Origin: an uncultured Gammaproteobacteria bacterium
GTDB taxonomy: Bacteria > Patescibacteriota > Patescibacteriia > Magasanikbacterales > GWA2-37-8
Reading direction: 5' to 3'
NCBI GenBank assembly: GCA_964514995.1
Contig: CAZETA010000001.1
Span: 15,148 to 79,147 of the forward strand
Length of the DNA: 64,000 nucleotides
Positions 1 through 64,000 of the stretch are shown here, in pieces. A model generated the notes under the pieces. That model was not told the origin of the DNA and did not search any database. It saw only the letters and a program-made list of their open reading frames with translations. The position numbers and the translations under genes are program-made. How positions within the stretch are numbered: position 1 is the stretch's first letter; each line of letters starts with the position of its first letter.

Positions 1-2
1 AC

Positions 3-1946
3 GGCGAAGCCGCGACAAGTGTGTTGGGTCAGTTAGATGTAAATGGCGACCAGAGCTTTGTGCAAAGGAGTATTAATAGTCGGTTTGAGAGTGATTATGG
101 TTTCGAGACAGCGACCGATGTCGTATTTGATGGTACAGGGCACCGTTTGTTTGTGTCTGATCCGGATAATGACAGAGTTTTAGTTTTTAATCTAAATAGT
201 AGCAATGAGCTTGTGGACTATCATGCTGACTATGTTTTAGGGCAGAGTGATTTTGTCAGTGGTAGTTCAGACCAGGCTGACCCTGCAGTTTCTGCCACCA
301 GCATGCTGTATCCGATCGGACTTGCCCTTGATAGTGCGAACAGCCGTTTGTTTGTGGCAGACCAAGATAACAATCGCGTGCTGGTGTTTGATGTAGCAAG
401 TATTACAAATGGAGAAGCGGCGATACATGTACTGGGTCAGTCTAATTTTGCAAGTAGCACCGCTAATCAAGGGGGTGCAGTAGCCTCAACCACGATGAGT
501 GTGCCTAATTATTTGCTCTATGCTAGCAGCACATTATATGTCTCTGATCAGAGTAATCACCGCGTTCTCGTGTTTGATGTTTCAGATATTACTGACGGTG
601 AAGGGGCTGTGCATGTTTTGGGCCAAGTAGATTTTACGAGCGGTACCGCTAACCAAGGTGGCGCTATAGCTTCCACTACCATAAACAGACCTGAAGGTTT
701 AGAGTATGACGGCGTTAATAACAATTTATTCGTTGCAGATAATGGGAACAAGCGTGTCCTAGTGTTCGACGTTTCAGACATTGCTGATGGTGAGGGGGCT
801 GTGCACGTATTAGGGCAAGCAGTTTTTACCACAGGTAATGCCGCTGTTACAGCGACTGGTCTTAGTTCGGCCGAGGGGATTACGTATGACAGCGCCCACA
901 ACAATTTATATGTTGGGGACAAAAGTAATAGTCGCGTGCTCGTGTACAATATATCAACTATTGTCGATGGTGAGGCAGCTGTAGCTGTGTTGGGTCAGGC
1001 TGATTTTACAAGCAATGTTGACATTTCTCCACCTACGGCAAGCTCGTTAAACGGTCCAGATGGCATGGATTTCGACACAGACAGGCATGTTTTATACGTA
1101 GTTGATGAAAACGCAAACAGAGTTGTTTTAATAAAGCTCATCAAACTACCGACATCTTCTTTGCCTAGTATTACCGCCGGAGCGAGTTTTAATCAATCTG
1201 TCGCTGCTTCAAATGTGCAGGGTACGGCAAGTTACAGTGTGAGCAGCGGCTCTATTCCTAACGGTTTAAGTTTGGCAGCCGGTACGGGCGCAATTACTGG
1301 TGTACCGAATGTTCCTGGTACATTTAATTTTACGATTTCTGCTACAGACAGTTTCGGAGATGGCAGTGTATTTTCTGATAGTCAATCTTACTCAATCATA
1401 GTCTCAGCTGCTCCTGGCGGAGGCGGTGGAGGTGGCGGAGGCGGTGGAGGTGGTTTTATTTCTCCGATTTCTCTAACTCCGAATGTGCCAGTAGTAGTGT
1501 TGCCGCCAATCACCGGTAGTCAGATAAATCCTCCGGTATTACCGCCTAGCCCTGAACAGAAAAAGTCTGCAGCCATAGCAAAAGTTGATACTCTCCTTAA
1601 GACAGTAAAATTAGGTCAAGTCAGTAGCAAAGTATTAGAGCTGCAAACACAATTAAAGAGCCTGGGTTATTTTCCTGCAAGTTTTAAACCAACTAAGACG
1701 TATGGCAGCCTGACAGCCGCGGCTGTGAAAAAATATCTAGCTGATAAAAATAAAAAACCGGTTGTTTCAAAAAGTTTAGATGAGTTGGTAAAAACTCTCA
1801 AACCCGGCCAGCAGAGTGATTTGGTGAAACAGTTACAAACTGAACTCAAAAAATTGAAATTTTTCCCAGCCAATATAGCAGCTAATGGTGTGTATGGCCC
1901 GGCAACTAAAGCAGCCGTAGCTAAGTACCTTGCTTCAAAAAGATAA
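3..1946 (+). CDS. Surface protein, 5'-partial. NHL-type beta-propeller repeats, a He_PIG-like putative Ig domain, a poly-Gly linker and two C-terminal PG_binding_1-like peptidoglycan-binding repeats.
   Basis: The frame is open from the window start (GEAATSVLGQLDV matches the repeat unit). About 60-aa modules recur, each with a [RK]VLV[FY][DN] ... DGE[AG]AV[HA]VLGQ motif. The He_PIG-like segment is NGLSLAAGTGAITGVP...FNFTISATD. G13 run. Two copies of L[KQ]..L[KG][YF]FP...G.YG..T..AV.KYL. Confidence 0.6.
   Translation, partial: GEAATSVLGQLDVNGDQSFVQRSINSRFESDYGFETATDVVFDGTGHRLFVSDPDNDRVLVFNLNSSNELVDYHADYVLGQSDFVSGSSDQADPAVSATSMLYPIGLALDSANSRLFVADQDNNRVLVFDVASITNGEAAIHVLGQSNFASSTANQGGAVASTTMSVPNYLLYASSTLYVSDQSNHRVLVFDVSDITDGEGAVHVLGQVDFTSGTANQGGAIASTTINRPEGLEYDGVNNNLFVADNGNKRVLVFDVSDIADGEGAVHVLGQAVFTTGNAAVTATGLSSAEGITYDSAHNNLYVGDKSNSRVLVYNISTIVDGEAAVAVLGQADFTSNVDISPPTASSLNGPDGMDFDTDRHVLYVVDENANRVVLIKLIKLPTSSLPSITAGASFNQSVAASNVQGTASYSVSSGSIPNGLSLAAGTGAITGVPNVPGTFNFTISATDSFGDGSVFSDSQSYSIIVSAAPGGGGGGGGGGGGGFISPISLTPNVPVVVLPPITGSQINPPVLPPSPEQKKSAAIAKVDTLLKTVKLGQVSSKVLELQTQLKSLGYFPASFKPTKTYGSLTAAAVKKYLADKNKKPVVSKSLDELVKTLKPGQQSDLVKQLQTELKKLKFFPANIAANGVYGPATKAAVAKYLASKR
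130..1100 (+). repeat. Tandem imperfect ~180-nt coding repeats (NHL blades) inside the surface-protein gene.
   Basis: Blocks such as gtgtttgatgtttcagatattactgacggtgaaggggctgtgcatgttttgggccaa (about 570-630) and gtgttcgacgtttcagacattgctgatggtgagggggctgtgcacgtattagggcaa (about 760-820) are clearly related at DNA level. Confidence 0.5.
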
Positions 1947-1958
1947 ACTCTGATAAAT

Positions 1959-1988
1959 AAAACCCGACAATCATCCTGTCGGGTTTTT
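1959..1988 (+). terminator. Rho-independent terminator after the surface-protein gene.
   Basis: aaaacccgacaa tcatcc tgtcgggttttt: 10-bp GC-containing stem followed by a T-run. Confidence 0.6.
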
Positions 1989-1991
1989 AGG

Positions 1992-2020
1992 TTGACAAAG
2001 CGCCTAAATCCGTTTACTAT
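1992..2020 (+). promoter_or_regulatory. Candidate sigma70-like promoter for uvrB.
   Basis: TTGACA at 1992-1997, 17-nt spacer, then TACTAT, about 40 nt upstream of the uvrB ATG. Confidence 0.35.
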
Positions 2021-2060
2021 ACCCCCATACAAACCGAGCAATCGGCGATTTTGCATTTTT

Positions 2061-3977
2061 ATGTCATTATTTCAATTAAAATCAAAATTCCAACCAGCAG
2101 GGGATCAACCGGAGGCCATTAAAAAATTGATGGCTAGTTTGGAGAAGGGTAATAGGTACCAGGCACTGTTGGGTGTGACTGGATCTGGCAAGACATTTAC
2201 TGTAGCCAATGTCATTAGCCAGTTCGATAAGCCGGCGCTTATCATGGCGCCAAACAAAGCTTTGGCTGCCCAGCTGTATCGTGAGTATAAGAATTTTTTC
2301 CCTGAGAATTCAGTGAATTATTTTGTATCGTACTATGATTATTATCAGCCCGAGGCATATATTCCTACCAGCGACACTTATATCGAGAAGGAATCCATGA
2401 TCAACGAGGAGATAGATCGGCTGCGCCATCAAGCGACGAGTGCGCTCATGTCTCGCAAAGATGTGATCGTGGTCGCGTCCGTCTCTTGTATCTATAATCT
2501 TGGTGTACCGGTCAATTATTTTGACGCGGCTTTACATTTGGAAGTAGGGCAGCCGATGGTGCGGGCGGATTTGATGCGGCAACTTTTAAAATTACAATTT
2601 GCACGTACGCCGGGAGCGGTTGAACGCGGTACATTTCGCGTCCGCGGTGATGTATTTGAAATTGCGCCGGCTTCCGAGAAATTTGTTTATCGTATAGAAA
2701 TAATTAATCAAAAAATTGGGGAAATTGCCGTCACTGATACGCTCACCCGAGTCGTTAAGGAGAAGCCGACGGAAGCGGTGATTTTTCCGGTCAAGCACTT
2801 TGTTTCTTCTGAACCGCAAATAAAAGAAGCGCTCAAAGAAATTAAAGTCGAATTAAAAGATCAGTTGGCATATTTTAAGAAAAAAGAATTATACCTGGAG
2901 GCAGAACGTCTGGAACGCAGAACGAGATATGATATGGAAATGATTCAGACGCTGGGTTTTTGTCATGGCATCGAAAATTATTCCCGTCATTTGGCTGGCA
3001 AGCTAGCTGGCGATGCGCCCGATACGTTGCTTTCATATTTCCCTTGGAAAGAAGATAAAAATGGCGTGAAGAGTCCGGACTTTCTGACTATTATGGACGA
3101 ATCGCATATCGGACTGCCGCAAGTGCGCGGCATGTATGCGGGTGATCGGAGCCGCAAAGAAACCCTAGTGCAATTCGGATGGCGGTTGCCCTCAGCCTTG
3201 GATAATCGACCGCTCAAGTTCGATGAATTTGAGAAACGGGTCGGCCAGGTAGTCTTTACCTCCGCTACGCCTGGAGATTTCGAGATGCAGCATTCATCTG
3301 TGATAGCGGAACAGGTGATTCGTCCGACTGGCCTTATCGATCCGCCGATTGAGGTCAGGCCTGTATTTGATACAAAAACTAATCGCGGACAGGTTGATGA
3401 TATTATTAAAGAAATAGAAAAAATTGTGGCTCTGGGAGAGCGGGCGATTATCAATGTCCTGACCAAAAAAATGGCTGAGGAGTTATCGGAATTTTTGAAA
3501 CAAAAGAACTTTTCCGTTAATTATTTACATTCGGATGTGAAGACGTTGCAACGCACGGAAATTCTTATGGATTTCAGGCAGGGCAAATTCAATGTGCTAA
3601 TCGGTGTTAATTTGTTGCGTGAAGGCCTGGATTTACCTGAGGTGACACTCGTCGCCATCATGGATGCGGACAGAGAAGGCTTTTTGCGCAGCGAGGAATC
3701 GCTCATGCAGACCATGGGTCGTGCCGCGAGAAATGTGAAAGGCAGCGTCATTCTCTATGCTGATACCATTACTCGGTCCATGAGAAATGCCATGAAAGAA
3801 GTGGAGCGAAGAAGAAAATTACAGATTGCCTACAATGAAAAACATGGCATTACGCCGCAGACGACCCATAAAGACATAGAACAGTTTTTGGATATCCCGG
3901 AAGCAACTGAAGCGGAAATTCAGTCTCAAGGTAAACGACAAATGCCGATGTTAAAAAATAAAAAGAGTAAAAAGTAA
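2061..3977 (+). CDS. uvrB: Excinuclease ABC subunit B.
   Basis: N-terminus MSLFQLKSKFQPAGDQPEAIKKL is like E. coli UvrB. Walker A GVTGSGKT, helicase motifs, and a C-terminal UvrB/UvrC interaction region. Start moved to the ATG at 2061 (the track start at 1992 is TTG). Confidence 0.9.
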   Translation: MSLFQLKSKFQPAGDQPEAIKKLMASLEKGNRYQALLGVTGSGKTFTVANVISQFDKPALIMAPNKALAAQLYREYKNFFPENSVNYFVSYYDYYQPEAYIPTSDTYIEKESMINEEIDRLRHQATSALMSRKDVIVVASVSCIYNLGVPVNYFDAALHLEVGQPMVRADLMRQLLKLQFARTPGAVERGTFRVRGDVFEIAPASEKFVYRIEIINQKIGEIAVTDTLTRVVKEKPTEAVIFPVKHFVSSEPQIKEALKEIKVELKDQLAYFKKKELYLEAERLERRTRYDMEMIQTLGFCHGIENYSRHLAGKLAGDAPDTLLSYFPWKEDKNGVKSPDFLTIMDESHIGLPQVRGMYAGDRSRKETLVQFGWRLPSALDNRPLKFDEFEKRVGQVVFTSATPGDFEMQHSSVIAEQVIRPTGLIDPPIEVRPVFDTKTNRGQVDDIIKEIEKIVALGERAIINVLTKKMAEELSEFLKQKNFSVNYLHSDVKTLQRTEILMDFRQGKFNVLIGVNLLREGLDLPEVTLVAIMDADREGFLRSEESLMQTMGRAARNVKGSVILYADTITRSMRNAMKEVERRRKLQIAYNEKHGITPQTTHKDIEQFLDIPEATEAEIQSQGKRQMPMLKNKKSKK

Positions 3978-3986
3978 ATTAATTCT

Positions 3987-6482
3987 ATGGAAGATAAAAT
4001 CGTAATAAAAAAAGCCAGAGTACATAATCTCAAAAACGTATCTTTGGAAATTCCAAAAAATAAGATGACGGTATTTACCGGTGTGTCTGGCAGTGGCAAG
4101 TCATCGCTGGCTTTTGATACCATTTTTGCCGAGGGGCAGCGTCGGTATATAGAATCGTTGTCTCCGTATGCTCGCCAGTTTTTGGGACAAATGGAGCGCG
4201 CGGATGTCGACGAGATCACTGGTTTGTCACCGGCGATTGCCATTGGTCAGAAAGCGTTGAGCCATAATCCTCGATCCATTGTCGGAACCCTGACAGAAAT
4301 TTACGATTATTTCCGTGTGCTCTATGCCAGACTCGGTGAAGTCTTTTGTCCTCAGTGTGGACTCAAAATTGAAAAATTATCACCCGAAGAAATGATCGAT
4401 ATTATTTTGGGAATGGCGAAGGAATTAAAGGAACCGACCGTGACCGTATTATCGCCAGTCGTGCGCGGTCGTAAAGGTGAGTACTACCAGATGTTGTATG
4501 ATTTTCTAAATGAAGGTTTTGAGCAGGCGCGGGTGGACGGCACAGTACATTCACTCCATGATCGGATAGAATTGTCGCGGCACAAGGCTCACAATATTGA
4601 TGTGGTTATTGACCGAGTAATGACGAGCGACGAGACCCGGTTGTTTGAAGCGGTAGAAAGCGCCTTGCAGCACAGCAAGGGACTCGTCACGGTTTTGTTT
4701 GGCGAAAAAACAAAAAATCCGACTGAGCGTCTACTCTCCAGCCATTGGTCTTGTCCGGCTGATGGGTTTTCTTTTCCAGAAGTTGAGCCAAGATTATTCT
4801 CATTCAACAGTCCGGCGGGGGCGTGTGTTGCTTGTGGCGGCTTAGGTAAGGTGGAAGCATTTAGTAAGGAAATTTGTCCTGAGTGCCAAGGCAAACGACT
4901 TAAGCCGGAATCTTTGTCTGTACGGATTAAAAATAAAAATATTTATGAGGTTTCTTCGCTGACCATTGAAGAAGGATATGAGTTTTTCAAGGAGTATGGC
5001 AAGAAACTCAACGAACGCCAGATGATGATCGCGCACAATGTTATTAAAGAAATTAATGATCGCTATAAATTTTTGTTGGAAGTTGGTTTGGATTATATTA
5101 CGCTGACACGTGAAGCGCATACCTTGTCTGGCGGGGAAGCACAGAGAATTCGGCTGGCTTCTCAGATCGGCTCGCATCTTTCAAACACGCTATATGTGCT
5201 CGATGAGCCGACCATTGGTTTGCATGAACGCGATACGGAACGCCTCGTCAATACTTTGAAATCATTACGTGATGAAAATAATACGGTGATTATTGTGGAG
5301 CACGATGAACGGACGATCAAAGAATCCGATTATTTGGTGGATCTTGGCCCGATGGCTGGTGAACTGGGCGGGGAAGTGGTCTACAGCGGACCAACCAAAG
5401 ATATTACCAAAGAAAAAAATAAATCATTGACGCTAGAGTATTTAACCGGAGAAGTCGAGATAGAAGTGCCGAAAAAACGCCGTTGGAAAGAGACAGAAGA
5501 AATTTCTATTGTGGGCGCGCGGGCCAACAATCTGAAAAATATCAATGTCAAAATTCCGCTGCGAAAATTTGTGGTAATTTCCGGTGTTTCCGGGGGTGGT
5601 AAATCATCGCTTCTGTACGATGTCCTCTATGAAAATATTGCCAGAATAAAAAGCAGATTTAAAAAATTGGAGGATGTGAGCAAGATTACGGGGACTGAAT
5701 ATGTCGACAAAGCGGTGATTGTTGACCAGTCACCAATTGGCCGTACACCAAGATCAAATCCTGCTACCTATACTGGTATATTTACCCCGATTCGTGATTT
5801 TTATGCGAGTTTGGAAGAAGCAAGAATAAGAGGGTATACGCATTCTCGTTTTTCTTTTAACCGTCCTGGTGGGCGCTGTGAGTCATGTGAAGGTGCAGGA
5901 TTTAACACGATTGAAATGCATTTCATGCCAGCGGTAGAAGTGCCGTGTGAAGTCTGTCATGGCAAACGGTTTAGCCGTGAGACCTTGCAAGTCAAACACA
6001 AGAACAAAAGTATTGCTGATGTCTTGGAGATGACGATTAGTGAAGCCATTAAATTTTTTGAGCATATTTATCAAATTACTGATAAACTAAAGGTATTACA
6101 AGAAGTTGGGCTTGGTTATCTACGTTTGGGACAAAGTGCTACTACCTTGTCTGGTGGTGAGGCGCAGCGCATCAAGCTGGCTCGCGAACTCACAGTCCCG
6201 CTAGGAAAGAAAAATTTGTATTTGCTTGATGAGCCGACGGTTGGTCTGCATTACCACGATATTGAATTGCTTTTGGCAGTACTCAACAAGCTGGTAGAAA
6301 AGGGAAATTCGGTCGTGGTGATTGAGCATAATTTGCATATGATCAAGTGTGCGGATTATATTATAGATATGGGTCCAGAGGGTGGCGCCAAAGGGGGAGT
6401 CGTTGTCGCCAAAGGCACGCCCGAAGAAGTAGGAGATAATCCTAATTCATATACGGGTATGTATTTGAAGGAGTATCTTTAA
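3987..6482 (+). CDS. uvrA: Excinuclease ABC subunit A, a short 831-aa form.
   Basis: N-terminus ...ARVHNLKNVSLEIPKNKMTVFTGVSGSGKSS is like E. coli UvrA. Two ABC modules (LSGGEAQR twice), Zn-finger Cys pairs, and a 10-nt gap after uvrB. Confidence 0.9.
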   Translation: MEDKIVIKKARVHNLKNVSLEIPKNKMTVFTGVSGSGKSSLAFDTIFAEGQRRYIESLSPYARQFLGQMERADVDEITGLSPAIAIGQKALSHNPRSIVGTLTEIYDYFRVLYARLGEVFCPQCGLKIEKLSPEEMIDIILGMAKELKEPTVTVLSPVVRGRKGEYYQMLYDFLNEGFEQARVDGTVHSLHDRIELSRHKAHNIDVVIDRVMTSDETRLFEAVESALQHSKGLVTVLFGEKTKNPTERLLSSHWSCPADGFSFPEVEPRLFSFNSPAGACVACGGLGKVEAFSKEICPECQGKRLKPESLSVRIKNKNIYEVSSLTIEEGYEFFKEYGKKLNERQMMIAHNVIKEINDRYKFLLEVGLDYITLTREAHTLSGGEAQRIRLASQIGSHLSNTLYVLDEPTIGLHERDTERLVNTLKSLRDENNTVIIVEHDERTIKESDYLVDLGPMAGELGGEVVYSGPTKDITKEKNKSLTLEYLTGEVEIEVPKKRRWKETEEISIVGARANNLKNINVKIPLRKFVVISGVSGGGKSSLLYDVLYENIARIKSRFKKLEDVSKITGTEYVDKAVIVDQSPIGRTPRSNPATYTGIFTPIRDFYASLEEARIRGYTHSRFSFNRPGGRCESCEGAGFNTIEMHFMPAVEVPCEVCHGKRFSRETLQVKHKNKSIADVLEMTISEAIKFFEHIYQITDKLKVLQEVGLGYLRLGQSATTLSGGEAQRIKLARELTVPLGKKNLYLLDEPTVGLHYHDIELLLAVLNKLVEKGNSVVVIEHNLHMIKCADYIIDMGPEGGAKGGVVVAKGTPEEVGDNPNSYTGMYLKEYL

Positions 6483-6503
6483 GAATAATTAACAAATACA
6501 TAT

Positions 6504-7349
6504 ATGAAAAAATTATTTATTTTTTTAGGGGGAGTAGCAGTATTGCTGATTACCGTTGTCTTATTTAGAAAATTAGACAATACAGCACCGCCAATTTCTG
6601 ACAATAATCCGCCGCCAATTTTGGAAGATAATGTTGGTCTCGTAGTGGAAAATGTCCACACAAATGACTTACTTAGTTCACCGCTTAAAATCACCGGTTA
6701 TGTGAACGGTGGTGGGTGGGGCGGTTTTGAAGGTCAGGTAGGCACAGTCAGTCTTCAGGATAGTGCGGGTAATGAATTATATATTGAACCGCTCACGGCT
6801 ACGACTGAGTGGATGACAACCACGGTGCGTTTTGAAGCAAATTTGGAATACGTTACGCTTGATCAGTACGGTAAACTTATTTTTAGAAATGAAAACCCAA
6901 GCGGCGAGCCGTCTCGAGATAGAGAAGTGATGATAGAAGTACGACTAATACCCGCGGTCGGCATGTTAAAAGTGCAGTCTTATTTTAGTAACAGTCAGCT
7001 TGATCCGGAGGCAACTTGTGAAAAAGTTTTTCCAGTGGATAGGATTGTAGAAAAAACTAGCGCTGTAGGCAGGGTAGCTTTAGAAGAATTGTTAAAGGGG
7101 CCGAAGCAGATAGAAAAAGGTAAAGGTTATGAAACAAGTATCAACCCAGGAGTGCAAATAAATAGTCTTACAATTACAGGGGGTATAGCTAAGGTTGATT
7201 TCAATGACGCTTTGACTGCGGGAGTAGCCGGGTCATGTCGAGTGGGTATGATTCGTTTACAGATAGAGCAAACGCTCAAACAGTTCCCGACCGTAAAAAG
7301 TGTGGTGATTTCAGTAAACGGTAGAACAGAAGATATTTTACAGCCATGA
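6504..7349 (+). CDS. Membrane-anchored or secreted protein with a Gmad2 Ig-like segment and a GerMN-like C-terminal domain.
   Basis: N-terminal TM/signal segment (KKLFIFLGGVAVLLITVVLF). Motifs LKITGYVNGGGWGGFEGQV and C-terminal SCRVGMIRLQIEQTLKQFPTVKSVVISVNG. The stop overlaps the uvrC start by 4 nt. Confidence 0.45.
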   Translation: MKKLFIFLGGVAVLLITVVLFRKLDNTAPPISDNNPPPILEDNVGLVVENVHTNDLLSSPLKITGYVNGGGWGGFEGQVGTVSLQDSAGNELYIEPLTATTEWMTTTVRFEANLEYVTLDQYGKLIFRNENPSGEPSRDREVMIEVRLIPAVGMLKVQSYFSNSQLDPEATCEKVFPVDRIVEKTSAVGRVALEELLKGPKQIEKGKGYETSINPGVQINSLTITGGIAKVDFNDALTAGVAGSCRVGMIRLQIEQTLKQFPTVKSVVISVNGRTEDILQP

Positions 7350-8503
7350 GTCTGCAAGAAATAGCAAAACAATTTCCTTTAACCCCAGGGGTATATATCT
7401 GGCGAGATAAAAATCAAAAACCCCTGTATGTAGGCCGAGCAACTTCTTTGCGACGGCGGGTTTTGCAATACTTCAGAAAAGATATTGATCGGCGGATTGG
7501 TGAGATGGTTTCTTTGGCACAGTCGATTGAGTTTATTCAGACTGATACTGTCCTGGAAGCCATTATTCTGGAAGCAAACCTGATAAAGGAATATTGGCCA
7601 AAATACAATATTGAAGAGAAGGATGATAAGTCTTTTATTTTTTTTGTTATTCCGAAGACTGATTTTCCCAAGCCGTTTATGGTTCGGGGTAGAGAACTCA
7701 AAAATTTTCCAATTCCTGAAGATAGAGTATTTGGTCCTTACCAAAGTTATGCCACCCTAAAAACAGTGCTAAAAATTGTTCGTCGTATTTTCCCCTACAG
7801 CACCTGTAACCAAACAGGTAAAGCTTGTTTTGATTATCAAATCGGATTGTGTCCGGGAGTTTGTATGGGTGCTGTAAGTAAAAAAGATTATCAAAAAAAC
7901 ATCGCTAATTTATTGTTATTTTTCAGAGGCGAAAAAAATAAACTACTAAAGAAACTTTCCAAAGATAATCCTGAAGCCGCGTTGCATCTCAAACATATCC
8001 AGGATGTAAGTTTGATTTCCCGTGAAGATTTGAATATGAGCGGCAATTTTAATCGCATAGAAGGCTATGACATCTCGCATTTTGCGGGTAAGGAAGTATA
8101 TGGCTCAATGGTGGTTTTTACCAATGGCGAGCCTGATAATAAGGAATATAGATTGTTTAAGATAAAAACGGTGACTAATAACGACCTTGACGCGCTCAAG
8201 GAAATGCTCGAGCGCCGGCTGAAGCATACTGAATGGCCAAAGCCGGATTTAATCCTCATAGACGGTGGTAAGCCGCAGATAGACTATTTGCGCCCGCTCA
8301 TGGAGCAATATCAATTCAAGGCGCCATGGCTGGGACTGTCAAAATTAAATGGCGATCATTTGGTATTTCCTGCAGGAATAAAAAATGTGTTCAAAGACTT
8401 GGCAGAGACGATCAAGCGCACACTACAGCAGGTGCGGGATGAGGCACATCGGTTTGCTAATCGTGGGAGAAGCAGAGGATATTTTAATAGGAATTTAAGG
8501 TAG
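7346..8503 (+). CDS. uvrC: UvrC-like excinuclease subunit C. GIY-YIG plus RNase H-like endonuclease domain, with no C-terminal HhH.
   Basis: GVYIWRDKNQKPLYVGRATSLRRR is the GIY-YIG motif. IEGYDISHFAGKEVYGSMVVFTNGEPDNKEYRLFKIK matches the UvrC endonuclease domain. 385 aa with a clean stop. Confidence 0.75.
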   Translation: MSLQEIAKQFPLTPGVYIWRDKNQKPLYVGRATSLRRRVLQYFRKDIDRRIGEMVSLAQSIEFIQTDTVLEAIILEANLIKEYWPKYNIEEKDDKSFIFFVIPKTDFPKPFMVRGRELKNFPIPEDRVFGPYQSYATLKTVLKIVRRIFPYSTCNQTGKACFDYQIGLCPGVCMGAVSKKDYQKNIANLLLFFRGEKNKLLKKLSKDNPEAALHLKHIQDVSLISREDLNMSGNFNRIEGYDISHFAGKEVYGSMVVFTNGEPDNKEYRLFKIKTVTNNDLDALKEMLERRLKHTEWPKPDLILIDGGKPQIDYLRPLMEQYQFKAPWLGLSKLNGDHLVFPAGIKNVFKDLAETIKRTLQQVRDEAHRFANRGRSRGYFNRNLR

Positions 8504-8511
8504 CTCAGAGG

Positions 8512-8540
8512 TTGACAGGAGGTGTTTTTCAAGGTATAAA
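8512..8540 (+). promoter_or_regulatory. Candidate sigma70-like promoter.
   Basis: TTGACA (8512-8517), 17-nt spacer, TATAAA (8535-8540). Confidence 0.4.
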
Positions 8541-8656
8541 TTGTCGATGTTTGTTCTTTGTAATTGGGTTTTGTATATATGGGCTTGGAATTTTAGAATA
8601 TTTAATAAAATATTTTGAGATTCTTAGCTCATCTAACACAAAAGAAAAAGGTGCCA

Positions 8657-8941
8657 ATGGACGAATTTAGAGCAAAGCTTGTCGAACTCTTTCCCGAGTG
8701 GGAGGATGCCATCCGGATGTGCGATGCGGGTGATGTTCCGGGTCTCCGCACAGCTCTTCGTGATGCTACCTATCCAGGCGGTATGAGCGGCGACACCATG
8801 CTGAAAATGGTGGCAGCAGGCCATCCATATCGCGCTATTCGGGACGAGCACCTGCGAATCAAGGGGAAAGGCCCGCAGCTTGAGGCTTTGCGGAGGATGT
8901 TCGATGATCGTTTTCCGCCCCAATGGTCCTCCGGCTACTAG
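8657..8941 (+). CDS. Hypothetical 94-aa protein encoded in a GC-rich islet.
   Basis: aaaggtg RBS 5 nt upstream of the ATG. The ORF sequence is protein-like (MDEFRAKLVELFPEWEDAIRMCDAGDVPGLRTALRDATYPGG...). Local GC content is visibly far above the flanks. Confidence 0.35.
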   Translation: MDEFRAKLVELFPEWEDAIRMCDAGDVPGLRTALRDATYPGGMSGDTMLKMVAAGHPYRAIRDEHLRIKGKGPQLEALRRMFDDRFPPQWSSGY

Positions 8942-8960
8942 CTAGGCACAGACCCAACCC

Positions 8961-9005
8961 GAGCGGCGCCGCCGTGCTCCCAAGAAGCCAAGGGCGGCGC
9001 CGCTC
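8961..9005 (+). other. Perfect 13-bp GC-rich hairpin (gagcggcgccgcc / ggcggcgccgctc, 19-nt loop) directly after the GC-rich ORF. No U-tract.
   Basis: The reverse complement of gagcggcgccgcc is ggcggcgccgctc, and it is present 19 nt downstream. Confidence 0.5.
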
Positions 9006-9056
9006 CCGCCCTGTACCGCTATTATCAAAACATTGGTAGTCGCAGTATAGGGATAT

Positions 9057-9085
9057 TTGACAGATTCAAGCAAATATAGTATCAT
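9057..9085 (+). promoter_or_regulatory. Candidate sigma70-like promoter for rpsA.
   Basis: TTGACA, 17-nt spacer, TATCAT, about 100 nt upstream of the rpsA ATG. Confidence 0.4.
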
Positions 9086-9189
9086 TAAGACTATAAAATA
9101 AGCTTAATTAAAGCCTTCCCAATTTAGAGGCAGGCACCTGGTTCTGACTAAGTTCAGCACGGGATAAGGATTATTTTTTTGTTGAAAAT

Positions 9190-10362
9190 ATGACAGAAGA
9201 AAAAAACCAAAAAGAAGGCCAGGACTTCAAAAGTCTCCTCGCCTCTTATTCTCTTACCATCCCAAAAGTTGGGGATGTAGTAAAGTGTAAAATCATTTCG
9301 ATTGATAAAGGCGAGGTGCATGTTGATATCGAAGGACTTACTGTAGGTGTCGTTCGAGGTCGTGAACTTTTCGCTGAGTCAAAAGAATACATGAACCTAA
9401 AGGTTACTGACGAAGTAGAGGCCACTGTATTAGATTTGGAAAACGAAAACGGCGAGATGGAATTATCATTCCGCATAGCGGGTTATCAGCGCGCTTGGAA
9501 CAATGTTAAGAAATGGATGCAGGATAATGTTACGATCAAGGGCAAGGTATTGGCTGCGAACAAGGGTGGGCTTATGATGCAGGTAGAAGGCCTGGCTGGT
9601 TTTATGCCGGTATCTCAGCTCAATCCTGATCATTATCCACGCGTTATGGGCGGAGATAAGAATCGTATTTTAGAAAAGTTGCGCGAACTTATCAATAAAG
9701 AACTGGAAGTGAAGGTAATTGATGTTAATGAAAAAGAAGAAAAATTAATCGTTTCTGAAAAAGCTGTTTGGGAAGATGCTCAGAAGACGGTGCTTGAGTC
9801 CTATAAAGTGGGCGATACTATCGAAGGTGAAGTGAGCGCGCTTACTTCCTTTGGCGCTTTTGTGAAGTTTGGCCAGGATTTGGAAGGTCTCGTTCATATT
9901 TCTGAGATTGCATGGCAGCGTATTGATCACCCGAAAGATATTTTGAAGGTTGGCGACAAGGTTAAGGCTCAAATTATTCAATTAGACCGTTCAAAGATAT
10001 ATCTTTCCATCAAACGCTTAGTAGAGGATCCATGGAAGACTGTGAAAGATAAATATAAGGTTGGCGACAAAGTGAATGGAAAGATTTTGAAGATTGAAGC
10101 GTTTGGCCTTATGGTTGCGCTCGATAAAGATATTCATGGTCTAGCCCATATCTCCGAATTGGCTGATGAAGGTATCAGTAATATCAATGAAAAGTTTAAG
10201 CTTGGCCAGGTAACTGAATTTGAGATTGTTTCTCTGGAACCGCCGGAGCACCGTCTCGGATTACGACTCTTCGGGGTCAAAGGCAAGAAGAAAGCGGCAG
10301 CTGTCGCAATGGAAGCCAAAGAAGATAAGAAAGCCGAAGAAAAAGCCAATACAGCAGAATAA
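9190..10362 (+). CDS. rpsA: 30S ribosomal protein S1 (four S1 domains).
   Basis: Repeated S1-domain motifs (G..V.G.V..L...GAFV.....EGL.HISE.A) and an acidic/Lys-rich tail. Confidence 0.85.
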   Translation: MTEEKNQKEGQDFKSLLASYSLTIPKVGDVVKCKIISIDKGEVHVDIEGLTVGVVRGRELFAESKEYMNLKVTDEVEATVLDLENENGEMELSFRIAGYQRAWNNVKKWMQDNVTIKGKVLAANKGGLMMQVEGLAGFMPVSQLNPDHYPRVMGGDKNRILEKLRELINKELEVKVIDVNEKEEKLIVSEKAVWEDAQKTVLESYKVGDTIEGEVSALTSFGAFVKFGQDLEGLVHISEIAWQRIDHPKDILKVGDKVKAQIIQLDRSKIYLSIKRLVEDPWKTVKDKYKVGDKVNGKILKIEAFGLMVALDKDIHGLAHISELADEGISNINEKFKLGQVTEFEIVSLEPPEHRLGLRLFGVKGKKKAAAVAMEAKEDKKAEEKANTAE

Positions 10363-10368
10363 GTATCC

Positions 10369-10396
10369 AAGCCCCCCGCAGTTGCGAGGGGCTTTG
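10369..10396 (+). terminator. Rho-independent terminator after rpsA.
   Basis: aagcccc ccgcagttgcga ggggctt followed by a T-run. Confidence 0.6.
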
Positions 10397-10468
10397 TATA
10401 TAGCTTGCTTTTATATCGAAAAATTGCTAATATTTACTGATATAATTCAGGTTTATTATTGAATATAT

Positions 10469-12304
10469 ATGAGAAATCTTTTAAAAAACTTTGCCATTAT
10501 TTTTGTGTCATTGTTGGTGGTAGGCGCAGTTTGGGGGTATGTCAAATCTGAAAAAAGTAAAAGTCCGGAAGTGGTCTCTATCAGCAAGATGGTTGAAGAG
10601 ATTAAAGCCGGCCAGGTGAAAACGGTAACAGTCAAAGGGAATGTCTTGAATATAGCGCTCAAGGATGAAAATGCTCGATCGCAGCAAGTGACTAAAGAGC
10701 CGAATGCAACCTTTGACGAATTGGCTAAGAATTACGGCATCAGCCCAGAACAGCTGACTGTGTTGGGGGTGGAAGTAAAAGACGATACCTCTTGGAAATT
10801 CTGGGTTGGCAATCTGTTACCTATATTATTACCCCTTATTATTTTTATCTTATTTTTCTATTTCATGACTCGCGGCGTGCAAGGCATGAACAATAAAGCT
10901 ATGGGTTTTGGACAGAGTAACCCGCGGCAAGTAAATCCGGATGATAAAAACAAAAAAACATTTATTGATGTGGCCGGAGCTAAGGAAGCGAAACAAGAAC
11001 TGGTTGAGATTGTCGATTTCCTCAAAGATCCAAAGAAGTTTACCGATATGGGCGCCAAGATTCCTAAAGGCGTATTATTGGTCGGTGGTCCTGGTACCGG
11101 GAAAACATTACTTGCTAAAGCCGTAGCTGGAGAGGCGAATGTACCATTTTTTAACATGTCTGGTTCTGAGTTTGTAGAGATGTTTGTAGGTGTTGGCGCT
11201 TCCAGAGTTCGGGATCTTTTCAATAAAGCAAAGAAGGATGCTCCCGCTATTGTGTTTATCGATGAGATAGACGCAGTCGGACGGCGTCGCGGTGCCGGAC
11301 TTGGCGGCGGACATGACGAGCGCGAGCAGACACTCAATCAGATTTTGGTGGAAATGGATGGTTTTGATCCGAACCTGGGCGTGATTGTGATAGCTGCGAC
11401 GAATCGCCCCGATGTCCTTGATCCGGCTTTGCTTCGTCCGGGTCGTTTTGATCGCCGTGTGACGCTTGATTTGCCTGATATTGCAGACCGAGAAGAAATT
11501 CTTGGTATCCACGCTAAAAATAAACCCCTAGAAGAAAATGTTTCTCTTCGTAAGGTTGCAGAACGAACTCCGGGGTTTTCCGGTGCTGATTTGGCGAACT
11601 TGTTAAACGAAGCTGCTATCCTCACTGTTCGTCGCGGTAAGAAGAAAGTCGGTGAAATAGAAATTTTAGAAAGCATTGAAAAGGTTTTGCTTGGTCCGGA
11701 GAGAAAAAATAGAATTATTAGCGATCAAGAAAAGAAGATGACTGCCTATCATGAGGCAGGCCACGCTATTGTCGGTCACTATCTGGCTCATGGAGATCCG
11801 GTGCGTAAAGTCTCTGTTATTTCTCGCGGTCAGGCTGGCGGGTATACGCTCAAAATGCCAACCGAAGATAAGCATTATCATACACTGGCTGAGTTCAGAG
11901 ATGAGCTTGCTATGATGATGGGTGGCTATGTCGTAGAAAAAATGATTTTTGGCGACCACATGCTTTCCACCGGACCTTCTTCAGATATTAGTAAAGCCAC
12001 CAAAGTAGCTCGCGATATGGTGGCTCGGTACGGTATGAGCAGTATTGGACCGCGTACGTTTGGTGAACCTCAAGAAGCGGTATTTTTAGGAGGCAGGGAT
12101 ATGGCAGACCAGCGAGATTATAGCGAGAAGACTGCTGAAGCGATAGACGCCGCAGTCGCCAGCTTCTTAGCTGAAGCTGAAAAAAGAGCTCAGGAAGTTC
12201 TGCAGGCTCATCGTCCGCAGATGGAAGAAATGGTGAAAGAGTTGATGGAGAAAGAAACTATTGAGCAAGAAGATGTAGACCGGATTTTAGGACCGAGGGT
12301 CTAA
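10469..12304 (+). CDS. ftsH: ATP-dependent zinc metalloprotease FtsH.
   Basis: N-terminal TM, Walker A GPPGTGKT, SRH motif, [10 protein letters not shown] zinc site. Confidence 0.9.
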
Positions 12305-12317
12305 CAACTGTTTACAA

Positions 12318-12346
12318 AAGCTCCCCGATAGGGGAGCTTTTTGTTT
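12318..12346 (+). terminator. Rho-independent terminator after ftsH.
   Basis: aaagctcccc gata ggggagcttt then ttt. Confidence 0.65.
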
Positions 12347-12453
12347 GCGGCTAAGGTATGATATAATATCTTAGAATTTAAGAGTTGTAACGCTGTCTTG
12401 TAATATGCAGCAATGTCAAATGTTTAAGTTTTAAATCACCAGCCTTATTTTCT

Positions 12454-13422
12454 ATGAAAGAGCCAACCTACCGTCAAACACTTGTCCATGCCTGGGGAGC
12501 GGTGTGGCACAATAAGATATTGTGGATTCTCGGATTATTGTCTGTATTTTTGGGCCAACTGGGCTTTAGTAATATTTTTGGCAAAGTGTGGTCAATGCTT
12601 GATGCTTCAGATTTAGCTACTGAAAACATACATTTGCTATCATCCTTTAACGTCAGTATTCCTGTTGATGTGCCTAATATCCTGGGTATAGTTTGGCTTG
12701 CTATTATTTGTATTTCTATAGCAGTTCTAGTTGTTTTTTTAGCCACTACTTCTCAGGGCGCTTTAATTTCCTATGCAGCTGATTGGTTTAAAACTCGCAA
12801 GCATAAAGAGCTCGATAAATCATGGCATAATGGCGTTAAACATTTTTGGGTTATTTTACTTGTAAATGTCGTGCGGCAGTCAATTTTATTTGGACTGTTG
12901 CCTGTTTTTATATTTATCGCCGGTCGCTTTTTTGCCTCACAGTCATGGTTGCAAGGATTATTGTTCGCAATCGTCTTGGTTTTGCTGATGCTGGTATCCT
13001 TATTTCTTTCTGTGTTTTCGATATATGTTCTTTGTTATGTTTTACTGGACGGCAAAGGTCTGGCGAGATCGCTTAAAAAAGCCTGGTCATTGTTGTCCGG
13101 TCACGTTTTGGTTTCTTTAGAAGTGGGAGCGGTGCTTGTGGCGTTAAATTTATTATTAGTAGCGGTAATAATCGGCGGATCGTTTTTCGCTTTTTTGCCC
13201 TCTGCTTTTATTTGGGTTGCGGCAGGAATAACAAACTCTATGTCGTTGGCTGTGGTAGGGCTAATTTTTGGAGTATTTCTGGGATTATTGTTTATTGTCT
13301 TGGCAGCAGGATTATTTAATGCATACACGACAAGCGCTTGGGTTTTTTTATTTATAAAAATGCATAAAGAGGGGATATCCAGTCGTATGATTCACTGGGT
13401 AAAATATATGTTCGGCAGATAA
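12454..13422 (+). CDS. Polytopic integral membrane protein of unknown function.
   Basis: At least 6 hydrophobic helices. Lies 7 nt upstream of the PilB-type ATPase gene. Confidence 0.5.
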   Translation: MKEPTYRQTLVHAWGAVWHNKILWILGLLSVFLGQLGFSNIFGKVWSMLDASDLATENIHLLSSFNVSIPVDVPNILGIVWLAIICISIAVLVVFLATTSQGALISYAADWFKTRKHKELDKSWHNGVKHFWVILLVNVVRQSILFGLLPVFIFIAGRFFASQSWLQGLLFAIVLVLLMLVSLFLSVFSIYVLCYVLLDGKGLARSLKKAWSLLSGHVLVSLEVGAVLVALNLLLVAVIIGGSFFAFLPSAFIWVAAGITNSMSLAVVGLIFGVFLGLLFIVLAAGLFNAYTTSAWVFLFIKMHKEGISSRMIHWVKYMFGR

Positions 13423-13428
13423 TCTATC

Positions 13429-15165
13429 TTGGATATGAGCGATTTTCCTTCTATTAACAATTTGCTGAATAAATCCGGTAAAAAATCCGGCAGCAATAAC
13501 ATCACTGTCTCAGCGCCTGATGATACAGCAGAAGAGAAGTTTGATAAAAAGATTCTGGCCATGGATCTGAAGAATAAAGAAGAGCTCGCTGCCAAACAGG
13601 CGGCTTCTTTGGGTGTACCATATATCGATCTCAGCAAATTTCCAGTTGCAGCCGAAGCATTAAAAATTATCCCGCCCAAGCAAGCAGCCGAAGAGCGGGT
13701 GGTTTGTTTTTTTAACATGCCCGGAGAACTGCGGCTCGGTTGTGTCGACCTTACTGATCGCATCCAGGAAGTTGCCTATCAATTAGGTGAAAGACATCAC
13801 GCAACTACGCGGATATATCTGATTTCCCAGTACAGTTTCGATAAAGTTGTGAAACTGTATACGACATTGCCTTCAGTGAAGCCTGTTAATAAGGATATCA
13901 ATATTACTGACGAAGAGTTGGAAAAATTTAAGTCAGGCGTAGTTGATTTTAGGGGTTTAGAGCAGCAGTTTTTAGACGTTTCTATCAGTGATATTTTGAC
14001 ATTAATGATTGCTGCGGCTTTAAAGATGGAATCGTCTGATGTGCATATTGAAGCAGAAGAAAATGGCATCATGGTTCGTTATCGAATTGATGGTATTTTG
14101 CATGATGTGGCCACGTTGCCTAAGGAGCAATGGAAAAAATTTGTTTCTCGCATCAAGTTATTGGCCGCTCTAAAAATAAATGTCGACGATCGTCCGCAAG
14201 ATGGTCGAGTTACGATTCGACTATCTTCAGGAGGTCTTGACGTCCGCGTCTCGACCATGCCGACTATTTATGGAGAGAGTGTCGTGATGAGAATTTTACA
14301 TAGCGGCAACAAGGGAGTGACTTTTGACGAGCTAGGATTGCGCGGTGATGCATATATTAAATTAAAAAAAGAAGTGGAACGTCCAAACGGCATGATTATT
14401 ACGACCGGTCCGACCGGTTCAGGGAAAACCACAACCATGTATGCAATTTTAAATACTTTGAATAAGCCCGGGGTAAAGATTATTACTTTGGAAGATCCGG
14501 TAGAAATCAAAATTGATGGTATCAATCAAAGCCAAGTTGATGTCAGTCGTGAGTATACCTTTGCCAAAGGTTTGCGCAGTCTCCTGCGCCAGGATCCAGA
14601 TATTTGTTTGGTTGGTGAAATCCGTGATTTAGAAACTGCCGAAATAGCCATTCAGGCAGCCTTAACCGGTCATTTAATGCTATCCACTATTCATACTAAT
14701 AGCGCCTCGGGTACGATTCCACGATTTTTGTCTATGGGTGTAAAGCCTTTTTTGTTGGCACCTTCGCTTAATTCTGTCATTGGTCAGCGGTTGGTGCGTA
14801 AAATATGCGAATATTGCCAGGTTGAGGACGAGCTGAGTTCTGAACAGAAAGAGAAAGTTCTGCAGAATTTAGAAACATTGCCACAAAAGGAGAAGGACTT
14901 GGTTGATTTTAAAAAATTGATTTTTTATAAGGGTGAGGGGTGTAAAGAATGTAGCGGGTTAGGGTATAAAGGGAGGATCGGAATTTATGAGATTTTTATC
15001 ATGAATAAGGAATTGGAGCAAATTATTTTAGGGCCTCAAATTTCTGAGTATGTCGTTCAGGATTGGGCTACTAAAAATGGTATGGTGACGATGGTTCAGG
15101 ATGGCCTCCTTAAAGCTTTGGATAAAATTACGACAGTGGAAGAGGTGTTTAGAGTTATTGAGTAG
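13429..15165 (+). CDS. pilB: Type II/IV secretion ATPase of the PilB/GspE/ComGA family.
   Basis: Walker A GPTGSGKTTT, Asp and His boxes, tetra-Cys motif CEYC...CKEC. No pilC/pilM/pilin genes adjacent. Confidence 0.8.
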   Translation: MDMSDFPSINNLLNKSGKKSGSNNITVSAPDDTAEEKFDKKILAMDLKNKEELAAKQAASLGVPYIDLSKFPVAAEALKIIPPKQAAEERVVCFFNMPGELRLGCVDLTDRIQEVAYQLGERHHATTRIYLISQYSFDKVVKLYTTLPSVKPVNKDINITDEELEKFKSGVVDFRGLEQQFLDVSISDILTLMIAAALKMESSDVHIEAEENGIMVRYRIDGILHDVATLPKEQWKKFVSRIKLLAALKINVDDRPQDGRVTIRLSSGGLDVRVSTMPTIYGESVVMRILHSGNKGVTFDELGLRGDAYIKLKKEVERPNGMIITTGPTGSGKTTTMYAILNTLNKPGVKIITLEDPVEIKIDGINQSQVDVSREYTFAKGLRSLLRQDPDICLVGEIRDLETAEIAIQAALTGHLMLSTIHTNSASGTIPRFLSMGVKPFLLAPSLNSVIGQRLVRKICEYCQVEDELSSEQKEKVLQNLETLPQKEKDLVDFKKLIFYKGEGCKECSGLGYKGRIGIYEIFIMNKELEQIILGPQISEYVVQDWATKNGMVTMVQDGLLKALDKITTVEEVFRVIE

Positions 15166-15241
15166 GGATATTCTATGTCGTCAGAAGAGCTATTAAAATT
15201 AGCTCTTCTTTGTTATAATTTGTCTAAATTAAGTTACCAAT

Positions 15242-17329
15242 ATGGATATACATAGCCCTATTTCCGCTCTCGGTAGTGTTGGCAAAAAGATATCAAAAAA
15301 ACTCGGGGCCGTGGGTCTCAAAACCGTCGCTGATTTGCTGTACTATTTTCCTTTTAGGTACGAAGATTATCGACTCGTAGTGCCTGTAAAACAGATGCAA
15401 GACGGCAATCTGGTAACAATCCGTGTGCAAGTAGAGTTGATAGCCAATAAACGCAGTTTCAAAAGTAAAAAAATGATTACCGAGGCTCTGGTGTCTGACG
15501 CGAGCGGCAGTGTCAGGGTGGTCTGGTTCAACCAACCCTTTATCATTAAAAATATAAAAATCGGCGATGTTATCTATCTGTCCGGTAAAGTTAAATCTGA
15601 TATGTTGGGGCCGCAGCTGGTTAGTCCCGCCTATGAAAAATATAAAAAAGAAACTGCTCATACAGCTCGACTCGTGCCAATTTATCCATTAACCCGTACG
15701 GTAACGCAAAAACAAGTTCGTTTTCTGATGGCTCAGGCTATGCCGCTCGCCATCTCGATGCCTGATTGGCTGCCGCCAGAAATTCTGGAAGCCGCAGATT
15801 TGCAGCCGCTGTCTGCAGCTCTACAAGGTATTCACTTTCCCGCCGATGATGCAAATGTGAAATTGAGCCAAGACCGGCTGAAGTTTGATGAACTGTTTTT
15901 AGTCCAACTGAAAGCCGAGCTGGCTAAACAGGGCAGGAGGGATTTTAAAGCCCCAATCCTTATCTTCCAAGAGGAGAAAGTAAAATCTTTTGTCAGTTCC
16001 CTGCCGTTTACGCTCACTAAATCACAAAAAATTTCAGCCTGGGAAATCCTCAAAGATATTAGTCAACCAGTGCCTATGAATCGCTTAGTTTCCGGGGATG
16101 TGGGTTCTGGCAAAACAGTCGTGGCTGCAATTAGTATGTATAATAGTTTTGTAAATAATTCACAATCTGTGTTAATGGCGCCTACAGAAATTTTAGCCTT
16201 TCAACACTACCAGTCATTATCCCGCTTATTTATCGGGCGAGGAATTACCGTCGGACTTTTGACGAGAAGCCAAATACAGACTTCTCAAGATGAAAAGATT
16301 GGTAAAAAAGATTTTATAGCCAAAGTACGTACAGGCGAAATACACGTGGTTATAGGCACCCATGCTTTACTTGGTCCGGAAGTGCAATTTAAAAATCTTG
16401 CCTTAGTAATTGTAGATGAGCAGCATCGTTTTGGGGTCGAGCAAAGAAAGTTTATAAAAACGAAAGGTCAAGGCGCGCACTTTTTAAGTATGACCGCCAC
16501 ACCTATCCCAAGATCGCTCGCTTTAATGATTTATGGCGATCTGGATATTTCAATTATCAATGAATTGCCGCCAGGTAGAAAAAAAATAATTACTAAGTTA
16601 GTGGAAGCGTTTAAGCGAGATAGAGCGTATCAATTTATTCGTGAACAAGTAGGACAGGGGAGGCAAGTGTTTGTCGTTTGTCCTTTAATTGAAGCAGAAG
16701 AGGAAAAATTGGAAAGCAGTGGACAAACTATGCTTATTCCAAGCTTGGATGACAAAAAATCGGTCTTAAGTGAGTATAAAAAATTATCCGAGAAAATTTT
16801 TCCTGATTTACGCGTAGGGTTCCTGCATGGCAAGATGAAAGGCGTTGAAAAAGAAACGGTAATGGCAAAATTTAAGTCCGGAGACTTGGATTTGCTAGTT
16901 TCAACATCGGTGATTGAGGTGGGGGTAGATATTCCAAACGCGAGTGTCATGATGATTGAAGGAGCGGAGAGTTTTGGCCTGGCTCAGTTGCATCAGTTCC
17001 GCGGTCGGGTGGGCAGATCTTCACATCAGTCGTATTGTTTACTGTTTACGAATTCAGACAGCAGTAAGTCCCTAGAGCGGTTACAGTTTTTTGAAAAAGA
17101 AAGTGACGGGTTTAAATTAGCGGAAAAAGATCTGGAAGTCCGAGGCCCTGGAGAAGTCTATGGCACGGAGCAAAGCGGCGAGATGGGGTTGCGGTTGGCT
17201 ACAGTTACAGACCGAGAGCTGATTAGGAAGGCTCGAGAAGCTGCGAAGAACGTTGTGCAAAATTTAAAAAAATATCCTCAGCTGCTAGCAAAGATAAAAA
17301 ATTGGAAAAAAGAAACTCATTTAGAGTAA
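15242..17329 (+). CDS. recG: ATP-dependent DNA helicase RecG.
   Basis: Wedge domain, TKSQ motif (LPFTLTKSQK), helicase motifs DEQHRFG and SATPIPR. Confidence 0.85.
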   Translation: MDIHSPISALGSVGKKISKKLGAVGLKTVADLLYYFPFRYEDYRLVVPVKQMQDGNLVTIRVQVELIANKRSFKSKKMITEALVSDASGSVRVVWFNQPFIIKNIKIGDVIYLSGKVKSDMLGPQLVSPAYEKYKKETAHTARLVPIYPLTRTVTQKQVRFLMAQAMPLAISMPDWLPPEILEAADLQPLSAALQGIHFPADDANVKLSQDRLKFDELFLVQLKAELAKQGRRDFKAPILIFQEEKVKSFVSSLPFTLTKSQKISAWEILKDISQPVPMNRLVSGDVGSGKTVVAAISMYNSFVNNSQSVLMAPTEILAFQHYQSLSRLFIGRGITVGLLTRSQIQTSQDEKIGKKDFIAKVRTGEIHVVIGTHALLGPEVQFKNLALVIVDEQHRFGVEQRKFIKTKGQGAHFLSMTATPIPRSLALMIYGDLDISIINELPPGRKKIITKLVEAFKRDRAYQFIREQVGQGRQVFVVCPLIEAEEEKLESSGQTMLIPSLDDKKSVLSEYKKLSEKIFPDLRVGFLHGKMKGVEKETVMAKFKSGDLDLLVSTSVIEVGVDIPNASVMMIEGAESFGLAQLHQFRGRVGRSSHQSYCLLFTNSDSSKSLERLQFFEKESDGFKLAEKDLEVRGPGEVYGTEQSGEMGLRLATVTDRELIRKAREAAKNVVQNLKKYPQLLAKIKNWKKETHLE

Positions 17330-17331
17330 AT

Positions 17332-18681
17332 TTATTTTAAAACTTGCCCCACCAATTCTTTGACATTTTTTACCGGAGCAATTTTTAAATCAGATATTTT
17401 TGATAAATTCATGGCGTGCGGCACTATTGCAAATTTAAAACCCATTTTTTTAATTTCTTGTAATCTTTTTTCGGTTTGAGTTACCGGCCGTATTTCTCCG
17501 CCTAGACCCACTTCGCCAAAGGAAGCGATCTCTTTTGAGATGGTTTTATTTTTTAATGCTGAAGCTAGAGCGAGGATGACTGCGAGATCAGCCGCAGGTT
17601 CGGAGGCTTCTAAGCCACCGACCACGTTTAAAAATATATCGTAGGTATCAAGAGGTAAATCGGCGCGCTTGGCCAGTACGCCTACGAGGAGTTGTAGTCG
17701 ATTGAGATCAAAACCAGACGCTCGCCGTTGCGGGTAGCCAAAATTTGTTTTTGTTACGAGCGCTTGCACCTCTACCATAACCGAACGGCTGCCTTCCATC
17801 AAACAGGTCACCGTAGATCCGGGCACTGGTTCGCCACGTCCGGCCAAAAATACAGCTGAAGGATTTTTCACTTCTTGTAGGCCGTTCTGTTCCATAGCAA
17901 ATACACCGATTTCATCAGTAGCGCCGAAACGGTTTTTGGTAGTTCGTAAAATTCTAAAGAGGTGGTATTTATCACCTTCGAGGTAGAGGACTGCATCTAC
18001 CAGGTGCTCTAAGGTTTTTGGGCCGGCTACGGCACCATCTTTTGTCACTTGGCCGATGAGGACAATCGTTTTACCGCTTGTTTTCGCAGCTTCTAAGAGT
18101 TTAGTGGTACAGGCCTTAATCTGGGTGATAGTACCCGCCTCACCCTCAACCTCGGAGGTCTGGATAGTCTGAATAGAGTCTACCACCGCCAGTTTGCAAT
18201 CAGTATTTACCTTGATGGTTTCTATGATTTGTTCTACGTTGGTAGCGTTGCCTAATTTGAGAGCGCCAGCCGTAATTGCTAAGCGCTCCGCCCGTAATTT
18301 TATTTGTTCTACCGACTCTTCGCCGGAAATATATACGCAGTGGGGGAGGGTTGTTGCTAGCTGCAGGGCTAGGGTAGATTTACCGATCCCGGGTTCACCG
18401 CCCAATAAAATAAGAGATCCGGGTACTAGTCCGCCTCCCAAAACCCTGTCTAGTTCACCAATGTTTGTTTTAACGCGTGCGAATTTTTTATTATCTATAC
18501 TATTGAGATCTGTCAATTGCACAGAACCGTAAGCTGTTGTTTTTTGTCTTTTGTCTCTTTCTTCGTTTATGCCTTGTGCCTCAATCAGGGTGCCCCATTT
18601 TCCACACTCCAAACATCGGCCAGTCCATTTGGCGTATTGGGCATCACAGTTGCCGCAGACGAAGGAAGAATGTTTTGGCAT
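17332..18681 (-). CDS. radA: DNA repair protein RadA/Sms.
   Basis: N-terminal C4 zinc finger (CGNCDAQYAKWTGRCLECGKWGT), RecA-like Walker A GEPGIGKST, KNRFG motif, Lon-like C-terminal domain. Confidence 0.9.
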   Translation of the reverse strand: MPKHSSFVCGNCDAQYAKWTGRCLECGKWGTLIEAQGINEERDKRQKTTAYGSVQLTDLNSIDNKKFARVKTNIGELDRVLGGGLVPGSLILLGGEPGIGKSTLALQLATTLPHCVYISGEESVEQIKLRAERLAITAGALKLGNATNVEQIIETIKVNTDCKLAVVDSIQTIQTSEVEGEAGTITQIKACTTKLLEAAKTSGKTIVLIGQVTKDGAVAGPKTLEHLVDAVLYLEGDKYHLFRILRTTKNRFGATDEIGVFAMEQNGLQEVKNPSAVFLAGRGEPVPGSTVTCLMEGSRSVMVEVQALVTKTNFGYPQRRASGFDLNRLQLLVGVLAKRADLPLDTYDIFLNVVGGLEASEPAADLAVILALASALKNKTISKEIASFGEVGLGGEIRPVTQTEKRLQEIKKMGFKFAIVPHAMNLSKISDLKIAPVKNVKELVGQVLK

Positions 18682-18682
18682 A

Positions 18683-20776
18683 TTATTCAGGTTTCGGCCT
18701 AAAAATTCTTGATATCGGTTTTCTTACAAATTTTGTGCTGCAGTCTGCTGTGATACAAATCGCGCCGTAGACTACCTGTCCATCACTATATCTTTTGTTC
18801 GGATCAGTGGTTTGAAACTGCTGAACCTGGCCTTGAATCACTTGCGCTCTGCCGTCAGATAGCCATTTATCAAAAATCATGGCATGGTTGCCCCGACAAA
18901 CATCACCGTTTCCATTATATATCCAAAATGCATCTCCGGGCCTCATTTTTTTAATTGCTTCTGTTAGTTTAGTTTCGCTCAAGGTATACACTAGAGCGTC
19001 TAAGATTTTTTTAGTGGAGGCTGCCCTTGCATCGACACACTCTTTGCTTCTCTTGCCCTTATCTTTGCATGTTGTTTGGCAATCGGTCTGTTCTCGTGAC
19101 ATGCTATTTATATTGGTTGGCCAAGAGAAGATGGTTTCGGTATTTTCCTGTGTTTTACATCCGCCCTTTGTATACAGGCATGTTTTGGGATATTTAGGCG
19201 TTTCCACGCCGGCGAGAGAGAAAATCGTGCCAGCGGTTCTTCCGCAAGATCCAAATCGTACGCCACATTTTGCTGCAGCATCAGCTACTTGCAATATACG
19301 GTCTCCCGTTGTCTGGCCTGTAATAACAGTTTCGATTTTACTATAAAATTCAAGAGTACGAGCATCTTCATTCGGTGATTTTGCTTGCGCCTCAACAGGT
19401 AGGTCTAGAGTTATGGGGCAGGTAAGAAATTTAGGCGTCTCGTTTACGACTTCGTTTGCGTCTTCGGGCGATATAGTTTCCTCGGTAGTTTGCTGTATTT
19501 CGTTAAAGTCAGGCAAGTTTTTTCTTTCTACCACCTTCACCTTGAGCGCATTAAACTCGATAAGGTTAGGATTGACATTGTATAAGATTGCAAAAGAACC
19601 CCAGGCGATAACTAGGCCGATCAGGGCGTGTGTAATTTTTTTGTAGAATTCTTGGGTGCCTTCACCGCTAGCGCTAGATGTGATGATGCGTACCCCTGCT
19701 AAAATAATCATCACAACTGCCACAATACTGACTATTCCAATACCAAATTTGTATAGTGTAGAGATAAACTGAGCAATCCACGGAATAAGAATATATGTTC
19801 CGGTTTTGTCGCTTTTTATAAACGAGTCACTTAGTTTTAAGCCAGGAAAATTAATTTGCAGGAGGGGCTTTTTTGCGTTTATTTCGGCTAAAATAACTTC
19901 AAGCTTTGTCTTTGCAGACGTTTCTTCGGATTGTTGTTGACTGCAACCGTCGTTTATTAGATGGTCAAAAAAACAGAGTTCTGGTATTGCATAGTGATCT
20001 GCGGCAATCTTTGTGTAGGGTATCTTGGCGTTAGTGAGCTGGCTATAATAGTCTGCACCAAAACTTTTAATACTTGCGCCGTATCGATATGCGGACCTAA
20101 ATTCGTCTGAGTTGGATACATCTAACCCGTCTTTGTTTTCAGTATTAGGTTTTATGTAGATTCTTTTTTCACCGCTTGAATACGCGTTAATCTCGGAACA
20201 CCAGCTTGCCCAGCAGCCGTCAAATATCAGGATTTTTTCAGGGTTATAGTATTTCGCAAATTCTTTTACGATATTAGCGCCGGCCCCATGCCCAGCGACT
20301 GTTGAGATGGTTAAAGGGGAATTAAGCACTTTTGCATGCAGCGCAATTAACGCTTCCTGCAAGTATTTGTCAAATTTTTCTTTAGTAAATTCCTTTACGT
20401 GTAGTCCGTTACCCGCATCCATTTGAGGGATTAGAATGGCTATGTCTTCCTGTGCAGCACTGCGAAGGGAGACTTTACTACACCATTTAAATTCTTTGCA
20501 AACTGCTGCCGGGTCAATAATGTGACATTCTTTACAGGCGGGAGGATTTAGCCCGTGAAAAAAAAGATAAATTCGGTCTATTTTTTGGGCGTTTTTAGGA
20601 TAGATAATACCGTTTGTGCCATGTAAAAAGGCGGTTCCGTCAGTTGTTGTCGATTGGTAGGTATACAGAACGGCTCCATCAACTTCTTCTTCTGCGGCCC
20701 TGATTGAAGTAGGCAGTAAAAAAAACAGTGATGTAAAAAATAGCAGGAAAAATATTTTTTTTACGCCAATTTTCAT
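18683..20776 (-). CDS. Large secreted multidomain protein. It has a central TrbC/VirB2-like pilin segment and a C-terminal Cys/His (CHAP or NlpC/P60-like) putative hydrolase region.
   Basis: Signal peptide MKIGVKKIFFLLFFTSLFFLLPTSIRAAEE. Two-helix hairpin IVSIVAVVMIILAGVRIITSSASGEGTQEFYKKITHALIGLVIAWGSFAILY resembles the small protein at 52712. C-terminal FGSCGRTAG...GNHAMIFD Cys/His pair. Confidence 0.5.
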   Translation of the reverse strand: MKIGVKKIFFLLFFTSLFFLLPTSIRAAEEEVDGAVLYTYQSTTTDGTAFLHGTNGIIYPKNAQKIDRIYLFFHGLNPPACKECHIIDPAAVCKEFKWCSKVSLRSAAQEDIAILIPQMDAGNGLHVKEFTKEKFDKYLQEALIALHAKVLNSPLTISTVAGHGAGANIVKEFAKYYNPEKILIFDGCWASWCSEINAYSSGEKRIYIKPNTENKDGLDVSNSDEFRSAYRYGASIKSFGADYYSQLTNAKIPYTKIAADHYAIPELCFFDHLINDGCSQQQSEETSAKTKLEVILAEINAKKPLLQINFPGLKLSDSFIKSDKTGTYILIPWIAQFISTLYKFGIGIVSIVAVVMIILAGVRIITSSASGEGTQEFYKKITHALIGLVIAWGSFAILYNVNPNLIEFNALKVKVVERKNLPDFNEIQQTTEETISPEDANEVVNETPKFLTCPITLDLPVEAQAKSPNEDARTLEFYSKIETVITGQTTGDRILQVADAAAKCGVRFGSCGRTAGTIFSLAGVETPKYPKTCLYTKGGCKTQENTETIFSWPTNINSMSREQTDCQTTCKDKGKRSKECVDARAASTKKILDALVYTLSETKLTEAIKKMRPGDAFWIYNGNGDVCRGNHAMIFDKWLSDGRAQVIQGQVQQFQTTDPNKRYSDGQVVYGAICITADCSTKFVRKPISRIFRPKPE

Positions 20777-20777
20777 A

Positions 20778-21437
20778 TTATTTTTTTATGAACTGTGCCA
20801 GCATGTCGTTAAGATTGATGTCTTCACGAGTGTTAATCAGCTTGTTGTTTACAAAAATTATCGGCAATGCCCCCAAATCAAGACTTTTTTCAATCTGTAA
20901 GGACTCTTCGATTTTCTGTTTGGCTGCAGTGCCGTTTGCGCACTGCCAGATTTTTTCTGTATCAAGATTTAATCCCCGGGTCATATTGCTTATCTCAGAT
21001 TCGTTTAGGTTAGCCCTACTCTCGGCGGCAGCCTCTACAAACTGCCAAAATTTCTTTGTATCTTGTTGGGATATACACCAGCCAGCTCGGTTTGCTAAAT
21101 CAGAGTTTTTGGAAAATATTTTTTCTTTTGGAGCATCTTTCCAGATCAAGCGCATTTCTTGCGGATGTGTAGCTATGAATTCTTTAATTGCATTGTGAAA
21201 CGCCAAACACTGTCGACAGCTAAAGTCCATGAATTCTATAACAGTAATCGCCGCGCCAGGGTTGCCAAGGATAGGGTCGGTTTCAGAAATTGGTATGAAA
21301 GTACTCTTTTCGGAAATCAGAGGAGTCGGATTTCTTGTGACAGTAATTTCTTTGAAACGTTTGATCTGCGATAGGAATAATAAGCCGGCTAATGCGATCA
21401 GGGCGAATAAGAGAAGAAAAGTTTTTTTGTGTGGCAT
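20778..21437 (-). CDS. DsbA-like thiol:disulfide oxidoreductase (thioredoxin fold).
   Basis: N-terminal TM, CRQC active-site motif, thioredoxin-fold spacing. Confidence 0.65.
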   Translation of the reverse strand: MPHKKTFLLLFALIALAGLLFLSQIKRFKEITVTRNPTPLISEKSTFIPISETDPILGNPGAAITVIEFMDFSCRQCLAFHNAIKEFIATHPQEMRLIWKDAPKEKIFSKNSDLANRAGWCISQQDTKKFWQFVEAAAESRANLNESEISNMTRGLNLDTEKIWQCANGTAAKQKIEESLQIEKSLDLGALPIIFVNNKLINTREDINLNDMLAQFIKK

Positions 21438-21449
21438 ATAGAGCGAAGA

Positions 21450-22679
21450 TTACAGCTGTGATTCAAATACACCAGTCTTGTTTAAGTCGGTAAATATAAT
21501 TTTATTTTTTGCCGCATCGTAAAAAATATTACTTATATTGTAATCAGCGTTTAGACTGATCGGTGTTTTGGTGTTGGTTTTTAGATCGATTTTATATAGA
21601 CTGTCAGAGCTGTATCTGGCAACTTCACGGGAAAGACCCGCGCCAGTGGGCAGTTCGTTTGGTACGGCGCAATAAATCGTTTCATCATTTGCAAAAGTGC
21701 ATTTGTCAGCCCAAGTATTTAGTTGAAGCAGCTTGCGATTATCGCCGATACTGTCTCCGTAAGCATCGGTTAGCCATAATTCCGGTTTGAAGTCGCTGCG
21801 TGAATTGTAGACGCTGTAGAGTAGTTTTTTTCCAGAACTAGACCATTGAGGTGAAAATCCAGCTCCTTCGACGATGGCAGATTTGAAGTTTTCTCCGTTA
21901 AGACCGATAAAAAGAACTTCCCGTCGTTCACCGCCTTGCGGCTCTCCGGTTTGGGAGAATGCCACTACTTGCTGGCTAGGAGACCAGTTGATGATTACTT
22001 TATCGGCATTCTCGCCCATAGGCTCTATAAATTTTGCGCCTGTAAAATCAGTATTAGCCGTTATCAGCCATCTGCTTGATGGATCAAGGCCAAGACTTTT
22101 GGCTGCAATTTGATTGCCATCTCCGGAGAATGAGAAGTCTTGCCAATGCTTTGGCAAACTTACTTGTTTGTTTGTGTCAAAATTATATATTATTTTTGAA
22201 TTATCGGGATATTCAATCACTGCCTGGTTTTTATTTTTTGCCCAAGTTACTTTTTGGGCGTTATAAAAAACTTGATCAGACAATTGTTTGGTTTCACCGT
22301 TCGGGGTGATGCGGTAAAATTTACCATCATCTGCGCTGTAGTAGCGGAAATCACCGCCGTTACTGAGTGATGGATTGGTAGCTGTTTCGCTTAGAATTTG
22401 GTTAGTTTGTGACGGTTTGTAATAGGTAGGATTTTCTGATTGGATAATGCTTGAAACAGGCAGGAGTTCTCCGTTTGGACCCACCGCAGTGTTTACTGTG
22501 GAAGTGGTTTTTACTCCCGATTCAGGGAATTGGCCAGCGGTTGAAGAGGGAGGGTTTGCCCCATCTGTATTCTGTCCAATTTGCGAGGTTTTTATAAAGA
22601 AATAGTATAAGCCGTAACCTACCAAACCGGCAACGGTCAATAAAAGAATGGCCAAAAATACTCGTTTCGCTATAGACAT
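21450..22679 (-). CDS. Membrane-anchored WD40-like (PD40/TolB-like) beta-propeller protein.
   Basis: N-terminal TM. Repeated motifs of the YYSADDGKFYRI / LLYSVYNSRSDFKPELWLTDAYG type, typical of PD40 repeats. Confidence 0.5.
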   Translation of the reverse strand: MSIAKRVFLAILLLTVAGLVGYGLYYFFIKTSQIGQNTDGANPPSSTAGQFPESGVKTTSTVNTAVGPNGELLPVSSIIQSENPTYYKPSQTNQILSETATNPSLSNGGDFRYYSADDGKFYRITPNGETKQLSDQVFYNAQKVTWAKNKNQAVIEYPDNSKIIYNFDTNKQVSLPKHWQDFSFSGDGNQIAAKSLGLDPSSRWLITANTDFTGAKFIEPMGENADKVIINWSPSQQVVAFSQTGEPQGGERREVLFIGLNGENFKSAIVEGAGFSPQWSSSGKKLLYSVYNSRSDFKPELWLTDAYGDSIGDNRKLLQLNTWADKCTFANDETIYCAVPNELPTGAGLSREVARYSSDSLYKIDLKTNTKTPISLNADYNISNIFYDAAKNKIIFTDLNKTGVFESQL

Positions 22680-22770
22680 ATATATGCAAGTTAAGTCCTC
22701 ATGTATACCTATTATACCACAAAATTTCTACGGTTTATTCTCTCAGAGCCTATCTGTCTAATAATGGAAA

Positions 22771-23601
22771 TTACATTTGGATTTGTTTTTTTGCCGCAGC
22801 AAGTTTACTAAGTTGTTTTCCGATGTCGACTTTTTTCTGGAGCACTTTAATTTGATTTTGCCAGGCAAGTTTTTGCTTTTTAAGGTCCTCTATTAATTCA
22901 TTGACTTGTTGTGTGATACGGCCTTTGAAAAAAGGGATTTTTCCAATAAAATAAAATATTGCTAAGAATGGGGCGTATAGCGGCGATAGAACGACAGCAA
23001 TTATTGGAATAAAGATCGTTGGCAGTGTGAATAGAACTACGCGTATGAGGAAGATAAGTATATCTAGTACGGCTGCAAGTAGCTTCGCCCCCGTCAGTAC
23101 GCCGATAAGAGCGCTAATCGTCCCTATCAATTTCTCCAGAGCCTTCATTTTCGGTTCATCCGCTAAGTTTTTTGCTGTTTTTTTTAACTGGTCCACTATC
23201 TCCTCTATAAGAAAAGTTATTCTAGGCTGGAAGAAGCGAAATAAGCCTAGGGCGCCGCTTTTTCTCTTAAAATCAGTCAGGCTGCCCTCGAGTTCGTCTA
23301 ACTCTTTTTTCAATTGAGCTTCTTGTTGAGCGATTTGCGCCAGCTGGCGTTGTTTATTGTCTGACATTTGCCCCGCAATTTCTGCCTCCGCTTCAGGAGG
23401 TATTTTGTTTGGTTCCCCCGCTTGGACAATTTTAGGCGAGCTGTTGTTCCAAAAAGCAACGTCGCTTATCCAGGGAGTTTTTATGGTTTGATTGTTTTGA
23501 CCCGAGACTCTTTGTCCGCCAGCTGATAACGCCTGTTCGCGAACTAAAGAGTCGCGAATTTCGGCGTCGGTATTTGTGGGCAAAGACTGGCTATTTGCCA
23601 T
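22771..23601 (-). CDS. Coiled-coil protein with two C-terminal TM helices. Unknown function.
   Basis: Gln/Lys-rich coiled coil and a hydrophobic hairpin. Confidence 0.4.
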   Translation of the reverse strand: MANSQSLPTNTDAEIRDSLVREQALSAGGQRVSGQNNQTIKTPWISDVAFWNNSSPKIVQAGEPNKIPPEAEAEIAGQMSDNKQRQLAQIAQQEAQLKKELDELEGSLTDFKRKSGALGLFRFFQPRITFLIEEIVDQLKKTAKNLADEPKMKALEKLIGTISALIGVLTGAKLLAAVLDILIFLIRVVLFTLPTIFIPIIAVVLSPLYAPFLAIFYFIGKIPFFKGRITQQVNELIEDLKKQKLAWQNQIKVLQKKVDIGKQLSKLAAAKKQIQM

Positions 23602-23608
23602 AGATTAT

Positions 23609-26110
23609 TTATTGTATGGCCAATGTATTATTCTGCAAGACAAGACGGTGAGTTGGTTTGATTTTTTCTTTGAGAATAATATCGGCCATGAGTTTTTCTA
23701 TATCGCGACGAATTGTGCGCCGGATTTCTCGCGCACTGTTATTATCCGGTTGATGTTCAACAAACCAAGTAAATACGCCATCCTTTGTTCTTAGAGTGGT
23801 ATGGTAGTTCTCTAACTGTTTATTAAGATCGTTAATTTCAAGAGCGGCAATTTTTGCCAAGTCAGATTTATCCAAAGTTTTAAATAAAGAGATTTGATCA
23901 AGACGGTGTATTAGTTCTGGAGAAAAAAAATCTTTTAATTTCTCCGTGACCAGTTTTTTATTATCAGTATGTGATTGATTTTTATTAAAACCAATTTGTG
24001 ATTTTTTGATGTCATTTGCTCCTAAAGAGGTGGTAAGAATAATAATAGCATGTTTAAGAGAAATAGTTTTACCAATCGAATCAGTAACGGTGCCGTTTTC
24101 TAGTATTTGAAGCAAGAGTTTGCTGACATCTTTATGCGCTTTGTCTATCTCGTCAAAAAGAATCACGCAATACGGATTCATTTTGATGCGGTCGGTAAAT
24201 TGGTTTGCTTCTTTGTAGCCAACATATCCAGCCGGAGAGCCGAGCAGTTTGGAAACGCCAAAACCTTCGTTAAATTCGCTCATATTCAGGTGAATAAGCG
24301 AGTTTTGGTGTGGATATAGCGTTTTGGCCAGCATTTTTGCCAATTCGGTTTTGCCAACACCGCTTTCACCGACAAAAAGAAACGAGGCTAAGGGCCGGTT
24401 GGGGCTGGATAGTTCTAGTTGGGTTTGTAGGATAATTTGGGAAACCTCTCGCAATACTTCGTCTTGGCCGATAATGTGTTTGCGAAGCTCGGTCTCTAAC
24501 CCGGAGGTGCGAGTCTTTCCGTCAAAAGAAATATTTTTTATCGGGGCGTTAATAGTTTTAGCCAACTGTTCCATCACGTCTTTGTCGGTGATAGTCTCAA
24601 GTCTTACTTTCTTATTTTTTGGCGTCGAAATTTTATCTTCTAGGTTTTTTATATCTTTCAAAAGCTGCTGTTCTTTTTCTTTTAACTTTACGGCTTCATC
24701 AAATTGTTCGCCACTCGCTGCATCTTCTTTGGTGGTGACAACCTTGGCAAGTTCCTGCTTTAGTTGTTGGAGTTTTGATTTTAGCGCGCTTGGTTTTAGT
24801 GACAGTCGTTTGGCTGCGGCAGTCTCGTCAAGCAAGTCGATAGCTTTGTCTGGCAATAACTTATTTGTAATATAGCGATCCGCTAAGATAGCGGCTTTAG
24901 TGATGGCTGCGTCAGTGATAAGTAGATTGTGGTAGGCCTCATAATTTTTTTTGATACCTATCATGATTTTGATGGTGTCTGCCACGGAAGATTCTTTGAC
25001 GTGCACAGGTTGGAAGCGGCGCTCGAGCGCTGCGTCGCTTTCAATATGTTTTTTAAATTCCGCCGGGGTGGTCGCGCCGATACAGCGGATTTGTCCGCGA
25101 GCCAAGGCGGGTTTGAGTAGATTAGCAGCGTCCATATTGCCTTGATTGGATCCGGCGCCGATAATATTGTGCAGTTCATCGATAAATAGAATGACGTCTT
25201 CGTTTTCGCTTGCTTCTTCTATTACTTGCCGCAATCTTCCCTCAAATTCGCCGCGATAGGCAGTGCCCGCTATCATCATGCCCATATCGAGTGCGTAGAT
25301 TTTTTTACCAAGCAAAATATCCGGCACATCGCCAGCGGCAATTTTTTTGGCCAGACCTTCGACAATTGCGGTCTTACCGACCCCAGGATCGCCGAGAAGA
25401 ATCGGATTGTTTTTGGTGCGGCGACAGAGGATCTGCATCATGCGTTCGATTTCGTTCGTACGGCCGATAACCGGATCGATGCCAGGCTCGATTTCCGGAC
25501 TCGTCAACTCAACACCAAAAAAATCCAGAGCAGATTCTTTTTTATAATGTTTTTTATGGGATGTCATAGCGGAGTTTTGTTGAGAGGCCAGAAACGCATC
25601 GTCAGACAGGCTTTCTTGAATACGGTCAATGACCTCGGGAATTTTATTGATCTGGGGGAATTGAGAAGCGTTAGTCAAAACAACATCCACCTGTTCTTCC
25701 AGCTCGCTTTTTTGTATCTTGTTTTGTTTGAAAAGCTGCTCGAGCCTTTCGTCTGTGACAGCAATAAGCGCGGCCAGTAAATGTTCAGTACCCAGATAAT
25801 TGTGTTTGTTTTGCTGGGCGACGATAATGGCTTTTTCCAACGCGCTCTTGGCATTGGTAGAGAATGGTGACAATTGGGCGTATGGTTTTTGGACAGAGGC
25901 AGGCTTGAATTTGATGAGTACATCTTCGATTTTTTTGGCGTCCAAATTATACCGGCCCAAAATTTCATTGGCCATTGAGCCTTTTTGTAGAGAGAGTGCC
26001 AGGAGAAGGTGAGTAGGCTCAACAGAAAGACTTTCGAGGTTCGTGGCAATCTCGATACTTTTCATAAGCACCTCGCGCAGGTTGGTGGAAAAACGGTCAA
26101 TTATTGACAT
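23609..26110 (-). CDS. clpC: Clp/Hsp100 AAA+ chaperone, ClpC-type.
   Basis: Clp_N repeats, two AAA+ modules (GDPGVGKT, GESGVGKT), a short middle domain, 833 aa. Confidence 0.8.
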   Translation of the reverse strand: MSIIDRFSTNLREVLMKSIEIATNLESLSVEPTHLLLALSLQKGSMANEILGRYNLDAKKIEDVLIKFKPASVQKPYAQLSPFSTNAKSALEKAIIVAQQNKHNYLGTEHLLAALIAVTDERLEQLFKQNKIQKSELEEQVDVVLTNASQFPQINKIPEVIDRIQESLSDDAFLASQQNSAMTSHKKHYKKESALDFFGVELTSPEIEPGIDPVIGRTNEIERMMQILCRRTKNNPILLGDPGVGKTAIVEGLAKKIAAGDVPDILLGKKIYALDMGMMIAGTAYRGEFEGRLRQVIEEASENEDVILFIDELHNIIGAGSNQGNMDAANLLKPALARGQIRCIGATTPAEFKKHIESDAALERRFQPVHVKESSVADTIKIMIGIKKNYEAYHNLLITDAAITKAAILADRYITNKLLPDKAIDLLDETAAAKRLSLKPSALKSKLQQLKQELAKVVTTKEDAASGEQFDEAVKLKEKEQQLLKDIKNLEDKISTPKNKKVRLETITDKDVMEQLAKTINAPIKNISFDGKTRTSGLETELRKHIIGQDEVLREVSQIILQTQLELSSPNRPLASFLFVGESGVGKTELAKMLAKTLYPHQNSLIHLNMSEFNEGFGVSKLLGSPAGYVGYKEANQFTDRIKMNPYCVILFDEIDKAHKDVSKLLLQILENGTVTDSIGKTISLKHAIIILTTSLGANDIKKSQIGFNKNQSHTDNKKLVTEKLKDFFSPELIHRLDQISLFKTLDKSDLAKIAALEINDLNKQLENYHTTLRTKDGVFTWFVEHQPDNNSAREIRRTIRRDIEKLMADIILKEKIKPTHRLVLQNNTLAIQ

Positions 26111-26188
26111 ATAATTTTGACTTGAATTAGCAGGTAATATATACTAAAAACGCTCATAAGTCAAAGTGTTTTTCATCTAAAAAATTTT

Positions 26189-27556
26189 ATGGAAATAGTT
26201 AAAAATATCTTTAAAGCCTACGATATCAGAGGCGTGTATCCGAGCGAGTTGGATGAAGAGGTTGCCTATCGTACCGGCCGGGCTTTTGCCGAACTGATTA
26301 AATCTGAGAATCGGGGGAAAAATTTGACGGTGGCAGTTGGTCAGGACATGAGAAATTCTTCGCCGAGTTTGTTTGCGGCAGTGACGCGGGGAATTATGGA
26401 GCAAGGGGTTGATGTTGTTGATATCGGCCTGGTGTCTACGCCAACCTTTTATTTTGGTGTTAGTTATTACGGCTATGATGCCGGATTGCAAGTGTCTGCT
26501 TCGCATAATCCGGGCAAGTACAATGGTTTCAAGATGACTCGAGCCAAGGCTGTGCCAGTGAGTGGCGATACAGGTATTATGCAAATCAGAGATAGAGTAG
26601 TTGAAGATACTTTTCCTCAAGTTATGGAGAAGGGAAGTATGTCAAAGCGTGAAGGAGTCTTGCAAGATCAAATACGATTTGGGCTAACACAAGCTGATAT
26701 CAGTAAAATAAAGTCTTATAAAATTGTAGTTGATACAGCTAATGGCATGGGCGGCCCTCTTATGAAGGAACTTTTTAAAAATCTACCATGCGAACTGGTA
26801 CCGCTGTATTTTGAACTTGATGGGAATTTTCCTAATCACGAAGCCGACCCGCTCAAAGATGAGAATAATAAAGCGTTGCAGCAAAAAGTGGTAGAGATCG
26901 GAGCTGATTTGGGTATTGCGCTTGATGGTGATGCAGACAGGATTTTCTTTATAGACAACGCCGGTATGACCGTCGAGCCAGCCATTATGCGGGGCATATT
27001 GGCAAAGATTTTCTTGCGAGACAATCCAGGCGCGAATATCTGTTATGATATTCGTCCGGGGAAAATCACAATAGATATGATAGAAGAAAACGGCGGAGTG
27101 CCGGTAGTGACGCGAGTAGGACATTCACTCATCAAGGAAAAAATGCGCGAAGTAGATTCGCCATTTTCGGGAGAGTCATCCGGACACTTTTTTGTCAAAA
27201 TGCCGTACGGTTCATTTGAGATGCCGGAAATTATTGCATTAAAAGTTTTAGAAGAGTTATCTGCGAGTGGAAAAAATATGGCTGAGTATATTGCGCCACT
27301 ACAAAAATATTTTCATTCTGGAGAAATAAATTTTACCGTGGCTAATAAAGAAGCGGTATTTGCAAAGTTGAAAGAAACGTATGGAGCAAATTTGCAGTAT
27401 GATTTTGACGGCCTTTCTTTTGCCTGGCCTGACTGGTGGTTCAATGTCCGGGCTTCTAATACTGAAAATAAAATGAGGTTGAATTTAGAGGCTGTCAGTG
27501 AAGGGGTGATGGGTGAGAAGGTTGTAGAGGTAAGCAAGATTGTAAAAGGAGAGTAG
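26189..27556 (+). CDS. Phosphomannomutase/phosphoglucomutase family (alpha-D-phosphohexomutase).
   Basis: Active-site SASHNPGKYNG, metal-binding DGDADR, sugar-binding GESSGH. Confidence 0.8.
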   Translation: MEIVKNIFKAYDIRGVYPSELDEEVAYRTGRAFAELIKSENRGKNLTVAVGQDMRNSSPSLFAAVTRGIMEQGVDVVDIGLVSTPTFYFGVSYYGYDAGLQVSASHNPGKYNGFKMTRAKAVPVSGDTGIMQIRDRVVEDTFPQVMEKGSMSKREGVLQDQIRFGLTQADISKIKSYKIVVDTANGMGGPLMKELFKNLPCELVPLYFELDGNFPNHEADPLKDENNKALQQKVVEIGADLGIALDGDADRIFFIDNAGMTVEPAIMRGILAKIFLRDNPGANICYDIRPGKITIDMIEENGGVPVVTRVGHSLIKEKMREVDSPFSGESSGHFFVKMPYGSFEMPEIIALKVLEELSASGKNMAEYIAPLQKYFHSGEINFTVANKEAVFAKLKETYGANLQYDFDGLSFAWPDWWFNVRASNTENKMRLNLEAVSEGVMGEKVVEVSKIVKGE

Positions 27557-27557
27557 T

Positions 27558-27989
27558 TTACGCATCAAAAAAATTTTTTCCAGTCCGTAAGGCTTCAAAA
27601 TAATTGTTCATAGTGCCGTATAGATTGGCGGGTAAGTTTTGTAAATCATACCATTCCCAACTCTCGCATTTGTCTGGTTCCATTACTTTTGGTTCGCCAC
27701 TTTTCCAATCCGCCACCAGGCCAATGTTCACATAATGTTTTGGAGCGTAATTTTTTAGATTATACAAACTCAAAAATCTAACATTTTGTATTTCAATTCC
27801 AGCCTCTTCAAGTGTTTCTCGTTTTGCGCATTCTTCAAAAGACTCCATGTGTTCTAGGTGTCCACCTGGCCCGGCATATTCATCTTCACCATCGCCGCCG
27901 GCATTCTTCCTTTTGCCTAAAAGTACTTTTCCGTCCTTAAAAATAACAACACCGATACCGACTTTAGGACGCTGGTCGGAAGTTTGCAT
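27558..27989 (-). CDS. NUDIX hydrolase.
   Basis: Nudix box GGHLEHMESFEECAKRETLEEAGI. Confidence 0.75.
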   Translation of the reverse strand: MQTSDQRPKVGIGVVIFKDGKVLLGKRKNAGGDGEDEYAGPGGHLEHMESFEECAKRETLEEAGIEIQNVRFLSLYNLKNYAPKHYVNIGLVADWKSGEPKVMEPDKCESWEWYDLQNLPANLYGTMNNYFEALRTGKNFFDA

Positions 27990-27994
27990 ATTTA

Positions 27995-28861
27995 TTAAAT
28001 AACTACATTACGTAGTTTGTTTATCCGATCCTGAATCGGAGGATGAGTGGAAAATAAATTGGCGAGTTTTTTGCCTGAGAAAGGATTGGCAAAAAAGAGA
28101 TGGGCCGTGGCCTTGCTGGCTCTTTGCATGGGTATATTTTCTGCGGCAATTTTTTCCAAGGCATTTGCCAAGGCTTGTGGGTAGCGGGTAAGCAGCGATC
28201 CTGAGGCGTCAGCCAGATATTCACGGCGACGAGAAATGGCAAGTTTTATGAGCTCGGCTATAAGGGGAGAGAGGATAGCTAAGATTACGCCAACGATCAT
28301 CAGCACAGCCATGGCCTGTCCACCTTCACGACTATCGCGACGGCGAAAAAGATTGGTCCGTAAGAAAATATCGGCTAAAATTGTGATAGCGCCGACCATA
28401 ACAGCGACAAGCATCATGAAGCGAATATCATAGTTTTGGATGTGGGATAGCTCATGCGCCAAGACCCCCTCTAACTCTTCGTTGGTTAATTTTTCTATAG
28501 CGCCGGTAGTTACCGCCACTGAAGCGGTCTCTGGTTTGCGGCCGGTGGCAAAGGCGTTGATAGCTGGATCGGGGATAATATATATTTTTGGTACTGGCAT
28601 GCCGCTGGTGATACACAGATTTTCTATCATCCGAGAGACATACGGGTTATCCTCCTTAGCAATAGGCTTAGCGCCGCTCGTAAACAAGGCAATCTTATCT
28701 CCTTTAAAATAAGAAACGCTCGTCATGAGCACGGAGAATATAACAGCCAGAAATATTCCTTCGTAGCCAGCAAACAAATACCCTAAACCAAGGATAATAA
28801 TAATAAATATCATCATGAGGACTACTGAGCGTCTTTTGTTTGAGGTTATTTGGGAATACAT
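27995..28861 (-). CDS. htpX: Zinc metalloprotease HtpX (M48).
   Basis: HELSHI zinc motif and TM helices. Confidence 0.8.
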   Translation of the reverse strand: MYSQITSNKRRSVVLMMIFIIIILGLGYLFAGYEGIFLAVIFSVLMTSVSYFKGDKIALFTSGAKPIAKEDNPYVSRMIENLCITSGMPVPKIYIIPDPAINAFATGRKPETASVAVTTGAIEKLTNEELEGVLAHELSHIQNYDIRFMMLVAVMVGAITILADIFLRTNLFRRRDSREGGQAMAVLMIVGVILAILSPLIAELIKLAISRRREYLADASGSLLTRYPQALANALEKIAAENIPMQRASKATAHLFFANPFSGKKLANLFSTHPPIQDRINKLRNVVI

Positions 28862-28864
28862 ATT

Positions 28865-29230
28865 TTATTTTTTATATTCCCCAATGTACGTAACTCGACA
28901 ATTGTTGCTATAATTAAAGAGTTCTAAGAGAAATTTGTTGTCTTTATCCGTCCAACGAAGTGATCGGGCGATCCCATAGTTTGTAACTTCTGAATGTTGA
29001 AACATGAGTATCCCGTACTTTTTAGAATAAAAAACAATATCATCAAAGTTATAGCTAGTCTCAGTCCCTGCAGTGATTAAATCTGTCATTTCTTTAATTT
29101 CATCACCTTCTTTTATGCCCTCTGCTAACTCGAATCCAATTTTATCCATTTTAGCTACTTCTACTTTTATTTTTTCTAAAGACAGCCTTGCCATATCTGC
29201 ATTTTTTCTGTATACTGCATCGTCTTCCAT
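28865..29230 (-). CDS. Hypothetical protein.
   Basis: ORF located between htpX and lemA. No recognisable motif. Confidence 0.4.
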   Translation of the reverse strand: MEDDAVYRKNADMARLSLEKIKVEVAKMDKIGFELAEGIKEGDEIKEMTDLITAGTETSYNFDDIVFYSKKYGILMFQHSEVTNYGIARSLRWTDKDNKFLLELFNYSNNCRVTYIGEYKK

Positions 29231-29252
29231 ATTACACTGCTAGTTACTAAAT

Positions 29253-29819
29253 TTAAAACTTCACCTGTACATTTTCTCGTTGCGCGGCATCAGTCTGGAA
29301 GAATTCGTATTTCTTAAATCCTAGTGAGTTGGCAATAAGGTTGGTAGGGAAAACCTGAATTTTGGTGTTGAAATCGCGGACATTGCCGTTGTAGAAGCGG
29401 CGAGAAGCCTGGATTTTATTTTCCGTATCACTGATTTCATCTTGTAGTTGCAAGAAATTCTGACTGGCCTTAAGATCAGGATAATTTTCAGAAACCGCAA
29501 ATAAAGTTTTGAGAGTGCCGGACAGCATATTTTCCGCTTGTTCTTTTTCTTGCAAAGTGGCACCCTGTTTGTTCTGCACAGCCATAGCCGCAGTACGAGC
29601 CTCGGTCAGTTTTACCAGTGTATTTTGTTCGTGAGTCATATAGCCCTTTACCGTCTCCACCAAATTTGGAATCAAATCATAACGGCGTTTGGTCTGGACA
29701 TCGATATCGCTAAAGGCTTCGTCAACTCTGTTTTTTGAACGGATCAAACCGTTGTAGACAGCAATAAGCCATAAAGCGATTACGGCTATAGCTGCGAGTA
29801 CTATATATGCTACGGACAT
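29253..29819 (-). CDS. LemA family protein.
   Basis: N-terminal TM, then a NYPDLKA...FYN-containing region typical of LemA. Confidence 0.7.
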   Translation of the reverse strand: MSVAYIVLAAIAVIALWLIAVYNGLIRSKNRVDEAFSDIDVQTKRRYDLIPNLVETVKGYMTHEQNTLVKLTEARTAAMAVQNKQGATLQEKEQAENMLSGTLKTLFAVSENYPDLKASQNFLQLQDEISDTENKIQASRRFYNGNVRDFNTKIQVFPTNLIANSLGFKKYEFFQTDAAQRENVQVKF

Positions 29820-29937
29820 ACAATTAGTTAAAAGTTAAAGGTTTTAAAGTCAAAAGTCCTAATGGGTAGGCTATTGGCTTTTTTATTACCTTAGTATATG
29901 ATATAGCCATAAAAATAACAAGTTTACATACTTATAT

Positions 29938-31098
29938 ATGGTCACTTTGTTAATATTTGTAGCTGTTCTATTAGTATTGGTAGTTTCCCACGAATTTGGG
30001 CATTTTATTGCAGCCCGCAAGAGCGGGATGAAAGTCCATGAGTTTGGTTTTGGTTTTCCGCCTCGATTATTTGGTTTGCAATCCAGAAAAGATGAAACTG
30101 GCAAAAGAATTTGGAAATTTGTTTGGGGCAAACAACAGCCAGACGAAAATTTTGGCACACTGTATTCGGTTAATTTATTACCGCTCGGTGGGTTTGTAAA
30201 AATCAAAGGTGAAGATGGCGAAGAAGCCGGGCCAGATAGTTTTGCCGCCCAAAAAGCATGGAAACGAGGAGTAACACTGCTAGCTGGAGTGTTTATGAAC
30301 ATCTTGCTTGCACTTGTATTTCTATCAATCGCTTTTATGCTCGGCGCGCCACAAGCGACCGATAGTCTGCCACCTGATGCCAGAGTAGAGAATGCCCATC
30401 TAGAAATTATGGATGCGATAGTGGGCAAACCGGCAAGCGAGGCCGGATTGCAAAGCGGTGATGTTATTGTCAGCTTGGATTCTGCAGAAATTATAACCGT
30501 AAAAGAATTGCTTGCGTATATAGAGGCGCATAAAAATAATGAAATACAGGTGGTGGTAAAACGAGGCGATGAAATAGTAGAAAAAAATATCAAGCCGCTC
30601 GTGCATGCAGATAGTGGCAAAGCCGAGATCGGCGTCGCTCTAGTTGAAGTCGGTACAGTCAAGTATCCATGGTACAAAGCTATTTATTACGGTTTTGTCA
30701 TGACCGGATTGTATCTCAAACAAATCGTCTTATCTTTTTATTATCTAATTTCCCAACTGTTTGCTGGCGCACCAGTCGGAGAAGCGCTGTCTGGTCCGGT
30801 GGGTATCGCCGTGATGACTGGCAAGGTAGCCAAGCTTGGTTTCAATTATCTGCTTAACTTTATGGCGTTGCTATCTCTCAATTTGGCTATTATCAACGTC
30901 TTGCCAATCCCAGCACTTGATGGCGGGAGATTTTTGTTCTTGTTGATTAGTAAGATTAAAGGCAAGCCGCTCAATCAGAAATATGAACAGATAGCGCATG
31001 GCATTGGATTTTTTGTTTTGATTTCATTGGTGGTATTAATTACGATTAAAGACTTGGGAAATTTTGGAGGATTTTTTACGAATTTGTTTAATAGGTAG
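29938..31098 (+). CDS. rseP: Site-2 protease RseP (M50) with a PDZ domain.
   Basis: HEFGHFIAAR zinc motif, PDZ segment, LDGG motif in the C-terminal TM region. Confidence 0.8.
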   Translation: MVTLLIFVAVLLVLVVSHEFGHFIAARKSGMKVHEFGFGFPPRLFGLQSRKDETGKRIWKFVWGKQQPDENFGTLYSVNLLPLGGFVKIKGEDGEEAGPDSFAAQKAWKRGVTLLAGVFMNILLALVFLSIAFMLGAPQATDSLPPDARVENAHLEIMDAIVGKPASEAGLQSGDVIVSLDSAEIITVKELLAYIEAHKNNEIQVVVKRGDEIVEKNIKPLVHADSGKAEIGVALVEVGTVKYPWYKAIYYGFVMTGLYLKQIVLSFYYLISQLFAGAPVGEALSGPVGIAVMTGKVAKLGFNYLLNFMALLSLNLAIINVLPIPALDGGRFLFLLISKIKGKPLNQKYEQIAHGIGFFVLISLVVLITIKDLGNFGGFFTNLFNR

Positions 31099-31109
31099 GA
31101 AGATTGTGT

Positions 31110-32141
31110 ATGAAAGAAAAATTAGAACAATTAAAGACCGAGGCTTTATCAGCACTGCAATCAGTTAAAGACAAATTGCAATTAGAAGAACTGGAAAACA
31201 AACTGCTTGGCCGCAAGGGCGGTCAGCTTACCGAACTCTTAAAAGGTCTGAAAGATCTGACTGAGGATGCACGAAAAGAAGTTGGTCAGATGGCAAATGA
31301 AGTAAAGAAAAATCTAGAAGAACTATTTGCAAACAAGAAAAAAGAATTTGTAGCTCAGGAAATGTCAGGACTGCTTGAGAAAGAATATATCGATATTACG
31401 CAGCCAGTATTGCCTCCGCAAACAGTTGGCCATTTACATCCCAATACTATTATCCAAAACGACTTGGAAGATCTTTTTACGTCCATGGGCTTTATGGTGT
31501 TAGATGGTCCAGAACTAGAAAGTGAATATTATAATTTCACTGCTTTAAATATCCCACAGAATCATCCGGCACGGGACATGCAGGATACCTTCTATATCAA
31601 AGATCATCCAGATTGGGTGATGCGGACGCATACATCGCCCGTGCAGGTACGGTCTATGCAAAAATACGGCGCGCCGCTACGTGGTATTGTGCCGGGGAAA
31701 TGTTTCCGTAATGAAGCTACTGACGTTCGTCACGAACATACTTTTTATCAGCTTGAAGGATTGATGGTGGATAAAGGAATCAGCTTTGCGCATATGAAAG
31801 GCGTCTTACAGTCAGTCTTTCAATATATTTTTGGTCCAGAAACCAAGATTCGTCTGCGGCCGAAATTTTATCCCTTCGTAGAGCCAGGAGTAAATGGGGA
31901 AGTAACTTGTTATTTGTGCAAAGGTTCTGGCTGCAGAGTGTGTAAGCAGACTGGCTGGCTTGAGGTGTTTGGCGCAGGTATGATTCATCCAAATGTCTTG
32001 CGAGAAGGAAATGTTGACCCAAGTGTTTATCAAGGATTTGCCTTTGGTTTTGGATTGACGAGACTGGTGATGTTAAAATATGGCATAGAAGATGTGCGAT
32101 TATTGGAAAGTGGAAATTTGAAATTTTTGGAACAGTTTTAG
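31110..32141 (+). CDS. pheS: Phenylalanine--tRNA ligase alpha subunit.
   Basis: Class II aaRS motifs (FRNE..D..H...FHQLEG, GxGxGxxR). ATG at 31110 preceded by aggtaggaag. Confidence 0.9.
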   Translation: MKEKLEQLKTEALSALQSVKDKLQLEELENKLLGRKGGQLTELLKGLKDLTEDARKEVGQMANEVKKNLEELFANKKKEFVAQEMSGLLEKEYIDITQPVLPPQTVGHLHPNTIIQNDLEDLFTSMGFMVLDGPELESEYYNFTALNIPQNHPARDMQDTFYIKDHPDWVMRTHTSPVQVRSMQKYGAPLRGIVPGKCFRNEATDVRHEHTFYQLEGLMVDKGISFAHMKGVLQSVFQYIFGPETKIRLRPKFYPFVEPGVNGEVTCYLCKGSGCRVCKQTGWLEVFGAGMIHPNVLREGNVDPSVYQGFAFGFGLTRLVMLKYGIEDVRLLESGNLKFLEQF

Positions 32142-32149
32142 ATTAAAAT

Positions 32150-32335
32150 ATGGGAAATCAACAGCAGTTTAGTTTTAAAAGAATGTTAAAAGTATTAGGA
32201 ATTAGTCTCGGTATTTTTTCAATTGCTACAATTTTGTTTACTAGTGGAATTTTTGCCCTTATTAAAATTAATGATAAAACTACATGTGAAGCAGTAAAAA
32301 AGGGTGCTATTAATGAGAATGAAATAGTATGTTAG
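32150..32335 (+). CDS. Small hypothetical membrane protein between pheS and pheT.
   Basis: 61-aa ORF with one TM helix. Overlaps the pheT start by 7 nt. Confidence 0.3.
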   Translation: MGNQQQFSFKRMLKVLGISLGIFSIATILFTSGIFALIKINDKTTCEAVKKGAINENEIVC

Positions 32336-34776
32336 TCTCCTATAATTGGCTCAAAAAATTCGTTAATCTTTCTGATTCCACTGCGCCTGAGGAAGTAGCC
32401 GCTCGGCTGAAGGCAAGTACCGTGGAAGTAGAAAATATAGAAGTCCAAGGAAAAAATTTGGAGAATGTTGTAATTGGGAAGATTCTATCTGTAGAAAAAC
32501 ATCCCAATGCCGATAAATTGAAAGTCTGTATAGTTGATGTTGGGAGTGAAAAATTACAAATTGTCTGTGGCGGTAGCAATGTAGCCGCGGGGATGCAGGT
32601 GGCGCTCGCCAAAGTCGGCGCTAAAGTGAAATGGCATGGAGAGGGTGAATTGATAGAGCTCAAACCAACCAAAATTCGTGACGTAGAGTCTGCAGGCATG
32701 ATTTGTGCCTCTACCGAAATCGGACTGGGTGAGGTATTTCCTCTCAAAGAAGAAAAAGAAATTTTAGATCTATCATTTATCAAAGCCAAGCCGGGAACGC
32801 CGCTGGTCAAGGCGTTAGAGCTCAATGACGCAATTTTAGAAATTGATAACAAGTCACTGAGCAACCGCCCTGATTTGTGGGGCCACTACGGTATGGCTAG
32901 AGAAGTGGCGGTGTTATTTAATAAAAATTTAAAGGAGTATAAGACAGGCAAGATCAAGGCTGGAAAAGAAATGAGTATTAAAGTCGTAGTTGAAGATGGT
33001 AAGTTGTGTCCGCGGTATATGGCCGTGGCTGTGTCTGGGGTGAAAGTCGGCCCTTCGCCGGAATGGTTGAAAAAATGTTTGATGGCAGTAGGTCTCCGCA
33101 GTATCAATAATATCGTAGACATTACAAATTTTGTCATGCTTGATTTGGGTCAGCCGATGCACGCGTTTGATGCCCAGCAATTAGCAGATGGTAATAAACA
33201 AATAACAATACAAGTCCGAAACGCCAAAGAGGGAGAAGAGTTTGTGACGCTTGATGAGCAGGTGAGAAAACTAGACTCTTCCATGTTGATGATTTGTACG
33301 GAGGATAAGTCATTGGCTATCGCTGGTGTGATGGGTGGCCTGCATAGCGGTATCACCGAGCAGACCAGCACTATCGTTTTTGAATCAGCTAATTTCGATG
33401 CCGCTGCTATTCGCAGCACTTCCACTAAGTTAGGTTTGCGCAGCGACTCTTCGGCCCGATTTGAAAAGAGTTTGGACCCACACATGACTGCGCTTGCTTT
33501 GCAAAAAGCGGTTGAGCTTGTATTGCAGATTTGTCCGGGAGCGAAAGTTGCCACTAAAGTCGTCGACGAATCAAAATTTAGTCTCAAGCAAGGGCCGATA
33601 CAATTTAATTTAAATTTAGTAGAAAGAAAAATTGGTATTGCTTTGCCGAAAAAAGAGGTAACAAAAATTTTAGAACAATTAGGTTTTGAGATAAAAGAAA
33701 AAAAAGATGAATGGTCGGTCAAAATTCCGAGTTGGCGCGCGACCAAAGACATTTCTATTGCCGAAGATTTAGTGGAAGAGATTGTCCGTGTGTACGGTTA
33801 TGATAAAATTCCGTCCATGATGCCAGATTTTCCTATTAACCCGCCGGAAGAAAATAAATTGCGACAATTAGAACGGAAAGTTAAGAATGTATTAGTAAAT
33901 TCTTTGCAATATACAGAAGTCTATAATTATTCTTTTGTCAGTGGCAGCCAGATAGAAAAGATGGAAGATGATGTTTTGAAATATGTTGCCTTAGATAATC
34001 CGTTGTCAAAAGAGAAGCCATATCTCCGCCGTTGTCTATTATTAAATCTGTTAGAAAACACAGAGCGTAATCAGGCAGGTAAAGAGAGTTTGAAATTATT
34101 TGAAATCGGTAAAGTTTTCAGATCAGAAGATCCTGGGTTTAAAGTAGAGATAAGCGCCGACGCTTTGTTGCCGGGACAAGATACTTGGCTTACTACCGTA
34201 TGTACGGATAAGAGAACCGAGACTCCGTTTTGGGAAGCAAAAAAAATTGTCGAATTGTTTGGGCAAACGATCTTGCCGGGATTGTTAGCTGCAAAATCAG
34301 AAATTGTTGGTATCGGAAGGCATCCGGCCCGATGTGCCGATTTAGTTATGCGGGATAAAATAGTTGGTTCAGTGTATGAGTTGCATCCGCTCGTAGCCCA
34401 GAATTTTGGTGTAGAGGGACGTGTGGGGGTAGTGAAGTTAAATCTAAGCGAAGTGGTCGAGATGGCACAGGTAGAAAAGAAGTATATTTCTTTGGTTGAA
34501 TTTCCGTCGGTAGAGCGTGACGTTGCTTTTGTGGTAAGTAAACATACTTCACACGCCGATGTTGTGATGGCTGTAGCTAATATCGATCCATTACTTAAAT
34601 CAGTAGAATTATTTGATGTGTACGAGGGCGCAAATCTTGGCGCAGATAAAAAAAGCATGGCCTATCGACTGGTGTATCAAGATTCTTCCCGCACACTCGT
34701 GACGGAAGAAGTGGAAAAAGCGCATCAGAAAGTAGTTAATCTTCTAAAAGAAAAATTTAAGGCGGAGATACGGTAA
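32329..34776 (+). CDS. pheT: Phenylalanine--tRNA ligase beta subunit.
   Basis: N-terminal tRNA-binding (EMAP-like) domain, B3/B4 and B5 domains, C-terminal FDX-ACB domain. Confidence 0.9.
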   Translation: MLVSYNWLKKFVNLSDSTAPEEVAARLKASTVEVENIEVQGKNLENVVIGKILSVEKHPNADKLKVCIVDVGSEKLQIVCGGSNVAAGMQVALAKVGAKVKWHGEGELIELKPTKIRDVESAGMICASTEIGLGEVFPLKEEKEILDLSFIKAKPGTPLVKALELNDAILEIDNKSLSNRPDLWGHYGMAREVAVLFNKNLKEYKTGKIKAGKEMSIKVVVEDGKLCPRYMAVAVSGVKVGPSPEWLKKCLMAVGLRSINNIVDITNFVMLDLGQPMHAFDAQQLADGNKQITIQVRNAKEGEEFVTLDEQVRKLDSSMLMICTEDKSLAIAGVMGGLHSGITEQTSTIVFESANFDAAAIRSTSTKLGLRSDSSARFEKSLDPHMTALALQKAVELVLQICPGAKVATKVVDESKFSLKQGPIQFNLNLVERKIGIALPKKEVTKILEQLGFEIKEKKDEWSVKIPSWRATKDISIAEDLVEEIVRVYGYDKIPSMMPDFPINPPEENKLRQLERKVKNVLVNSLQYTEVYNYSFVSGSQIEKMEDDVLKYVALDNPLSKEKPYLRRCLLLNLLENTERNQAGKESLKLFEIGKVFRSEDPGFKVEISADALLPGQDTWLTTVCTDKRTETPFWEAKKIVELFGQTILPGLLAAKSEIVGIGRHPARCADLVMRDKIVGSVYELHPLVAQNFGVEGRVGVVKLNLSEVVEMAQVEKKYISLVEFPSVERDVAFVVSKHTSHADVVMAVANIDPLLKSVELFDVYEGANLGADKKSMAYRLVYQDSSRTLVTEEVEKAHQKVVNLLKEKFKAEIR

Positions 34777-34851
34777 TTTTTTCTTGACACAAATTTTTGT
34801 GGATGAGATAATATGATTATATTAAATTAATTTTTTAATTTTGGAGGGAAT

Positions 34852-35238
34852 ATGATTGAATCTTCAAAAGATATTTTATATCTCGTCATCGCGTTCTGTG
34901 TATTGTGGGTTACCGTATTTCTTTGTTGGATGTTCTATTACGTGACTAGAATTTTAAAAAATGCCAATCAGATCGCCGAGGAGTTTCGTTCCCGATTGCA
35001 AATGCTTACTGAAGCAATTAATTATTTGCGAGATAAGGTGGAAAATATTCATGGACTGTTGAGTATGGCTAGCGGCGGAGTGGCGGGAATGGTAAAAAGT
35101 GTGGTAAGCAAGAAAGCTACGGAGTGGATTAATAAGGGTTCGGCCAGAGCAAATACTGCGGCTAGAGACGCGGTAGAAAAAGCCGTTGAAGCCACGGCAA
35201 AAAAGATGAAAAAGACCGTGAAGAATATAAAAAAATAA
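34852..35238 (+). CDS. Hypothetical small membrane/coiled-coil protein.
   Basis: N-terminal TM plus a coiled coil, followed by a strong terminator. Confidence 0.4.
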   Translation: MIESSKDILYLVIAFCVLWVTVFLCWMFYYVTRILKNANQIAEEFRSRLQMLTEAINYLRDKVENIHGLLSMASGGVAGMVKSVVSKKATEWINKGSARANTAARDAVEKAVEATAKKMKKTVKNIKK

Positions 35239-35253
35239 ACACTTATATAACAG

Positions 35254-35281
35254 AAAACTCCCACGTAATGGGAGTTTTTTA
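35254..35281 (+). terminator. Rho-independent terminator.
   Basis: aaaactccca cgtaa tgggagtttttt. Confidence 0.65.
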
Positions 35282-35314
35282 GTCGTTGATTTTGTTGTTT
35301 CTTTGGGGTAAGAT

Positions 35315-38300
35315 ATGAAAACTATGTCAGACTTTGTTCACCTCCATAACCACTCCCATTATTCTCTGCTTGATGCGCTGCCAAAAGTAGACGAGCTGGT
35401 TGGTCGTGCCAAAAAATTAGGTTACACTGCTTTGGCTCTGACTGACCACGGCAATATGTATGGCGCCATCGAATTCTATGAGGCATGTCAGAAAGAAGGT
35501 ATCAAACCGATTATCGGTGTAGAAGTGTATATCGCTGCGGGTAGTCATTTGGAAAAAAATCGAGAAGAGAATACCTATCACCTGGTGCTTCTCGCTCTCA
35601 ATTATGCGGGCTATAAAAATTTAATGAAGCTCATTTCTATTTCGCAGCTGGAAGGATTCACCGATAAGCCGCGGGTGGATAAAGAATTATTAAAACAATA
35701 TCACGAAGGAGTAGTGGCGTTATCAGGTTGTCTTGAAGGTGAGATACCGTGGATTTTGCGCAAAGAAGATAATTATGCGAAGTCAAAAAAAGTCGCTTTG
35801 GAGTACCAAGATATTTTTGGAATCGGAAATTTTTATTTAGAGATGATGGATTTACCGGCGCTAGAAGGACAGATGGATGTGAATACTAAATTGGCGCAGT
35901 TGTCTGCTGAGACAGGCATACCGCTCATCGTCACTCGTGATACGCACTATCTCGAGCCTCAGGACGCCGAGGCGCAGGATGTCCTTACCTGTATTCGCGA
36001 CGGCCAAACTCTGGAGAACGATAGTCGTAACAGTATGAGCGCGGTTGATTATTCTTTCTGCGCGCCCAAAGATATCATCAGTCGTTTCAAACACATTCCG
36101 CAGGCTATAGAAAACACCGTGAAGTTGGCAGAGCGAGTGGATTTGAAATTGGAATTAAATAAATGGCATTTTCCGGATATCAAAATTCCGGATGGGAAAA
36201 CCGCGGACGAGTATTTGCGGGAGCAGGTGTATGAAAAATTGCCGAAACGGATCGAGATGACTGAAGAGGTAAAGAAACGCGCTGATTACGAGCTAGATAT
36301 TATTGCCAAGAAGGGCTATTCGCCATATTTTTTGACCGTAGCTGATTATATCAATTACGCTCGGGATAATGGCATTATGGTGACCACTCGCGGCTCGGCG
36401 GCTGGCTCTGTTGTTTCCTTTGCTATGGGTATTGTCATGGACAATCCGTTGTATTTTAAGTTGCCGTTTGAGCGCTTCCTGAATCCATTTCGTCCGAGTC
36501 CTCCCGATATTGACGGCGATTTTGCCGACGATAGGCGCGATGAGATGATTGCTTATGTGACCAAAAAATATGGCGCCGATAAAGTCGCGCAGATCATTAC
36601 CTTTGGTACGATGGCGGCGCGAGGCGCGGTGCGCGATGTGGGCCGAGCGCTTGGCTATTCATATTCGTTTTGTGATCAGATTTCCAAGCTGATTCCATTT
36701 GGCGCCCAAGGGTTTCAGATGACGATTGCTAAAGCGTTAACCCTTGAACCAGAACTTAAAAAGTTATATGACAAGAACGCAGAGGTGAAACGGCTGCTTG
36801 ATCTCGCGCAAAAAGTAGAGGGTTGCGCCCGGCATACCTCTATTCACGCGGCGGGCGTGGTGATTTCCCCTACACCGCTTACGGATTTTACTCCCGTGCA
36901 ACTTGAAACCGGCGGGGATAAAACCGTCACTCAATATGAAATGCATGCGGTAGAGGCGGCCGGAGTGCTTAAGATGGATTTTTTGGGCATCCGCAATCTT
37001 TCTATCCTTGGTAACGCTATCGAGATTATCGAGAAAACAACCGGCCAAAAAATAAATGTCTACAATTTGTATCCATGGAATGACAAAAAAACATATGAGA
37101 TGTTGGCGCGCGGAGAAACAGTCGGTGTCTTTCAGATGTCCAGTTCCGGCATGACTAGATACTTAAAAGAACTGAAGCCCAGCTCTATTTTTGATATCAT
37201 GGCCATGGTGGCCCTGTTTCGTCCGGGGCCTATGGATTCAATCCCGAGCTATATTGAGCGTCAGCAAAATCCTCAGACGATTGAGTATGAAGATCCGCGC
37301 ATGAAAGACTATCTCGATCAATCTCTGGGGTTGATTGTGTACCAGGATGACGTGCTTCTGACCGCTATCAATTTAGCCGGATACAATTGGGAAGAAGCCG
37401 ACAAATTCCGTAAGGCCATGGGTAAAAAAATTCCCGAAGAAATGGCTAAGCAGAAAGAGAAATTTTATAAAGGCGCTAAGGAGTTCGGAAAATTGTCTCA
37501 AGAAAAAATCGATCGCTTGTGGGAACGCATCGAGCCGTTTGCGGCGTATGGGTTCAATAAAGCGCATGCGGCCAGCTATGCGGTCGTGGCGTATCAGACG
37601 GCATATCTCAAAGCAAATTTTCCGGTGCAATATATGACGGCGGTACTTATCGCAGAAAGTGGTGATATTGATAAAGTCCCCGAAATCATCCATGAATGCG
37701 AGCGCATGGGTGTAAAAGTCTTGCCGCCCGATATCAATGAAAGTTTCAAGAGTTTTGCCATGATCCCCGGTACAGAGGGTGAGCAGGCCCATATTCGGTT
37801 TGGCTTAAACGGTATTAAAAATCTTGGTGAAAACATTGCTGAAGCAATCTATCGTGAGCGCAAGGCAAATGGGAAGTACAAAGACCTGCAAGACTTATTA
37901 ACCAGAGTGACAGATAAAGATCTCAATAAGAAATCAATAGAGAGTTTGATCAAATGCGGCGCTTTGGATGGTTTTGGTCATGATCGAGGGGTGTTGCTCG
38001 CCAATATTGATAACCTGCTTTCGTTTGTAAAACAAACTCGCGATGATCGACAGGTTTCATCCCAGCATTCATTGTTTAGTGGTACGAGCATCGATACAGT
38101 GGTCAAATTAAAGTTGGCAGAAGCGGTAAATGCGACCGAAGCGGAAAAATTAACTTGGGAGAAAGAATTATTGGGATTGTATATTACTTCTCATCCATTT
38201 AGCTTTTATCAGGAACAGATGAAAGCAGCCTTGGTGCCCCTCAAAGATCTATCCAGTCAAGCCCGCAACCAATGGGTAGTGGTGGGCGGCATGATTGATT

Positions 38301-38788
38301 CTACAAAGAAAAAAATTACCCGTAGTGGCAAAGCGATGATGTTTGTAAAAATTTTGGATACCACTAGCAGTTTGGAGTTATTGGTCTTTCCAAAAACCTA
38401 CGAAACCACAGCCGATGTCTGGGTGGAAGGCAGGCCTGTGTGTGTGATTGGTCGTACTTCGGAGGAAGAAGGAGATGATAAATTGTTTGTAGAAAAGGCC
38501 TACGTACTAGGCAAAGATAATGTCGGTATGCTGGCACATCAGCTGTCTATGGGGAAAAGCGCAGCACCTGTAAAAGAATCTCCGCAAGAAAAATTGCTTG
38601 ATACATTTGATATCTTCTTAACGCAAGAGCAAATAAAAAATAATGCCGAGGTGATCAAGCAAATATTGGCAAAATATCCAGGAGAAAAGAAGGTGGTTTT
38701 GCGTGTCGGAGAAAAAAGTATCAACACTTCCTTTGTCGTTTCTGGCGAACCTGGCTTAGAAGAAGAATTGAGAACAATTATTGAGTAG
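35315..38788 (+). CDS. dnaE: DNA polymerase III alpha subunit.
   Basis: PHP domain (HLHNHSHYSLLD), polymerase core, OB fold. The true start may be the ATG at 35324 (MSDFVHLHNHS). Confidence 0.9.
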   Translation: MKTMSDFVHLHNHSHYSLLDALPKVDELVGRAKKLGYTALALTDHGNMYGAIEFYEACQKEGIKPIIGVEVYIAAGSHLEKNREENTYHLVLLALNYAGYKNLMKLISISQLEGFTDKPRVDKELLKQYHEGVVALSGCLEGEIPWILRKEDNYAKSKKVALEYQDIFGIGNFYLEMMDLPALEGQMDVNTKLAQLSAETGIPLIVTRDTHYLEPQDAEAQDVLTCIRDGQTLENDSRNSMSAVDYSFCAPKDIISRFKHIPQAIENTVKLAERVDLKLELNKWHFPDIKIPDGKTADEYLREQVYEKLPKRIEMTEEVKKRADYELDIIAKKGYSPYFLTVADYINYARDNGIMVTTRGSAAGSVVSFAMGIVMDNPLYFKLPFERFLNPFRPSPPDIDGDFADDRRDEMIAYVTKKYGADKVAQIITFGTMAARGAVRDVGRALGYSYSFCDQISKLIPFGAQGFQMTIAKALTLEPELKKLYDKNAEVKRLLDLAQKVEGCARHTSIHAAGVVISPTPLTDFTPVQLETGGDKTVTQYEMHAVEAAGVLKMDFLGIRNLSILGNAIEIIEKTTGQKINVYNLYPWNDKKTYEMLARGETVGVFQMSSSGMTRYLKELKPSSIFDIMAMVALFRPGPMDSIPSYIERQQNPQTIEYEDPRMKDYLDQSLGLIVYQDDVLLTAINLAGYNWEEADKFRKAMGKKIPEEMAKQKEKFYKGAKEFGKLSQEKIDRLWERIEPFAAYGFNKAHAASYAVVAYQTAYLKANFPVQYMTAVLIAESGDIDKVPEIIHECERMGVKVLPPDINESFKSFAMIPGTEGEQAHIRFGLNGIKNLGENIAEAIYRERKANGKYKDLQDLLTRVTDKDLNKKSIESLIKCGALDGFGHDRGVLLANIDNLLSFVKQTRDDRQVSSQHSLFSGTSIDTVVKLKLAEAVNATEAEKLTWEKELLGLYITSHPFSFYQEQMKAALVPLKDLSSQARNQWVVVGGMIDSTKKKITRSGKAMMFVKILDTTSSLELLVFPKTYETTADVWVEGRPVCVIGRTSEEEGDDKLFVEKAYVLGKDNVGMLAHQLSMGKSAAPVKESPQEKLLDTFDIFLTQEQIKNNAEVIKQILAKYPGEKKVVLRVGEKSINTSFVVSGEPGLEEELRTIIE

Positions 38789-39917
38789 TATCTACTTTCC
38801 AATTTGGGTCAACCATAATTTTTTCCCAAGCAGTGAATTCTTTTTTGAGAGCATGATTATAGCTGGCCGCCGCGATCATAGCGCCGTTATCCATGGCATA
38901 TTTTAATTCTGGAATTTGTACACTCATCTCAGGAAATCTGGCATTGATTTCTTTTTGTAAAGTTTCGCGAAGTTTTTTATTGGCACTGACACCGCCGCCA
39001 AGAATGACGGTTTTTGGTTTATACTCTTCCGCGGCTTTGATGGTTTTTGTGACCAGCACATCAATTATGGTCTGTTCAAAGCTGGCGCAAAAATCATTGA
39101 TTGAAACGCCACCGGTTGTTTGGTTGTCATTCTGAGGGAGAGAATCGACCGAAGAATCCCTTTCGTTTGTGTTTAAGGGATCCTTCGCGTTGCTCAGGAT
39201 GACGCCAGAAATTTGATTGTCCCGCAACCAATACAGTGCCGAAGTTTTCAGTCCCGAAAAACTAAAGTTATAATCGCCGCTATCAAGCATGGGGCGAGGG
39301 AAGTGGATGGCTTTGGTATTTCCTTCCAGAGCTAATTTGGATATTTGCGGTCCGCCTGGATACGGAAGTCCAAGGAGTTTGGCAACTTTATCAAAACATT
39401 CTCCGGCCGCATCGTCTCTGGTTGAGCCAAGAATTTTATACTGGCCATGATTCTTCATTAGAATTAATTCCGTATGTCCGCCACTGACGATCAGAGCGAG
39501 AGCGGGAAATTGTATTGCAGGTTGAACAAGTTTTGCATTTTCTAATTGAGGGTTTACCACTTGGGTTGAATAGATATGTCCCTCGATATGGTTGGTGGCC
39601 ACCAGCGGTATATTCCAGGCATAAGAGAGGGTGCGAGCAGCTTCTACACCAACAAGTAATCCGGTAATGAGTCCCGGTCCGGCAGTCACCGCAATCACGT
39701 CTGGCCGCGGTTGATTCTCAAGGACTGCTTCAATAAGCGGTACTATTTTTTCCGCATGCATACGGCCGGCGATTTCCGGTACCACGCCGCCATATTTTTT
39801 GTGCACATCAATTTGGGAGGCGGTTTTTTCTGACACCACAAAAAATCCATTATCAGAACAGTCTAATAAGGCCACGGATGTATCGTCACAGGATGATTCG
39901 ATGCCGAGAATTAACAT
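38778..39917 (-). CDS. tsaD: tRNA N6-adenosine threonylcarbamoyltransferase TsaD, carrying an about 30-aa in-frame insertion.
   Basis: ILGIESSCDDTSVAL N-terminus, HMEGH metal site, and GGVSAN near the C-terminus. Confidence 0.85.
   Translation of the reverse strand: MLILGIESSCDDTSVALLDCSDNGFFVVSEKTASQIDVHKKYGGVVPEIAGRMHAEKIVPLIEAVLENQPRPDVIAVTAGPGLITGLLVGVEAARTLSYAWNIPLVATNHIEGHIYSTQVVNPQLENAKLVQPAIQFPALALIVSGGHTELILMKNHGQYKILGSTRDDAAGECFDKVAKLLGLPYPGGPQISKLALEGNTKAIHFPRPMLDSGDYNFSFSGLKTSALYWLRDNQISGVILSNAKDPLNTNERDSSVDSLPQNDNQTTGGVSINDFCASFEQTIIDVLVTKTIKAAEEYKPKTVILGGGVSANKKLRETLQKEINARFPEMSVQIPELKYAMDNGAMIAAASYNHALKKEFTAWEKIMVDPNWKVDTTQ
39126..39203. repeat. Imperfect 78-nt palindromic element inside the tsaD coding sequence.
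   Basis: Outer arms gtcattctgag / ctcaggatgac (11 bp, one G-U). Inner arms gaagaatccctt / aagggatccttc (11 of 12). 12-nt central loop. Confidence 0.5.
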
Positions 39918-39964
39918 AATTCTAATGCCATATCTATCCTGGCTATTTTAGAATTGTATGGCTG

Positions 39965-40036
39965 TAGCCCCAACGGGAATCGAACCCGTGTTACCACATT
40001 GAAAGCGTGGTGTCCTAGCCACTAGACGATGAGGCC
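39965..40036 (-). tRNA. tRNA-Glu (anticodon UUC).
   Basis: The reverse complement GGCCTCATCGTCTAGTGGCTAGGACACCACGCTTTCAATGTGGTAACACGGGTTCGATTCCCGTTGGGGCTA folds as a cloverleaf with anticodon loop CTTTCAA. CCA is not encoded. Confidence 0.75.
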
Positions 40037-40132
40037 AAATAGAGTAGCCATATTATACCTAATTTTAAATTAAAGTCAATAATTGTATTGACTTTAAGGG
40101 CTAATTTTAGTAGTATTATCTTGCTTATTACA

Positions 40133-40206
40133 TGTCAGGGTAGCTCAGTTGGTTAGAGCACGGGATTCATAACCCCGAGGTCGAGAGTTCGAATCTCTCC
40201 CCTGAC
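40133..40206 (+). tRNA. tRNA with CAU anticodon (elongator Met or lysidine-type Ile2).
   Basis: GTCAGGGTAGCTCAGTTGGTTAGAGCACGGGATTCATAACCCCGAGGTCGAGAGTTCGAATCTCTCCCCTGACA. Perfect acceptor and T stems, anticodon loop TTCATAA. G1-C72 paired, so not initiator-like. Confidence 0.8.
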
Positions 40207-40245
40207 ACAGTTGTCAAAAACCGCCATTTATTTTAATAATTTCTA

Positions 40246-40281
40246 TAAAAAACCAACTAAATCTACAATGGTTGGTTTTTT
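40246..40281 (+). terminator. Rho-independent terminator after the tRNA.
   Basis: aaaaaccaac taaatctacaat ggttggtttttt. Confidence 0.6.
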
Positions 40282-40648
40282 ATATATTCTTTAGGTTGCT
40301 AGATAGTTAACTTCGTTAAAACGGAGTTTACGAATAAGTGAATAAATGCACTTTGATACTACTATCAAGCAGGGGATTTGCCAAGAGGTTTGACTAGTTG
40401 AAATATGGTTAAATATGCAACTCTATTGACAAATTAGTGTTTTTATGATATAGTAATTCGATTACTTTAACTTAAAGTAAGGAAAAAATAGACGTGCTAA
40501 GAAGTAACAATTGCCCTTCCCACATAGAGAGTAGTGTTCTAAGCTAATAATACTCTTTAGCTGGGAGGAGCGATAAACCACCGTCTGTTTGTTGGCCTGC
40601 TGGGCTGGCAAAGATGATGGAGAAGCAACTCAAAGGAGGATTGATTCC

Positions 40649-40879
40649 ATGAGCACGCCCAGTAAGCCCCCGGTGGTCGCGGCGATGCCGGTCACCGACG
40701 AGATGTCCCACGGACCCGACCGCGGTCGGGATGCCGAGTTCCCGACCGACAAGCTGCCGCCCTTCGACTGGTCGAAGGTGGAGTACGACCGCTGGATCGA
40801 GCGGCGCGGCCCGCGTTGCTCGACGTGCGGCGGGACGCTGGGGCATGACCGCCCCTTCAGCAGCAACTGCAGCTGCTGA
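40649..40879 (+). CDS. Hypothetical 76-aa Cys-motif protein (possible zinc ribbon) in a GC-rich islet.
   Basis: ggagga RBS 8 nt upstream of the ATG. C-terminal C..C...14..C.C motif (CSTCGG....NCSC). Local GC content is far above the flanks. Confidence 0.35.
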   Translation: MSTPSKPPVVAAMPVTDEMSHGPDRGRDAEFPTDKLPPFDWSKVEYDRWIERRGPRCSTCGGTLGHDRPFSSNCSC

Positions 40880-40985
40880 CCATGTTTCGGGCCAGTTGGC
40901 TGCAAAGCTGACTGGACTGGAACTAAAGCGTAGGCAGATCGACGACGACTCGGCCGCACCGTGCGACCGCGGCGGCTCACAGACA

Positions 40986-41048
40986 CTTCATCCGAGCCGT
41001 TCGCACAACCTAATAATATTATTGTTACGTTGTGTGAGCTCGGATGAA
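40986..41048 (+). other. Long hairpin with a 12-bp outer stem (cttcatccgagc / gctcggatgaag), an inner cacaac/gttgtg stem and an AT-rich loop. It ends the GC-rich islet.
   Basis: Inverted repeat read directly from the sequence. Confidence 0.5.
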
Positions 41049-41061
41049 GATATTACATTTA

Positions 41062-41095
41062 AAAACAGTCTTTCTTTTTGGGAAGGCTGTTTTTA
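41062..41095. terminator. Weak terminator-like hairpin flanked by A- and T-runs, possibly bidirectional.
   Basis: aaaaacagtctttc...ggaaggctgttttt. Confidence 0.35.
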
Positions 41096-41205
41096 GTTAA
41101 TGTGTAGGCTGACGTATAAAAAACAAACCCCACCAGCAATGGGGTATGTCATATTTAACAACAAACAGCTCTTATACTGACGTTTTAGCAGTTATACGGA
41201 TTGAA

Positions 41206-41442
41206 CTATAGGGGATTGCCAAAGTTATCCCATGGTCCAAACTCTTCTTTCCACAGTCTTCTGAGATAGGCAATTAAAATCACAGTGCCAATCACACCCA
41301 GACCAATATGGATAGAGTAGAGGGCAATAACCACAATAATGATTAATACCCATTTTATAATCCACTCCGGATAATTAGTGATCATAGTATATATAGAAGC
41401 AATAAATCGACCTTTGCTTATATTTATAAGACAAATAGTCAA
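41206..41442 (-). CDS. Small hypothetical membrane protein (78 aa, two TM helices).
   Basis: Hydrophobic core WVLIIIVVIALYSIHIGLGVIGTVILIAYL. Confidence 0.4.
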   Translation of the reverse strand: MTICLINISKGRFIASIYTMITNYPEWIIKWVLIIIVVIALYSIHIGLGVIGTVILIAYLRRLWKEEFGPWDNFGNPL

Positions 41443-41445
41443 AAA

Positions 41446-41835
41446 TCAGAAATGGAGCAACCTATTAAAGTCTTTGCCTCCCTTATACTGGTACTTGTGT
41501 AGTAGGGTGTCTTTTATTGCCTGAGTACAAGATAACTTTCCGTAGGCATCAACCCATGTGCTGATCGTTTTAGAATCAATGACATACATATTTTTATCAG
41601 GCGGTATCAGAATAAAATAATAGTTTTCTCGTGGCTCAAACTTTCCGACATTAAAGATCCATCTCGGTAGCCTGCCTTTTATCTGAATATCTATATGCCT
41701 GCCATCTTGTTGTCGGATAATACAATCAATGCCTTTGTCATCTACTATCGGAACATAGACATCAAAATTATGGCTCAATAGCTCTGATACAACTCTATAC
41801 TCACACGATTTTCCAAATGATAATGATTCTGGCAT
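41446..41835 (-). CDS. Small candidate PD-(D/E)xK-fold nuclease-like protein (130 aa).
   Basis: Ordered E (GKSCEYRVVSELL) ... D (FDVYVPIVDDKGIDCII) ... QxK (HIDIQIKG) pattern, as in Hjc/Mrr-type small nucleases. The start is placed at the second Met because the upstream in-frame codons cover a highly structured region. Confidence 0.4.
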   Translation of the reverse strand: MPESLSFGKSCEYRVVSELLSHNFDVYVPIVDDKGIDCIIRQQDGRHIDIQIKGRLPRWIFNVGKFEPRENYYFILIPPDKNMYVIDSKTISTWVDAYGKLSCTQAIKDTLLHKYQYKGGKDFNRLLHF

Positions 41836-41856
41836 ACAAACAAAAACGGCCCCTTT

Positions 41857-41950
41857 ATCCGGGCGGCAACCTTTCGGTCGCCCTACCACCTTTCGGAGGT
41901 AGACTACGTCAGCAGAACCCGGTCAAAAAGACCGTTTTACTGACGTAGAT
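41857..41950 (-). other. Structured leader-like region: two adjacent hairpins with cc-tttc-gg loops, then a 9-bp TGACGT-containing stem enclosing a smaller hairpin.
   Basis: gggcggc aacctttcg gtcgccc; ctaccacc tttc ggaggtag; ctacgtcag ...cggtc aaaaa gaccg... ctgacgtag. Confidence 0.4.
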
Positions 41951-42199
41951 TTGATGACCATGCCTTAGGTTGCCCTAAAGTTTAGGTCGCTAATTGTACC
42001 GACTTATAAAAGTCGATTTCATTTTAACATACAGGAAAAATAAAGCCAATGTAGCGATATGCACAAGCTACAATCGACTCTAAACCGACGAAATCGATGC
42101 CGTATATCGTCGATTAGTGTAAACATAGAGAAATTTACTTGCTGAGATTAATAGTTTGAGTTATGGTAAGCTTAATTCAGCTTTTCTATAATTAAATTA

Positions 42200-43114
42200 G
42201 TGCGATTTATGAAAAAGATTAGAGTTTGTTATAGAAGTAATAATAAGATCACTCCTTTATTTATAATAGGCTACTACTCAGATGGCGGATTTTTTATTAA
42301 GGATTTAATAAAAAGTTACGGTGAGAATTATCTAGTATCGAAAACCTCTATTCCGAGAAATTTAAAACCTGCTGAATTTACTAATTCCAAAATTAATAAA
42401 AAAAATACTTGGCACACAAGTTTTATTAAGCCAAAGTTTTCACATCATGGTAATGGGTTTGCTCAGATATCTGAAACCGGTCTCAGGAGTGGTGTTTTTA
42501 AGACGGTAGGATTTTTTAAAGGGGTTGCTATTAAGAGTATAAATTTATTTTTACGCAATAACGATGGCGGCCCTCTTTACGCATTTAATATTTGGGGTCT
42601 TGATAATATGGAGTTTAACCAAGATGTAAAAGGGGACGATATCATCTTAGATGACGCGGACTTTTTTGATTTTAGGCCTCCTTATACAAATACTCCAGGT
42701 TGTTTTATATTCGAATTTTTCTATCTTCCTAATCAAGCAAAAGGTCACATAAATAAAGATGGTAGAATATGGCTTCGTTGGGACGGGTATGGTGACTATA
42801 TTGCCAGGTATATACCTGAAGAGGAGTATAGTCCAGGGTTTCTAGCAATCTCATGTAAAAAAGATGTGCTCGGGAGTGGGTTTAATCAATGGCCGTTTGG
42901 TCTATCTATGAGCGGTTGTCCGGGGTTTCCTCGTCTATTAGATTTTTTTCGTTCTTATAAGCAAATAAATGTTATCTACCCTGTACGATCTTTTGGTAGT
43001 GAAGTACCTTTTAATGCGAGAGAATTATTATTTACAAAGTTTTGGCACACAGTTTCTATTCTAGATGATCGAGTTTCAAAAATAATTAATGCATTGGTTG
43101 CAAAAATTAAATAG
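42200..43114 (+). CDS. Hypothetical protein (304 aa), island gene.
   Basis: Clean ORF with a TATAAT box about 15 nt upstream. No recognisable motif. Very AT-rich codon usage. Confidence 0.45.
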   Translation: MRFMKKIRVCYRSNNKITPLFIIGYYSDGGFFIKDLIKSYGENYLVSKTSIPRNLKPAEFTNSKINKKNTWHTSFIKPKFSHHGNGFAQISETGLRSGVFKTVGFFKGVAIKSINLFLRNNDGGPLYAFNIWGLDNMEFNQDVKGDDIILDDADFFDFRPPYTNTPGCFIFEFFYLPNQAKGHINKDGRIWLRWDGYGDYIARYIPEEEYSPGFLAISCKKDVLGSGFNQWPFGLSMSGCPGFPRLLDFFRSYKQINVIYPVRSFGSEVPFNARELLFTKFWHTVSILDDRVSKIINALVAKIK

Positions 43115-43123
43115 TTTTATAAT

Positions 43124-44071
43124 ATGCAATTGTCTATTCGGTATATAGATACGAACATTAAAAGGTATGATGGCTTTCATAAAGGCACCTCTTCTTTATG
43201 GGGTGTAAGATTAGCGAAAGGTTACGGGGTATTACCTATAAAGCACGAGCATGATCTAAATCCACAAAATAAAAATTTTGATTATTCTGATAAACAGATT
43301 GCACTAGCAAAAAATATCAGAATAGGTTTATATCAAAGAATACTACAGCCAGATGATATAAAGAAAGCGTTGTATTATAGTCCAGTTACTCTAGAATTTG
43401 AAATATTTAGTTCTATATATACCGACCACGACGGTGTAATTTCTATGCCAGATCTTGAGGAGGATAAAAAAGAAGAATTAGCACACGCTGTTATGGTATA
43501 TGGACACGATAAGAATGGCTATAAGATATTCAATCATTGGGCTAATTGGGGCAATAATGGTAAGGGGTATGTTTCCTTAGATTATTTAAAAAAGTACTTT
43601 ATTACGGCATTTGCATCTGATCTTGTGATAAAGATGCATGACACTCGTTTATGTTTAGAAAAGAAAAAGGTCAGGATAAAAAACCTAGACTATTACTTTT
43701 CATTTTATGAGACCCCTTCTTTTTTGGGTGACCATAAACCTATTTTTAATATTGAGATTTCTGATAGTAAAAATGAATTAGCGGGTTGGATACATTTTAT
43801 ATTTAACAATGACAGTGTAGAAATTTTAGACATTTTTGTTCTAGCTGAGTTTAGACATAATGGGCTTGGTTCTTTTTTGCTAAATAAGATGATTGAATAT
43901 ACAAAGCCTAAAAATGTTACTGGTTTCATTTCCGGCTATGATCTAGTAAATGATAGAGATGAGATTGTAAAGGATTTCCTAATAAAGAATGGTTTTACAA
44001 TAGCCCGTGATACTAGTGGATTTAGGGATTGTAAATATAAAATTTTAAAAATAGATAATTGTAAATGGTAG
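43124..44071 (+). CDS. Fusion of an N-terminal papain-like (C1-like) domain with a C-terminal GNAT acetyltransferase fold.
   Basis: HAVMVYGHDKNGYKIFNHWANWGNNGKGYVSLDY matches the C1 His / Asn-Ser-Trp-Gly..Trp-Gly..Gly-Tyr region. The N-terminal KGTSSLWGV sits where QGxCGSCWAF is expected, but without Cys. C-terminal FRHNGLGSFLLNKM is a GNAT motif A. Confidence 0.5.
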   Translation: MQLSIRYIDTNIKRYDGFHKGTSSLWGVRLAKGYGVLPIKHEHDLNPQNKNFDYSDKQIALAKNIRIGLYQRILQPDDIKKALYYSPVTLEFEIFSSIYTDHDGVISMPDLEEDKKEELAHAVMVYGHDKNGYKIFNHWANWGNNGKGYVSLDYLKKYFITAFASDLVIKMHDTRLCLEKKKVRIKNLDYYFSFYETPSFLGDHKPIFNIEISDSKNELAGWIHFIFNNDSVEILDIFVLAEFRHNGLGSFLLNKMIEYTKPKNVTGFISGYDLVNDRDEIVKDFLIKNGFTIARDTSGFRDCKYKILKIDNCKW

Positions 44072-44166
44072 GTCAAAGTTTACCACTCGTAATCAGTGGT
44101 TCATAAATTACCTTGCAAAACCTGCATCTATCTGTCATCATATGTATGTAATGATGATATAAATAT

Positions 44167-44631
44167 ATGCTCGATCGATCAAGAGTTACACATACGGTAG
44201 GGGAAACCATTGTGGAGCCAAAAATACCCAAAGAGATTACAAAACATATAGACTTCAGCTTAAATGTTGACGCGCCTCATTTTGAACCTGGTGATATAGC
44301 CAGACAGATTGAAGAACTTGCCGTAGCAGATGGCCTTTCTCGTACTGATTTTGAATATATACAGAATGAATTTGATGAGGGAAATAATCTAATTTCTTTG
44401 TCTGCAGTAGTTAAATCTAGTGCTGCTAAACGGCAGAACTGTGGAGAGATTGTATATAGGTATATGGTTGAAGGAGATCATGGTGAAGATTGGGGAGTTA
44501 TAAATCATACTTGTATTTTCAGGTTTTCATCAAAAGTAGAGACGCCTGATGAAATGACAGATATAGAGATTATCTTGGTGTACGATTCGAAAAGAAAGGT
44601 ATGGGTAAAAAAAGGCCAAAGCTTGCAGTAA
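44167..44631 (+). CDS. Hypothetical protein (154 aa), island gene.
   Basis: Clean ORF. No recognisable motif. Confidence 0.45.
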   Translation: MLDRSRVTHTVGETIVEPKIPKEITKHIDFSLNVDAPHFEPGDIARQIEELAVADGLSRTDFEYIQNEFDEGNNLISLSAVVKSSAAKRQNCGEIVYRYMVEGDHGEDWGVINHTCIFRFSSKVETPDEMTDIEIILVYDSKRKVWVKKGQSLQ

Positions 44632-44716
44632 AAAAGTTTGCCACCTGTCTCGATTAAGCCTACAATATAATTAAAAGTACTCAAAAACTATCAAATTGTA
44701 CTTCTTAACTAAAAAA

Positions 44717-44741
44717 GCCCTTCTTCATCAGAAGGAGTTTG
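44717..44741 (+). terminator. Weak terminator-like hairpin closing the island.
   Basis: ccttct tcatc agaagg then agttt. Confidence 0.3.
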
Positions 44742-44805
44742 GTGTGTATTTTACTTGCGTTAGTAATTTCGATATAATTTAAAAGTGAGTATCTATTACC
44801 ATACT

Positions 44806-45816
44806 ATGTCAACAATCAAAAAATCACACATTGCTTTTTACGGACTGTGGCCCGGACTGCATGAAAACGCACGAACATTATTGCGAGACTATTCATGCTC
44901 TCTGCATAGTGAAAAGTTAGGCGCGTCTAATATTGATCCTGATGCGGAAGTTATTGCGGTATTTATTGAATCACCGGTAACCAAAGAAATGATGGCTAGA
45001 TTCCCGCAATTAAAGTTAATCGTAGCTATGAGTGTTGGCTATGATCATATTGATCTTAAAGCTGCCAAACAGCGCAAAATTGCGGTAGTCAATGTGCCCA
45101 CGTATGGAGAAAATACCGTGGCCGAACATACGTTTGCCCTAATTCTCGGTTTGACCCGCAAGCTGTTTGATTCTGTAAAGCGGGTAAAAGAGGGTATTTA
45201 TGATTTTCACGGACTGCGAGGCGTCGATATAAAAGATAAAACTCTGGGCGTAGTGGGCACCGGTCATATCGGCTCTCATGTTATACGAATCGCTACAGGG
45301 TTCGAGATGAACGTGCTGGCCTATGATGTAAAGCCAGATCAAGAATTAGCAAAAAAATTAAATTTTACTTACACATCACTTAATCAACTGCTAAAAAAGT
45401 CAGATATTGTCACATTGCATACGCCGTTGTTTAAAAATACGTATCATTTGATAAATAAAAAGAACATTAAGTTTATGAAGCAGGGTAGTCTGCTCATTAA
45501 CACTGCTCGCGGTGGTTTGATAGAGCCTGAAGCATTATTGCAGGCGCTTAAGACAGGTCCTTTAGCCGGAGCAGGACTTGATGTGTTGGAGGACGAAGGG
45601 CTTTTGCAGAATTTTGAAGAAGTCATGAGCTGCGCTGATAATAATTGCAAACTAAAAACATCGTTAATTAATAACCTTATTATTGATCATCCTAATACCA
45701 TTATTACTCCGCACAACGCCTTTAATAGTGTGGAAGCCCTACAGCGCATTGTTGATGTGACGGTCGAAAACATTAAGAGTTTTTTTTCTGGTGTAATTAG
45801 TAATCAAGTGAAGTAA
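44806..45816 (+). CDS. D-isomer-specific 2-hydroxyacid dehydrogenase family (D-lactate or phosphoglycerate dehydrogenase-like).
   Basis: NAD-binding GVVGTGHIGSHV, catalytic R/E/H spacing (NTARGGLI ... PHNA). Confidence 0.8.
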   Translation: MSTIKKSHIAFYGLWPGLHENARTLLRDYSCSLHSEKLGASNIDPDAEVIAVFIESPVTKEMMARFPQLKLIVAMSVGYDHIDLKAAKQRKIAVVNVPTYGENTVAEHTFALILGLTRKLFDSVKRVKEGIYDFHGLRGVDIKDKTLGVVGTGHIGSHVIRIATGFEMNVLAYDVKPDQELAKKLNFTYTSLNQLLKKSDIVTLHTPLFKNTYHLINKKNIKFMKQGSLLINTARGGLIEPEALLQALKTGPLAGAGLDVLEDEGLLQNFEEVMSCADNNCKLKTSLINNLIIDHPNTIITPHNAFNSVEALQRIVDVTVENIKSFFSGVISNQVK

Positions 45817-45894
45817 GCGGAACTTTGTATTAGCCTTGATTATACCAACAAAATCAGTCTTTCTTAAACAGAAAGTTTTTGTTATACTTTCTGC

Positions 45895-46641
45895 ATGAAA
45901 TACATACTTATTATATCAGTCGTCATTGTAGGAGTCGGTATATATTTGAACCGAAGTTATGCCCATATCTATGGTGTTATTGGTGAGAAACATCTGCCTG
46001 GCTACAGTGTGCGTCAGCGCATAATTCTGCCGACTGCATTAACAAATCCCAGTAAAAAAATAGTGTATGTTGTTTTGGGAGACAGTCTGACAGCGGGTGT
46101 CGGCGCCAGCGCTGAAGATAAAACCTATCCATATCAACTCGCCGCATTATTGGCTGAAGAGCAGAAGGCGCAAGTGACATTAGTGAATCTGGCTGTTCCT
46201 GGGGCGGCCGCTGGGGATGTGCTCCGAGACCAAGTGCCGCAGGTGGCGCAATTTCATCCGGATGTTGTTTTGGTGGCCGTTGGGATCAATGATATGCACA
46301 ATCGAGTTTCATCAGAAATTTTTTCACACACAATGTCTGAGATTGTTGACAGGCTTACTCGTACGACGCAACATTTAAATGTTATAAATATCCCGTTTAT
46401 CGGGAGTAGGGAAATATTTTTACCCCCATATAGGTTTTATTTTAATCTACAAACCAAACAGTATAACTCCTTATTGGACGAAGTCTTGGTTAATCGGCAG
46501 GCTAACGTGATTGATCTATATGGACTGACCCGCGGAGATGCAATGTTGGGCCAGGAGTATTATGCGGCTGACGGTTTTCATCCTTCGGATTACGGCTACG
46601 CGGTTTGGGCCGATTCTTTATATGATTATCTCGATTATTAA
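45895..46641 (+). CDS. Secreted SGNH/GDSL hydrolase.
   Basis: Signal peptide. GDSL block VVLGDSLTAGVG. C-terminal DGFHP block (Asp/His of the triad). Confidence 0.7.
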   Translation: MKYILIISVVIVGVGIYLNRSYAHIYGVIGEKHLPGYSVRQRIILPTALTNPSKKIVYVVLGDSLTAGVGASAEDKTYPYQLAALLAEEQKAQVTLVNLAVPGAAAGDVLRDQVPQVAQFHPDVVLVAVGINDMHNRVSSEIFSHTMSEIVDRLTRTTQHLNVINIPFIGSREIFLPPYRFYFNLQTKQYNSLLDEVLVNRQANVIDLYGLTRGDAMLGQEYYAADGFHPSDYGYAVWADSLYDYLDY

Positions 46642-47767
46642 CGCCGTTAGTGAAACTCATTTTGTGGAGGTCTTGTTGGTAGCCGTCTTACTGTTGTCTA
46701 TTCGTCAAGCGAAGAAATTTTCTTTTTTTTCCTTAGAAACCACGACTGAGCTAAAAGGGTTGGCAATATTGATGGTCGTATTGTCCCATATTGGGTATTT
46801 TTTGGTCAGCGATCATCGGTTTTTAGTGCCGTTATCCAATTACGCGGGTGTGGGCGTAGATTTGTTTTTGATTTTATCCGGGTATGGATTGGTGGCGAGT
46901 GCTATACAAAAACCATTATCAATAGGGAATTTTTACCTCAAACGATTAGTGCGTGTGTATGTGCCCGTACTAATTACGGTTGTCTTTTTTCTGTTGTTAG
47001 ATTTTTTGTGGCTGGATAAAACATATCCAATCAAAACCATGATAGAAAATATGTTGGGATTTTTTCCTAATGCCGATATTTATGGCGATTTGAATTCTCC
47101 GCTTTGGTACATTACGCCCTTACTTTTTTATTATATATTATTTCCTATTCTCTTTTGGCGAAAATTTCCATTGTTGTCTGCTTTGGCTATGTTGGTGATC
47201 GGTTGGTGGGGCGTAGGATATGTTGGCGTATCCGCCACTTTTGCCGAGGTGATATTTAAGTTATATCGGTTTCATTTTGTGGCGTTTCCAGTTGGTATGG
47301 CTCTCGGAGTCTTTGTTAATCAACCGCCAAAAATTCTAACCGAACTGACAGAACGATTAGGGTATTTTTTCGAAGGAAAGTATCTGGCTACCATTTGTCG
47401 ATGGGCGGTGATGACAATGGCTGCCGGCCTGTTTATTTACATGTATTATCATCCTACGTATGGTCAGAGTTGGAAACGGGAAGTGCTGGCCAGTTTGATT
47501 ACTGTTGGCGCGATCATGGTACTATTTCTCCTAAAAAAAATTAATTTTAAGATACTATACTTGTTTGGTCTATTTTCTTTTGAAATTTATTTGTTGCATT
47601 GGCCGCTATTATACCGATATAATTTTTTATATGGTAATGTGCCAGCCGGCAGCGCAACAATTCTGTATCTGGTTGGATTCATGGGTCTTGCCGCTATATA
47701 TCAACAACTAATAAGACGAATATTTAATCCGATTCGCAGATCAGCATCTCCTGTAAACCCCTCTTAG
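46622..47767 (+). CDS. Acyltransferase family 3 (OatA/OafA-like) integral membrane protein.
   Basis: LKGLAILMVVLSHIGYF N-terminal AT3 signature and about 10 TM helices. Start uncertain: ATG 46622 overlaps the SGNH stop by 20 nt. Confidence 0.7.
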   Translation: MIISIINAVSETHFVEVLLVAVLLLSIRQAKKFSFFSLETTTELKGLAILMVVLSHIGYFLVSDHRFLVPLSNYAGVGVDLFLILSGYGLVASAIQKPLSIGNFYLKRLVRVYVPVLITVVFFLLLDFLWLDKTYPIKTMIENMLGFFPNADIYGDLNSPLWYITPLLFYYILFPILFWRKFPLLSALAMLVIGWWGVGYVGVSATFAEVIFKLYRFHFVAFPVGMALGVFVNQPPKILTELTERLGYFFEGKYLATICRWAVMTMAAGLFIYMYYHPTYGQSWKREVLASLITVGAIMVLFLLKKINFKILYLFGLFSFEIYLLHWPLLYRYNFLYGNVPAGSATILYLVGFMGLAAIYQQLIRRIFNPIRRSASPVNPS

Positions 47768-47775
47768 CTTTAATA

Positions 47776-48474
47776 ATGTGTTGTATGAAAACTACAGATT
47801 TAAGAGCGCAAAATTGGTTTGTTCGTCTCGCTAAAATACTCAACCCATCCATGGCGCTTATCCTGACAAATACAGTTCCATTGGTCGGCATTTTATTGCT
47901 CGGTTGGAGTGTCCTTGAGACAGTGGTGTTGTATTGGTTAGAGAGCGGTATTATTGGGCTGTCTACCCTGGTCTTATTATTTTTAATGCCGATCACTCCG
48001 GCGGATCGGGCCGGTACGCCATTTAATGCAAAGTTATTTTTAATCCCTTTTTTTATTGGCCACTTCAGCCTTTTTATGGTAGCGCACTTATTTTTGATTA
48101 TATTTTTTTTGGGGGATCCTGATCAAGCTAATATATTGTGGCAAGCGGGCGAGATGTTTTGGAATATACCTTCCTTGCGCTGGTCGCTACTCTCACTTTT
48201 TGTCGGTCATGTGTACGCGTTTGTGGTTGACTACCTGTTGACTGGCAAGTACCAAGAACCATTGCGTAAGGAAAATGTTTTTGATGTTGTTCTTCTAAGG
48301 CCGTATAAAAGAATTTTTATTATGCAATTTACGGTATTATTGAGTGCGGGCGCAATTCTTATTTTACGGTTGCCTCAACCGATGGTTCTAGCCATGGTGA
48401 CAGTCAAAATATATTTTGACTGGTTATCATATAAGAAAGAGAAAACGTCCGATATTGCAACTAGTATTTTTTAG
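47776..48474 (+). CDS. Hypothetical polytopic membrane protein.
   Basis: Five or six hydrophobic helices. Confidence 0.4.
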   Translation: MCCMKTTDLRAQNWFVRLAKILNPSMALILTNTVPLVGILLLGWSVLETVVLYWLESGIIGLSTLVLLFLMPITPADRAGTPFNAKLFLIPFFIGHFSLFMVAHLFLIIFFLGDPDQANILWQAGEMFWNIPSLRWSLLSLFVGHVYAFVVDYLLTGKYQEPLRKENVFDVVLLRPYKRIFIMQFTVLLSAGAILILRLPQPMVLAMVTVKIYFDWLSYKKEKTSDIATSIF

Positions 48475-48544
48475 CAAATCAAGCTTTCGTCTAATTTATT
48501 TTTTCTTCTAAATCGGCTATACTAATTATAGACTAAGCAATTGT

Positions 48545-49243
48545 ATGCGTCTGTTATTAGTAGAAGACGAAGAAAATATTGCGATGCCGCTGCGTACCGG
48601 TCTTGAGGCTGAATGTTTTGTTATTGATGTGGCTGCTGATGGAGAGCGGGGTTCATTTTTGGCTCGTACCAATGAGTATGATGTGATTATTTTGGACAAC
48701 ATGTTGCCGAAAAAAAACGGTAGGTTGATTTGTCAAGAAATACGCCAAGATGGGAAGACCGTGCCAATCCTGATCCTGTCTGTTTTAAACGAGGTTGATA
48801 CCAAAGTAGATCTTCTAAATGCGGGCGCTGATGACTATCTCACAAAACCGTTTTCATTCACTGAATTATTAGCGCGAGTTCGGGCGTTGTTGCGACGTCA
48901 GTCCCACATTACTGAAGAAGTGCTCAAAATTGGAGATATCATTCTGGAAGTGCAGGCCCATCGCGTGAAGCGGGGAGAGCGAGAAATTTATTTAACCAGA
49001 AAAGAATTCATCTTGCTTGAATATTTTATGCGAAATCCGGGTGTAGTTTTGTCGCGCGGTAAAATTATGGAACATGTATGGGATATCAATGCCGACCCAT
49101 TCTCTAATACGATTGAAGCGCATATCCGTAGTCTTCGCCAGAAGCTCCAGCTGTCGCGTGACAGTAAGTGCATTCAGACTATTCCGGGTCGCGGTTATCG
49201 GATTGAGTGGCTGTCAACGATAGCTGTTTCGAATAAAGTATAG
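48545..49243 (+). CDS. OmpR-family two-component response regulator.
   Basis: Receiver domain (MRLLLVEDEENIA ... DVIILDNMLP ... K) and a C-terminal winged-helix trans_reg_C domain. Confidence 0.8.
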   Translation: MRLLLVEDEENIAMPLRTGLEAECFVIDVAADGERGSFLARTNEYDVIILDNMLPKKNGRLICQEIRQDGKTVPILILSVLNEVDTKVDLLNAGADDYLTKPFSFTELLARVRALLRRQSHITEEVLKIGDIILEVQAHRVKRGEREIYLTRKEFILLEYFMRNPGVVLSRGKIMEHVWDINADPFSNTIEAHIRSLRQKLQLSRDSKCIQTIPGRGYRIEWLSTIAVSNKV

Positions 49244-49555
49244 TAGGTAATTTGAAATTTATTTTATAATTTTTTTAACTTTTCTTTATTTCCATCCTGC
49301 TATCATATACGCCATAGTCTTGTATAAAAGTCGAAGACTGTTATGTACTATATCGTATATGGCATATATGAAAAAAATGATTGAAGAAATTTTGTTGCAC
49401 AGGGAGGCTCGTGATGCTCAGTACCTCACGACGCTGGTTGCGCACGAAGTGCACGTCGGAGATCCTTGGTTTGGTTGATTTGAACAGGCTGTGTAATGGC
49501 CGCAGTCGCTCTTAGAAGGGCAAGTGTGGGAGGGAGAGGCAATTCATTGAGTATG

Positions 49556-51010
49556 CAACATATTAAGAATTGGCTTTACCAGCTTGTACGTCCGAGAGCG
49601 ACTGAAGAGGATGTGGCGCGTCGAGAATTTATTTTGAATATATTATTGAGCGGTTCAATTGTTTTAATATTTTGTGTTACCATCCTTAATGGGGTTCACG
49701 GATTAGTTGTCACTGACAGGGATAGCTTTGAGAGGAATTCTCTCTCTTTTTTCCTCTTATTTCTAACCTTATTATTTTTTCTACTTCTCTATTTTTTATC
49801 ACGTCGAGGTTTTATCCGTACGGCTTCCTCATTGCTTTTGACCGGCTATCTTATCCTAGCGGCTTTGATGGGGTATAAATGGGGAGTTGATCTGCAGGCG
49901 GAAATTCTCTTATTCGTACTCGTAATTGTGATGACAGGAATTTTAATGAGTGCTCAGGCGGCGGTTTTTCTTACCCTTGGCATTGCGATATTTTTGTTTG
50001 GACTTAATTATCTTCAACGGGCTCAGTTTGTAATTACTAGTCGTGAGTGGCGTACAAATATGTGGGGGCCGGTTGAGGTGTTAGTAACCGTCTTGATTTT
50101 TGGGGTTATTACCACAGTATCATGGCTCTCTAATCGTGAAATTGGTAGGGCGCTTGGCAGGGCACGTCATTCTGAGAGTGAGTTAAAAAAAGAACGTGAT
50201 TTACTGGAGGTAAAAATAGAGGAGCGCACTCAAGAGCTGAAATTAGCTCAAATGGAAAAAATGACGCAACTATATAGATTTGCCGAATTTGGACGGCTTT
50301 CTTCAGGGTTATTTCATGATTTGACTAATCATTTGAGTGCGCTGTTATTAAATGTTGAGCAAATTCAGTCACAAGCATCTGAGTTAGAGCCGGCAGCAGC
50401 ATGTTTGAATCAGGCGAGGAGAGCGAGTGACAGAATGAAGGATTTTATTGTGGCGATTCGTAAGCAAATGGCGGGCGAGCAGTCGATTGCTGCGTTTTCT
50501 GTAAACGAAGAAATTGAAGAAGTGCTGCAGGTGCTTTCGTATAAGGCTCGCCAGCATAATGTTGCTTTTAAATTTGATTTTTCCGAGCTGGTTTGTATTA
50601 CCGGCGATCGGACTAAATGCAGCCAAATCATCATCAATCTGGTCGCTAATGCTATTGATGCGTACGTGGGGCGTCCAAATCTTGATAGTCGAGTTGTGTC
50701 CGTTGTTTTGAATCGCACCGATACGGAAATTCTCCTGAGAGTAACTGATAAAGGTGTGGGCATTCCAGAATCATTGCGAGCTAAAATTTTTGAACCTTTT
50801 TTTACTACCAAAGAATTTTCTCGCGGTACCGGTCTTGGTTTGTCTTTATCAAAAAGAATTATTGAGAAAGATTTTTCAGGCACTATTACTGTAGAAAGTG
50901 AAGAAGGGCTATACACAACTTTTTCTGTCACTTTTCCTCTCGCGCTGTATGTCGAACAAAAAATTACTTACCCAACAACTGCTGTTTCTCAAACAACAGC
51001 AGCAGGCTGA
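49556..51010 (+). CDS. Sensor histidine kinase with a multi-TM N-terminal sensor region.
   Basis: H-box LSSGLFHDLTNHLSAL, and N, G1, G2 boxes (NLVANAIDA, DKGVGIP, GTGLGLSLS). Start placed at MQHIK, which has a gggagggagagg SD upstream. The track start at 49496 lacks an RBS. Confidence 0.75.
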   Translation, partial: QHIKNWLYQLVRPRATEEDVARREFILNILLSGSIVLIFCVTILNGVHGLVVTDRDSFERNSLSFFLLFLTLLFFLLLYFLSRRGFIRTASSLLLTGYLILAALMGYKWGVDLQAEILLFVLVIVMTGILMSAQAAVFLTLGIAIFLFGLNYLQRAQFVITSREWRTNMWGPVEVLVTVLIFGVITTVSWLSNREIGRALGRARHSESELKKERDLLEVKIEERTQELKLAQMEKMTQLYRFAEFGRLSSGLFHDLTNHLSALLLNVEQIQSQASELEPAAACLNQARRASDRMKDFIVAIRKQMAGEQSIAAFSVNEEIEEVLQVLSYKARQHNVAFKFDFSELVCITGDRTKCSQIIINLVANAIDAYVGRPNLDSRVVSVVLNRTDTEILLRVTDKGVGIPESLRAKIFEPFFTTKEFSRGTGLGLSLSKRIIEKDFSGTITVESEEGLYTTFSVTFPLALYVEQKITYPTTAVSQTTAAG

Positions 51011-51026
51011 CGGATCTTTTTTTGAT

Positions 51027-52628
51027 ATGACTGGAGTGCCGTCGCTACTTGCCACTGCTCTTATTCTAGATGCCTTAGCTATTGTACCTGACGAACCGTT
51101 ACTCGCAGAAATAAAAGATAAAGCAGCCCGGTATTTGTTAAGCGCCAAAAATTCAGATTGGATTTTTCCTGTGCCCCTAGGCACAACCTGTATAATCCTT
51201 GCGGCTTTGACAAAGTACAATCGTGAGCTTGTCGAAGGGAGGGCTTTGGCAAATTTGTTACTAACGCTTACGGGCCATGAAGTCCAGGAAGGTGGGCCCT
51301 ATAAGACGAATATATTAGTAAGTTTGGTCGGCCAGGAGAGTCTACCACCAATTGATGTTGGCGCTAATGCGGCAATCGGTTATTTTTTGGCAGGCCAGAG
51401 CGTGCGCTTACCGCAACTTTCAGCCTTTATTGACCAAGCGCAACTGCATAATAAATTTGAGTCAAATGAGTTTGGTGCGACGTTAGTTCAACGACTCGTC
51501 TCTAAGGTATCTGGTAGACCTGCCAGACTTCAGTCCCAGACAAGTGGATTGGAGCAAACGCCAGCGGTAGCCATGGCCTGGGCAATAGAGGACAGTGGTG
51601 TTGCGACAATCCCGCTGGTAGAAAATATAGTCCCAGACATAGCCGAAGCACAGATGTTTGAGCTTATAAAACAAGAAGCTCGGGGGCGTTTTTCAGTTTT
51701 GGCAGACGAGCTACAACAGTTGGCTTTGGGGCAATTAGAAAAAAGCGTTGCTGGCAATAGTAATAAACAAATGTCGCTCATGCCGTTTTATTTTCGAGAA
51801 GCGTTGGGTGAAAAAGGTAAGATGTTTTCGGATGTATATATTGCTCGACTGGGACTAGCAAATATTTTATTTTGGACAGCTTTTATTATCTACGATGATT
51901 TTTGGGATAAGGACGAAGCTGCCTTGCCTCATTTATTGCCCACAGCCAATGTGTATGCTCGTGAATTTATTAAATTTTTCACAGAGATTTTAGCGCCCGC
52001 CTCTGGCTTGCAAGCTTTTTTTCATGCCCTAATGGACAAGTTAGACGCAGCCAATACTTGGGAAACTTTGCATTGTCGCACAGCTGTAGCCGATAGTTTT
52101 TTTAAGCGACCCTTTTGTTTGCCAGAGTTTGACGATTATGAGAAAAAATACGAACCAGCTTCAGCCCATATACTTGGTTCGGTAGTATTATTTTACCAGC
52201 TTGGATTTCCTATTGGTTCAGAGGAGATGAATGCGCTAATTAGTTATTTTAGAAACTACCTTATTCCCATGCAGATAAATGATGATCTGCATGATTGGCA
52301 GGAGGACATGACTCGAGGGCATCTAAGTACGGTAGTAACTATGTTGTTAGAAGATTTGGGGTCTGACCGGGAACAGATTGATTTAGTAAACGACATGGCA
52401 GAGTTGGAATATATGTTTTGGTCTAAGACATTGCCACGAGCTGGCGCGCTAGCTCATAACTATCTTGATAAGGCTCGCACTGCCTTGTATAGTTTATCTA
52501 TCATCGAGAATCGAGCGCCTCTAGAAAGATTTATTATCGGTATTGAACAATCAATCGACGCGGCTTTGAAAGAAAGGGATTTGGTTAGCGATTTTTTAAA
52601 ATATTTTGAAGTTTCGCGGCCACGATAA
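51027..52628 (+). CDS. Isoprenoid synthase-like protein (trans-IPPS / class I terpene synthase fold) with an N-terminal alpha/alpha-toroid-like region.
   Basis: Two Asp-rich motifs 132 aa apart: FIIYDDFWDKD and MQINDDLHDWQED (compare LIHDDIMD / FQIQDDILD of polyprenyl synthases; the second also fits an NSE/DTE-like pattern). N-terminal DGSFFD...TALILDALAIV repeat-like segment. Start uncertain (ATG at 51027 or 50949). Confidence 0.4.
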   Translation: MTGVPSLLATALILDALAIVPDEPLLAEIKDKAARYLLSAKNSDWIFPVPLGTTCIILAALTKYNRELVEGRALANLLLTLTGHEVQEGGPYKTNILVSLVGQESLPPIDVGANAAIGYFLAGQSVRLPQLSAFIDQAQLHNKFESNEFGATLVQRLVSKVSGRPARLQSQTSGLEQTPAVAMAWAIEDSGVATIPLVENIVPDIAEAQMFELIKQEARGRFSVLADELQQLALGQLEKSVAGNSNKQMSLMPFYFREALGEKGKMFSDVYIARLGLANILFWTAFIIYDDFWDKDEAALPHLLPTANVYAREFIKFFTEILAPASGLQAFFHALMDKLDAANTWETLHCRTAVADSFFKRPFCLPEFDDYEKKYEPASAHILGSVVLFYQLGFPIGSEEMNALISYFRNYLIPMQINDDLHDWQEDMTRGHLSTVVTMLLEDLGSDREQIDLVNDMAELEYMFWSKTLPRAGALAHNYLDKARTALYSLSIIENRAPLERFIIGIEQSIDAALKERDLVSDFLKYFEVSRPR

Positions 52629-52711
52629 TTATCAGTTAATATTTGTGGAAACGGTTCTGTTGAATAAATAGAGTCTTTTTGTTACTATAAAAATATTGTT
52701 GTAATCAAAAA

Positions 52712-53296
52712 ATGCAGAATATAAATAATAAGAATATGTTATATCAATGGCAAAAGATTATGGTAGGTATCTTTATTGGTCTGGTGCTTGTCGGTTTTTC
52801 CATTCCTCAATTTAGCCAGGCTCAAGAAGTAGAAACAACAACTAATCCCAATGTGCTAGAAGCGACTCCTCAAAATGTTTCCAATACGGATTTTGATGGG
52901 GCGCAACCAAACGCAGTAGAGCCAACGGCAGGTTCTGCTGGTCCTAGTATTATGAAAAACTTGCAGTTTTTCGGCGATCTATTAGGGATGAAAGCGACTG
53001 ATCCTCGTGCTATTTTAGCGCGACTAGTTAAGTCGGCTTTGAGTCTTCTGGGTATTATTGTGCTTGTCTTGATTTTATGGAGTGGTCTTAAATATATGAC
53101 GGCTGGCGGTGATGAGGAGCGGGCAAAAAATGCTCGAAGTACTTTTGTGAATACGCTTATTGGTCTGTTTATTATTCTAGCGGCTTACAGTATTGTTAAT
53201 TTTGTTTTCGGTGCCCTAACGGGCGCAATCGTGCCTATTGATAATAATAGCGCTCCAGTAAGCCCGGCAAATCCTGACCCTGTAGTTAATCCGTAG
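52712..53296 (+). CDS. TrbC/VirB2-like pilin-domain protein (signal/TM, a soluble segment, then a two-helix membrane hairpin).
   Basis: LLGIIVLVLILWSGLKYMTAGGDEERAKNARSTFVNTLIGLFIILAAYSIVNFVF has the same helix - G..E/D..K - helix pattern as the hairpin in the 18683-20776 protein. Confidence 0.5.
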   Translation: MQNINNKNMLYQWQKIMVGIFIGLVLVGFSIPQFSQAQEVETTTNPNVLEATPQNVSNTDFDGAQPNAVEPTAGSAGPSIMKNLQFFGDLLGMKATDPRAILARLVKSALSLLGIIVLVLILWSGLKYMTAGGDEERAKNARSTFVNTLIGLFIILAAYSIVNFVFGALTGAIVPIDNNSAPVSPANPDPVVNP

Positions 53297-53307
53297 AAGA
53301 AATTTTC

Positions 53308-53335
53308 TTGACGCACTATTTGAGGAGCGTATAAT
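53308..53335 (+). promoter_or_regulatory. Near-consensus sigma70-like promoter.
   Basis: TTGACG, 16-17-nt spacer, TATAAT, 40 nt upstream of a small ORF. Confidence 0.45.
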
Positions 53336-53375
53336 AAAATTATAGTCAGTGCTAATTCATGTTAATTTTTTTCAT

Positions 53376-53525
53376 ATGTTGTGGACTATCGCAGTTATCC
53401 TTTTTGTTCTTTGGCTCCTTGGCTTCGTAGGTTTTCATGTTTTAGGATCATTTATTCATATTTTATTAGTGCTTGCGATTATTGCCGTGCTCATTCGGCT
53501 CATACAGGGCCAAAAGGTTTTGTAG
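53376..53525 (+). CDS. Small membrane protein of the lmo0937 family (49 aa). Not in the ORF track because it is under 60 aa.
   Basis: MLWTIAVILFVLWLLGFVGFHVLGSFIHILLVLAIIAVLIRLIQGQKVL matches the characteristic MLWTI...LWLLG...IHILLV.AII family pattern. Has its own promoter and terminator. Confidence 0.55.
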   Translation: MLWTIAVILFVLWLLGFVGFHVLGSFIHILLVLAIIAVLIRLIQGQKVL

Positions 53526-53546
53526 CATAGTAAATATTTTGAAACT

Positions 53547-53585
53547 AAAAATCCCCGCTCAGAAATTTGAACGGGGATTTTTTAT
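53547..53585. terminator. Bidirectional rho-independent terminator for the small ORF (+) and the HU gene (-).
   Basis: aaaatccccg ctcagaaatttgaa cggggatttttt with A/T runs on both sides. Confidence 0.65.
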
Positions 53586-53593
53586 AGCTGAGA

Positions 53594-53875
53594 TTATAGA
53601 ACTGCTTCCTTTGCAGCTTTAGCAACACGGAATTTAACTACTGTTTTTGCTGGAATATTGATAGTAGCGCCGGTAGCTGGATTGCGTCCCTGGCGAGCTT
53701 TTCGCTGTACTTTTACCAATTTGCCAAGTCCTGGCACGACGAATACGCCGCTTTTCTTAACTTCCTTGTACGCCATTTCTGTCATAGCGTCCAAGAATCC
53801 ACCAACGTCTTTTTTACTCATGCCCGTTTTGTCCGCCATAGCGGCGAGGAGGGCTGATTTTGTTAAACCGGCCAT
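53594..53875 (-). CDS. hup: HU family DNA-binding protein (paralog 1).
   Basis: MAGLTKSALLAAMADKTGMSKKDVGGFLDAMTE...GFGKFEVRKRAARTGRNP-like arm (RKARQGRNPATG). Confidence 0.85.
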   Translation of the reverse strand: MAGLTKSALLAAMADKTGMSKKDVGGFLDAMTEMAYKEVKKSGVFVVPGLGKLVKVQRKARQGRNPATGATINIPAKTVVKFRVAKAAKEAVL

Positions 53876-54022
53876 ATATATTATGGTTATGAATTAAATT
53901 TGACCTGGGTTAATGATAGCAAATCCTTAGGAAAATGCAAACTTTTGTCAATAGACGACCTGTGAACCTTTCTTTTTACGCTTGATTAGTATATACTATT
54001 GATACTCAATTAACAATGTTAT

Positions 54023-54373
54023 ATGCAAGACCTACAAGAAATATTTAATCGCATGCAGGAAACAAAAAAGAAACAAAAGGATATCCGCAGTGCGTATAAG
54101 GATGCCTTAGCCGCATCGGAAGAGTACAAAGAAATTGGCGACAAAATCAAAACTTTGCGCGAACGCAAGAAACAGATTGAAAACACAATAAAAGAATCTT
54201 TTGCTAGCGAATTGACCAAGCTGGATGACTTTAAGATAGATCTTGAGTCTGACGCGACCATGCTCAGTGATATGGCTATGACTAAACTTATGAAAGGGGA
54301 GACGGTCGAGGTGGTCGACCAGTATAACAATACTTATCAGCCAGTGTTTACTGTCAAATTCAAGAAGGCATAA
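54023..54373 (+). CDS. Hypothetical coiled-coil protein (116 aa).
   Basis: Clean ORF with a promoter-like AT-rich upstream region and a terminator. Confidence 0.45.
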   Translation: MQDLQEIFNRMQETKKKQKDIRSAYKDALAASEEYKEIGDKIKTLRERKKQIENTIKESFASELTKLDDFKIDLESDATMLSDMAMTKLMKGETVEVVDQYNNTYQPVFTVKFKKA

Positions 54374-54396
54374 CATAATCTTTTGTACTTTGTCAT

Positions 54397-54424
54397 CCAA
54401 AAACTGCTCTCTGGTAGAGCTGTT
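54397..54424 (+). terminator. Terminator-like hairpin.
   Basis: aaaactgctctc tggta gagctgtttt. Confidence 0.45.
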
Positions 54425-54518
54425 TTATGGATCAAAAATTACAGTTAGTTTATATAGGAAAAAATATTTTTTTCTGTTATACTATAAGTGGCTTTTTCAG
54501 CCATCTTGTTTTTAGAGT

Positions 54519-56156
54519 ATGAACGAAGTTAGTAGGGCTACGAAGCGGCCAGTCGGCTATTGGACGATGCGACTGTTGTTTTTTGTTGCTGTTTCCTGCT
54601 TTTCATTATTGGCTTCTGCTGTTCGGGCTGCGACCCTCTCAGTTTCTCCCGCTACAGGAAATTTTGCTACCCAAAATACCATTACTGTCAGTGTGGAAGT
54701 AAATACTAGTCAGGCGGTCAATGGTGTAGAAGGGGTGTTGGAATTTCCTACCAGCAAACTTGAGTTGCTTCGTTTCAGCAAGGCTCGTTCCGTTATGTCT
54801 ATGTGGGTACAAGAACCTTCCTTTTCCAATGGTGGCCAGACCGGCTCGTTCCAGTTTTCAGCTATTAAACTGAACCCTGGTTTTGTGGGTTCTAGAGGCA
54901 ACGTTATTGATCTGGTCTTCAGAGTAAAAGATGCTGGCGTGGCAAATCTTACGTTTTCTTCAGGTTCGGTCTTAGCTAACGATGGCAAAGGGAGTAATCT
55001 ATTAAACTCTTTTGGTTCGGCTGTATTTACTTTGACAAAACCCCAAGGTCAATCTGGCAATGTGGTTGGTGCGTCGAATCAAGATAGCAATTCGTTGCCT
55101 GTACTTTTACGCAATGGATCGCTTCCTTTGCCGCAAGTAAAATATTGGATACAGGATCAAATAGGCAAAGATGTTCTGTTTAATACGAGTGATGCCGATC
55201 CAAAATGGAGCAATATGCCATACGCGAAAATGAGTTGGCAAGTGCCGCCAGATATTACCGGTGTGGTCACGGCGCTTGATGAAAATCCTGACACACAACC
55301 ACAAACAAAACCTGAAAATTTAACCAGCGGTAATTCTCAGACCCTGCCACTCCTGCAAGAAGGCAAACATTATTTCCATATCAGATTCTATAATGCGGCT
55401 GGAGCTGGGCCAACACTCCACATGCCGGTATTTATAGACCTTAATGAGCCGAAGCATTTTTCCATTGATTTTGTTGGTTCGCAAACAACCGGCCGCGGCA
55501 TTCATTCAACCTCCAATCCTTATCCGCGGGCAATATTTTTTACGGAGGATAATTTATCAGGCATTGATAAGTACATGTACAGCTTAAATGGGAGCGATTT
55601 TTTAGATGTGCCATTGGAACGGGATAATACTTTTATCTTGCCCAAACTTCCCGCCGAAGTGAGACAGGATTTGGTGGTTCGCGCCTTTGATCTGGCGGGC
55701 AATTCCGTAGATGCGAGTGTGGTTGTGGCCGTTGAACCTGTTGTGCTGCCGGTGATTACTCATTTTCCGCATAGCGCTGATACTGCCGGTACAGGTTTGG
55801 TTGTAGAAGGCCGAGCGGCGCCCGGTTCGCAAGTTGAAGTAGTATTTGAAAGAAAAGATGAACAGCCGTTAGTATTAACTACTAAGACGGATGATAACGG
55901 TAATTGGCGCCTGGTCTATGCCAAAGATATTGAGTCAGGTGTATATGAAGCGAGAGTTCGACAAGTGCTCGACAATGGAGCTGAAAGCTCATTTACTGAA
56001 CCAGTTACCATACGGATTAACCTGTGGTCAGGAAAATTGGTGTCTTGGCTTAATCGGTTTAATATCTATATTATACTGTTCCTGCTGTTTGCAGCTGCTG
56101 AGTTGACTACGTTGTATTATTATCGTAGAGCTATAAAAAGAATACAGAAAATATAG
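54519..56156 (+). CDS. Secreted cell-surface protein with a cohesin-like or Ig-like N-terminal domain and a C-terminal TM anchor.
   Basis: Signal peptide. LSVSPATGNFATQNTITVSVEVNTSQAVNGVEGVLEFP cohesin-like beta-sandwich signature. C-terminal hydrophobic helix plus basic tail. Confidence 0.5.
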   Translation: MNEVSRATKRPVGYWTMRLLFFVAVSCFSLLASAVRAATLSVSPATGNFATQNTITVSVEVNTSQAVNGVEGVLEFPTSKLELLRFSKARSVMSMWVQEPSFSNGGQTGSFQFSAIKLNPGFVGSRGNVIDLVFRVKDAGVANLTFSSGSVLANDGKGSNLLNSFGSAVFTLTKPQGQSGNVVGASNQDSNSLPVLLRNGSLPLPQVKYWIQDQIGKDVLFNTSDADPKWSNMPYAKMSWQVPPDITGVVTALDENPDTQPQTKPENLTSGNSQTLPLLQEGKHYFHIRFYNAAGAGPTLHMPVFIDLNEPKHFSIDFVGSQTTGRGIHSTSNPYPRAIFFTEDNLSGIDKYMYSLNGSDFLDVPLERDNTFILPKLPAEVRQDLVVRAFDLAGNSVDASVVVAVEPVVLPVITHFPHSADTAGTGLVVEGRAAPGSQVEVVFERKDEQPLVLTTKTDDNGNWRLVYAKDIESGVYEARVRQVLDNGAESSFTEPVTIRINLWSGKLVSWLNRFNIYIILFLLFAAAELTTLYYYRRAIKRIQKI

Positions 56157-56172
56157 TTATCAGTGGTAATAA

Positions 56173-56202
56173 AAAATCCCCGGATTATGCCGAGGATTTT
56201 TT
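56173..56202. terminator. Terminator hairpin between convergent genes.
   Basis: aaaatccccgg attatg ccgaggatttttt. Confidence 0.55.
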
Positions 56203-56224
56203 AATTTCTATTACTTTATGCACT

Positions 56225-56503
56225 TTATGCCTTCAATGCATCCTTCAGTGCTTTTCCGGCTTTGAATTTTGGTACGGTGACAGCGGCGATTTGAATTTTT
56301 TCAGATGGGTTCTGTGGATTTACGCCCTGTCTAGCGGCGCGCTGTTTGGCCGAGAAAGCGCCGAAGCCGGTAAGCACCACTTCCTCACCTTTTTTCAGTT
56401 GTACTATGATGGTGTCCAAAAGGGAGTTCAGCACGGTTTCTACTTGGCCTTTCGGCATGTTCAAGCTTTCAGCGACTGCTTGTGATAAATCTGCTTTATT
56501 CAT
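56225..56503 (-). CDS. hup: HU family DNA-binding protein (paralog 2).
   Basis: MNKADLSQAVAESLNMPKGQVETVLNSL...GFGAFSAKQRAARQGVNPQNP. Confidence 0.85.
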   Translation of the reverse strand: MNKADLSQAVAESLNMPKGQVETVLNSLLDTIIVQLKKGEEVVLTGFGAFSAKQRAARQGVNPQNPSEKIQIAAVTVPKFKAGKALKDALKA

Positions 56504-56559
56504 ATGGTTTTTGAAATATATTAAAGATTAATTATTTTTTATACTATATCACGACTTTT

Positions 56560-58086
56560 TTATTTTGCATATTCTACTACCCGTGTCTCGCGGATGATAG
56601 TAACGCGGATTTCGCCAGGGTACTGTAGCTCCTGTTCGATCTTTCGGGCGATGTCTTTAGCTAGTTGGAAGGCGGAATAGTCGTCTACTTCGTTTGGTTT
56701 GACAAATATTCTGATTTCACGACCGGCTTGAATAGCGTAGACTTTGTCGATGCCAGGGAAAGTTTTGGCTGTGTTTTCGAGTTCTTCAAGACGTGCTACG
56801 AATTGTTCATAGCTGTCCTTGCGCGCGCCAACGCGAGCGCCGGAAATAGCATCTGCCGCTTTGGCGATGGAGGAGTAGATATTATAAGGCTTGTCTTGGT
56901 GATGAGTGAGAGCGGCTTGGCAGACATCTTCGTCAATGTTGAATTTCTTGAGGATCATATAACCGATTTCCGGATGTGATCCTTGGGTTTCTTGATCGAC
57001 AGCTTTGCCAATATCATGGAAGAAGCCACACTTCTTGGCTTTAGCTGCATCGAGGCCGAGTTCGCTGGCAATAATTCCAGCTAGATAGCCGGTCTCCATA
57101 GAGTGGTTGACTATATTTTGACCGTAGCTGGTGCGGTATTTGAGACGGCCAACAATGCTGACAAGTTTCGGATCGATGCCGGTAATACCCATTTTGTAGA
57201 GCGCCTCCTCACCAGCCTTTTTGATATCAATGGCCAAATCTTGCTTTGCTTTTTCCACAAACTCTTCAATGCGAGCAGGTTGAATGCGTCCGTCAGCCAT
57301 GAGTTTTTCCAGAGCAAGTTTGGCGATTTGGCGGCGAATAGGGGAGAAACCCGACACAACGATGGCGTCAGGTGTATCGTCGATAATGATTTCACAACCA
57401 GTCAGCTTTTCAATAGTTTTAATGTTGCGGCCTTCTTTGCCGATGATACGTCCTTTCATATCTTCGCTCGTAAGCTGTACCGCGGTAGAAGTGATTTCTG
57501 CGGCATGCGAAGAGGCGCAGCGCTGGACCGCGTCGGCGATCAGGTTGCGAGCTTTTTCTTCGTAGACTTCGTTACCCTCTTTTTCTAATTTTAAGACTCT
57601 CGCAGTGAGATCTGCCTTGCTCTGCTCTTCCACGCGTTTCAGAAGCTCTTCTTTGGCCTCGTCTTTATTCAGGTTGGAGATAGTTTGCAGCTTGGTAACT
57701 TCTTGTTCGTGGAGCTTGTCTATCTCGGTTTTTACTTTTTGGATCTGATCTGCTTTTTCTTGAAGTTTTTTCTTGTCGTTTTCTAGCTCTAAGATTTTTT
57801 GGTCGAAGAGATTTTCTCGTTTTTCCAATCTTTCTTGCGCGTTATGCAGATCTTGGCGAAGCTGTTTTTCTTCTCGTTTTACCTCCTCCAGCAATTGGGT
57901 TGCTTTTTGCTGTCCTTCCAGAACAATTTCTTGTTGCTTGGTTTTAGCTTCTACCAGCATTTTTTCTGCCTTGGCCTCAATGGAGTTTGCTTCAGCCTGG
58001 GCTAATTTTTTTCGTAGGACATATCCGATACCAAGGCCAGCGCCTGACCCTACTATCACGAGGATGGCCCATGTTACATTACTCAT
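56560..58086 (-). CDS. rny: Ribonuclease Y.
   Basis: N-terminal TM, long coiled coil, KH domain (GRIIGKEGRNI), HD domain (HSMETGYLAG...HDIGK). Start placed at MSNVTWAIL. Confidence 0.85.
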   Translation of the reverse strand: MSNVTWAILVIVGSGAGLGIGYVLRKKLAQAEANSIEAKAEKMLVEAKTKQQEIVLEGQQKATQLLEEVKREEKQLRQDLHNAQERLEKRENLFDQKILELENDKKKLQEKADQIQKVKTEIDKLHEQEVTKLQTISNLNKDEAKEELLKRVEEQSKADLTARVLKLEKEGNEVYEEKARNLIADAVQRCASSHAAEITSTAVQLTSEDMKGRIIGKEGRNIKTIEKLTGCEIIIDDTPDAIVVSGFSPIRRQIAKLALEKLMADGRIQPARIEEFVEKAKQDLAIDIKKAGEEALYKMGITGIDPKLVSIVGRLKYRTSYGQNIVNHSMETGYLAGIIASELGLDAAKAKKCGFFHDIGKAVDQETQGSHPEIGYMILKKFNIDEDVCQAALTHHQDKPYNIYSSIAKAADAISGARVGARKDSYEQFVARLEELENTAKTFPGIDKVYAIQAGREIRIFVKPNEVDDYSAFQLAKDIARKIEQELQYPGEIRVTIIRETRVVEYAK

Positions 58087-58335
58087 ATATTTATAAATAT
58101 AATCTCGCTCGCTCGCCCCGCTAAGCGGGGACTCACTCACTTCGATTATACACAAAAATTTCTCAAAATCTTGAGTTGTTACCGAGAAGAATATTGAAGA
58201 AGATGAAGGGCTTTATTTGCCGGAAAAATACAAAAATCCAGACAGTTTTGTCTGTGTTGCGCTTTGTTTGAAGAGTTTTTGTAGTTTGGCTGGCATAGCC
58301 TGTGTCTAAGCTTTTTTGTGCTGATCTTAGCAGAT

Positions 58336-58443
58336 TCTTCGTTCAAAAGTTCGGTAATTCCCAAAGATCATTAATTATTAAAACTGGCTATATGATAGCA
58401 TCTTTGGGTTTGGGTGTCAAACATCAGAATTAATTGTCATTCT
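58336..58443. other. About 108-nt nested palindromic element: outer cttcgttca / tgaacgaag, inner cccaaagat / atctttggg, AT-rich centre.
   Basis: Inverted repeats read directly. Shares the 11-mer tgtcattctga with the palindrome inside tsaD. Confidence 0.4.
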
Positions 58444-58469
58444 GAACGAAGTAAAGAGCACCCGTCTGG

Positions 58470-58679
58470 TTAGATATCCATCTCTTCGACACCTCTTCTC
58501 CAATTTCCCTCTGGTTTAGAGGGAGGAATCGGTGTTTCGCCAGTGTTAGGAGAATCTCTACGTATCCCAATTTCAGGTCTTCGGTCTTGTGGTTGATTTT
58601 TTTCTCTTTCTTTTCTTAAAATATCTTCTATAATCCATGGGTCAAGTGGGGCCGCTTCTTTTTTATCAGGATTAGACAT
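58470..58679 (-). CDS. Small hypothetical protein (69 aa), translationally coupled downstream of truB.
   Basis: ORF start is 10 nt after the truB stop on the same strand. Pro/Glu/Arg-rich. Confidence 0.35.
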   Translation of the reverse strand: MSNPDKKEAAPLDPWIIEDILRKEREKNQPQDRRPEIGIRRDSPNTGETPIPPSKPEGNWRRGVEEMDI

Positions 58680-58688
58680 ATGCTTATT

Positions 58689-59393
58689 TTAATTTTTAAT
58701 ATTTATAGCTTTGGTTAATACATAGCTGCCGATTTGGGTGCGGACGAGTTCTTGGCAATAGGCACCGGTGCCGAGTTTTTGTCCGATATCATGCGCGAGA
58801 GTGCGGATGTAGGTGCCGGCTGAACACTGAACTTCAATTTTTAGTAACGGCCAAGTGTATTTTAGCACTTTTATCGTATGTATTTCAATCTCGTTCGGTT
58901 TTCGTTCCACCGTAACGCCTTTTCTCGCCAGATCATACAATCGTTGACCTTTTATTTTCTTCGCGGAGAACATCGGCGGAATTTGGCTTTGTTTGCCGAG
59001 GAATTTTTTTATAATAGCAAGCACTTCTGCTCGAGTTGGCTTTTTCGGTTTTTTGTCCGAGTTTGAGAATTCGGAAATCTTGCCTGTTTTATCTTGGGTA
59101 TCGCTGACCTCGCCAAGTTTGATCGTGGCGATATAGGTTTTGCTCATTTTTTTGAATGTGTCCAATAATCTTGTTGATTCGCGACCAACCCCGACGATGA
59201 GTAGTCCGGTGGCAAAGGGATCGAGGGTGCCGGCATGTCCAATCCTGATTTTTTTTGTTTTTGCATCACCAGGTACTTTGACCATGCTTTTGCCTGATCC
59301 AAAAGACCCTGTATCTCTTAATTGTTTGCGCACAAAAGCAACCGCGTCAAAACTGGTCCACCCTTCGGGTTTGTTGATAAGAAGAAAAGACAT
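58689..59393 (-). CDS. truB: tRNA pseudouridine(55) synthase.
   Basis: LLINKPEGWTSFD ... GHAGTLDPFATGLL catalytic-Asp motif. Confidence 0.85.
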   Translation of the reverse strand: MSFLLINKPEGWTSFDAVAFVRKQLRDTGSFGSGKSMVKVPGDAKTKKIRIGHAGTLDPFATGLLIVGVGRESTRLLDTFKKMSKTYIATIKLGEVSDTQDKTGKISEFSNSDKKPKKPTRAEVLAIIKKFLGKQSQIPPMFSAKKIKGQRLYDLARKGVTVERKPNEIEIHTIKVLKYTWPLLKIEVQCSAGTYIRTLAHDIGQKLGTGAYCQELVRTQIGSYVLTKAINIKN

Positions 59394-59548
59394 AATTCTA
59401 TAGATGTAGTATGGAGTAATTTGAGAGAACAGGCAATAGCCTTAGTGCGCTTGACTTAGTTTTAAAATGTTATAGTGTTGTTATACAGTTCTCAACGATG
59501 CTTTGCTGCCATGGTGGCTGCTCGCACTCTTGAGACAAGGAATTCGCA

Positions 59549-59872
59549 ATGAGCCAGCAACAAGGGCTTGTGAACAAGTTCAGGCGGGTGGTCATCATAC
59601 GACTTCACGCGAGTGGCAGGATCGCCATCTACATCGATGATGGTGAAGAAGACATCCGCAAGAGAGCGCAGGAGGAGGGGGGGACCTGGGACTGCCTGGG
59701 TCACTTCCTGATCAACTGGGGCCGCTACTCTTCGGCTTCATCAGTGGAGCTTCTGCTGAATGCGATCAGTGGACTAGACTCTAGCGGCTTGTTCGAGGGA
59801 TGGCTGCTGGTGCTGTTGGGCGATCTCGCCAATTGGATGGTGGATTTGAAGGTGGGGATGGACGACGAGTAG
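59549..59872 (+). CDS. Hypothetical 107-aa protein in a GC-rich islet.
   Basis: aagga RBS 7 nt upstream of the ATG. The GC-rich segment contrasts with the flanks. An antisense ORF (59492-59704) also exists, so the strand is uncertain. Confidence 0.3.
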   Translation: MSQQQGLVNKFRRVVIIRLHASGRIAIYIDDGEEDIRKRAQEEGGTWDCLGHFLINWGRYSSASSVELLLNAISGLDSSGLFEGWLLVLLGDLANWMVDLKVGMDDE

Positions 59873-59944
59873 TATGTGCCTGATAGTAACATCGTCGTCT
59901 CATGGTATGGTGTGCGGCATGATGGTGTGGCAGTCGTCAGTACT

Positions 59945-59999
59945 AGGTCTCCCATCACAGCTTTGTTTGTAAAGATTACATACAAAGCTGTGGAGACCT
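59945..59999 (+). other. Long hairpin: an inner 11-bp stem (cacagctttgt / acaaagctgtg) capped by an outer 7-bp stem (ggtctcc / ggagacc). It ends the GC-rich islet.
   Basis: Inverted repeats read directly. Confidence 0.5.
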
Positions 60000-60118
60000 C
60001 CTCTATGCGTATTAAAAAGTACCTGATAGGTGCTTTTTAATTATCTCGTTATAATTGACTTTCCTTCTGTTCTTCTATATACTATCACTTATTCTATAAG
60101 TACTTTACAGACTTTATT

Positions 60119-62134
60119 ATGAACGTTTCCGAACTTGCCAGACAACTCCGCGTCCATCCGCAAAAACTTTTGCAAATATTGCCTGAGTTTGGTTTTGATA
60201 TCGGCGCGCGGGCGGTGAAAGTAGATGATCGGGTAGCTCAGCAGATCCAGCGTCAGTGGAAACGCATCAAACTTATTTTAGAGCAGCGGGAAGAGCAGGA
60301 AAAACAAAAACAAAAAGAATTGGAAAAAGAAGCTCGTAAAAGTAGTGGTGTAACTGTTGTTATTCCAGACAAGTTGACTGTCCGAGAATTGGCCGATGTC
60401 TTGCAAGTGCCGGTGACTAAGCTCATTATGGAATTTATGAAAAACGGTATTTTAGCCACTCAGAACGAAAATATCGATCACGATACGGCGGCACTTGTGG
60501 CGCAAGATATGGGTTTTACTATTACTGAAGCGGCCAGAGAAGTACAGGCAGAAGAAACAGAACATGTAGAAAATCTAGAAAATATTTTAACAAAAGACGT
60601 TGGTGTGTCTCGACCGCCAGTCGTAGTCGTTATGGGTCACGTTGACCATGGTAAAACAAAGTTGCTTGATTCTATTCGTAATACAAATGTCATGGGGGGA
60701 GAAGCCGGCGGTATTACTCAGCATATCGGCGCGTATCAGGTTGTCTGGACAAACCCAAAGACCAAAGAAAAATCTCCATTAACTTTTATTGATACCCCTG
60801 GCCATGAAGCTTTTTCCGTGATGCGTGGTCGTGGCGCGAAAGTGGCTGATATTGCAGTACTCGTTGTAGCCGCTGATGACAGTGTAAAGCCGCAGACTGT
60901 GGAAGCGATAAAAATTATTAAAGCCGTGAAGTTGCCAATCGTGGTGGCTATAAATAAGATTGATAAAGAAGGCGCAGATCCGAAACGTGTTCGCGCTGAT
61001 TTGTCGCAGCATGATGTGTTGGTCGAAGAATGGGGTGGCGATACGCCAGTGGTAGAAATTTCCGCTAAACAGAATCTTAATATCGATAAACTGCTTGATA
61101 TGCTACTGCTCGTAGCAGATGTGCAGGCAGATACTATCAAAGCCAATCCTGACAGAGCTGCGGCTGGTACGGTGATTGAAGCTCACGTAGACAAAGGTGA
61201 AGGTCCAGTGGCTACGGTACTTGTGCAGACTGGTACACTTCGGCTCAATGATCCGCTTGTTATTAACGGTGAAATTTACGGCAAAGTTCGGGCCATGAAA
61301 GACTATAAAGGAGAAAATTTGACCGTGGCAGGACCAAGTTGTCCGGTTCGTATTTTGGGTTTCAAAGTCGCGCCGCAAGTTGGAGATATTTTGGATGTTG
61401 GCAGTGCTTCCGCCGCTTCGGCGATAAATATTAAAGAAAAGAGAACGATGCAGTCAGGCGCGGAACGGAAAATTGTTTCTATGACCGCCGATCCAGAAGA
61501 GGAAGACCAGAAAAAAGTTTTGAATTTAGTTATTAAAGCTGATACGCTCGGATCGCTGGAAGCGATTATCGGATCACTCGAAAAAATTAAAAATGAAGAA
61601 GTGGGTGTACGAGTAATCGGCAAAGGTTTAGGAAATGTGATGGCTGATGATGTGGCCAAGGCTGAGACCGCACACGCCGTTGTGTGCGGATTCAATGTAG
61701 TGCCTGTGCCGCTGGCAAAGAATATGATTCAAGACAAAAATATACAGTTTTTGCAATTTAGTGTAATATATGATTTGATCGATTTTGTAAAAGCTGAACT
61801 GAAGAAATTGCTTAATCCGGAAAAAATTGTTATTGAGTTGGGCAGTTTGCGCATAGCTGCTATCTTTAGAACTGACAAGAGTAGTATGATCGTCGGTGGT
61901 CGGGTAGAATCTGGAAAAATTAAAAAGGATGCCCGTGTGCGTGTGAAAAGGAATAAAGAAATCATCGGTCAAGGTAAGATCGGCCAATTGCAGTCTGGCA
62001 AACAGGCGGTTAATGAATTACCGGAAGGTAATGAAGGCGGTCTGCAGTTTGATGGCAAGCTAAAACTTGAAGTAGGGGACGTGCTGGAAGCGTATACGGA
62101 AGAAGAGAAGGAAAAGAAACTCGTTTTAGAATAA
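60119..62134 (+). CDS. infB: Translation initiation factor IF-2.
   Basis: G-domain motifs GHVDHGKT, DTPGHEAF and NKID, beta-barrel domains, and the C-terminal fMet-tRNA binding domain. Confidence 0.9.
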   Translation: MNVSELARQLRVHPQKLLQILPEFGFDIGARAVKVDDRVAQQIQRQWKRIKLILEQREEQEKQKQKELEKEARKSSGVTVVIPDKLTVRELADVLQVPVTKLIMEFMKNGILATQNENIDHDTAALVAQDMGFTITEAAREVQAEETEHVENLENILTKDVGVSRPPVVVVMGHVDHGKTKLLDSIRNTNVMGGEAGGITQHIGAYQVVWTNPKTKEKSPLTFIDTPGHEAFSVMRGRGAKVADIAVLVVAADDSVKPQTVEAIKIIKAVKLPIVVAINKIDKEGADPKRVRADLSQHDVLVEEWGGDTPVVEISAKQNLNIDKLLDMLLLVADVQADTIKANPDRAAAGTVIEAHVDKGEGPVATVLVQTGTLRLNDPLVINGEIYGKVRAMKDYKGENLTVAGPSCPVRILGFKVAPQVGDILDVGSASAASAINIKEKRTMQSGAERKIVSMTADPEEEDQKKVLNLVIKADTLGSLEAIIGSLEKIKNEEVGVRVIGKGLGNVMADDVAKAETAHAVVCGFNVVPVPLAKNMIQDKNIQFLQFSVIYDLIDFVKAELKKLLNPEKIVIELGSLRIAAIFRTDKSSMIVGGRVESGKIKKDARVRVKRNKEIIGQGKIGQLQSGKQAVNELPEGNEGGLQFDGKLKLEVGDVLEAYTEEEKEKKLVLE

Positions 62135-62140
62135 AGAAGT

Positions 62141-62533
62141 ATGAATCATGAAGCTAGAAAAATTAATAGCTTTGTTGATTTGAATGCATGGCAAGAAGGA
62201 CATAAATTAGTTTTGCAAATTTACGGGATTACTAAAAAATTTCCTGCAATAGAAAATTTCGGTTTGATAAGTCAGATGCAAAGAAGCGCTGTATCAATTA
62301 CCTCAAATATAGCTGAAGGTTTTGGCAGACAAACATTCAAAGATAAAGTGCATTTTTATTATATTGCTTCCGGATCGTTGCTGGAACTGCACAATCAACT
62401 TATAATTGCTAAAGATCTGAAATATATCTCAGTAGAAGAGTTTAATAAGATTGGCAATCAATTAATTGTCACCCATAAGATAGTTAACGGCTTAATTAAA
62501 AGTTCAAAATCTCGCATTATTCAAAATTCTTAA
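62141..62533 (+). CDS. Four-helix-bundle protein (23S rRNA intervening-sequence / S23 family).
   Basis: FVDLNAWQEGHKLVLQIYGITKKFP ... RSAVSITSNIAEGFGR signature. Confidence 0.75.
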   Translation: MNHEARKINSFVDLNAWQEGHKLVLQIYGITKKFPAIENFGLISQMQRSAVSITSNIAEGFGRQTFKDKVHFYYIASGSLLELHNQLIIAKDLKYISVEEFNKIGNQLIVTHKIVNGLIKSSKSRIIQNS

Positions 62534-62551
62534 TTCTTTATTCTAAACTAT

Positions 62552-62872
62552 ATGGAACATGTCTTTACCGACGCAAATTTTGATCAAGAAGTTTTGAAAT
62601 CAACTACACCTGTGTTTGTAGATTTCTGGGCGCCATGGTGCGGTCCATGTCAGATTATGGGTCCGATTGTTGAAGAAATGGCAAAGGGCTATGAAGGCAA
62701 AAATGTTAAAATCGGTAAATGCAATGTCGATGAGAATCCTGAAGTTGCCGGCAAATATAATATCATGAGTATTCCTTCGTTCTTACTCTTTAAAAATGGC
62801 GAAGCGGTAGATCAGGTGGTGGGTGGAACGCAGAAAGAGAAATTACAGTCGATGATTGATAAGCATCTATAA
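62552..62872 (+). CDS. trxA: Thioredoxin.
   Basis: WAPWCGPCQ active site. 106 aa. Confidence 0.85.
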   Translation: MEHVFTDANFDQEVLKSTTPVFVDFWAPWCGPCQIMGPIVEEMAKGYEGKNVKIGKCNVDENPEVAGKYNIMSIPSFLLFKNGEAVDQVVGGTQKEKLQSMIDKHL

Positions 62873-62892
62873 AAATTTTGAGAAAAAAATAA

Positions 62893-62916
62893 GACGGCCT
62901 ACCAGGGCCGTTTTTG
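62893..62916 (+). terminator. Rho-independent terminator after trxA.
   Basis: acggcc tacca gggccgt ttttt. Confidence 0.55.
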
Positions 62917-62971
62917 CTTGATTATTTATATGAAAGTAATTATACTATTACAATAATCAATGCGAATTAGT

Positions 62972-64000
62972 ATGAGTAAATACGACCCAAAAAAGATAGA
63001 GCCAAAATGGCAAAAGTACTGGGAAAAGAATAAAACCTTCGAAGCCGGAGAAGACAAAACCAGAGAAAAATTCTATGGTTTGATTGAGTTTCCGTATCCG
63101 TCGGGTGAAGGGTTGCATGTTGGCCATCCACGTCCGTTTACGGCTATGGATGTGATTTCTCGCAAGAAGCGAATGGAGGGAAAAAATGTTTTATTCCCGA
63201 TTGGTTTTGATGCTTTCGGGTTGCCAACCGAAAACTTTGCCATCAAAACCGGCAAAGCCCCGGCAGAAGTAACGAAAAAAAACATTGCCAATTTTACGCG
63301 CCAGCTCAAGATGCTTGGCTTTAGTTTTGATTGGTCGCGGCAAGTTGATACGACTGATCCGAATTATTATCGCTGGACTCAGTGGTTGTTTTTACAATTT
63401 TACAAACACGGTTTGGCGTATAAGAAGAATCAACCGATCAACTGGTGTCCAAAAGATAAAATTGGCTTAGCTAACGAAGAGGTGGTAGGCGGTTGTTGTG
63501 AACGCTGTGGCACACCGGTAGAAAGTAGAAATAAAGAACAGTGGATGCTCGCGATTACCAAATATGCGGAAAAATTACTAGCAGGTTTGAAAGACGTAGA
63601 TTATATTGAACGCGCGCGAGTGCAACAGGAGAATTGGATTGGCAGAAGCGAGGGGGCAAGAGTTGCTTTTGAAATTAAGTCACAAAGCGAGCCAACATTC
63701 TATCAATTTTCTGAGCCGGGAGCTATTAAGGACGGCGAACCATTTACCGAGCGTGATACTATTGTCGCTATCGTTAAGCATTGGAAAGAAGATAAGTATT
63801 TAGGTCTTAAATGGAAGAAGGTGGCTTGGGAGACTTTTATAACCGGCGGAGTAGAACCAGGCCAAACTCCAGAAGAAGCTGCAAAAAGAGAAATCTACGA
63901 AGAGACAGGCTATAAAAATATTCACTTTGTAAAAAAAATTGGCAAGATACATTCCAAGTTTTTTCATGTACCGAAAAAACAGAATATGTTTATCCATCCT
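62972..64000 (+). CDS. leuS: Leucine--tRNA ligase, 3'-truncated by the window end. The open frame continues into a Nudix-fold segment.
   Basis: [22 protein letters not shown] (HIGH), a Zn-knuckle (CPKD ... CCERCGTPV), NWIGRSEG. The frame has no stop up to 64000 and is absent from the track only because it lacks a stop. Confidence 0.85.

Follow-up and report, generated by a model that had tools for sequence, protein, structure and literature searches.

A probable CGTC-type REP dimer read in frame within a variable loop of TsaD in a CPR bacterium

Palindromic repeats that lie in frame within genes are a textbook oddity of Rickettsia genomes. As first reported, these RPEs are around 150 bp long (Ogata et al., 2000, summarised in PMC10969869 and PMC3733652). 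RPE-4 and RPE-6 were assigned to the CGTC REPs by Di Nocera, De Gregorio & Rocco (2013, BMC Genomics 14:522, PMC3733652). In that paper, CGTC REPs have an unpaired CGTC or TGTC tag, a stem of 8-9 bp of which the first two pairs are A/T, a loop of 4-5 nt, and a CCA tail. They are described there as mostly inverted dimers, often heterodimers, with intragenic copies, no linked transposase, and a reported occurrence in five phyla. REPINs and GTAG REPs are mobilised by RAYT transposases (Bertels & Rainey, 2011; Nunvar et al., 2010, PMC2817692). At the level of DNA structure, the mini-hairpins d(GCGNAGC) and d(GCGNNAGC) have been described (Hirao et al.; review PMC13037366).

We analysed a palindrome inside the tsaD gene of a CPR bacterium, using a 64-kb stretch of DNA, referred to as the window. 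The best explanation, to which we assign a probability of roughly 0.85, is that the palindrome is a REP-type inverted dimer of a widespread, non-autonomous, CGTC/TGTC-tagged REP kind, situated in a permissive loop of TsaD. We place it in the CGTC-tagged superfamily because its unit is a hairpin arm with an unpaired (C/T)GTC tag.

The palindrome in tsaD and its two arms

The tsaD product matches Pfam family PF00814 and the Thermotoga maritima enzyme 6NAK (E=1.7e-75). Its catalytic residues are conserved, H110, H114 and D343 being invariant columns in the homologue alignment. Read on the tsaD sense strand (39203 to 39126), the palindrome is GTCATCCTGAGCAACGCGAAGGATCCC-TTAAACACAAACGAAA-GGGATTCTTCGGTCGATTCTCTCCCTCAGAATGAC. 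It comprises exactly 26 codons, from position 1 of the V239 codon to position 3 of the D264 codon. The element is read through as 26 extra residues because it spans a multiple of three nucleotides, starts on a codon boundary (GTC-ATC, Val-Ile) and has no stop in the frame used. The folding energy of RNA from the 101-nt stretch around it was -32.1 kcal/mol, against -17.1 +/- 2.9 kcal/mol for 200 shuffled sequences (z=-5.1), none of which was as stable. The description of 39126-39203 in a sequence-only reading as a 78-nt imperfect palindrome, in frame in tsaD, is thereby confirmed.

That reading had also noted an extra protein segment between the LKT helix and the INDFCASFEQ helix, and this location is correct. 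The site, which we call loop B, lies between a helix ending in ...YWLRDN and the helix starting with INDFCASFEQ. Alignment with orthologues showed that loop-less TsaDs have no insert: the T. maritima enzyme has 2 residues where the query has residues 233-268, and loop-less CPR homologues, e.g., P0014 (340 aa), have 4-5. The extra segment is therefore about 34 residues long, of which 26 are encoded by the palindrome; its existence was rightly recognised, its length of roughly 30 residues less accurately. AlphaFold2 gave a mean pLDDT of 85 for the whole protein and values below 50 for residues 242-268, and the flanking helices (221-233 and 273-299) were modelled with confidence. The 26-residue insert is thus predicted to be a disordered surface loop between two confident helices.

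The element resolves into two arms and a spacer (Table 1). An nhmmer profile of 189 arm sequences from other genomes matched both arms (E=2e-6 each) and had no other significant match in the 64 kb; the tsaD element is the sole GTCATNNN...NNNATGAC dimer in the window. The CGTC tag occupies 39204-39201 on the sense strand and the TGTC tag 39125-39128 on the plus strand. Arm 1 has 25 nt identical to arms in a Lachnospiraceae MAG (L038) and in L142, and its apex, GCAACGC, is a non-canonical variant of the mini-hairpin motif. In arm 2, compared with long-variant copies in L016, L017 and L030, the apical pair has changed from the consensus GC..GC to GA..TC with pairing kept. Judged by these sequence matches, the tsaD palindrome consists of two inverted hairpin arms of 28-36 nt that belong to a repeat family, and it is not a chance palindrome. 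The DNA hairpin of an arm is the optimum fold, yet its stability in nearest-neighbour folding is about that of shuffled sequences (z -0.7 to +0.4). Support for the arm hairpin comes from covariation and published mini-hairpin data; the computed energy was not used as evidence.

The element would be an artefact if it stemmed from mis-assembly or were a palindrome formed by chance in a variable loop. The DNA comes from a metagenome-assembled genome, and assemblies are often broken or confused by repeats, as contig L001, which ends inside an arm, illustrates. However, the reading frame is intact, independent assemblies (L003, L152 and others) show the same architecture, the family is present in isolate genomes, and 0 of 200 shuffles fold as well. 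We regard the chance of an artefact as negligible.

Elsewhere in the window, the 11-mer TGTCATTCTGA recurs at 58435-58445, in an intergenic palindrome that the sequence-only reading had placed at 58336-58443 and linked to the tsaD element. As a relic, the link is plausible but weak. The profile match alone is not significant (E=0.6), whereas 23 of the 28 positions at 58435-58462 match the arm at the 3' end of tsaD in sister contig L001, the best of 20 shuffles reaching 20. This sequence is probably a decayed solo arm. A second relic is possible at 58331-58350, a region that forms a 12-nt inverted repeat with 58440-58451. The repeat count in the window is one intact dimer and one or two relics; the search for further copies yielded family members in other genomes but no second intact copy here. 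A generic arm expression (GTC-ATNNN...NNNAT) was discarded in favour of the profile, as its 5 window matches against 6.2 in shuffles made it non-specific.

Table 1. Positions of the tsaD gene, the repeat element with its parts, and the candidate relics in the window
Feature	Positions	Strand	Basis
tsaD CDS, intact, 379 aa	38778..39917	-	ORF; PF00814 match; 8000 homologues; PDB TsaD matches at E~1e-75
Tract unlike the L001 (P0002) allele, 121 nt, the whole variable loop B	39102..39222	-	Alignment and sliding-window identity
78-nt inverted dimer of REP-type arms, encoding V239-D264 (VILSNAKDPLNTNERDSSVDSLPQND)	39126..39203	-	Sequence; fold z=-5.1
Arm 1: CGTC tag, ATCCT-GA-GC-AAC-GC-GA-AGGAT, tail CCC (tsaD sense reading)	39177..39204	-	nhmmer E=2e-6; DNA MFE fold is the expected hairpin
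Arm 2, long variant: TGTC tag, ATTCT-GA-GG-GA-GA-GAA-TC-GA-CC-GA-AGAAT, tail CCC	39125..39160	+	nhmmer E=2e-6
Inter-arm spacer, 16 nt, plus strand TTTCGTTTGTGTTTAA	39161..39176	.	Sequence; spacers differ between family copies
Probable decayed solo arm (TGTCATTCTGAACGAAGTAAAGAGCACC), intergenic	58435..58462	+	23/28 positions match the L001 arm
Possible second relic, 3' part of an arm (reverse complement CTTTTGAACGAAGAATCTG)	58331..58350	-	nhmmer E=0.9, not significant alone

The repeat family across bacteria

The family was collected with the pattern GTCATYCTGAG-N30-60-CTCAGRATGAC, which finds dimers by design and matched in at least 120 GTDB genome stretches from most bacterial phyla and in 26 viral contigs. 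Among the matches listed, the hosts include Acidobacteriota, Chloroflexota, Patescibacteria, Bacillota, Bacteroidota, Planctomycetota, Cyanobacteria, Proteobacteria and others. Cultured isolates also carry the family (Flavobacterium swingsii, Spirosoma profusum and Mucilaginibacter). Searching the literature for the arm and for the peptides it encodes (CTGAGCGAAGCGAAG, HPERSEG, LRFAQND and others) gave nothing beyond unrelated primers and proteins.

The family arm can be written as (T/C)GTC-ATYCT-GA-stem-GNA-stem-GA-AGRAT-CYC. The base preceding GTC is T (224 arms), C (30), G (12) or A (4), and the tails are CTC (118), CTG (39), CTT (36), CTA (35), CCC (18) and CCA (4). The stem, ATYCT-GA-GC paired with GC-GA-AGRAT, has nine positions starting with A-T and T-A, two of the nine being G.A and not Watson-Crick. 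The apical loop GNA has 3 nt, or 5 nt with the closing C-G pair included, and long variants have an additional stem module. Compensatory changes are frequent in the apical stems. The apical loops (GAA 45, GCA 41, GGA 14, GTA 13, plus GNNA forms) obey the published rules for the DNA mini-hairpins GCGNAGC and GCGNNAGC.

Within arms, the Y/R pairing is kept in 283 of 287 cases. Between arms, the Y types are independent (CC 56, CT 40, TC 38, TT 25), so arm types combine at random and heterodimers are common. Spacers vary across the family and solo arms also occur. This comparison of copies shows that the conserved structural unit is the arm and not the long palindrome.

The same data bear on the suggestion, made earlier from the window alone, that the element is a structured part of the mRNA. 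The hairpin would then be a functional RNA in the tsaD transcript, e.g., an RNase III or RNase E site, a translational pause or a regulatory element, with the protein loop as a by-product. The strong sense-strand fold (-32 kcal/mol) would fit this, and many REPs act as RNA, as argued by Di Nocera et al. (PMC3733652). On the other hand, the inter-arm pairs that make up the long helix show no covariation across the family. The within-arm exceptions are G.T twice and C.A twice, and because these are equally rare there is no wobble tolerance typical of RNA. Furthermore, the two arms have their stable, G.A-rich form on opposite strands, and near-identical or related tsaD alleles have no hairpin. 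Rfam gave no match at the gathering threshold; at E<=10 it gave only chance-level hits (FinP, 14.7 bits; MIR1515, 13 bits). We therefore consider a functional RNA very improbable, and the earlier suggestion is not supported. A hammerhead-like reading of CUGA...GAA was rejected by inspection, since the core has no UGA of CUGAUGA.

The label MITE-like, also given to the element earlier, fared no better. A classical MITE would be a deletion derivative of an IS, with terminal inverted repeats, mobilised in trans by the IS transposase and flanked by a target-site duplication. Small size, many copies across genomes and 11-nt terminal inverted repeats (GTCATYCTGAG / CTCAGRATGAC) would agree with such an origin. 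However, flanking direct repeats of 2-8 nt at 165 copies occurred at about chance frequency, and no target-site duplication is present at the tsaD copy. ORF clustering within 1.5 kb of 164 copies found no recurring transposase, with only housekeeping families and translated-repeat pseudo-ORFs recurring, and no parent IS or transposase with the family ends was seen in 146 loci. The arms are independent hairpin modules that combine at random and also occur alone, which is the anatomy of REPs and REPINs and not of IS ends. A MITE is thus as poor a candidate as a functional RNA.

Neighbour-gene clustering and jackhmmer searches of the locus ORFs found no mobilising enzyme for the family. Small GIY-YIG nuclease genes often begin at the end of such elements. 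As a general association this was rejected for the present family after jackhmmer searches of all locus ORFs, where an element-adjacent GIY-YIG ORF occurred in 1 of 146 loci (L051). A GIY-YIG ORF upstream of tsaD in L001 is unrelated to the elements.

Copies inside long ORFs numbered 19 of 165, and conserved genes besides tsaD have in-frame copies, e.g., LepA in a Magasanikbacteria MAG. About 6% of all combinations of copy, strand and phase are both a multiple of three in length and free of stops.

For the spread of the REP-type dimers, we propose that the arms may act as single-stranded DNA hairpins, with five Watson-Crick pairs, tandem G.A and a GCGNAGC-type mini-hairpin. By analogy with the GTAG REPs and RAYT, a strand-specific enzyme would copy or move the arms. 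In tsaD, insertions would persist only in a few tolerant loops, and loop alleles could then pass between related lineages by homologous recombination. A more specific version holds that the arm (T/C)GTC-ATYCT-GA-[stem-GNA-stem]-GA-AGRAT is a strand-specific single-stranded DNA hairpin module, near-identical across most phyla and spread by a widely shared enzyme; this we offer tentatively, as the odds are somewhat against it. If true, lineage-specific insertions in essential CPR proteins would have a general source in the arms, and the loops would be remodelled repeatedly through insertion, nesting of elements and recombinational swaps of loop alleles.

Loop alleles of tsaD in related CPR bacteria

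Across 35 CPR loci, loop B is 26-104 residues long. A dimer ending in GTCAT and ATGAC occupies it in nine of these, and two more retain the ATGAC end only. These dimers represent at least four arm subfamilies (CTGAG, GCGAG/GCGAC, ATTCC-GAC and ATCCC-GAC), and the peptide signature is found at loop A or B in 21 of 120 homologues. At the same loop, related CPR tsaD genes have arms of other subfamilies, a non-palindromic sequence that is conserved, or nothing at all. The tsaD genes of P0004 and P0005/6 are about 90% identical gene-wide and about 32% identical at loop B. In the relatives L003 and L152, stretches of 13-21 kb contain a further dimer and two solo arms, and a canonical ...GGGAAT-CCA REP occurs in L003. 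Presence and absence of the element, with turnover of subfamilies, are shown at loop B among close relatives by these alignments. The aligned alleles show one TsaD loop acting, apparently, as a recurrent landing and exchange site for several repeat subfamilies.

The closest comparison is with L001 (P0002), a 1.7-kb metagenome contig that could be chimeric and ends inside an arm: its tsaD is 100% identical to the window copy over codons 51-225 and 99% over codons 276-300, and the element is absent from it. The tract in between, where the two alleles are unrelated, extends 19 nt beyond the element in the 5' direction and 24 nt in the 3' direction. Because the flanks of the element differ too, this looks like an exchange of loop alleles and not an insertion into an L001-like allele. 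The sequence-only reading had the element landing in tsaD and being tolerated as a surface loop. The core of this, a repeated palindromic element tolerated in frame, is supported by the profile matches of both arms, the near-identical and related alleles that lack it and the predicted disorder, but no clean insertion is seen, the whole 121-nt tract being different from L001.

The loop could be a domesticated, functional protein segment, e.g., a CPR-specific interaction surface of TsaD, the palindromic DNA being only a trace of how it arose. Most CPR TsaDs have an enlarged loop B, and a non-palindromic version of 21 residues (LSAM..NP...AG.FGQ...PT) is kept across lineages that are 58-70% identical to the query in the best segment. 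However, the element-encoded peptides of close relatives are wholly different (VILSNAKDP..., VIPTESQDE..., VIATPTGS...) and are absent in others, and the insert is predicted to be disordered. The arms in the window are still near the family consensus, which suggests that constraint or recent origin lies at the level of the DNA and not of the peptide. We consider domestication unlikely; most likely, the insert peptide has no function and the REP-type dimer is a selfish or neutral passenger.

As a separate observation, the conserved 47-type loop (LSAM..NPLN..AG.WGQ), considered as a possible older and decayed copy, somewhat resembles the element (NPLN, a CCCGCT/AGCGGG stem, and GTCAGAAGAAC vs CTCAGAATGAC); this was seen in L001 only and not in L153, and it is not significant.

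Landing and exchange of repeats at the TsaD loop provide a concrete mechanism by which some of the many unexplained insertions in CPR proteins could have arisen. For annotation, strings such as VILSEAKD..., HPERSEGS..., ...LRFAQND and ...ALRMT in predicted proteins are to be read as translated repeat DNA and not as protein motifs.

Comparison with described repeats

Compared with the REPINs and GTAG REPs, the family shares an inverted doublet of hairpin REPs with a conserved unpaired 5' tetranucleotide, and some enterobacterial GTAG REPs also have an apical GCGNAGC. In contrast, the tag is (T/C)GTC and not GTAG, neighbour ORF clustering showed no RAYT-like gene adjoining the copies, and the sequence is conserved across phyla instead of being species-specific. 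The DNA mini-hairpin is a structural motif and not a genetic element, but the apex of the family arm is exactly the same motif, with all four N bases used and GNNA forms too.

The likeness to the CGTC REPs, drawn with the superfamily as a whole and not with a class among CGTC-1 to CGTC-4, is closer. Set beside the published description, the family has the same (T/C)GTC tag, a stem starting with A-T and then T-A, a short 3' tail, inverted dimers and heterodimers, copies inside genes that give VI...D peptides, and no associated transposase. The fit to the published definition is imperfect: the family stem has tandem G.A and a GCGNAGC-type triloop whereas theirs is fully paired over 8-9 bp with a loop of 4-5 nt, and the family tail is CTC/CYC whereas theirs is CCA. 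The family also spans far more phyla than the five reported, CPR included, and the list of intragenic copies in the paper (PMC3733652) contains none of the CTGAG-type peptides (VILS, HPER, AQND...). Because the arms are conserved across phyla, covary only within arms and have an apex that follows the mini-hairpin rules, the family is well suited to asking how CGTC-type REPs, for which no transposase is known, get copied.

With the RPEs, the likeness is one of description: palindromic repeats in frame in unrelated housekeeping genes, tolerated as an extra peptide. The tsaD copy is likewise in frame, in a conserved gene and compatible with the fold, and the link in sequence is the statement of Di Nocera et al. 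on RPE-4 and RPE-6 alone. The differences are the host, CPR/Patescibacteria and not Rickettsia, and the number, one in-frame copy in the window and not dozens. A process of the Rickettsia type is thus seen in a CPR bacterium, in the near-universal tRNA-modification enzyme TsaD, the in-frame insertion of a repeat being already familiar from Rickettsia.

The palindrome in tsaD

The palindrome lies in frame in tsaD, as the sequence-only reading had claimed. Its sense strand (39203->39126, GTCATCCTGAGCAACGCGAAGGATCCC / TTAAACACAAACGAAA / GGGATTCTTCGGTCGATTCTCTCCCTCAGAATGAC) makes up exactly 26 codons, from the first base of V239 to the last base of D264. An RNA fold of 101 nt around it gave -32.1 kcal/mol, compared with -17.1 +/- 2.9 for shuffled sequences (z = -5.1), and none of 200 shuffles was as stable. 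The extra protein segment is indeed absent from T. maritima TsaD (6NAK), where two residues stand in place of query residues 233-268, and from loop-less CPR homologues, which have 4-5 residues at this position (loop B, between the LKT and INDFCASFEQ helices). Its length is about 34 aa, however, and not about 30 aa as first estimated; 26 of these are palindrome-encoded. Solved TsaD structures match the window protein with E about 1e-75, and an alignment of 40 relatives shows no variation at the metal-binding residues H110, H114 and D343. In an AlphaFold2 model based on a 40-sequence alignment (mean pLDDT 85), helices 221-233 and 273-299 are confident and residues 242-268 score below 50.

The tsaD frame is open because two of the three frames of each arm, the hairpin-forming repeat unit, are stop-free (GTC-ATC-CTG reads VIL, GT-CAT-CCT-GAG reads HPE, and the third has TGA), and the length equals 78 = 3 x 26 because a short arm 1 is combined with a long arm 2. 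If copy, strand and phase are combined in every way across the family, about 6% of the cases are both 3n long and stop-free, so that some survivors in permissive loops can be expected once insertion has happened many times. In-frame copies also occur in LepA/EF4 (...VRMKYT[CHPERSEGSRPQSQLGSSVGSPPQND]STYTLNLIDTPGH), a PurL-like ORF and a TatD-like ORF (see table).

The genes dnaE and tsaD are convergent. On the 5' side of tsaD, the window contains tRNA-Glu, tRNA-Met and a GC-rich island, which lies between tRNA-Met and a LOOT RNA, had no Rfam match and looks like foreign DNA beside tRNA genes. Two relatives have large serine recombinase genes, with Resolvase/Recombinase domains, 5' of tsaD. This side of the gene is apparently a variable region for integration.

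Features in the window and in related loci
Feature	Locus	Position (strand)	Remarks
dnaE	window	35315-38788 (+)	1157 aa; 3' end shares 11 nt with tsaD (38778-38788)
tsaD ORF	window	38778-39917 (-)	379 aa; PF00814, thousands of homologues
arm 2	window	39125-39160 (+)	long variant
arm 1	window	39177-39204 (-)	
tRNA-Met	window	40134-40208	
GC-rich island	window	40620-40980	65-69% GC, neighbours 29-45%
island ORF	window	40649-40879 (+)	76 codons; AAGGAGG ribosome-binding site; Cys-rich C-terminus (...RCSTCGGTLGHDRPFSSNCSC)
palindrome	window	40988-41047	after island ORF
147-aa ORF	window	41446-41889 (-)	start overlapped by LOOT RNA
LOOT RNA (RF03000)	window	41865-41988 (-)	84.1 bits, gathering score 46.4
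ORFs following island	window	42200-44631	26-33% GC
similar to arm 3' part	window	58331-58350 (-)	other strand
inner 9-bp hairpin	window	58360-58408	CCCAAAGAT/ATCTTTGGG
probable solo arm	window	58435-58462	
GIY-YIG gene, 94 aa	L001	335-619	overlaps tsaD start
solo arm	L001	1702-1729	tsaD 3' end, right at contig end
recombinase	L002	362-2062	about 200 nt from tsaD
recombinase	L233	1-33	about 3 kb from tsaD; gene end only
solo arm	L003	10368-10403	loop A of P0004
nested repeats	L003	14708-14845	= L152 10708-10845
array of 5 dimers	L017	8546-8969	viral contig (IMG/VR)
array of 4 dimers	L024	9003-9429	viral contig (IMG/VR)
GIY-YIG ORF	L051	3876-4391	directly after element
copy in PurL-like ORF	L077	4460-4533	1006 aa; Omnitrophota MAG
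copy in LepA/EF4	L096	1071-1147	Candidatus Magasanikbacteria; between switch-I region and DTPGH
copy in TatD-like ORF	L099	2646-2719	Saccharibacteria MAG

The arm as the conserved unit of a repeat family

Copies in other genomes, which the sequence-only reading had proposed to look for, were found with the terminal pattern GTCATYCTGAG-N30-60-CTCAGRATGAC in at least 120 stretches of GTDB species-representative genomes and in 26 viral contigs, in some of them as tandem arrays. By record titles, the GTDB matches listed include Acidobacteriota, Chloroflexota, Bacillota, Bacteroidota, Planctomycetota, Verrucomicrobiota, Nitrospirota, Gemmatimonadota, Omnitrophota, Armatimonadota, Cyanobacteria, several proteobacterial classes and, among Patescibacteria, Komeilibacteria, Magasanikbacteria, Saccharibacteria and Parcubacteria. 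Since cultured isolates are among the hosts, the family is no MAG artefact. A profile of 189 distinct arms matched both arms of the tsaD element (E = 2e-6 each) and nothing else significantly in the 64-kb window, and arms of a Lachnospiraceae MAG share 25 identical nt with arm 1. Rfam holds no model for the element, and literature searches with the literal arm sequence and peptides returned no description. In the arrays of L017 and L024, dimers are spaced 78-156 nt start to start, with conserved arms and variable spacers.

All copies follow a common plan: (T/C)GTC, ATYCT, GA, a short stem with a GNA (or GNNA) cap, GA, AGRAT and C(T/C)C, after which the first arm is followed by a variable spacer and the mirror image. 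Within arms, the Y of ATYCT pairs with the R of AGRAT in 283 of 287 cases; between arms, Y varies independently (CC 56, CT 40, TC 38, TT 25). The conserved unit is thus the arm and not the long palindrome. Longer arms carry an extra GG/CC + GA/GA module or other apical stems, fully compensated, and in window arm 2 the apical GC..GC is changed to GA..TC with pairing kept. The apical loops (GAA 45, GCA 41, GGA 14, GTA 13, plus GNNA forms) obey the rule for unusually stable DNA mini-hairpins, GCGNAGC and GCGNNAGC (PMC13037366).

A structured RNA embedded in the mRNA had been offered as an alternative, and the palindrome does fold more stably than its shuffles. The non-Watson-Crick exceptions within arms, however, are C.A (2) as often as T.G (2), which argues for a constraint at the DNA rather than the RNA level, and with no Rfam model either the RNA reading is without support. 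For single arms, nearest-neighbour folding gives the expected hairpin at a stability no better than that of shuffled sequence; as the energy model omits sheared G.A pairs and mini-hairpins, the case for the arm hairpin is based on covariation.

The sequence-only reading had also linked the element to the intergenic palindrome at 58336-58443 through a common 11-mer, which consists of the family tag and stem start. The arm profile gave E = 0.6 there, below significance, and the link is kept at low confidence. Yet 58435-58462 agrees with the arm at the tsaD 3' end of the sister contig L001 at 23 of 28 positions (best of 20 shuffles, 20) and is probably a solo arm. The region 58331-58462 may tentatively be seen as decayed relics of the same REP-type family. 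A stretch preceding the inner hairpin, GTAATTCCCAAAG, is similar to the TGTCATTCCCAA REP of the relative L003.

Turnover of TsaD loop B

Loop B is a hot spot. Among 35 CPR tsaD loci with DNA, its length from GLKT to ASFE ranges from 26 to 104 residues, in three states: loop-less, a conserved 47-residue loop (LSAM..NP...AG.FGQ...PT), and longer. The longer states have a GTCAT/ATGAC-ended dimer in nine loci and the ATGAC end alone in two. They include at least four arm subfamilies (ATCCT/AGGAT in the window, ATTGC/GCAAT, ATTCC/GGAAT and ATCCC/GGGAT), all read in the VI... / ...(N/D)D frame, and this peptide signature is present at loop A or B in 21 of the 120 best homologues.

Loop B turns over rapidly compared with the rate at which the protein core diverges. 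Proteins P0001 and P0002 (the TsaD of L001) share 96.6% core identity, yet P0002 has a 47-type loop. The gene of P0004 is about 90% identical in DNA to those of P0005/6 but only about 32% at loop B, and the subfamilies differ. The strongest case is L001: window and L001 tsaD DNA are 100% identical over codons 51-225 and 99% over codons 276-300, whereas window 39102-39222 is unrelated to L001, with five substitutions falling in the 19 nt that adjoin the element on its 5' side. Exchange of an entire loop allele by recombination, or a chimeric metagenome contig, explains the L001 pattern better than does a clean insertion in an allele like that of L001. P0004 is no sister of the window TsaD, yet has the same layout of 4 + 26 + 8 codons; its right arm is near-identical to the window's and its left arm is unrecognisable.

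Loops A (after HIYS...) and C (after ...LEN-QP) of CPR TsaD are also length-variable (alignment A1). Several homologues have translated-repeat peptides in loop A, e.g., VVIASHSEAIP...APRND and NVILNNVKDPSRSYKRDSSAKPQND.

Relation to known repeats

In CGTC-tagged REPs, the CGTC tag, which is often TGTC, is unpaired; the stem of 8-9 bp begins with A/T pairs and carries a loop of 4-5 nt, and a 3-nt tail follows. The units mostly form inverted dimers, often heterodimers, copies occur within known genes, and no transposase is associated with them (PMC3733652). The tsaD element resembles them in tag, stem start, dimeric form, intragenic site and lack of an associated transposase, and fits less well in loop length, which is 3 nt, or 5 nt with the closing pair counted, and in its tail, CYC instead of CCA. 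The earlier view of a MITE-like insertion holds in essence, but as a REP-type inverted dimer with CGTC/TGTC tags the element is no strict MITE. A classical MITE is very unlikely, as direct repeats flanking 165 family copies were at chance level and no IS or recurrent gene was found within 1.5 kb of 164 copies.

In L003, a fully canonical TGTC-ATTCCCAA-CTTG-ATTGGGAAT-CCA dimer sits in the spacer of a dimer of the CTGAG type, which shows that this lineage has the two types side by side; the second half of the canonical dimer reads TGG-ATTTCCGC-TTTG-GCGGGAAT-GACA. The nesting in L003 and L152 suggests that elements insert into or beside existing ones. With RAYT and GTAG REPs as the model, our best guess is that a strand-specific ssDNA-processing enzyme would spread the arms. 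A GIY-YIG gene was ruled out as general partner because it adjoins the element in only one of 146 loci.

Our literature search found no paper tying REPs to Patescibacteria. Events of this kind have been described before, for intragenic REPs and for the Rickettsia palindromic elements (RPEs). Di Nocera et al. placed RPE-4 and RPE-6 in the CGTC-tagged REP superfamily (PMC3733652). New in comparison are the host lineage and the way in which a single TsaD loop has repeatedly been used and swapped and, at the family level, phylum-wide conservation, covariation confined to within arms, and the mini-hairpin apex.

Follow-up and report, generated by a model that had tools for sequence, protein, structure and literature searches.

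The region at 40.2-44.7 kb of the DNA analysed here (a stretch of 64,000 nucleotides from a Candidatus Magasanikbacteria (CPR) genome, hereafter the window) raises the question of whether the six uncharacterised genes that follow a pair of tRNA genes belong to one system. A preliminary description had presented them as a tRNA-adjacent accessory island and as a candidate novel defense or toxin module. The first half of that claim holds: presence/absence polymorphism, atypical composition, and a synteny breakpoint beside two tRNAs mark a true accessory island, and a relative carries a full mobile element there. The second half, a single module, does not, as the island consists of parts with independent histories. 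We hold with moderate confidence that it is a mosaic at a hypervariable tRNA spot, the core of which is what remains of a decayed integrative element.

ARAGORN and Rfam place both tRNA genes beside the island, as originally described, and all six ORFs are present in the ORF list (Table 1). Synteny with five relatives (L039, L006, L008, L007, and L001) spans 29-40 kb of the window and stops at the tRNA pair, which is the exact end of synteny with 80 related genomes. None of these 80 carries any of the six ORFs within 10 kb of TsaD, bearing out the reported switch in gene content. Relative to TsaD, the pair is inverted compared to four relatives, and the hairpin behind tRNA-Met is a bidirectional terminator. 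The 1-kb segments between 41.5 and 44.5 kb have the lowest GC content of the whole 64 kb (0.31-0.36 versus a mean of 0.42, sd 0.032), and GC3 is 0.26-0.29 in the three genes on the plus strand versus 0.36-0.47 elsewhere. The right boundary at about 44.7 kb is set by composition only, because the dehydrogenase, GDSL lipase, and acyltransferase genes beyond it are likewise without synteny in the 80 genomes; the proposed end of the island before the dehydrogenase gene is thus supported by composition but not by synteny. The dehydrogenase itself (44785/44806-45816) is, as stated, an ordinary 2-Hacid_dh protein. The promoter cassette that aims at its gene lies at this compositional edge, and copies of it (four in L001, four weaker ones in L039) are each found 5′ of accessory genes.

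Table 1 Features of the island and its borders, in window coordinates
Feature	Position	Strand	Evidence
tRNA-Glu (UUC), left edge of variable region	39964-40036	-	ARAGORN; Rfam tRNA 61.6 bits
tRNA-Met (CAU)	40134-40208	+	ARAGORN, Rfam
Perfect 14-bp hairpin flanked by T and A runs	40244-40284	.	Repeat search, sequence
Backbone stump, 77 nt, promoter region TTGGCA-17-TAGTAT	40313-40388	-	84% identical to L001 10478-10554; promoter scan
716-bp insertion, splits backbone stump	40389-41104	+	Flanks contiguous in L001 (10476|10478)
76-aa GC-rich ORFan, CxxC...CxC	40649-40879	+	GC1/2/3 = 0.58/0.60/0.91
3′ flank of nuclease unit, intrinsic terminator (stem 41145-41127 + T run)	41105-41194	-	Terminator scan
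78-aa ORF, two hydrophobic segments, directly after nuclease gene	41206-41442	-	ORF list
129-aa PD-(D/E)xK nuclease, I-Ssp6803I-like fold	41446-41835	-	Length counted from ATG
LOOT tail: 4-bp hairpin (GCCC/GGGC) with G-rich SD-like box, then UUUUUGUUUGU, ATG	41836-41864	-	Fold
LOOT RNA (RF03000), 5′ leader of nuclease mRNA	41865-41988	-	Rfam 84.1 bits vs gathering score 46.4
LOOT-nuclease promoter region (TTGGCT-17-TAAAAT, 42049-42021), small 5′ hairpin	41989-42175	-	Promoter scan, fold; conserved with L001
301/304-aa ORFan (ATG at 42209), first of low-GC trio	42200-43114	+	GC3 0.26
315-aa papain-like + GNAT fusion	43124-44071	+	PF00583 32.9 bits vs 20.7; phrog_16701 peptidase
154-aa ORFan, last of low-GC trio	44167-44631	+	ORF list
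Promoter cassette, ~100 nt (TTGCCA-17-TACAAT, 44638-44666), hairpin at end	44629-44737	+	Promoter scan

The earlier gene list was incomplete in that it lacked the LOOT RNA, which leads the mRNA of the nuclease. The copy in the window is a match to the complete known model and scores 139 bits with our own LOOT model; its fold z-score is −6.9. The structure comprises four hairpins, two of which have GAAA loops, and a CCUAAAC/GCAUGG internal loop. Across 85 copies, pairing holds in 95% of cells, and covariation, which scores 0.78 versus 0.18, backs all helices; the differences between the window and L001 copies are compensatory and keep the pairs. The tail, a G-box and U-tract 3′ of LOOT, extends beyond the known model and is conserved in 81 of 119 copies, versus 0 of 123 in an upstream control.

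Comparison of the locus with its relatives, which the preliminary description had suggested, revealed presence/absence polymorphism beside the same tRNAs. L001, whose TsaD and DnaE are 77% and 78% identical to those of the window, has the same tRNAs and TsaD next to a region of at least 17 kb that contains a nuclease homolog, AAA_25, and two serine recombinases. Three segments of the window (42175-41582, 41194-41105, and 40388-40313) match L001 9666-10554 in order, and nothing else matches: the first corresponds to L001 9666-10242 at 79% identity, the second to 10386-10476 at 75%, and the third is the stump. In L001, the stump promoter belongs to the gene after the nuclease, while in the window no gene lies behind it. 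In two further loci, L227 and L228, the nuclease gene is followed by genes for a ~240-aa protein, AAA_25, and, in L227, two recombinases (identity to L001: AAA_25 35-39%, short recombinase 64%, large recombinase 43%). In relatives, the LOOT-nuclease pair is thus a fixed backbone gene of elements with an AAA_25 ATPase and two serine recombinases, which gene content, and not demonstrated att sites, marks as integrative. The window shares its tRNA-side position, presence/absence polymorphism, and foreign composition with tRNA-linked islands and large-serine-recombinase elements, and its relative has serine recombinases at the same site. It differs from them in that no integrase, recombinase, or transposase is found across its 64 kb and the search for att repeats or a direct repeat of the tRNA 3′ end found none, as the preliminary description had also noted; the tyrosine integrase and duplicated tRNA 3′ end of classical tRNA-targeting islands are both absent.

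LOOT (RF03000; Weinberg et al. 2017, PMC5737381; Rfam 14, PMC7779021) is filed in Rfam as a stand-alone metagenomic sRNA, and neither publication gives a gene context for it. In our sample of 126 copies, by contrast, LOOT acts as a 5′ leader, and the genes behind it are diverse. An ORF of 100 aa or more in the same orientation begins no more than 150 nt from LOOT in 90 of 106 copies, compared to 34 of 104 in a mirrored control (p = 6e-15), and the more than 100 unrelated genes preceded by LOOT encode membrane proteins, methyltransferases, peptidases, and others. The small nuclease family follows only 5 of the 126 copies, with LOOT directly 5′ of the nuclease gene in five independent loci (the window, L001, L004, L227, and L228). 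A tie to serine recombinases likewise sets the sample apart from the published description: among the 123 loci scored for recombinase neighbours, 38 contain a large serine recombinase, versus 0 of 80 control loci (1.23 Mb) that are centred on a housekeeping gene and may under-represent mobile DNA. The recombinase is present in 18 of the 35 LOOT loci of at least 8 kb and lies upstream of LOOT in 33 of the 38 cases; LOOT itself is absent from all 80 control loci. Within this sample of 123 loci, LOOT is strongly linked to serine-recombinase elements and marks them.

The nuclease has the PD-(D/E)xK E...D...QxK core previously recognised in it (E12, D32/D33/D37, and Q51-x-K53), although it is 129 and not 130 residues long when counted from the ATG. 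By each of two methods, the structure closest to it is that of the homing endonuclease I-Ssp6803I (PDB 2OST; Pfam PF11645 PDDEXK_5), a small tetrameric PD-(D/E)xK protein (PMC3384342), to which it is 12-14% identical; the Pfam PDDEXK_5 score is below threshold, and the sequence profile of the nuclease does not reach I-Ssp6803I. Restriction enzymes and archaeal/viral Hjc-type Holliday junction resolvases are nearly as close in fold, the resolvases with a lower structural score than I-Ssp6803I and a likeness confined to the predicted fold, as a sequence-level match is absent. The fold is also similar to those of methyl-directed restriction enzymes and of the nuclease effector of SPARDA.

The gene for I-Ssp6803I lies in a tRNA-fMet intron, and the LOOT-nuclease unit could be a free-standing homing-endonuclease cassette of ~0.9 kb that spreads by site-specific cleavage, possibly within or close to the tRNA genes, followed by repair that copies it in. 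The top structural match agrees with such a cassette, as does the fact that the unit is a discrete block common to the window and L001 with unrelated flanks, lies in an unrelated neighbourhood in L004, and, the 716-bp insertion discounted, is found ~100 nt from tRNA-Met(CAU) in the window. We nonetheless consider a homing cassette unlikely: the gene is not part of an intron or an intein (the Rfam scan of the region is without group I or II introns), both tRNA genes are intact, the nuclease occupies a fixed position in the conserved, recombinase-bearing backbone of L001, L227, and L228, and 7 kb separate it from the tRNAs in L001. The near-equal closeness of resolvases and restriction enzymes and the sub-threshold Pfam score also speak against it.

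Within the GC-rich insertion, the 76-aa ORF is preceded by a promoter of its own (TTGACA-17-TATAGT, 40426-40454) and has a Shine-Dalgarno sequence; the insertion also contains two hairpins, a long one (40988-41047) and one that resembles a terminator and has a T run. It has neither a target duplication nor terminal repeats, and a DNA match is absent in plasmids and phages. Coding periodicity starts and stops with the frame of the ORF, which is truly coding and has the codon bias of a high-GC genome. An exhaustive HMMER search with its product returned the protein itself and one spurious repeat protein only, and tblastn against phages and plasmids was empty. The ORF entered the backbone remnant as a later insertion. 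The 78-aa ORF is uncertain as a real gene: neither its DNA nor its protein has a counterpart at any of the loci, it belongs to no family, and it is not conserved in relatives.

The low-GC trio is without a counterpart in any related element and could have come by a different route. For its first protein, a word-indexed database search returned the query only, Pfam, PHROGs, PADLOC, and NCBIfam contained no family, and a phage match was absent; the 90%-identity cluster of the last protein is itself alone, and family scans and phage matches were empty. The middle protein is indeed a papain-like plus GNAT fusion, as shown by PF00583, phrog_16701, a PDB profile match to xylellain (2.5e-5) and cathepsins, and Foldseek matches to GNATs and 3ois. 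Its papain-like domain (residues ~1-160) has the motifs HAVxVYGH and NxWxNWGxxGxG, and its His and Asn/Trp motifs and R-domain align with papain-family C1 peptidases such as xylellain and cathepsins. In contrast to these enzymes, the N-terminal half of the fold is much shortened, and the catalytic Cys is missing in all seven family members (the window protein and six homologs), which display K-G-[ST]-S-[ST]-L-W at the nucleophile site. The GNAT domain (residues ~200-315) exceeds the Pfam threshold and keeps the RxxGxG motif, as in RimI/NatD-like protein acetyltransferases; the joining of both domains has just these seven known members. All six homologs reside in defence or mobile-element neighbourhoods, where they adjoin Shedu SduA_C, a Type ISP R-M enzyme with DruA, DUF4238, SNase, and serine recombinases, and the fusion gene moves alone among unrelated neighbourhoods. 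The window differs from these defence islands in that it contains no recognised defence gene, and the link to defence is therefore one of association in other genomes. All that survives of the original defence idea is guilt by association, and that for the fusion gene alone.

One new system for defence or toxin immunity, with a nuclease as its effector acting alongside a peptidase/acetyltransferase, a membrane protein, and uncharacterised partners, would accord with six adjacent, accessory, and compositionally foreign genes, with the defence neighbours of the fusion homologs and the SPARDA-like and restriction-enzyme-like fold of the nuclease, and with the locus L225, in which a distant relative of the nuclease is found 1 kb from the fusion gene. 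We regard it as improbable. A PADLOC scan, of the kind suggested earlier, returned no significant match to the six proteins; the genes are split between the strands and belong to three or more transcription units; no two of them co-occur elsewhere, bar the weak L225 case; and three of the proteins have no homologs in an exhaustive search (76-aa), a word-indexed search (304-aa), and a 90%-identity cluster plus family and phage scans (154-aa). Furthermore, the GC-rich ORF is a later insertion and the nuclease a fixed mobile-element backbone gene, not variable cargo.

A low probability also attaches to an explanation without any mobile element, according to which these are ordinary fast-evolving, lineage-specific genes near tRNAs and common descent of a single gene accounts for the likeness to L001. 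The lack of a recombinase, att site, and transposase in the window fits this explanation, as do the non-syntenic yet native-looking dehydrogenase, lipase, and acyltransferase genes, but the block shared with L001 breaks off within an intergenic promoter and lacks the gene downstream of it, the relatives of the nuclease are found in recombinase-bearing backbones, LOOT is common beside recombinases and absent from the controls, and composition deviates strongly. The order of promoter, structured RNA, hairpin plus U-tract, and ORF resembles ToxIN-type loci and the LOOT-nuclease pairing is kept in five loci, but a type III-like RNA-protein toxin-antitoxin pair, in which excess RNA from the shared promoter neutralises the nuclease, is highly improbable given the many unrelated genes behind LOOT, the rarity of the nuclease among them, a single LOOT copy in place of a tandem array, and a fold of the DNase type, not that of an RNA-processing toxin.

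In the reading that we favour, that of a decayed integrative-element remnant, the backbone of the element would begin with HTH and M78 regulators, followed by the small nuclease with its LOOT RNA, a handful of small genes that vary, and then the ~240-aa protein, the AAA_25 ATPase, and a short and lastly a large serine recombinase. The window would keep the LOOT-nuclease transcription unit, with its own promoter and terminator, and 77 nt of the promoter of the next gene. The replication and recombination genes would have been deleted, and the remnant could therefore no longer move; we infer that the direction of events was deletion in the window and not gain in L001. On the other hand, ORF, promoter, and LOOT of the nuclease unit are without damage, and such a unit would fit maintenance by selection, or movement by itself, at least as well as passive decay. 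The self-contained GC-rich minigene would have entered the stump later, and the low-GC three-gene block beyond the LOOT promoter would have been acquired separately. The mobility mechanism, previously called unclear, is thereby largely explained as that of a remnant without a recombinase.

LOOT would fold compactly where the nuclease mRNA begins and, together with its G-box/U-tract tail, may set the amount of nuclease made. The nuclease would be a DNA endonuclease for the element's own DNA transactions, such as junction resolution or site-specific cutting, and not for host defence, while the fusion gene, as an independently mobile single gene, may act in phage conflict.

Synteny in the window ends exactly at a tRNA-Glu/tRNA-Met pair. 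The 29–40 kb interval on its left matches five related loci (L039, L006, L008, L007 and L001) in translated comparisons, and the relatives of its TsaD belong to Candidatus Magasanikbacteria (CPR/Patescibacteria), the nearest being L039 and L006 with 79% and 73% TsaD identity, respectively. To the right of the pair, all six ORFs listed in the preliminary description are present in the window. Across 80 related genomes, none of these ORFs is encoded within 10 kb of TsaD, and neither are the dehydrogenase, lipase and acyltransferase genes that come next on the right. The 1-kb windows with the lowest G+C content of the entire 64 kb fall between 41.5 and 44.5 kb (0.31–0.36 compared to a mean of 0.42, sd 0.032), which corresponds to z-scores of −2 to −3.4 for the island. 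The GC3 values of the three plus-strand island genes are 0.26–0.29, compared to 0.36–0.47 for other genes. The dehydrogenase gene has a native-looking GC3 of 0.38, and the right-hand limit of the island is set by composition alone. Because synteny stops at the tRNAs, the genes are missing in relatives and the G+C content is deviant, the earlier observation of an accessory island is confirmed. With tRNA-targeted genomic islands the region shares presence/absence polymorphism among relatives and an atypical composition.

Features of the tRNA-adjacent island and its flanks in window coordinates
Feature	Coordinates	Strand	Remarks
TsaD	38778-39917	-	Left of the tRNA pair; DnaE also to the left
tRNA-Glu(UUC)	39964-40036	-	ARAGORN, Rfam
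tRNA-Met(CAU)	40134-40208	+	ARAGORN, Rfam
GC-rich insertion	40389-41104		Interrupts sequence contiguous in L001 (10476|10478)
76-aa ORF	40649-40879		Strong Shine-Dalgarno sequence
Intrinsic terminator	41145-41127	-	Downstream of nuclease
Small nuclease ORF, 129 aa	41835-41446	-	LOOT directly 5′
LOOT RNA (RF03000)	41865-41988	-	Rfam 84.1 bits, gathering score 46.4
Promoter TTGGCT-17-TAAAAT	42049-42021	-	Upstream of LOOT
Promoter cassette, ~100 nt (TTGCCA-17-TACAAT plus conserved downstream sequence, sometimes hairpin)	44629-44735		Right edge of island

The best reading of the region is a four-part mosaic, an accessory island and not a coherent defence or toxin module. It would comprise (i) a recombinase-less remnant of an integrative element marked by the structured RNA LOOT, (ii) a later insertion of a GC-rich minigene, (iii) a low-GC block that was acquired separately and includes one conflict-associated fusion gene, and (iv) a promoter cassette of the element type at the right edge.

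The LOOT RNA, which the preliminary description had missed, exceeds the family gathering threshold with a match that spans model positions 1–121. It folds into a four-hairpin structure that is kept through compensatory changes, and its 3′ end lies 30 nt ahead of the ATG of the small nuclease gene. Since a promoter is located upstream and a terminator downstream, LOOT, the nuclease ORF and a 78-aa two-helix ORF, itself doubtful as a real gene, constitute one minus-strand unit.

The nuclease is one of 13 proteins that make up a rare family among 5.8 billion clusters; the family residues E12, D32/D33, G-I-D37-C-I-I and Q51-I-K53 are invariant or nearly so. Its modelled fold and catalytic core are of the PD-(D/E)xK type, with I-Ssp6803I being the closest. 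The latter, a PD-(D/E)xK homing enzyme that is small and tetrameric, has its closest relatives in structure in Hjc and R.PvuII (PMC3384342). At the level of sequence, the window nuclease attains 15.7 bits against PF11645 (PDDEXK_5), short of the 26.1-bit gathering cut-off; a precomputed match to this family exists for two of the 13 homologs and is faint in the protein P0004. The nuclease family profile does not reach 2OST, and the link to I-Ssp6803I is visible by fold comparison only. Because the sequence-level link is weak, we regard the fold of the protein as putatively I-Ssp6803I-like and do not assign the protein to the homing endonucleases. It is likewise not encoded in a self-splicing intron or intein: Rfam yields no intron family between 39.5 and 45 kb even at E ≤ 1, and both tRNA genes are uninterrupted.

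A counterpart of this unit is found in L001, a relative that carries a full element beside the same tRNAs and shares 77% TsaD and 78% DnaE identity with the window. Its gene order is LOOT, nuclease homolog, 225-aa gene, AAA_25 ATPase, short and large serine recombinases, tRNA-Glu, tRNA-Met and TsaD. Two further loci, L227 and L228, have the same order with HTH and M78-peptidase regulators ahead; LOOT immediately precedes their nuclease genes, and with L001 they share homologous AAA_25 ATPases and, in L227, homologs of both recombinases (35–64% identity). The LOOT-led nuclease thus occupies a conserved position upstream of the backbone in the window, L001, L227 and L228, and the order in the latter three therefore identifies it as one of the backbone genes in a recombinase-bearing element family. 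The most distant members of the nuclease family (in L005 and L229) are without LOOT. Just downstream of the nuclease, the intact elements encode a Macro-domain protein (L227 4278-4892) and an ADP-ribosylglycohydrolase (L228 3095-4006), an indication that this variable slot may serve in counter-defence or in the reversal of ADP-ribosylation. The most divergent LOOT-nuclease pair (L004 4376-9794) has a different setting reminiscent of a defence island, beside two SLFN_AlbA_2 genes and HTH, reverse-transcriptase-like and RNase H genes.

DNA alignment places window segments 42175-41582, 41194-41105 and 40388-40313 on L001 9666-10554 in the same order, and the rest of the island has no match in L001. 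The final 77 nt of the matching block correspond to the promoter region of the next L001 gene; in the window, no gene follows this stump and the sequence runs into the tRNA-Met terminator. The AAA_25 ATPase and the short and large serine recombinases that define the backbone of L001/L227-type elements are absent from the window. As only the LOOT-nuclease unit and the 77-nt stump are left, we file the window as a remnant and not as a member of the element family. The downstream backbone (a ~240-aa gene, AAA_25 and the recombinases) would have been lost, leaving an immobile remnant; that the change was a loss in the window is what we infer.

Conventional marks of integration were not found. None of the six ORFs contains a recombinase domain, and a tblastn search with the large serine recombinase of L001 (470 aa) has no match in the whole 64 kb. 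A direct repeat of a tRNA 3′ end near 44.7 kb, which had been suggested as a check, is absent: neither tRNA end has a copy in the region, and the sole word of at least 11 nt shared between the tRNA region and 40.3–50 kb is one AT-only word, so that no tRNA-derived att repeat is present. The 100-nt repeat at the right edge was considered as an att or attC-like site and rejected, as it is a promoter of the sigma-70 type found repeatedly ahead of genes. Copies of this cassette are found in L001 (246-347, 1695-1769, 3269-3333, 4531-4634) and L039 (3344-3377, 5945-5983, 7011-7043, 7770-7836), and in three related genomes it lies ahead of accessory genes within the variable regions on the tRNA side. 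The tRNA pair itself (39964-40208) is inverted relative to TsaD compared to L001, L039, L006 and L008, where tRNA-Met directly adjoins the TsaD start codon. The breakpoints of this inversion hug the pair, and a search for flanking inverted repeats returned promoter-to-promoter similarity only.

The GC-rich insertion has neither a target duplication nor terminal repeats. It carries a near-consensus promoter (TTGACA-17-TATAGT) and, 3′ of the 76-aa ORF, a 60-nt hairpin followed by a terminator-like hairpin with a T run. The GC content of the ORF at the three codon positions is 0.58/0.60/0.91, and because the GC3 signal begins and ends with the ORF, we consider it coding, with the codon bias of a high-GC genome. 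A structured RNA was rejected as an explanation of the patch: there is no Rfam match at E ≤ 1, and the GC3 periodicity (0.87–0.97) fits the 76-aa frame exactly. An integron cassette does not fit either, as the junctions, judged by eye, depart from the GTTRRRY core. When 1.84 billion representatives were searched exhaustively with HMMER, the 76-aa protein matched itself and one other sequence, P0023, a low-complexity repeat protein whose match is spurious. Phage and plasmid collections contain nothing similar at the DNA or protein level. Two further GC-rich small ORFs (~8654-8941 and 59549-59872; GC 0.54 and 0.56, GC3 up to 0.74) are located in AT-rich intergenic sequence with a strong hairpin downstream of each, and match no Pfam family and none of the comparison loci; together with the 76-aa ORF, there are three GC-rich minigenes in 64 kb.

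Within the low-GC block, the 301/304-aa protein has no relative in a word-indexed search of 5.8 billion clusters, the 154-aa protein is a singleton in its 90%-identity cluster, and neither has a family or phage match. The 315-aa fusion protein has six homologs, all full-length. Its C-terminal half is a GNAT domain, with 32.9 bits against PF00583 (threshold 20.7), Foldseek matches to many GNATs at about 1e-5, and an acetyl-CoA motif (R/Q-x-x-G-x-G/A) in which R244, G247 and G249 (RxxGxG) are invariant. In profile comparisons, residues 54–156 align to the His/Asn half of papain-family peptidases, led by xylellain (2.5e-5) and followed by cathepsins K and L, ervatamin and Der p 1. This half displays the papain-like His and Asn/Trp motifs and the R-domain fold, and Foldseek matches it to 3ois, although the structural model is of moderate quality (pLDDT 61.7). 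The nucleophile site reads K-G-[ST]-S-[ST]-L-W in 7/7 members, where the Cys of the G-S-C-W motif is missing; no Cys is invariant in the domain, and Pfam Peptidase_C1 gives no match in the protein. The N-terminal domain is thus described as papain-like in its modelled fold, and its putative peptidase activity is uncertain.

Homologs of the fusion gene are found in defence neighbourhoods. The one in L225 adjoins a Shedu SduA_C gene; those in L223/L224 have DUF3800, DUF4238, DruA, a Type ISP R-M enzyme and a large serine recombinase as neighbours; and in the vicinity of the one in L222 there are genes for a serine recombinase, an SNase and a ParB-methyltransferase as well as a further LOOT. As conserved partners of the fusion, the 304-aa and 154-aa genes were rejected, having no homology to its neighbours in L222–L226. 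Two small PD-(D/E)xK-like ORFs are located next to SduA_C in L225 (6907-7377 and 7448-7957), 0.6–1.1 kb downstream of the fusion homolog, and one of them is a distant relative of the window nuclease family (E 4.7e-5 in a small search). A scan of PADLOC-DB 2.0 gave no meaningful match for any of the six proteins: the best match of the nuclease was PDC-S01 (E 0.0034, 14 bits), and the other five had none. With no meaningful PADLOC match and with fusion homologs in defence neighbourhoods, a defence reading comes down to the association of one gene. The preliminary description therefore holds for the accessory island and is not supported for a single coherent defence or toxin module.

The published descriptions of LOOT consulted here present it solely as a metagenome-derived structured RNA (PMC5737381, PMC7779021). 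A search with a LOOT-derived pattern recovered at least 120 copies from metagenomes and four true ones from viral contigs. Essentially all were confirmed by a covariance model based on three copies, which also set apart chance matches in group I introns. The latter (in viral contigs, L087 8321-8664 and L093 3323-3666; L093 also contains two twister-sister ribozymes, 65-136 and 445-516) are probably due to a shared tetraloop-receptor-like motif and GAAA loops, and the CCUAAAC/GCAUGG internal loop of LOOT presumably resembles the 11-nt GAAA-tetraloop receptor. Among 85 aligned copies from the matches listed, in an alignment fitted to the model, pairing holds in 95.4% of cells, both partners have changed in 37/41 pairs, and the covariation score reaches 0.78, compared to 0.18 for shuffles and 0.05–0.08 for slid partners.

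In 90 of the 106 copies with room among the matches listed, the LOOT 3′ end is followed within 150 nt by the start of an ORF that has the same orientation and at least 100 aa, compared to 34/104 in a mirrored control (Fisher p = 6e-15). The genes in this position are diverse. Those listed include about eight DNA methyltransferase/R-M proteins and four trypsin-like peptidases, along with zinc-ribbon membrane proteins, YceG, FemAB and many unannotated membrane or secreted proteins; the window nuclease family accounts for three of the first 84 copies listed, and for 5/126 once L227 and L228 are added. A type III toxin–antitoxin system, in which a tandem-repeat RNA is paired with one toxin family, does not describe these loci, because each has a single LOOT copy and more than 100 unrelated ORFs lie behind LOOT. 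LOOT as a guide or antitoxin RNA dedicated to the nuclease was rejected as well, given the unrelated downstream genes in at least 120 environmental LOOT loci.

A G-rich, Shine-Dalgarno-like box and a U-tract follow LOOT in 81 of 119 copies among the matches listed (median offset 6 nt), compared to 0/123 in the upstream control; this tail is not part of RF03000. The extension reads GCUGGCGG(G/C)G(A/G)GCUUU(U/G)UGUUU (e.g. L148, L115, L164, L162, L102) and is often placed inside a covarying stem (CTGGCGG/CCGCCAG, CGTGAGG/CCTCACG, CTGGACAC/GTGTCCAG). In some LOOT loci an ATG directly follows the tail, and the G-box may therefore serve as a ribosome-binding site.

Large serine recombinase homologs are encoded in 38 of 123 LOOT loci among the matches listed, and in 18 of the 35 that are at least 8 kb long, compared to 0/80 TsaD-centred control loci covering 1.23 Mb. 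Among the 38 listed, the recombinase is upstream of LOOT in 33 and divergent in 27. In six loci (L138, L111, L214, L202, L139, L215), LOOT lies 45–82 nt after the stop codon of a same-strand large serine recombinase, which raises the possibility that it sits at or near the attachment-site end of the elements; its recurring position beside the recombinase gene might even mark their attachment-site neighbourhood. All three LOOT-bearing viral contigs (four LOOT copies) encode a large serine recombinase. One of them, the 40.7-kb IMGVR_UViG_3300025323_000435, has two LOOT copies (L090 2419-2538, L099 7852-7981), one ahead of a 369-aa protein with a D...ExK motif and the other ahead of a 594-aa protein that is HsdR_N-like by motif; the HSDR_N_2, N6_Mtase and Eco57I domains of one A9 member are probably those of the 594-aa protein.

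We tentatively propose, at somewhat less than an even chance, that LOOT is a cis-acting leader, and not a free-standing small RNA, of an undescribed family of serine-recombinase mobile elements and phages in CPR-type bacteria, in which the fold and the G-box/U-tract set product amounts. A compact fold stabilised by a tetraloop-receptor contact would form at the 5′ end of cargo and early genes, ahead of the conserved G-box/U-tract, and the leader would determine the amount of each product, the I-Ssp6803I-like nuclease included. If this proposal is true, the window would keep a still-functional piece of such an element.

The island alone is ordinary, a recombinase-less mobile-element remnant with orphan genes at a tRNA hot spot, and is of modest interest; its value comes from the findings to which it gave rise. 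The coding, high-GC orphan minigene represents unexplained foreign DNA within a 40%-GC CPR genome, and its source, if traced, might point to organisms that live with these bacteria. The Cys-less papain-like/GNAT fusion (7 members) is rare and recurs in defence neighbourhoods, which makes it a candidate single-gene conflict factor. The small nuclease family (13 known members, with I-Ssp6803I as the closest known fold in model comparisons) is here identified as a backbone gene of the LOOT-marked, recombinase-bearing elements. LOOT, an RNA family without a known context, gains a testable one as the 5′ leader of diverse genes with a strong link to large serine recombinases. This context falls in CPR bacteria, a group in which little is known about mobile elements and gene regulation. 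It is the part worth following up.

Follow-up and report, generated by a model that had tools for sequence, protein, structure and literature searches.

The gene and its locus

The window analysed here (the whole 64,000-nucleotide stretch of DNA) includes a low-GC accessory island at ~40.2-44.7 kb (GC 34.7%, given for ~41.1-44.7 kb), bordered on its left by a tRNA-Met gene and set within a chromosome segment carrying DnaE, PheST, and TsaD. The island contains an intact gene with a GC content of only 31.4%, compared with 42% for the window, whose start methionine is the same in all close homologues. Its product, P0001, combines a truncated domain of the papain (C1) peptidase family with a minimal GNAT acetyltransferase domain, as the original prediction had it, which also placed the gene in an accessory island. 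The features of the immediate locus are:

40134..40208, + strand: tRNA-Met gene, left edge of the low-GC accessory island
42209..43114, + strand: upstream ORFan of 301-304 aa, in the same frame as the P0001 gene and separated from it by TAG plus three codons
43124..44071, + strand: complete, intact ORF of 315 aa encoding P0001 (truncated C1-like and minimal GNAT domains)
44167..44631, + strand: downstream ORFan of 154 aa (P0008), a singleton cluster
44719-44737: terminator-like hairpin after the downstream ORFan

A terminator search found none between the upstream ORFan and the P0001 gene, and both are probably co-transcribed. A search for att repeats of the tRNA-Met gene bounding the island found none. 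Neither flanking ORF has a match in Pfam, NCBIfam, PADLOC, or PHROG, and no relatives of either adjoin any other member of the family. The upstream ORFan is not a conserved partner. Cognate immunity genes had been suggested at 42200 and 44167; as these neighbours are ORFans unrelated to the neighbours of other family members, a toxin-immunity pair is unsupported at this locus.

The N-terminal C1-like domain

The N-terminal domain comprises the following features:

43124..43639, + strand: residues 1-172, xylellain-type papain-family (C1) domain in which the initial ~45-47 residues of the mature fold are missing
43181..43201, + strand: K20-G-T-S-S-L-W26, corresponding to the C1 "GCNGG-Y-P-W" loop (papain 64-70, wall of the S2/S3 subsites)
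43208..43210, + strand: R29, fusion-specific residue, in 65 of the 65 fusions covering the column
43484..43486, + strand: H121, equivalent of the catalytic His159, in 73 of 73 fusions
43532..43567, + strand: N137-H-W139-A-N-W142-G143-N-N-G146-K-G148, corresponding to the Asn175-Ser-Trp177-Gly-x-x-Trp-Gly motif

The N-terminal half of P0001 has no Pfam match of its own: of the two HMM checks suggested together with the original prediction, the one for the GNAT passes (Acetyltransf_1, see below) and the one for Peptidase_C1 (PF00112) finds nothing in P0001 at E ≤ 1. A profile of the seven closest homologues compared with solved structures matched xylellain (3OIS, E = 8.4e-6) and cathepsins K and L (~3e-3), H121 coinciding with the catalytic His in these alignments. 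The fold match spans ~160 residues of 215-270, and the domain also matches a PHROG "peptidase" family. Four fused relatives (P0022, P0029, P0032, and P0020) exceed the Peptidase_C1 threshold, with matches that start only at profile position 71-135 and end at ~198-203 of 220, the match of the canonical relative P0072 covering positions 1-202. In an hhalign comparison with papain, residues 86-147 aligned with papain 128-186, which makes H121, N137, and W139 the equivalents of His159, Asn175, and Trp177, respectively. Across the conservation set of 73 fusions (18-57% identity), the Trp and Gly residues of the motif are invariant (W139, G143, and G148 in 73/73, W142 in 72/73), whereas the Asn, kept in P0001, occurs in only 34, its column containing L, V, or T elsewhere.

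To trace the segment that carries the nucleophile in canonical enzymes, the N-domain profile was run against 1.84 billion representatives. This yielded 1289 matches with E ≤ 1e-3, and the best 150 of them (50%-identity representatives) were aligned to the profile and then classified. At least 65 of these 150 are fusions with a GNAT domain that matches the GNAT profile of P0001 itself, and the family is large and uncharacterised. The motif QGxxG[ST]C was found in 0 of the 65 fusions, compared with at least 29 of the 85 non-fusions; in the canonical relatives it is located ~45 residues upstream of the stretch aligning to P0001 residues 2-30. In a MAFFT alignment, M1-QLSIRYIDTNIKRYDG of P0001 pairs with "LELSPRFVYNECKKLDG" of P0072 and "EYSEQELLDCDRRSYGC" of papain, and K20-GTSSLW-26 pairs with papain N64-GGYPWS, namely the GCNGG/S2-S3 subsite loop. 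A further bridge, built from computed alignments, leads through P0072, which matches xylellain with E = 2e-29 and aligns with cathepsin K so that QGDEGTC falls on QGQCGSC (Cys25) and LELSP on LNLSP (Ser49). Via P0072, S4 of P0001 corresponds to Ser49 of cathepsin K, and K20-W26 to the GCGG/GCNGG motif. KGTSSLWGV had been read as the counterpart of QGxCGSCWAF, with Ser/Leu at the position of the expected Cys; it aligns instead with the GCNGG/S2-subsite motif (papain 64-72), and the Cys-bearing segment is absent. P0001 therefore begins at a point equivalent to ~residue 46-48 of a mature C1 domain, which means that the part with Gln19, Cys25, and the central helix has been deleted, not substituted. 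Lacking the oxyanion Gln, the Cys, and the central helix, domain 1 is predicted to be unable to act as a thiol (or Ser) peptidase.

Other potential sources of a nucleophile were considered and rejected. That P0001 might be an ordinary C1 peptidase with a conserved Cys elsewhere conflicts with the absence of any conserved Cys in the N-domain of the 73 fusions and of any nearby Cys-helix ORF. An HMM of the Cys helix, built from the corresponding segment of 28 canonical relatives and applied in six frames, detected nothing in the window or in the fusion loci L001-L016, and recovered the peptidase in L012 (3e-14) that served as positive control; a split enzyme with the Cys helix supplied in trans was rejected on this basis. 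The in-frame upstream ORF was dismissed as a source of the helix because it is an ORFan without C1 similarity and ends in TAG, a normal stop at this locus (it terminates 10 of 34 long ORFs). A circular permutation was also rejected, as P0001 ends in a strand that matches the canonical C-terminus, with no conserved Cys after it, C303 being present in only 24 of the 73 fusions. Finally, a Ser/Leu-for-Cys substitution was rejected once P0001 had been aligned with canonical relatives, cathepsin K, and xylellain, and genuine QG.EGSS (Cys-to-Ser) variants were seen only in full-length relatives without GNAT (P0151 and P0105).

What remains of the domain is well conserved, and the fusion is under strong purifying selection. 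In addition to the motif residues mentioned above, Y154 is present in 73/73 fusions, P109 in 72/73, and G35, like R29, in 65/65. We consider R29 fusion-specific since it is invariant in the fusions and its column is variable (K/R/Q/D/S/E) in canonical Cys-bearing relatives. Residues 22-24 vary across the family (S/C/T, T/W/S, and S/P/G). The strict conservation of the former catalytic His without the Cys, and often without the Asn, argues for a new role of H121, although its conservation could be structural.

The GNAT domain and the predicted structure

The second domain includes:

43646..44062, + strand: residues 175-313, GNAT fold (beta-hairpin, beta2-beta4, alpha3, beta5, alpha4, beta6-7) from which the alpha1-alpha2 arm is missing
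43820..43822, + strand: E233 on beta4, 11 residues ahead of motif A, candidate general base, in 63 of 73 fusions
43853..43870, + strand: R244-H-N-G247-L-G249, GNAT motif A (loop that binds the acetyl-CoA pyrophosphate), conserved throughout the family
43940..43942, + strand: D273 in the beta5-alpha4 loop, in 71 of the 71 fusions covering the column

Pfam Acetyltransf_1 (PF00583) matches residues 201-265 with 32.9 bits, against a cut-off of 20.7, and the region models as a GNAT, which confirms the initial assignment of RHNGLGSFLL to motif A. The Arg of this motif is R or Q in 69 of the 73 fusions and its two glycines are found in 66 and 68. We liken the position of E233 to that of the catalytic Glu of Gcn5, and L286 presumably occupies, judging by motif spacing, the usual position of the GNAT general-acid Tyr. 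The core fold (beta4-alpha3-beta5-alpha4) is present. As for the N-terminal beta1-alpha1-alpha2 arm, no helices were found between strands 176-185/188-197 and 207-213, and the Acetyltransf_1 match begins only at profile position 29. The alpha1-alpha2 arm normally constitutes one wall of the GNAT acceptor site. P0001 falls below the cut-off of every NCBIfam equivalog, with weak matches under the cut-offs to Sat4 and AAC(6').

An AF2 model based on a seven-sequence alignment was poor in its N-terminal part, and the result used here comes from the alignment of 73 fusions (mean pLDDT 95.2, pTM 0.91). In this model P0001, a cytoplasmic protein, forms one compact two-domain unit. In the N-domain, helix 5-16 is the counterpart of papain alpha2 and helix 24-34 that of alpha3; papain alpha1 has none. 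The GNAT domain starts with a beta-hairpin (176-197) and beta strands 207-213, 219-228, and 231-239, and continues with alpha 248-260, beta 264-270, alpha 278-288, and beta 291-295 and 303-309. Foldseek against the PDB retrieved xylellain first (E = 5.7e-8), then NatD, RimI-like proteins, PaiA, SpeG, and GCN5, together with nourseothricin/streptothricin and aminoglycoside acetyltransferases and an integron-cassette GNAT; TacT, AtaT, and KacT structures were not among the top 50-60 fold matches. Both domain assignments, C1-like and GNAT, are real and far beyond chance.

Family members and their genomic neighbourhoods

Close homologues of P0001 (47-58% identity) are rare, with seven clusters in 5.8 billion proteins, and two genome matches come from a Saccharibacteria MAG and a Gammaproteobacteria MAG. 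A distant clade occurs in Gemmataceae. The fusions among the best 150 representatives come from candidate phyla radiation (CPR) bacteria, Proteobacteria, and Planctomycetes, and database annotation of family members reads "GNAT" only. The literature searched describes neither a C1-GNAT fusion nor a PycTM-acetyltransferase pair, and a 2023 survey of papain-family evolution covers the xylellain-type short bacterial C1A peptidases and mentions no acetyltransferase fusion. The fusion was not found in phage, plasmid, and viral-contig collections, which led us to reject a phage or plasmid origin; Lak megaphages contain C1-only matches without the GNAT fusion. A pattern scan of metagenome contigs gave no match. 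One protein in BFVD, 494 aa long, could be aligned across 259 columns.

Defence genes surround the fusions in most loci. In the close family, the neighbourhoods contain serine recombinases, Type ISP and Type III restriction-modification (RM) systems, DruA, DUF3800, DUF4238, SduA_C, a ParB-methyltransferase, an S24 repressor, and methyltransferases. Among distant fusions, one (L017) lies near an EcoRV-like RM system and another (L022) near SocA_Panacea, GIY-YIG, SNase, and recombinase genes, and an HNH gene is located directly downstream of the fusion in two loci of the Gemmataceae-type clade (L011 and L016). Toxin-antitoxin (TA)-type genes (SocA_Panacea and barstar) occur near some relatives, and others carry C-terminal DUF433 fusions. 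This link with defence islands is circumstantial. No conserved immunity or partner gene was detected in the close family by BLASTP and tblastn on the fetched loci or by PADLOC on the immediate neighbours, and PADLOC-DB v2 gave no match for P0001 or the distant fusions.

One subclade has a recurrent neighbour. The fusions P0020 and P0024, which share 38% identity, follow a gene for a 3-TM protein by 2-12 nt, and these two 3-TM proteins are homologous (E = 8e-6) and match PADLOC PycTM models over nearly their full length (E = 1.9e-6 and 9.9e-5). PycTM was not listed for them by a Pfam 2025 hmmscan, and no PycTM-like protein was found in the window or the close-family loci. The N-terminal extension of P0029-type proteins was rejected as a PycTM module, with which it has no similarity.

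Proposed function and alternative explanations

The reading that we favour, with a probability of roughly 0.55, is that P0001 is a transferase dependent on acetyl-CoA, with a dead peptidase remnant serving as the module that binds the acceptor. Domain 1 derives from a short bacterial xylellain-type papain-family peptidase and keeps that half of the former substrate cleft which the deleted helix did not form, namely the K20-W26 loop, H121, W139, and the Gly-rich loop. In papain, the GCNGG loop, His159, and Trp177 line the S2-S1' cleft. P0001 would be an acetyl-CoA-dependent N-acyltransferase in which the peptidase remnant takes the place of the missing alpha1-alpha2 arm in acceptor binding, H121 and the fusion-specific R29 having possibly been recruited into a composite site. 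The acceptor would most probably be an amine on a peptide or protein, but it could instead be a small molecule, weak matches being observed to streptothricin, aminoglycoside, and polyamine acetyltransferases. The protein may act as a stand-alone accessory gene product of the mobilome/defence-island pool, and its context suggests a role in conflict between genomes.

A bolder version, which we regard as rather unlikely, makes the truncated-C1/GNAT unit the sensing or enzymatic core of undescribed conflict systems. The remnant would bind a peptide or protein cue or target, and the acetyl-CoA thioester would replace the Cys25 acyl-enzyme thioester beside His159, the old deacylation machinery now driving aminolysis (acetyl transfer). 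Such a core would stand by itself at this locus and would have PycTM-like membrane effectors or HNH nucleases as partners in others. Of similarly low probability is a sensor or enzymatic component of an anti-phage (abortive-infection-type) system: the position of P0020 and P0024 directly after PycTM-like 3-TM genes, the defence genes around most loci, and the HNH gene downstream in the Gemmataceae-type clade all speak in its favour, but neither a PycTM-like protein nor any other conserved partner accompanies the P0001 subfamily, and the PycTM call was not reproduced by the Pfam 2025 hmmscan. The weak Sat4 and AAC(6') matches, the fold matches to nourseothricin/streptothricin and aminoglycoside acetyltransferases and to the integron-cassette GNAT, and the mobile, accessory location would also suit a resistance or detoxification acetyltransferase directed against a peptide-like antibiotic or toxin (of streptothricin, microcin C, or aminoglycoside type), with the remnant binding the peptide moiety. 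We hold this to be improbable to about the same degree, since these matches reflect generic GNAT similarity far under the family cut-offs, and no biosynthetic or transport genes lie near the P0001 gene. It differs from the preferred explanation in the substrate only and is compatible with it.

A GNAT toxin acetylating aminoacyl-tRNA, like TacT or AtaT, with a flanking ORFan as antitoxin or immunity protein, is less probable again. The flanking genes are indeed small and unannotated, no terminator lies upstream, and relatives occur near SocA_Panacea and barstar or carry DUF433, but these neighbours are ORFans, no neighbour is conserved in the close family, no RHH/DUF1778-type antitoxin was found at the locus, and the TacT/AtaT/KacT structures are missing from the top 50-60 fold matches. 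We give very little credence to a decaying or non-enzymatic relic in which both half-domains are inactive scaffolds. The Cys helix is missing and the GNAT is without alpha1-alpha2 and, apparently, the general-acid Tyr, as a relic might be; against this stand the intact ORF, the size and diversity of the family, the strictly conserved motif A, H121, D273, and R29, and the very confident fold prediction. Least probable of all, and hardly tenable, is a papain-like peptidase whose nucleophile has been replaced by Ser and which acts bifunctionally with the GNAT. S23 is invariant in the closest seven sequences, S/T are common at positions 22-23, the His159 equivalent is kept, and two full-length relatives (P0151, P0105) are true Cys-to-Ser C1 variants, but KGTSSLW pairs with the GCNGG loop instead of the nucleophile motif, neither the nucleophile helix nor the oxyanion Gln is present, positions 22-24 are variable family-wide, and fewer than half of the fusions still have Asn175. 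Of the two possibilities that the original prediction offered for this domain, a Ser variant or a dead binding domain, the former goes back to a mis-alignment and the latter is favoured.

If the acceptor-binding reading is true, a protease fold has lost its nucleophile element and now serves an acyltransferase as its substrate-binding half, each domain missing a part that the other may replace. The recurrent placement in defence and mobilome islands makes the family a testable candidate component of a new conflict system, as does the PycTM-like pairing in one subclade, and the corrected alignment averts the spread of a "Ser-nucleophile papain" mis-annotation.

Comparison with known systems

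The features that characterise TacT, AtaT, KacT, and ItaT toxins were not found in P0001, which has neither a conserved adjoining antitoxin nor a toxin-clade structure among its top fold matches. The P0020/P0024 subclade resembles Pycsar and CBASS effectors (PycTM, 2TM) in that its fusion follows a PycTM-like 3-TM gene, but, unlike in those systems, there is no cyclase and no cNMP-binding domain, and the pairing is absent at the P0001 locus and in its close family.

P0001 is a member of the GNAT superfamily minus one defining element. It shares with NatD/Naa40, RimI, PaiA, SpeG/SSAT, and GCN5 the core fold, the R-x-x-G-x-G of motif A, and the beta4 Glu, and differs from them in the absence of the alpha1-alpha2 arm and in the possession of a beta5-alpha4 insertion with the near-invariant D273 and of the peptidase remnant. 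Unlike the xylellain-type short bacterial C1A peptidases (3OIS; MEROPS C1, PF00112), P0001 has neither Gln19 nor Cys25 nor the central helix, its family does not conserve Asn175, and it is fused to a GNAT; because the nucleophile is not found, P0001 is most likely not a functional member of peptidase family C1. The nearest conceptual parallels are degenerate papain-fold domains that serve in binding, such as the C39-like domains of HlyB-type ABC transporters, and C1 pseudo-proteases such as SERA5 and silicatein; they too are kept under selection, but they keep the complete fold with the Cys substituted. In contrast with these, P0001 has lost the entire nucleophile-bearing segment, and the remnant is joined to an acyltransferase.

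Boundaries and contents of the accessory island

The low-GC accessory island that carries the truncated papain-like (C1)/GNAT gene is separated from core genes (TsaD, DnaE) by a divergent tRNA pair. A tRNA-derived direct repeat (att) was not found at the far end of the island, which contains no integrase.

39964-40208, tRNA-Glu (-) and tRNA-Met (+), divergent pair
41446-41889 (-), PD-(D/E)XK-like ORF, 147 aa, annotated GTG start
41865-41988 (-), LOOT RNA, Rfam RF03000 at 84 bits (gathering score 46)

A segment of 400 bp (40590-40990) reaches 64.6% GC, compared with 42% in the window, and looks like foreign DNA inserted from a high-GC donor. Within this segment a 76-aa ORF, preceded by AAAGGAGG, starts at ATG 40650. 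The segment is flanked by an imperfect 28-nt direct repeat (40244-40271 and 41115-41142), the copies of which look like terminator hairpins.

The island also holds a LOOT RNA and a PD-(D/E)XK-like ORF. The RNA lies directly 5' of this ORF, covering part of it including the annotated start codon, and might serve as leader or regulator for the adjoining nuclease-like gene, which matches phrog_5018 (2.4e-7) and, weakly, Pfam PDDEXK_5 and PADLOC PDC-S01.

The ORFan immediately upstream (42200-43114) and the C1/GNAT gene (43124-44071) share one reading frame, interrupted only by a TAG and three codons (…AKIK*FYNMQLS…). Among the long ORFs of the window TAG is a regular stop (10 of 34) and TGA a rare one (2 of 34). 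Read-through of this TAG is unlikely, because the homologues all begin at the same methionine.

Relatives and their genomic neighbours

Two full-length xylellain-type C1 homologues without GNAT (P0151 and P0105, the latter with an N-terminal extension of ~220 aa) display QG(D/S)EGSS in place of QGxxGSC, a genuine Cys-to-Ser substitution at the nucleophile position.

An unnamed viral protein of 494 aa (BFVD A0A3G8F6J3) gives a 259-column alignment with the target-protein model (E=8.8e-11) that seems to span both domains. Its length agrees with that of the P0022/P0029 subclade, characterized by an N-terminal extension of ~175 aa, so that it may be a phage-borne member of the truncated-C1/GNAT proteins.

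Fusions of the Gemmataceae type are about 420-450 aa long and have a C-terminal extension, and two members (P0164 and P0187) end in an antitoxin-like DUF433 domain. An HNH endonuclease gene lies downstream in loci L011 and L016, accompanied in L011 by an AAA+ ATPase gene.

Gemmataceae-type neighbourhoods: L011 11122-11751 and 11816-13426; L016 8325-8954
3-TM protein gene followed by truncated-C1/GNAT gene: L018 6467-8161; L019; L020; L021 529-2156

The order of the second arrangement is conserved in all four loci, with gaps of 2-12 nt and no cyclase gene in the arrangement. For two of the 3-TM genes (L018 6467-6988 and L021 529-1005) the annotation sources disagree: PF18967 (PycTM) is listed in the precomputed Pfam record and was not returned at E<=10 when the 2025 Pfam copy was scanned directly with hmmscan, and the PADLOC PycTM models do match. 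The 3-TM partners (158-173 aa) match both the PycTM and the 2TM-effector models of PADLOC, and the pair is a candidate for an undescribed membrane-effector module.
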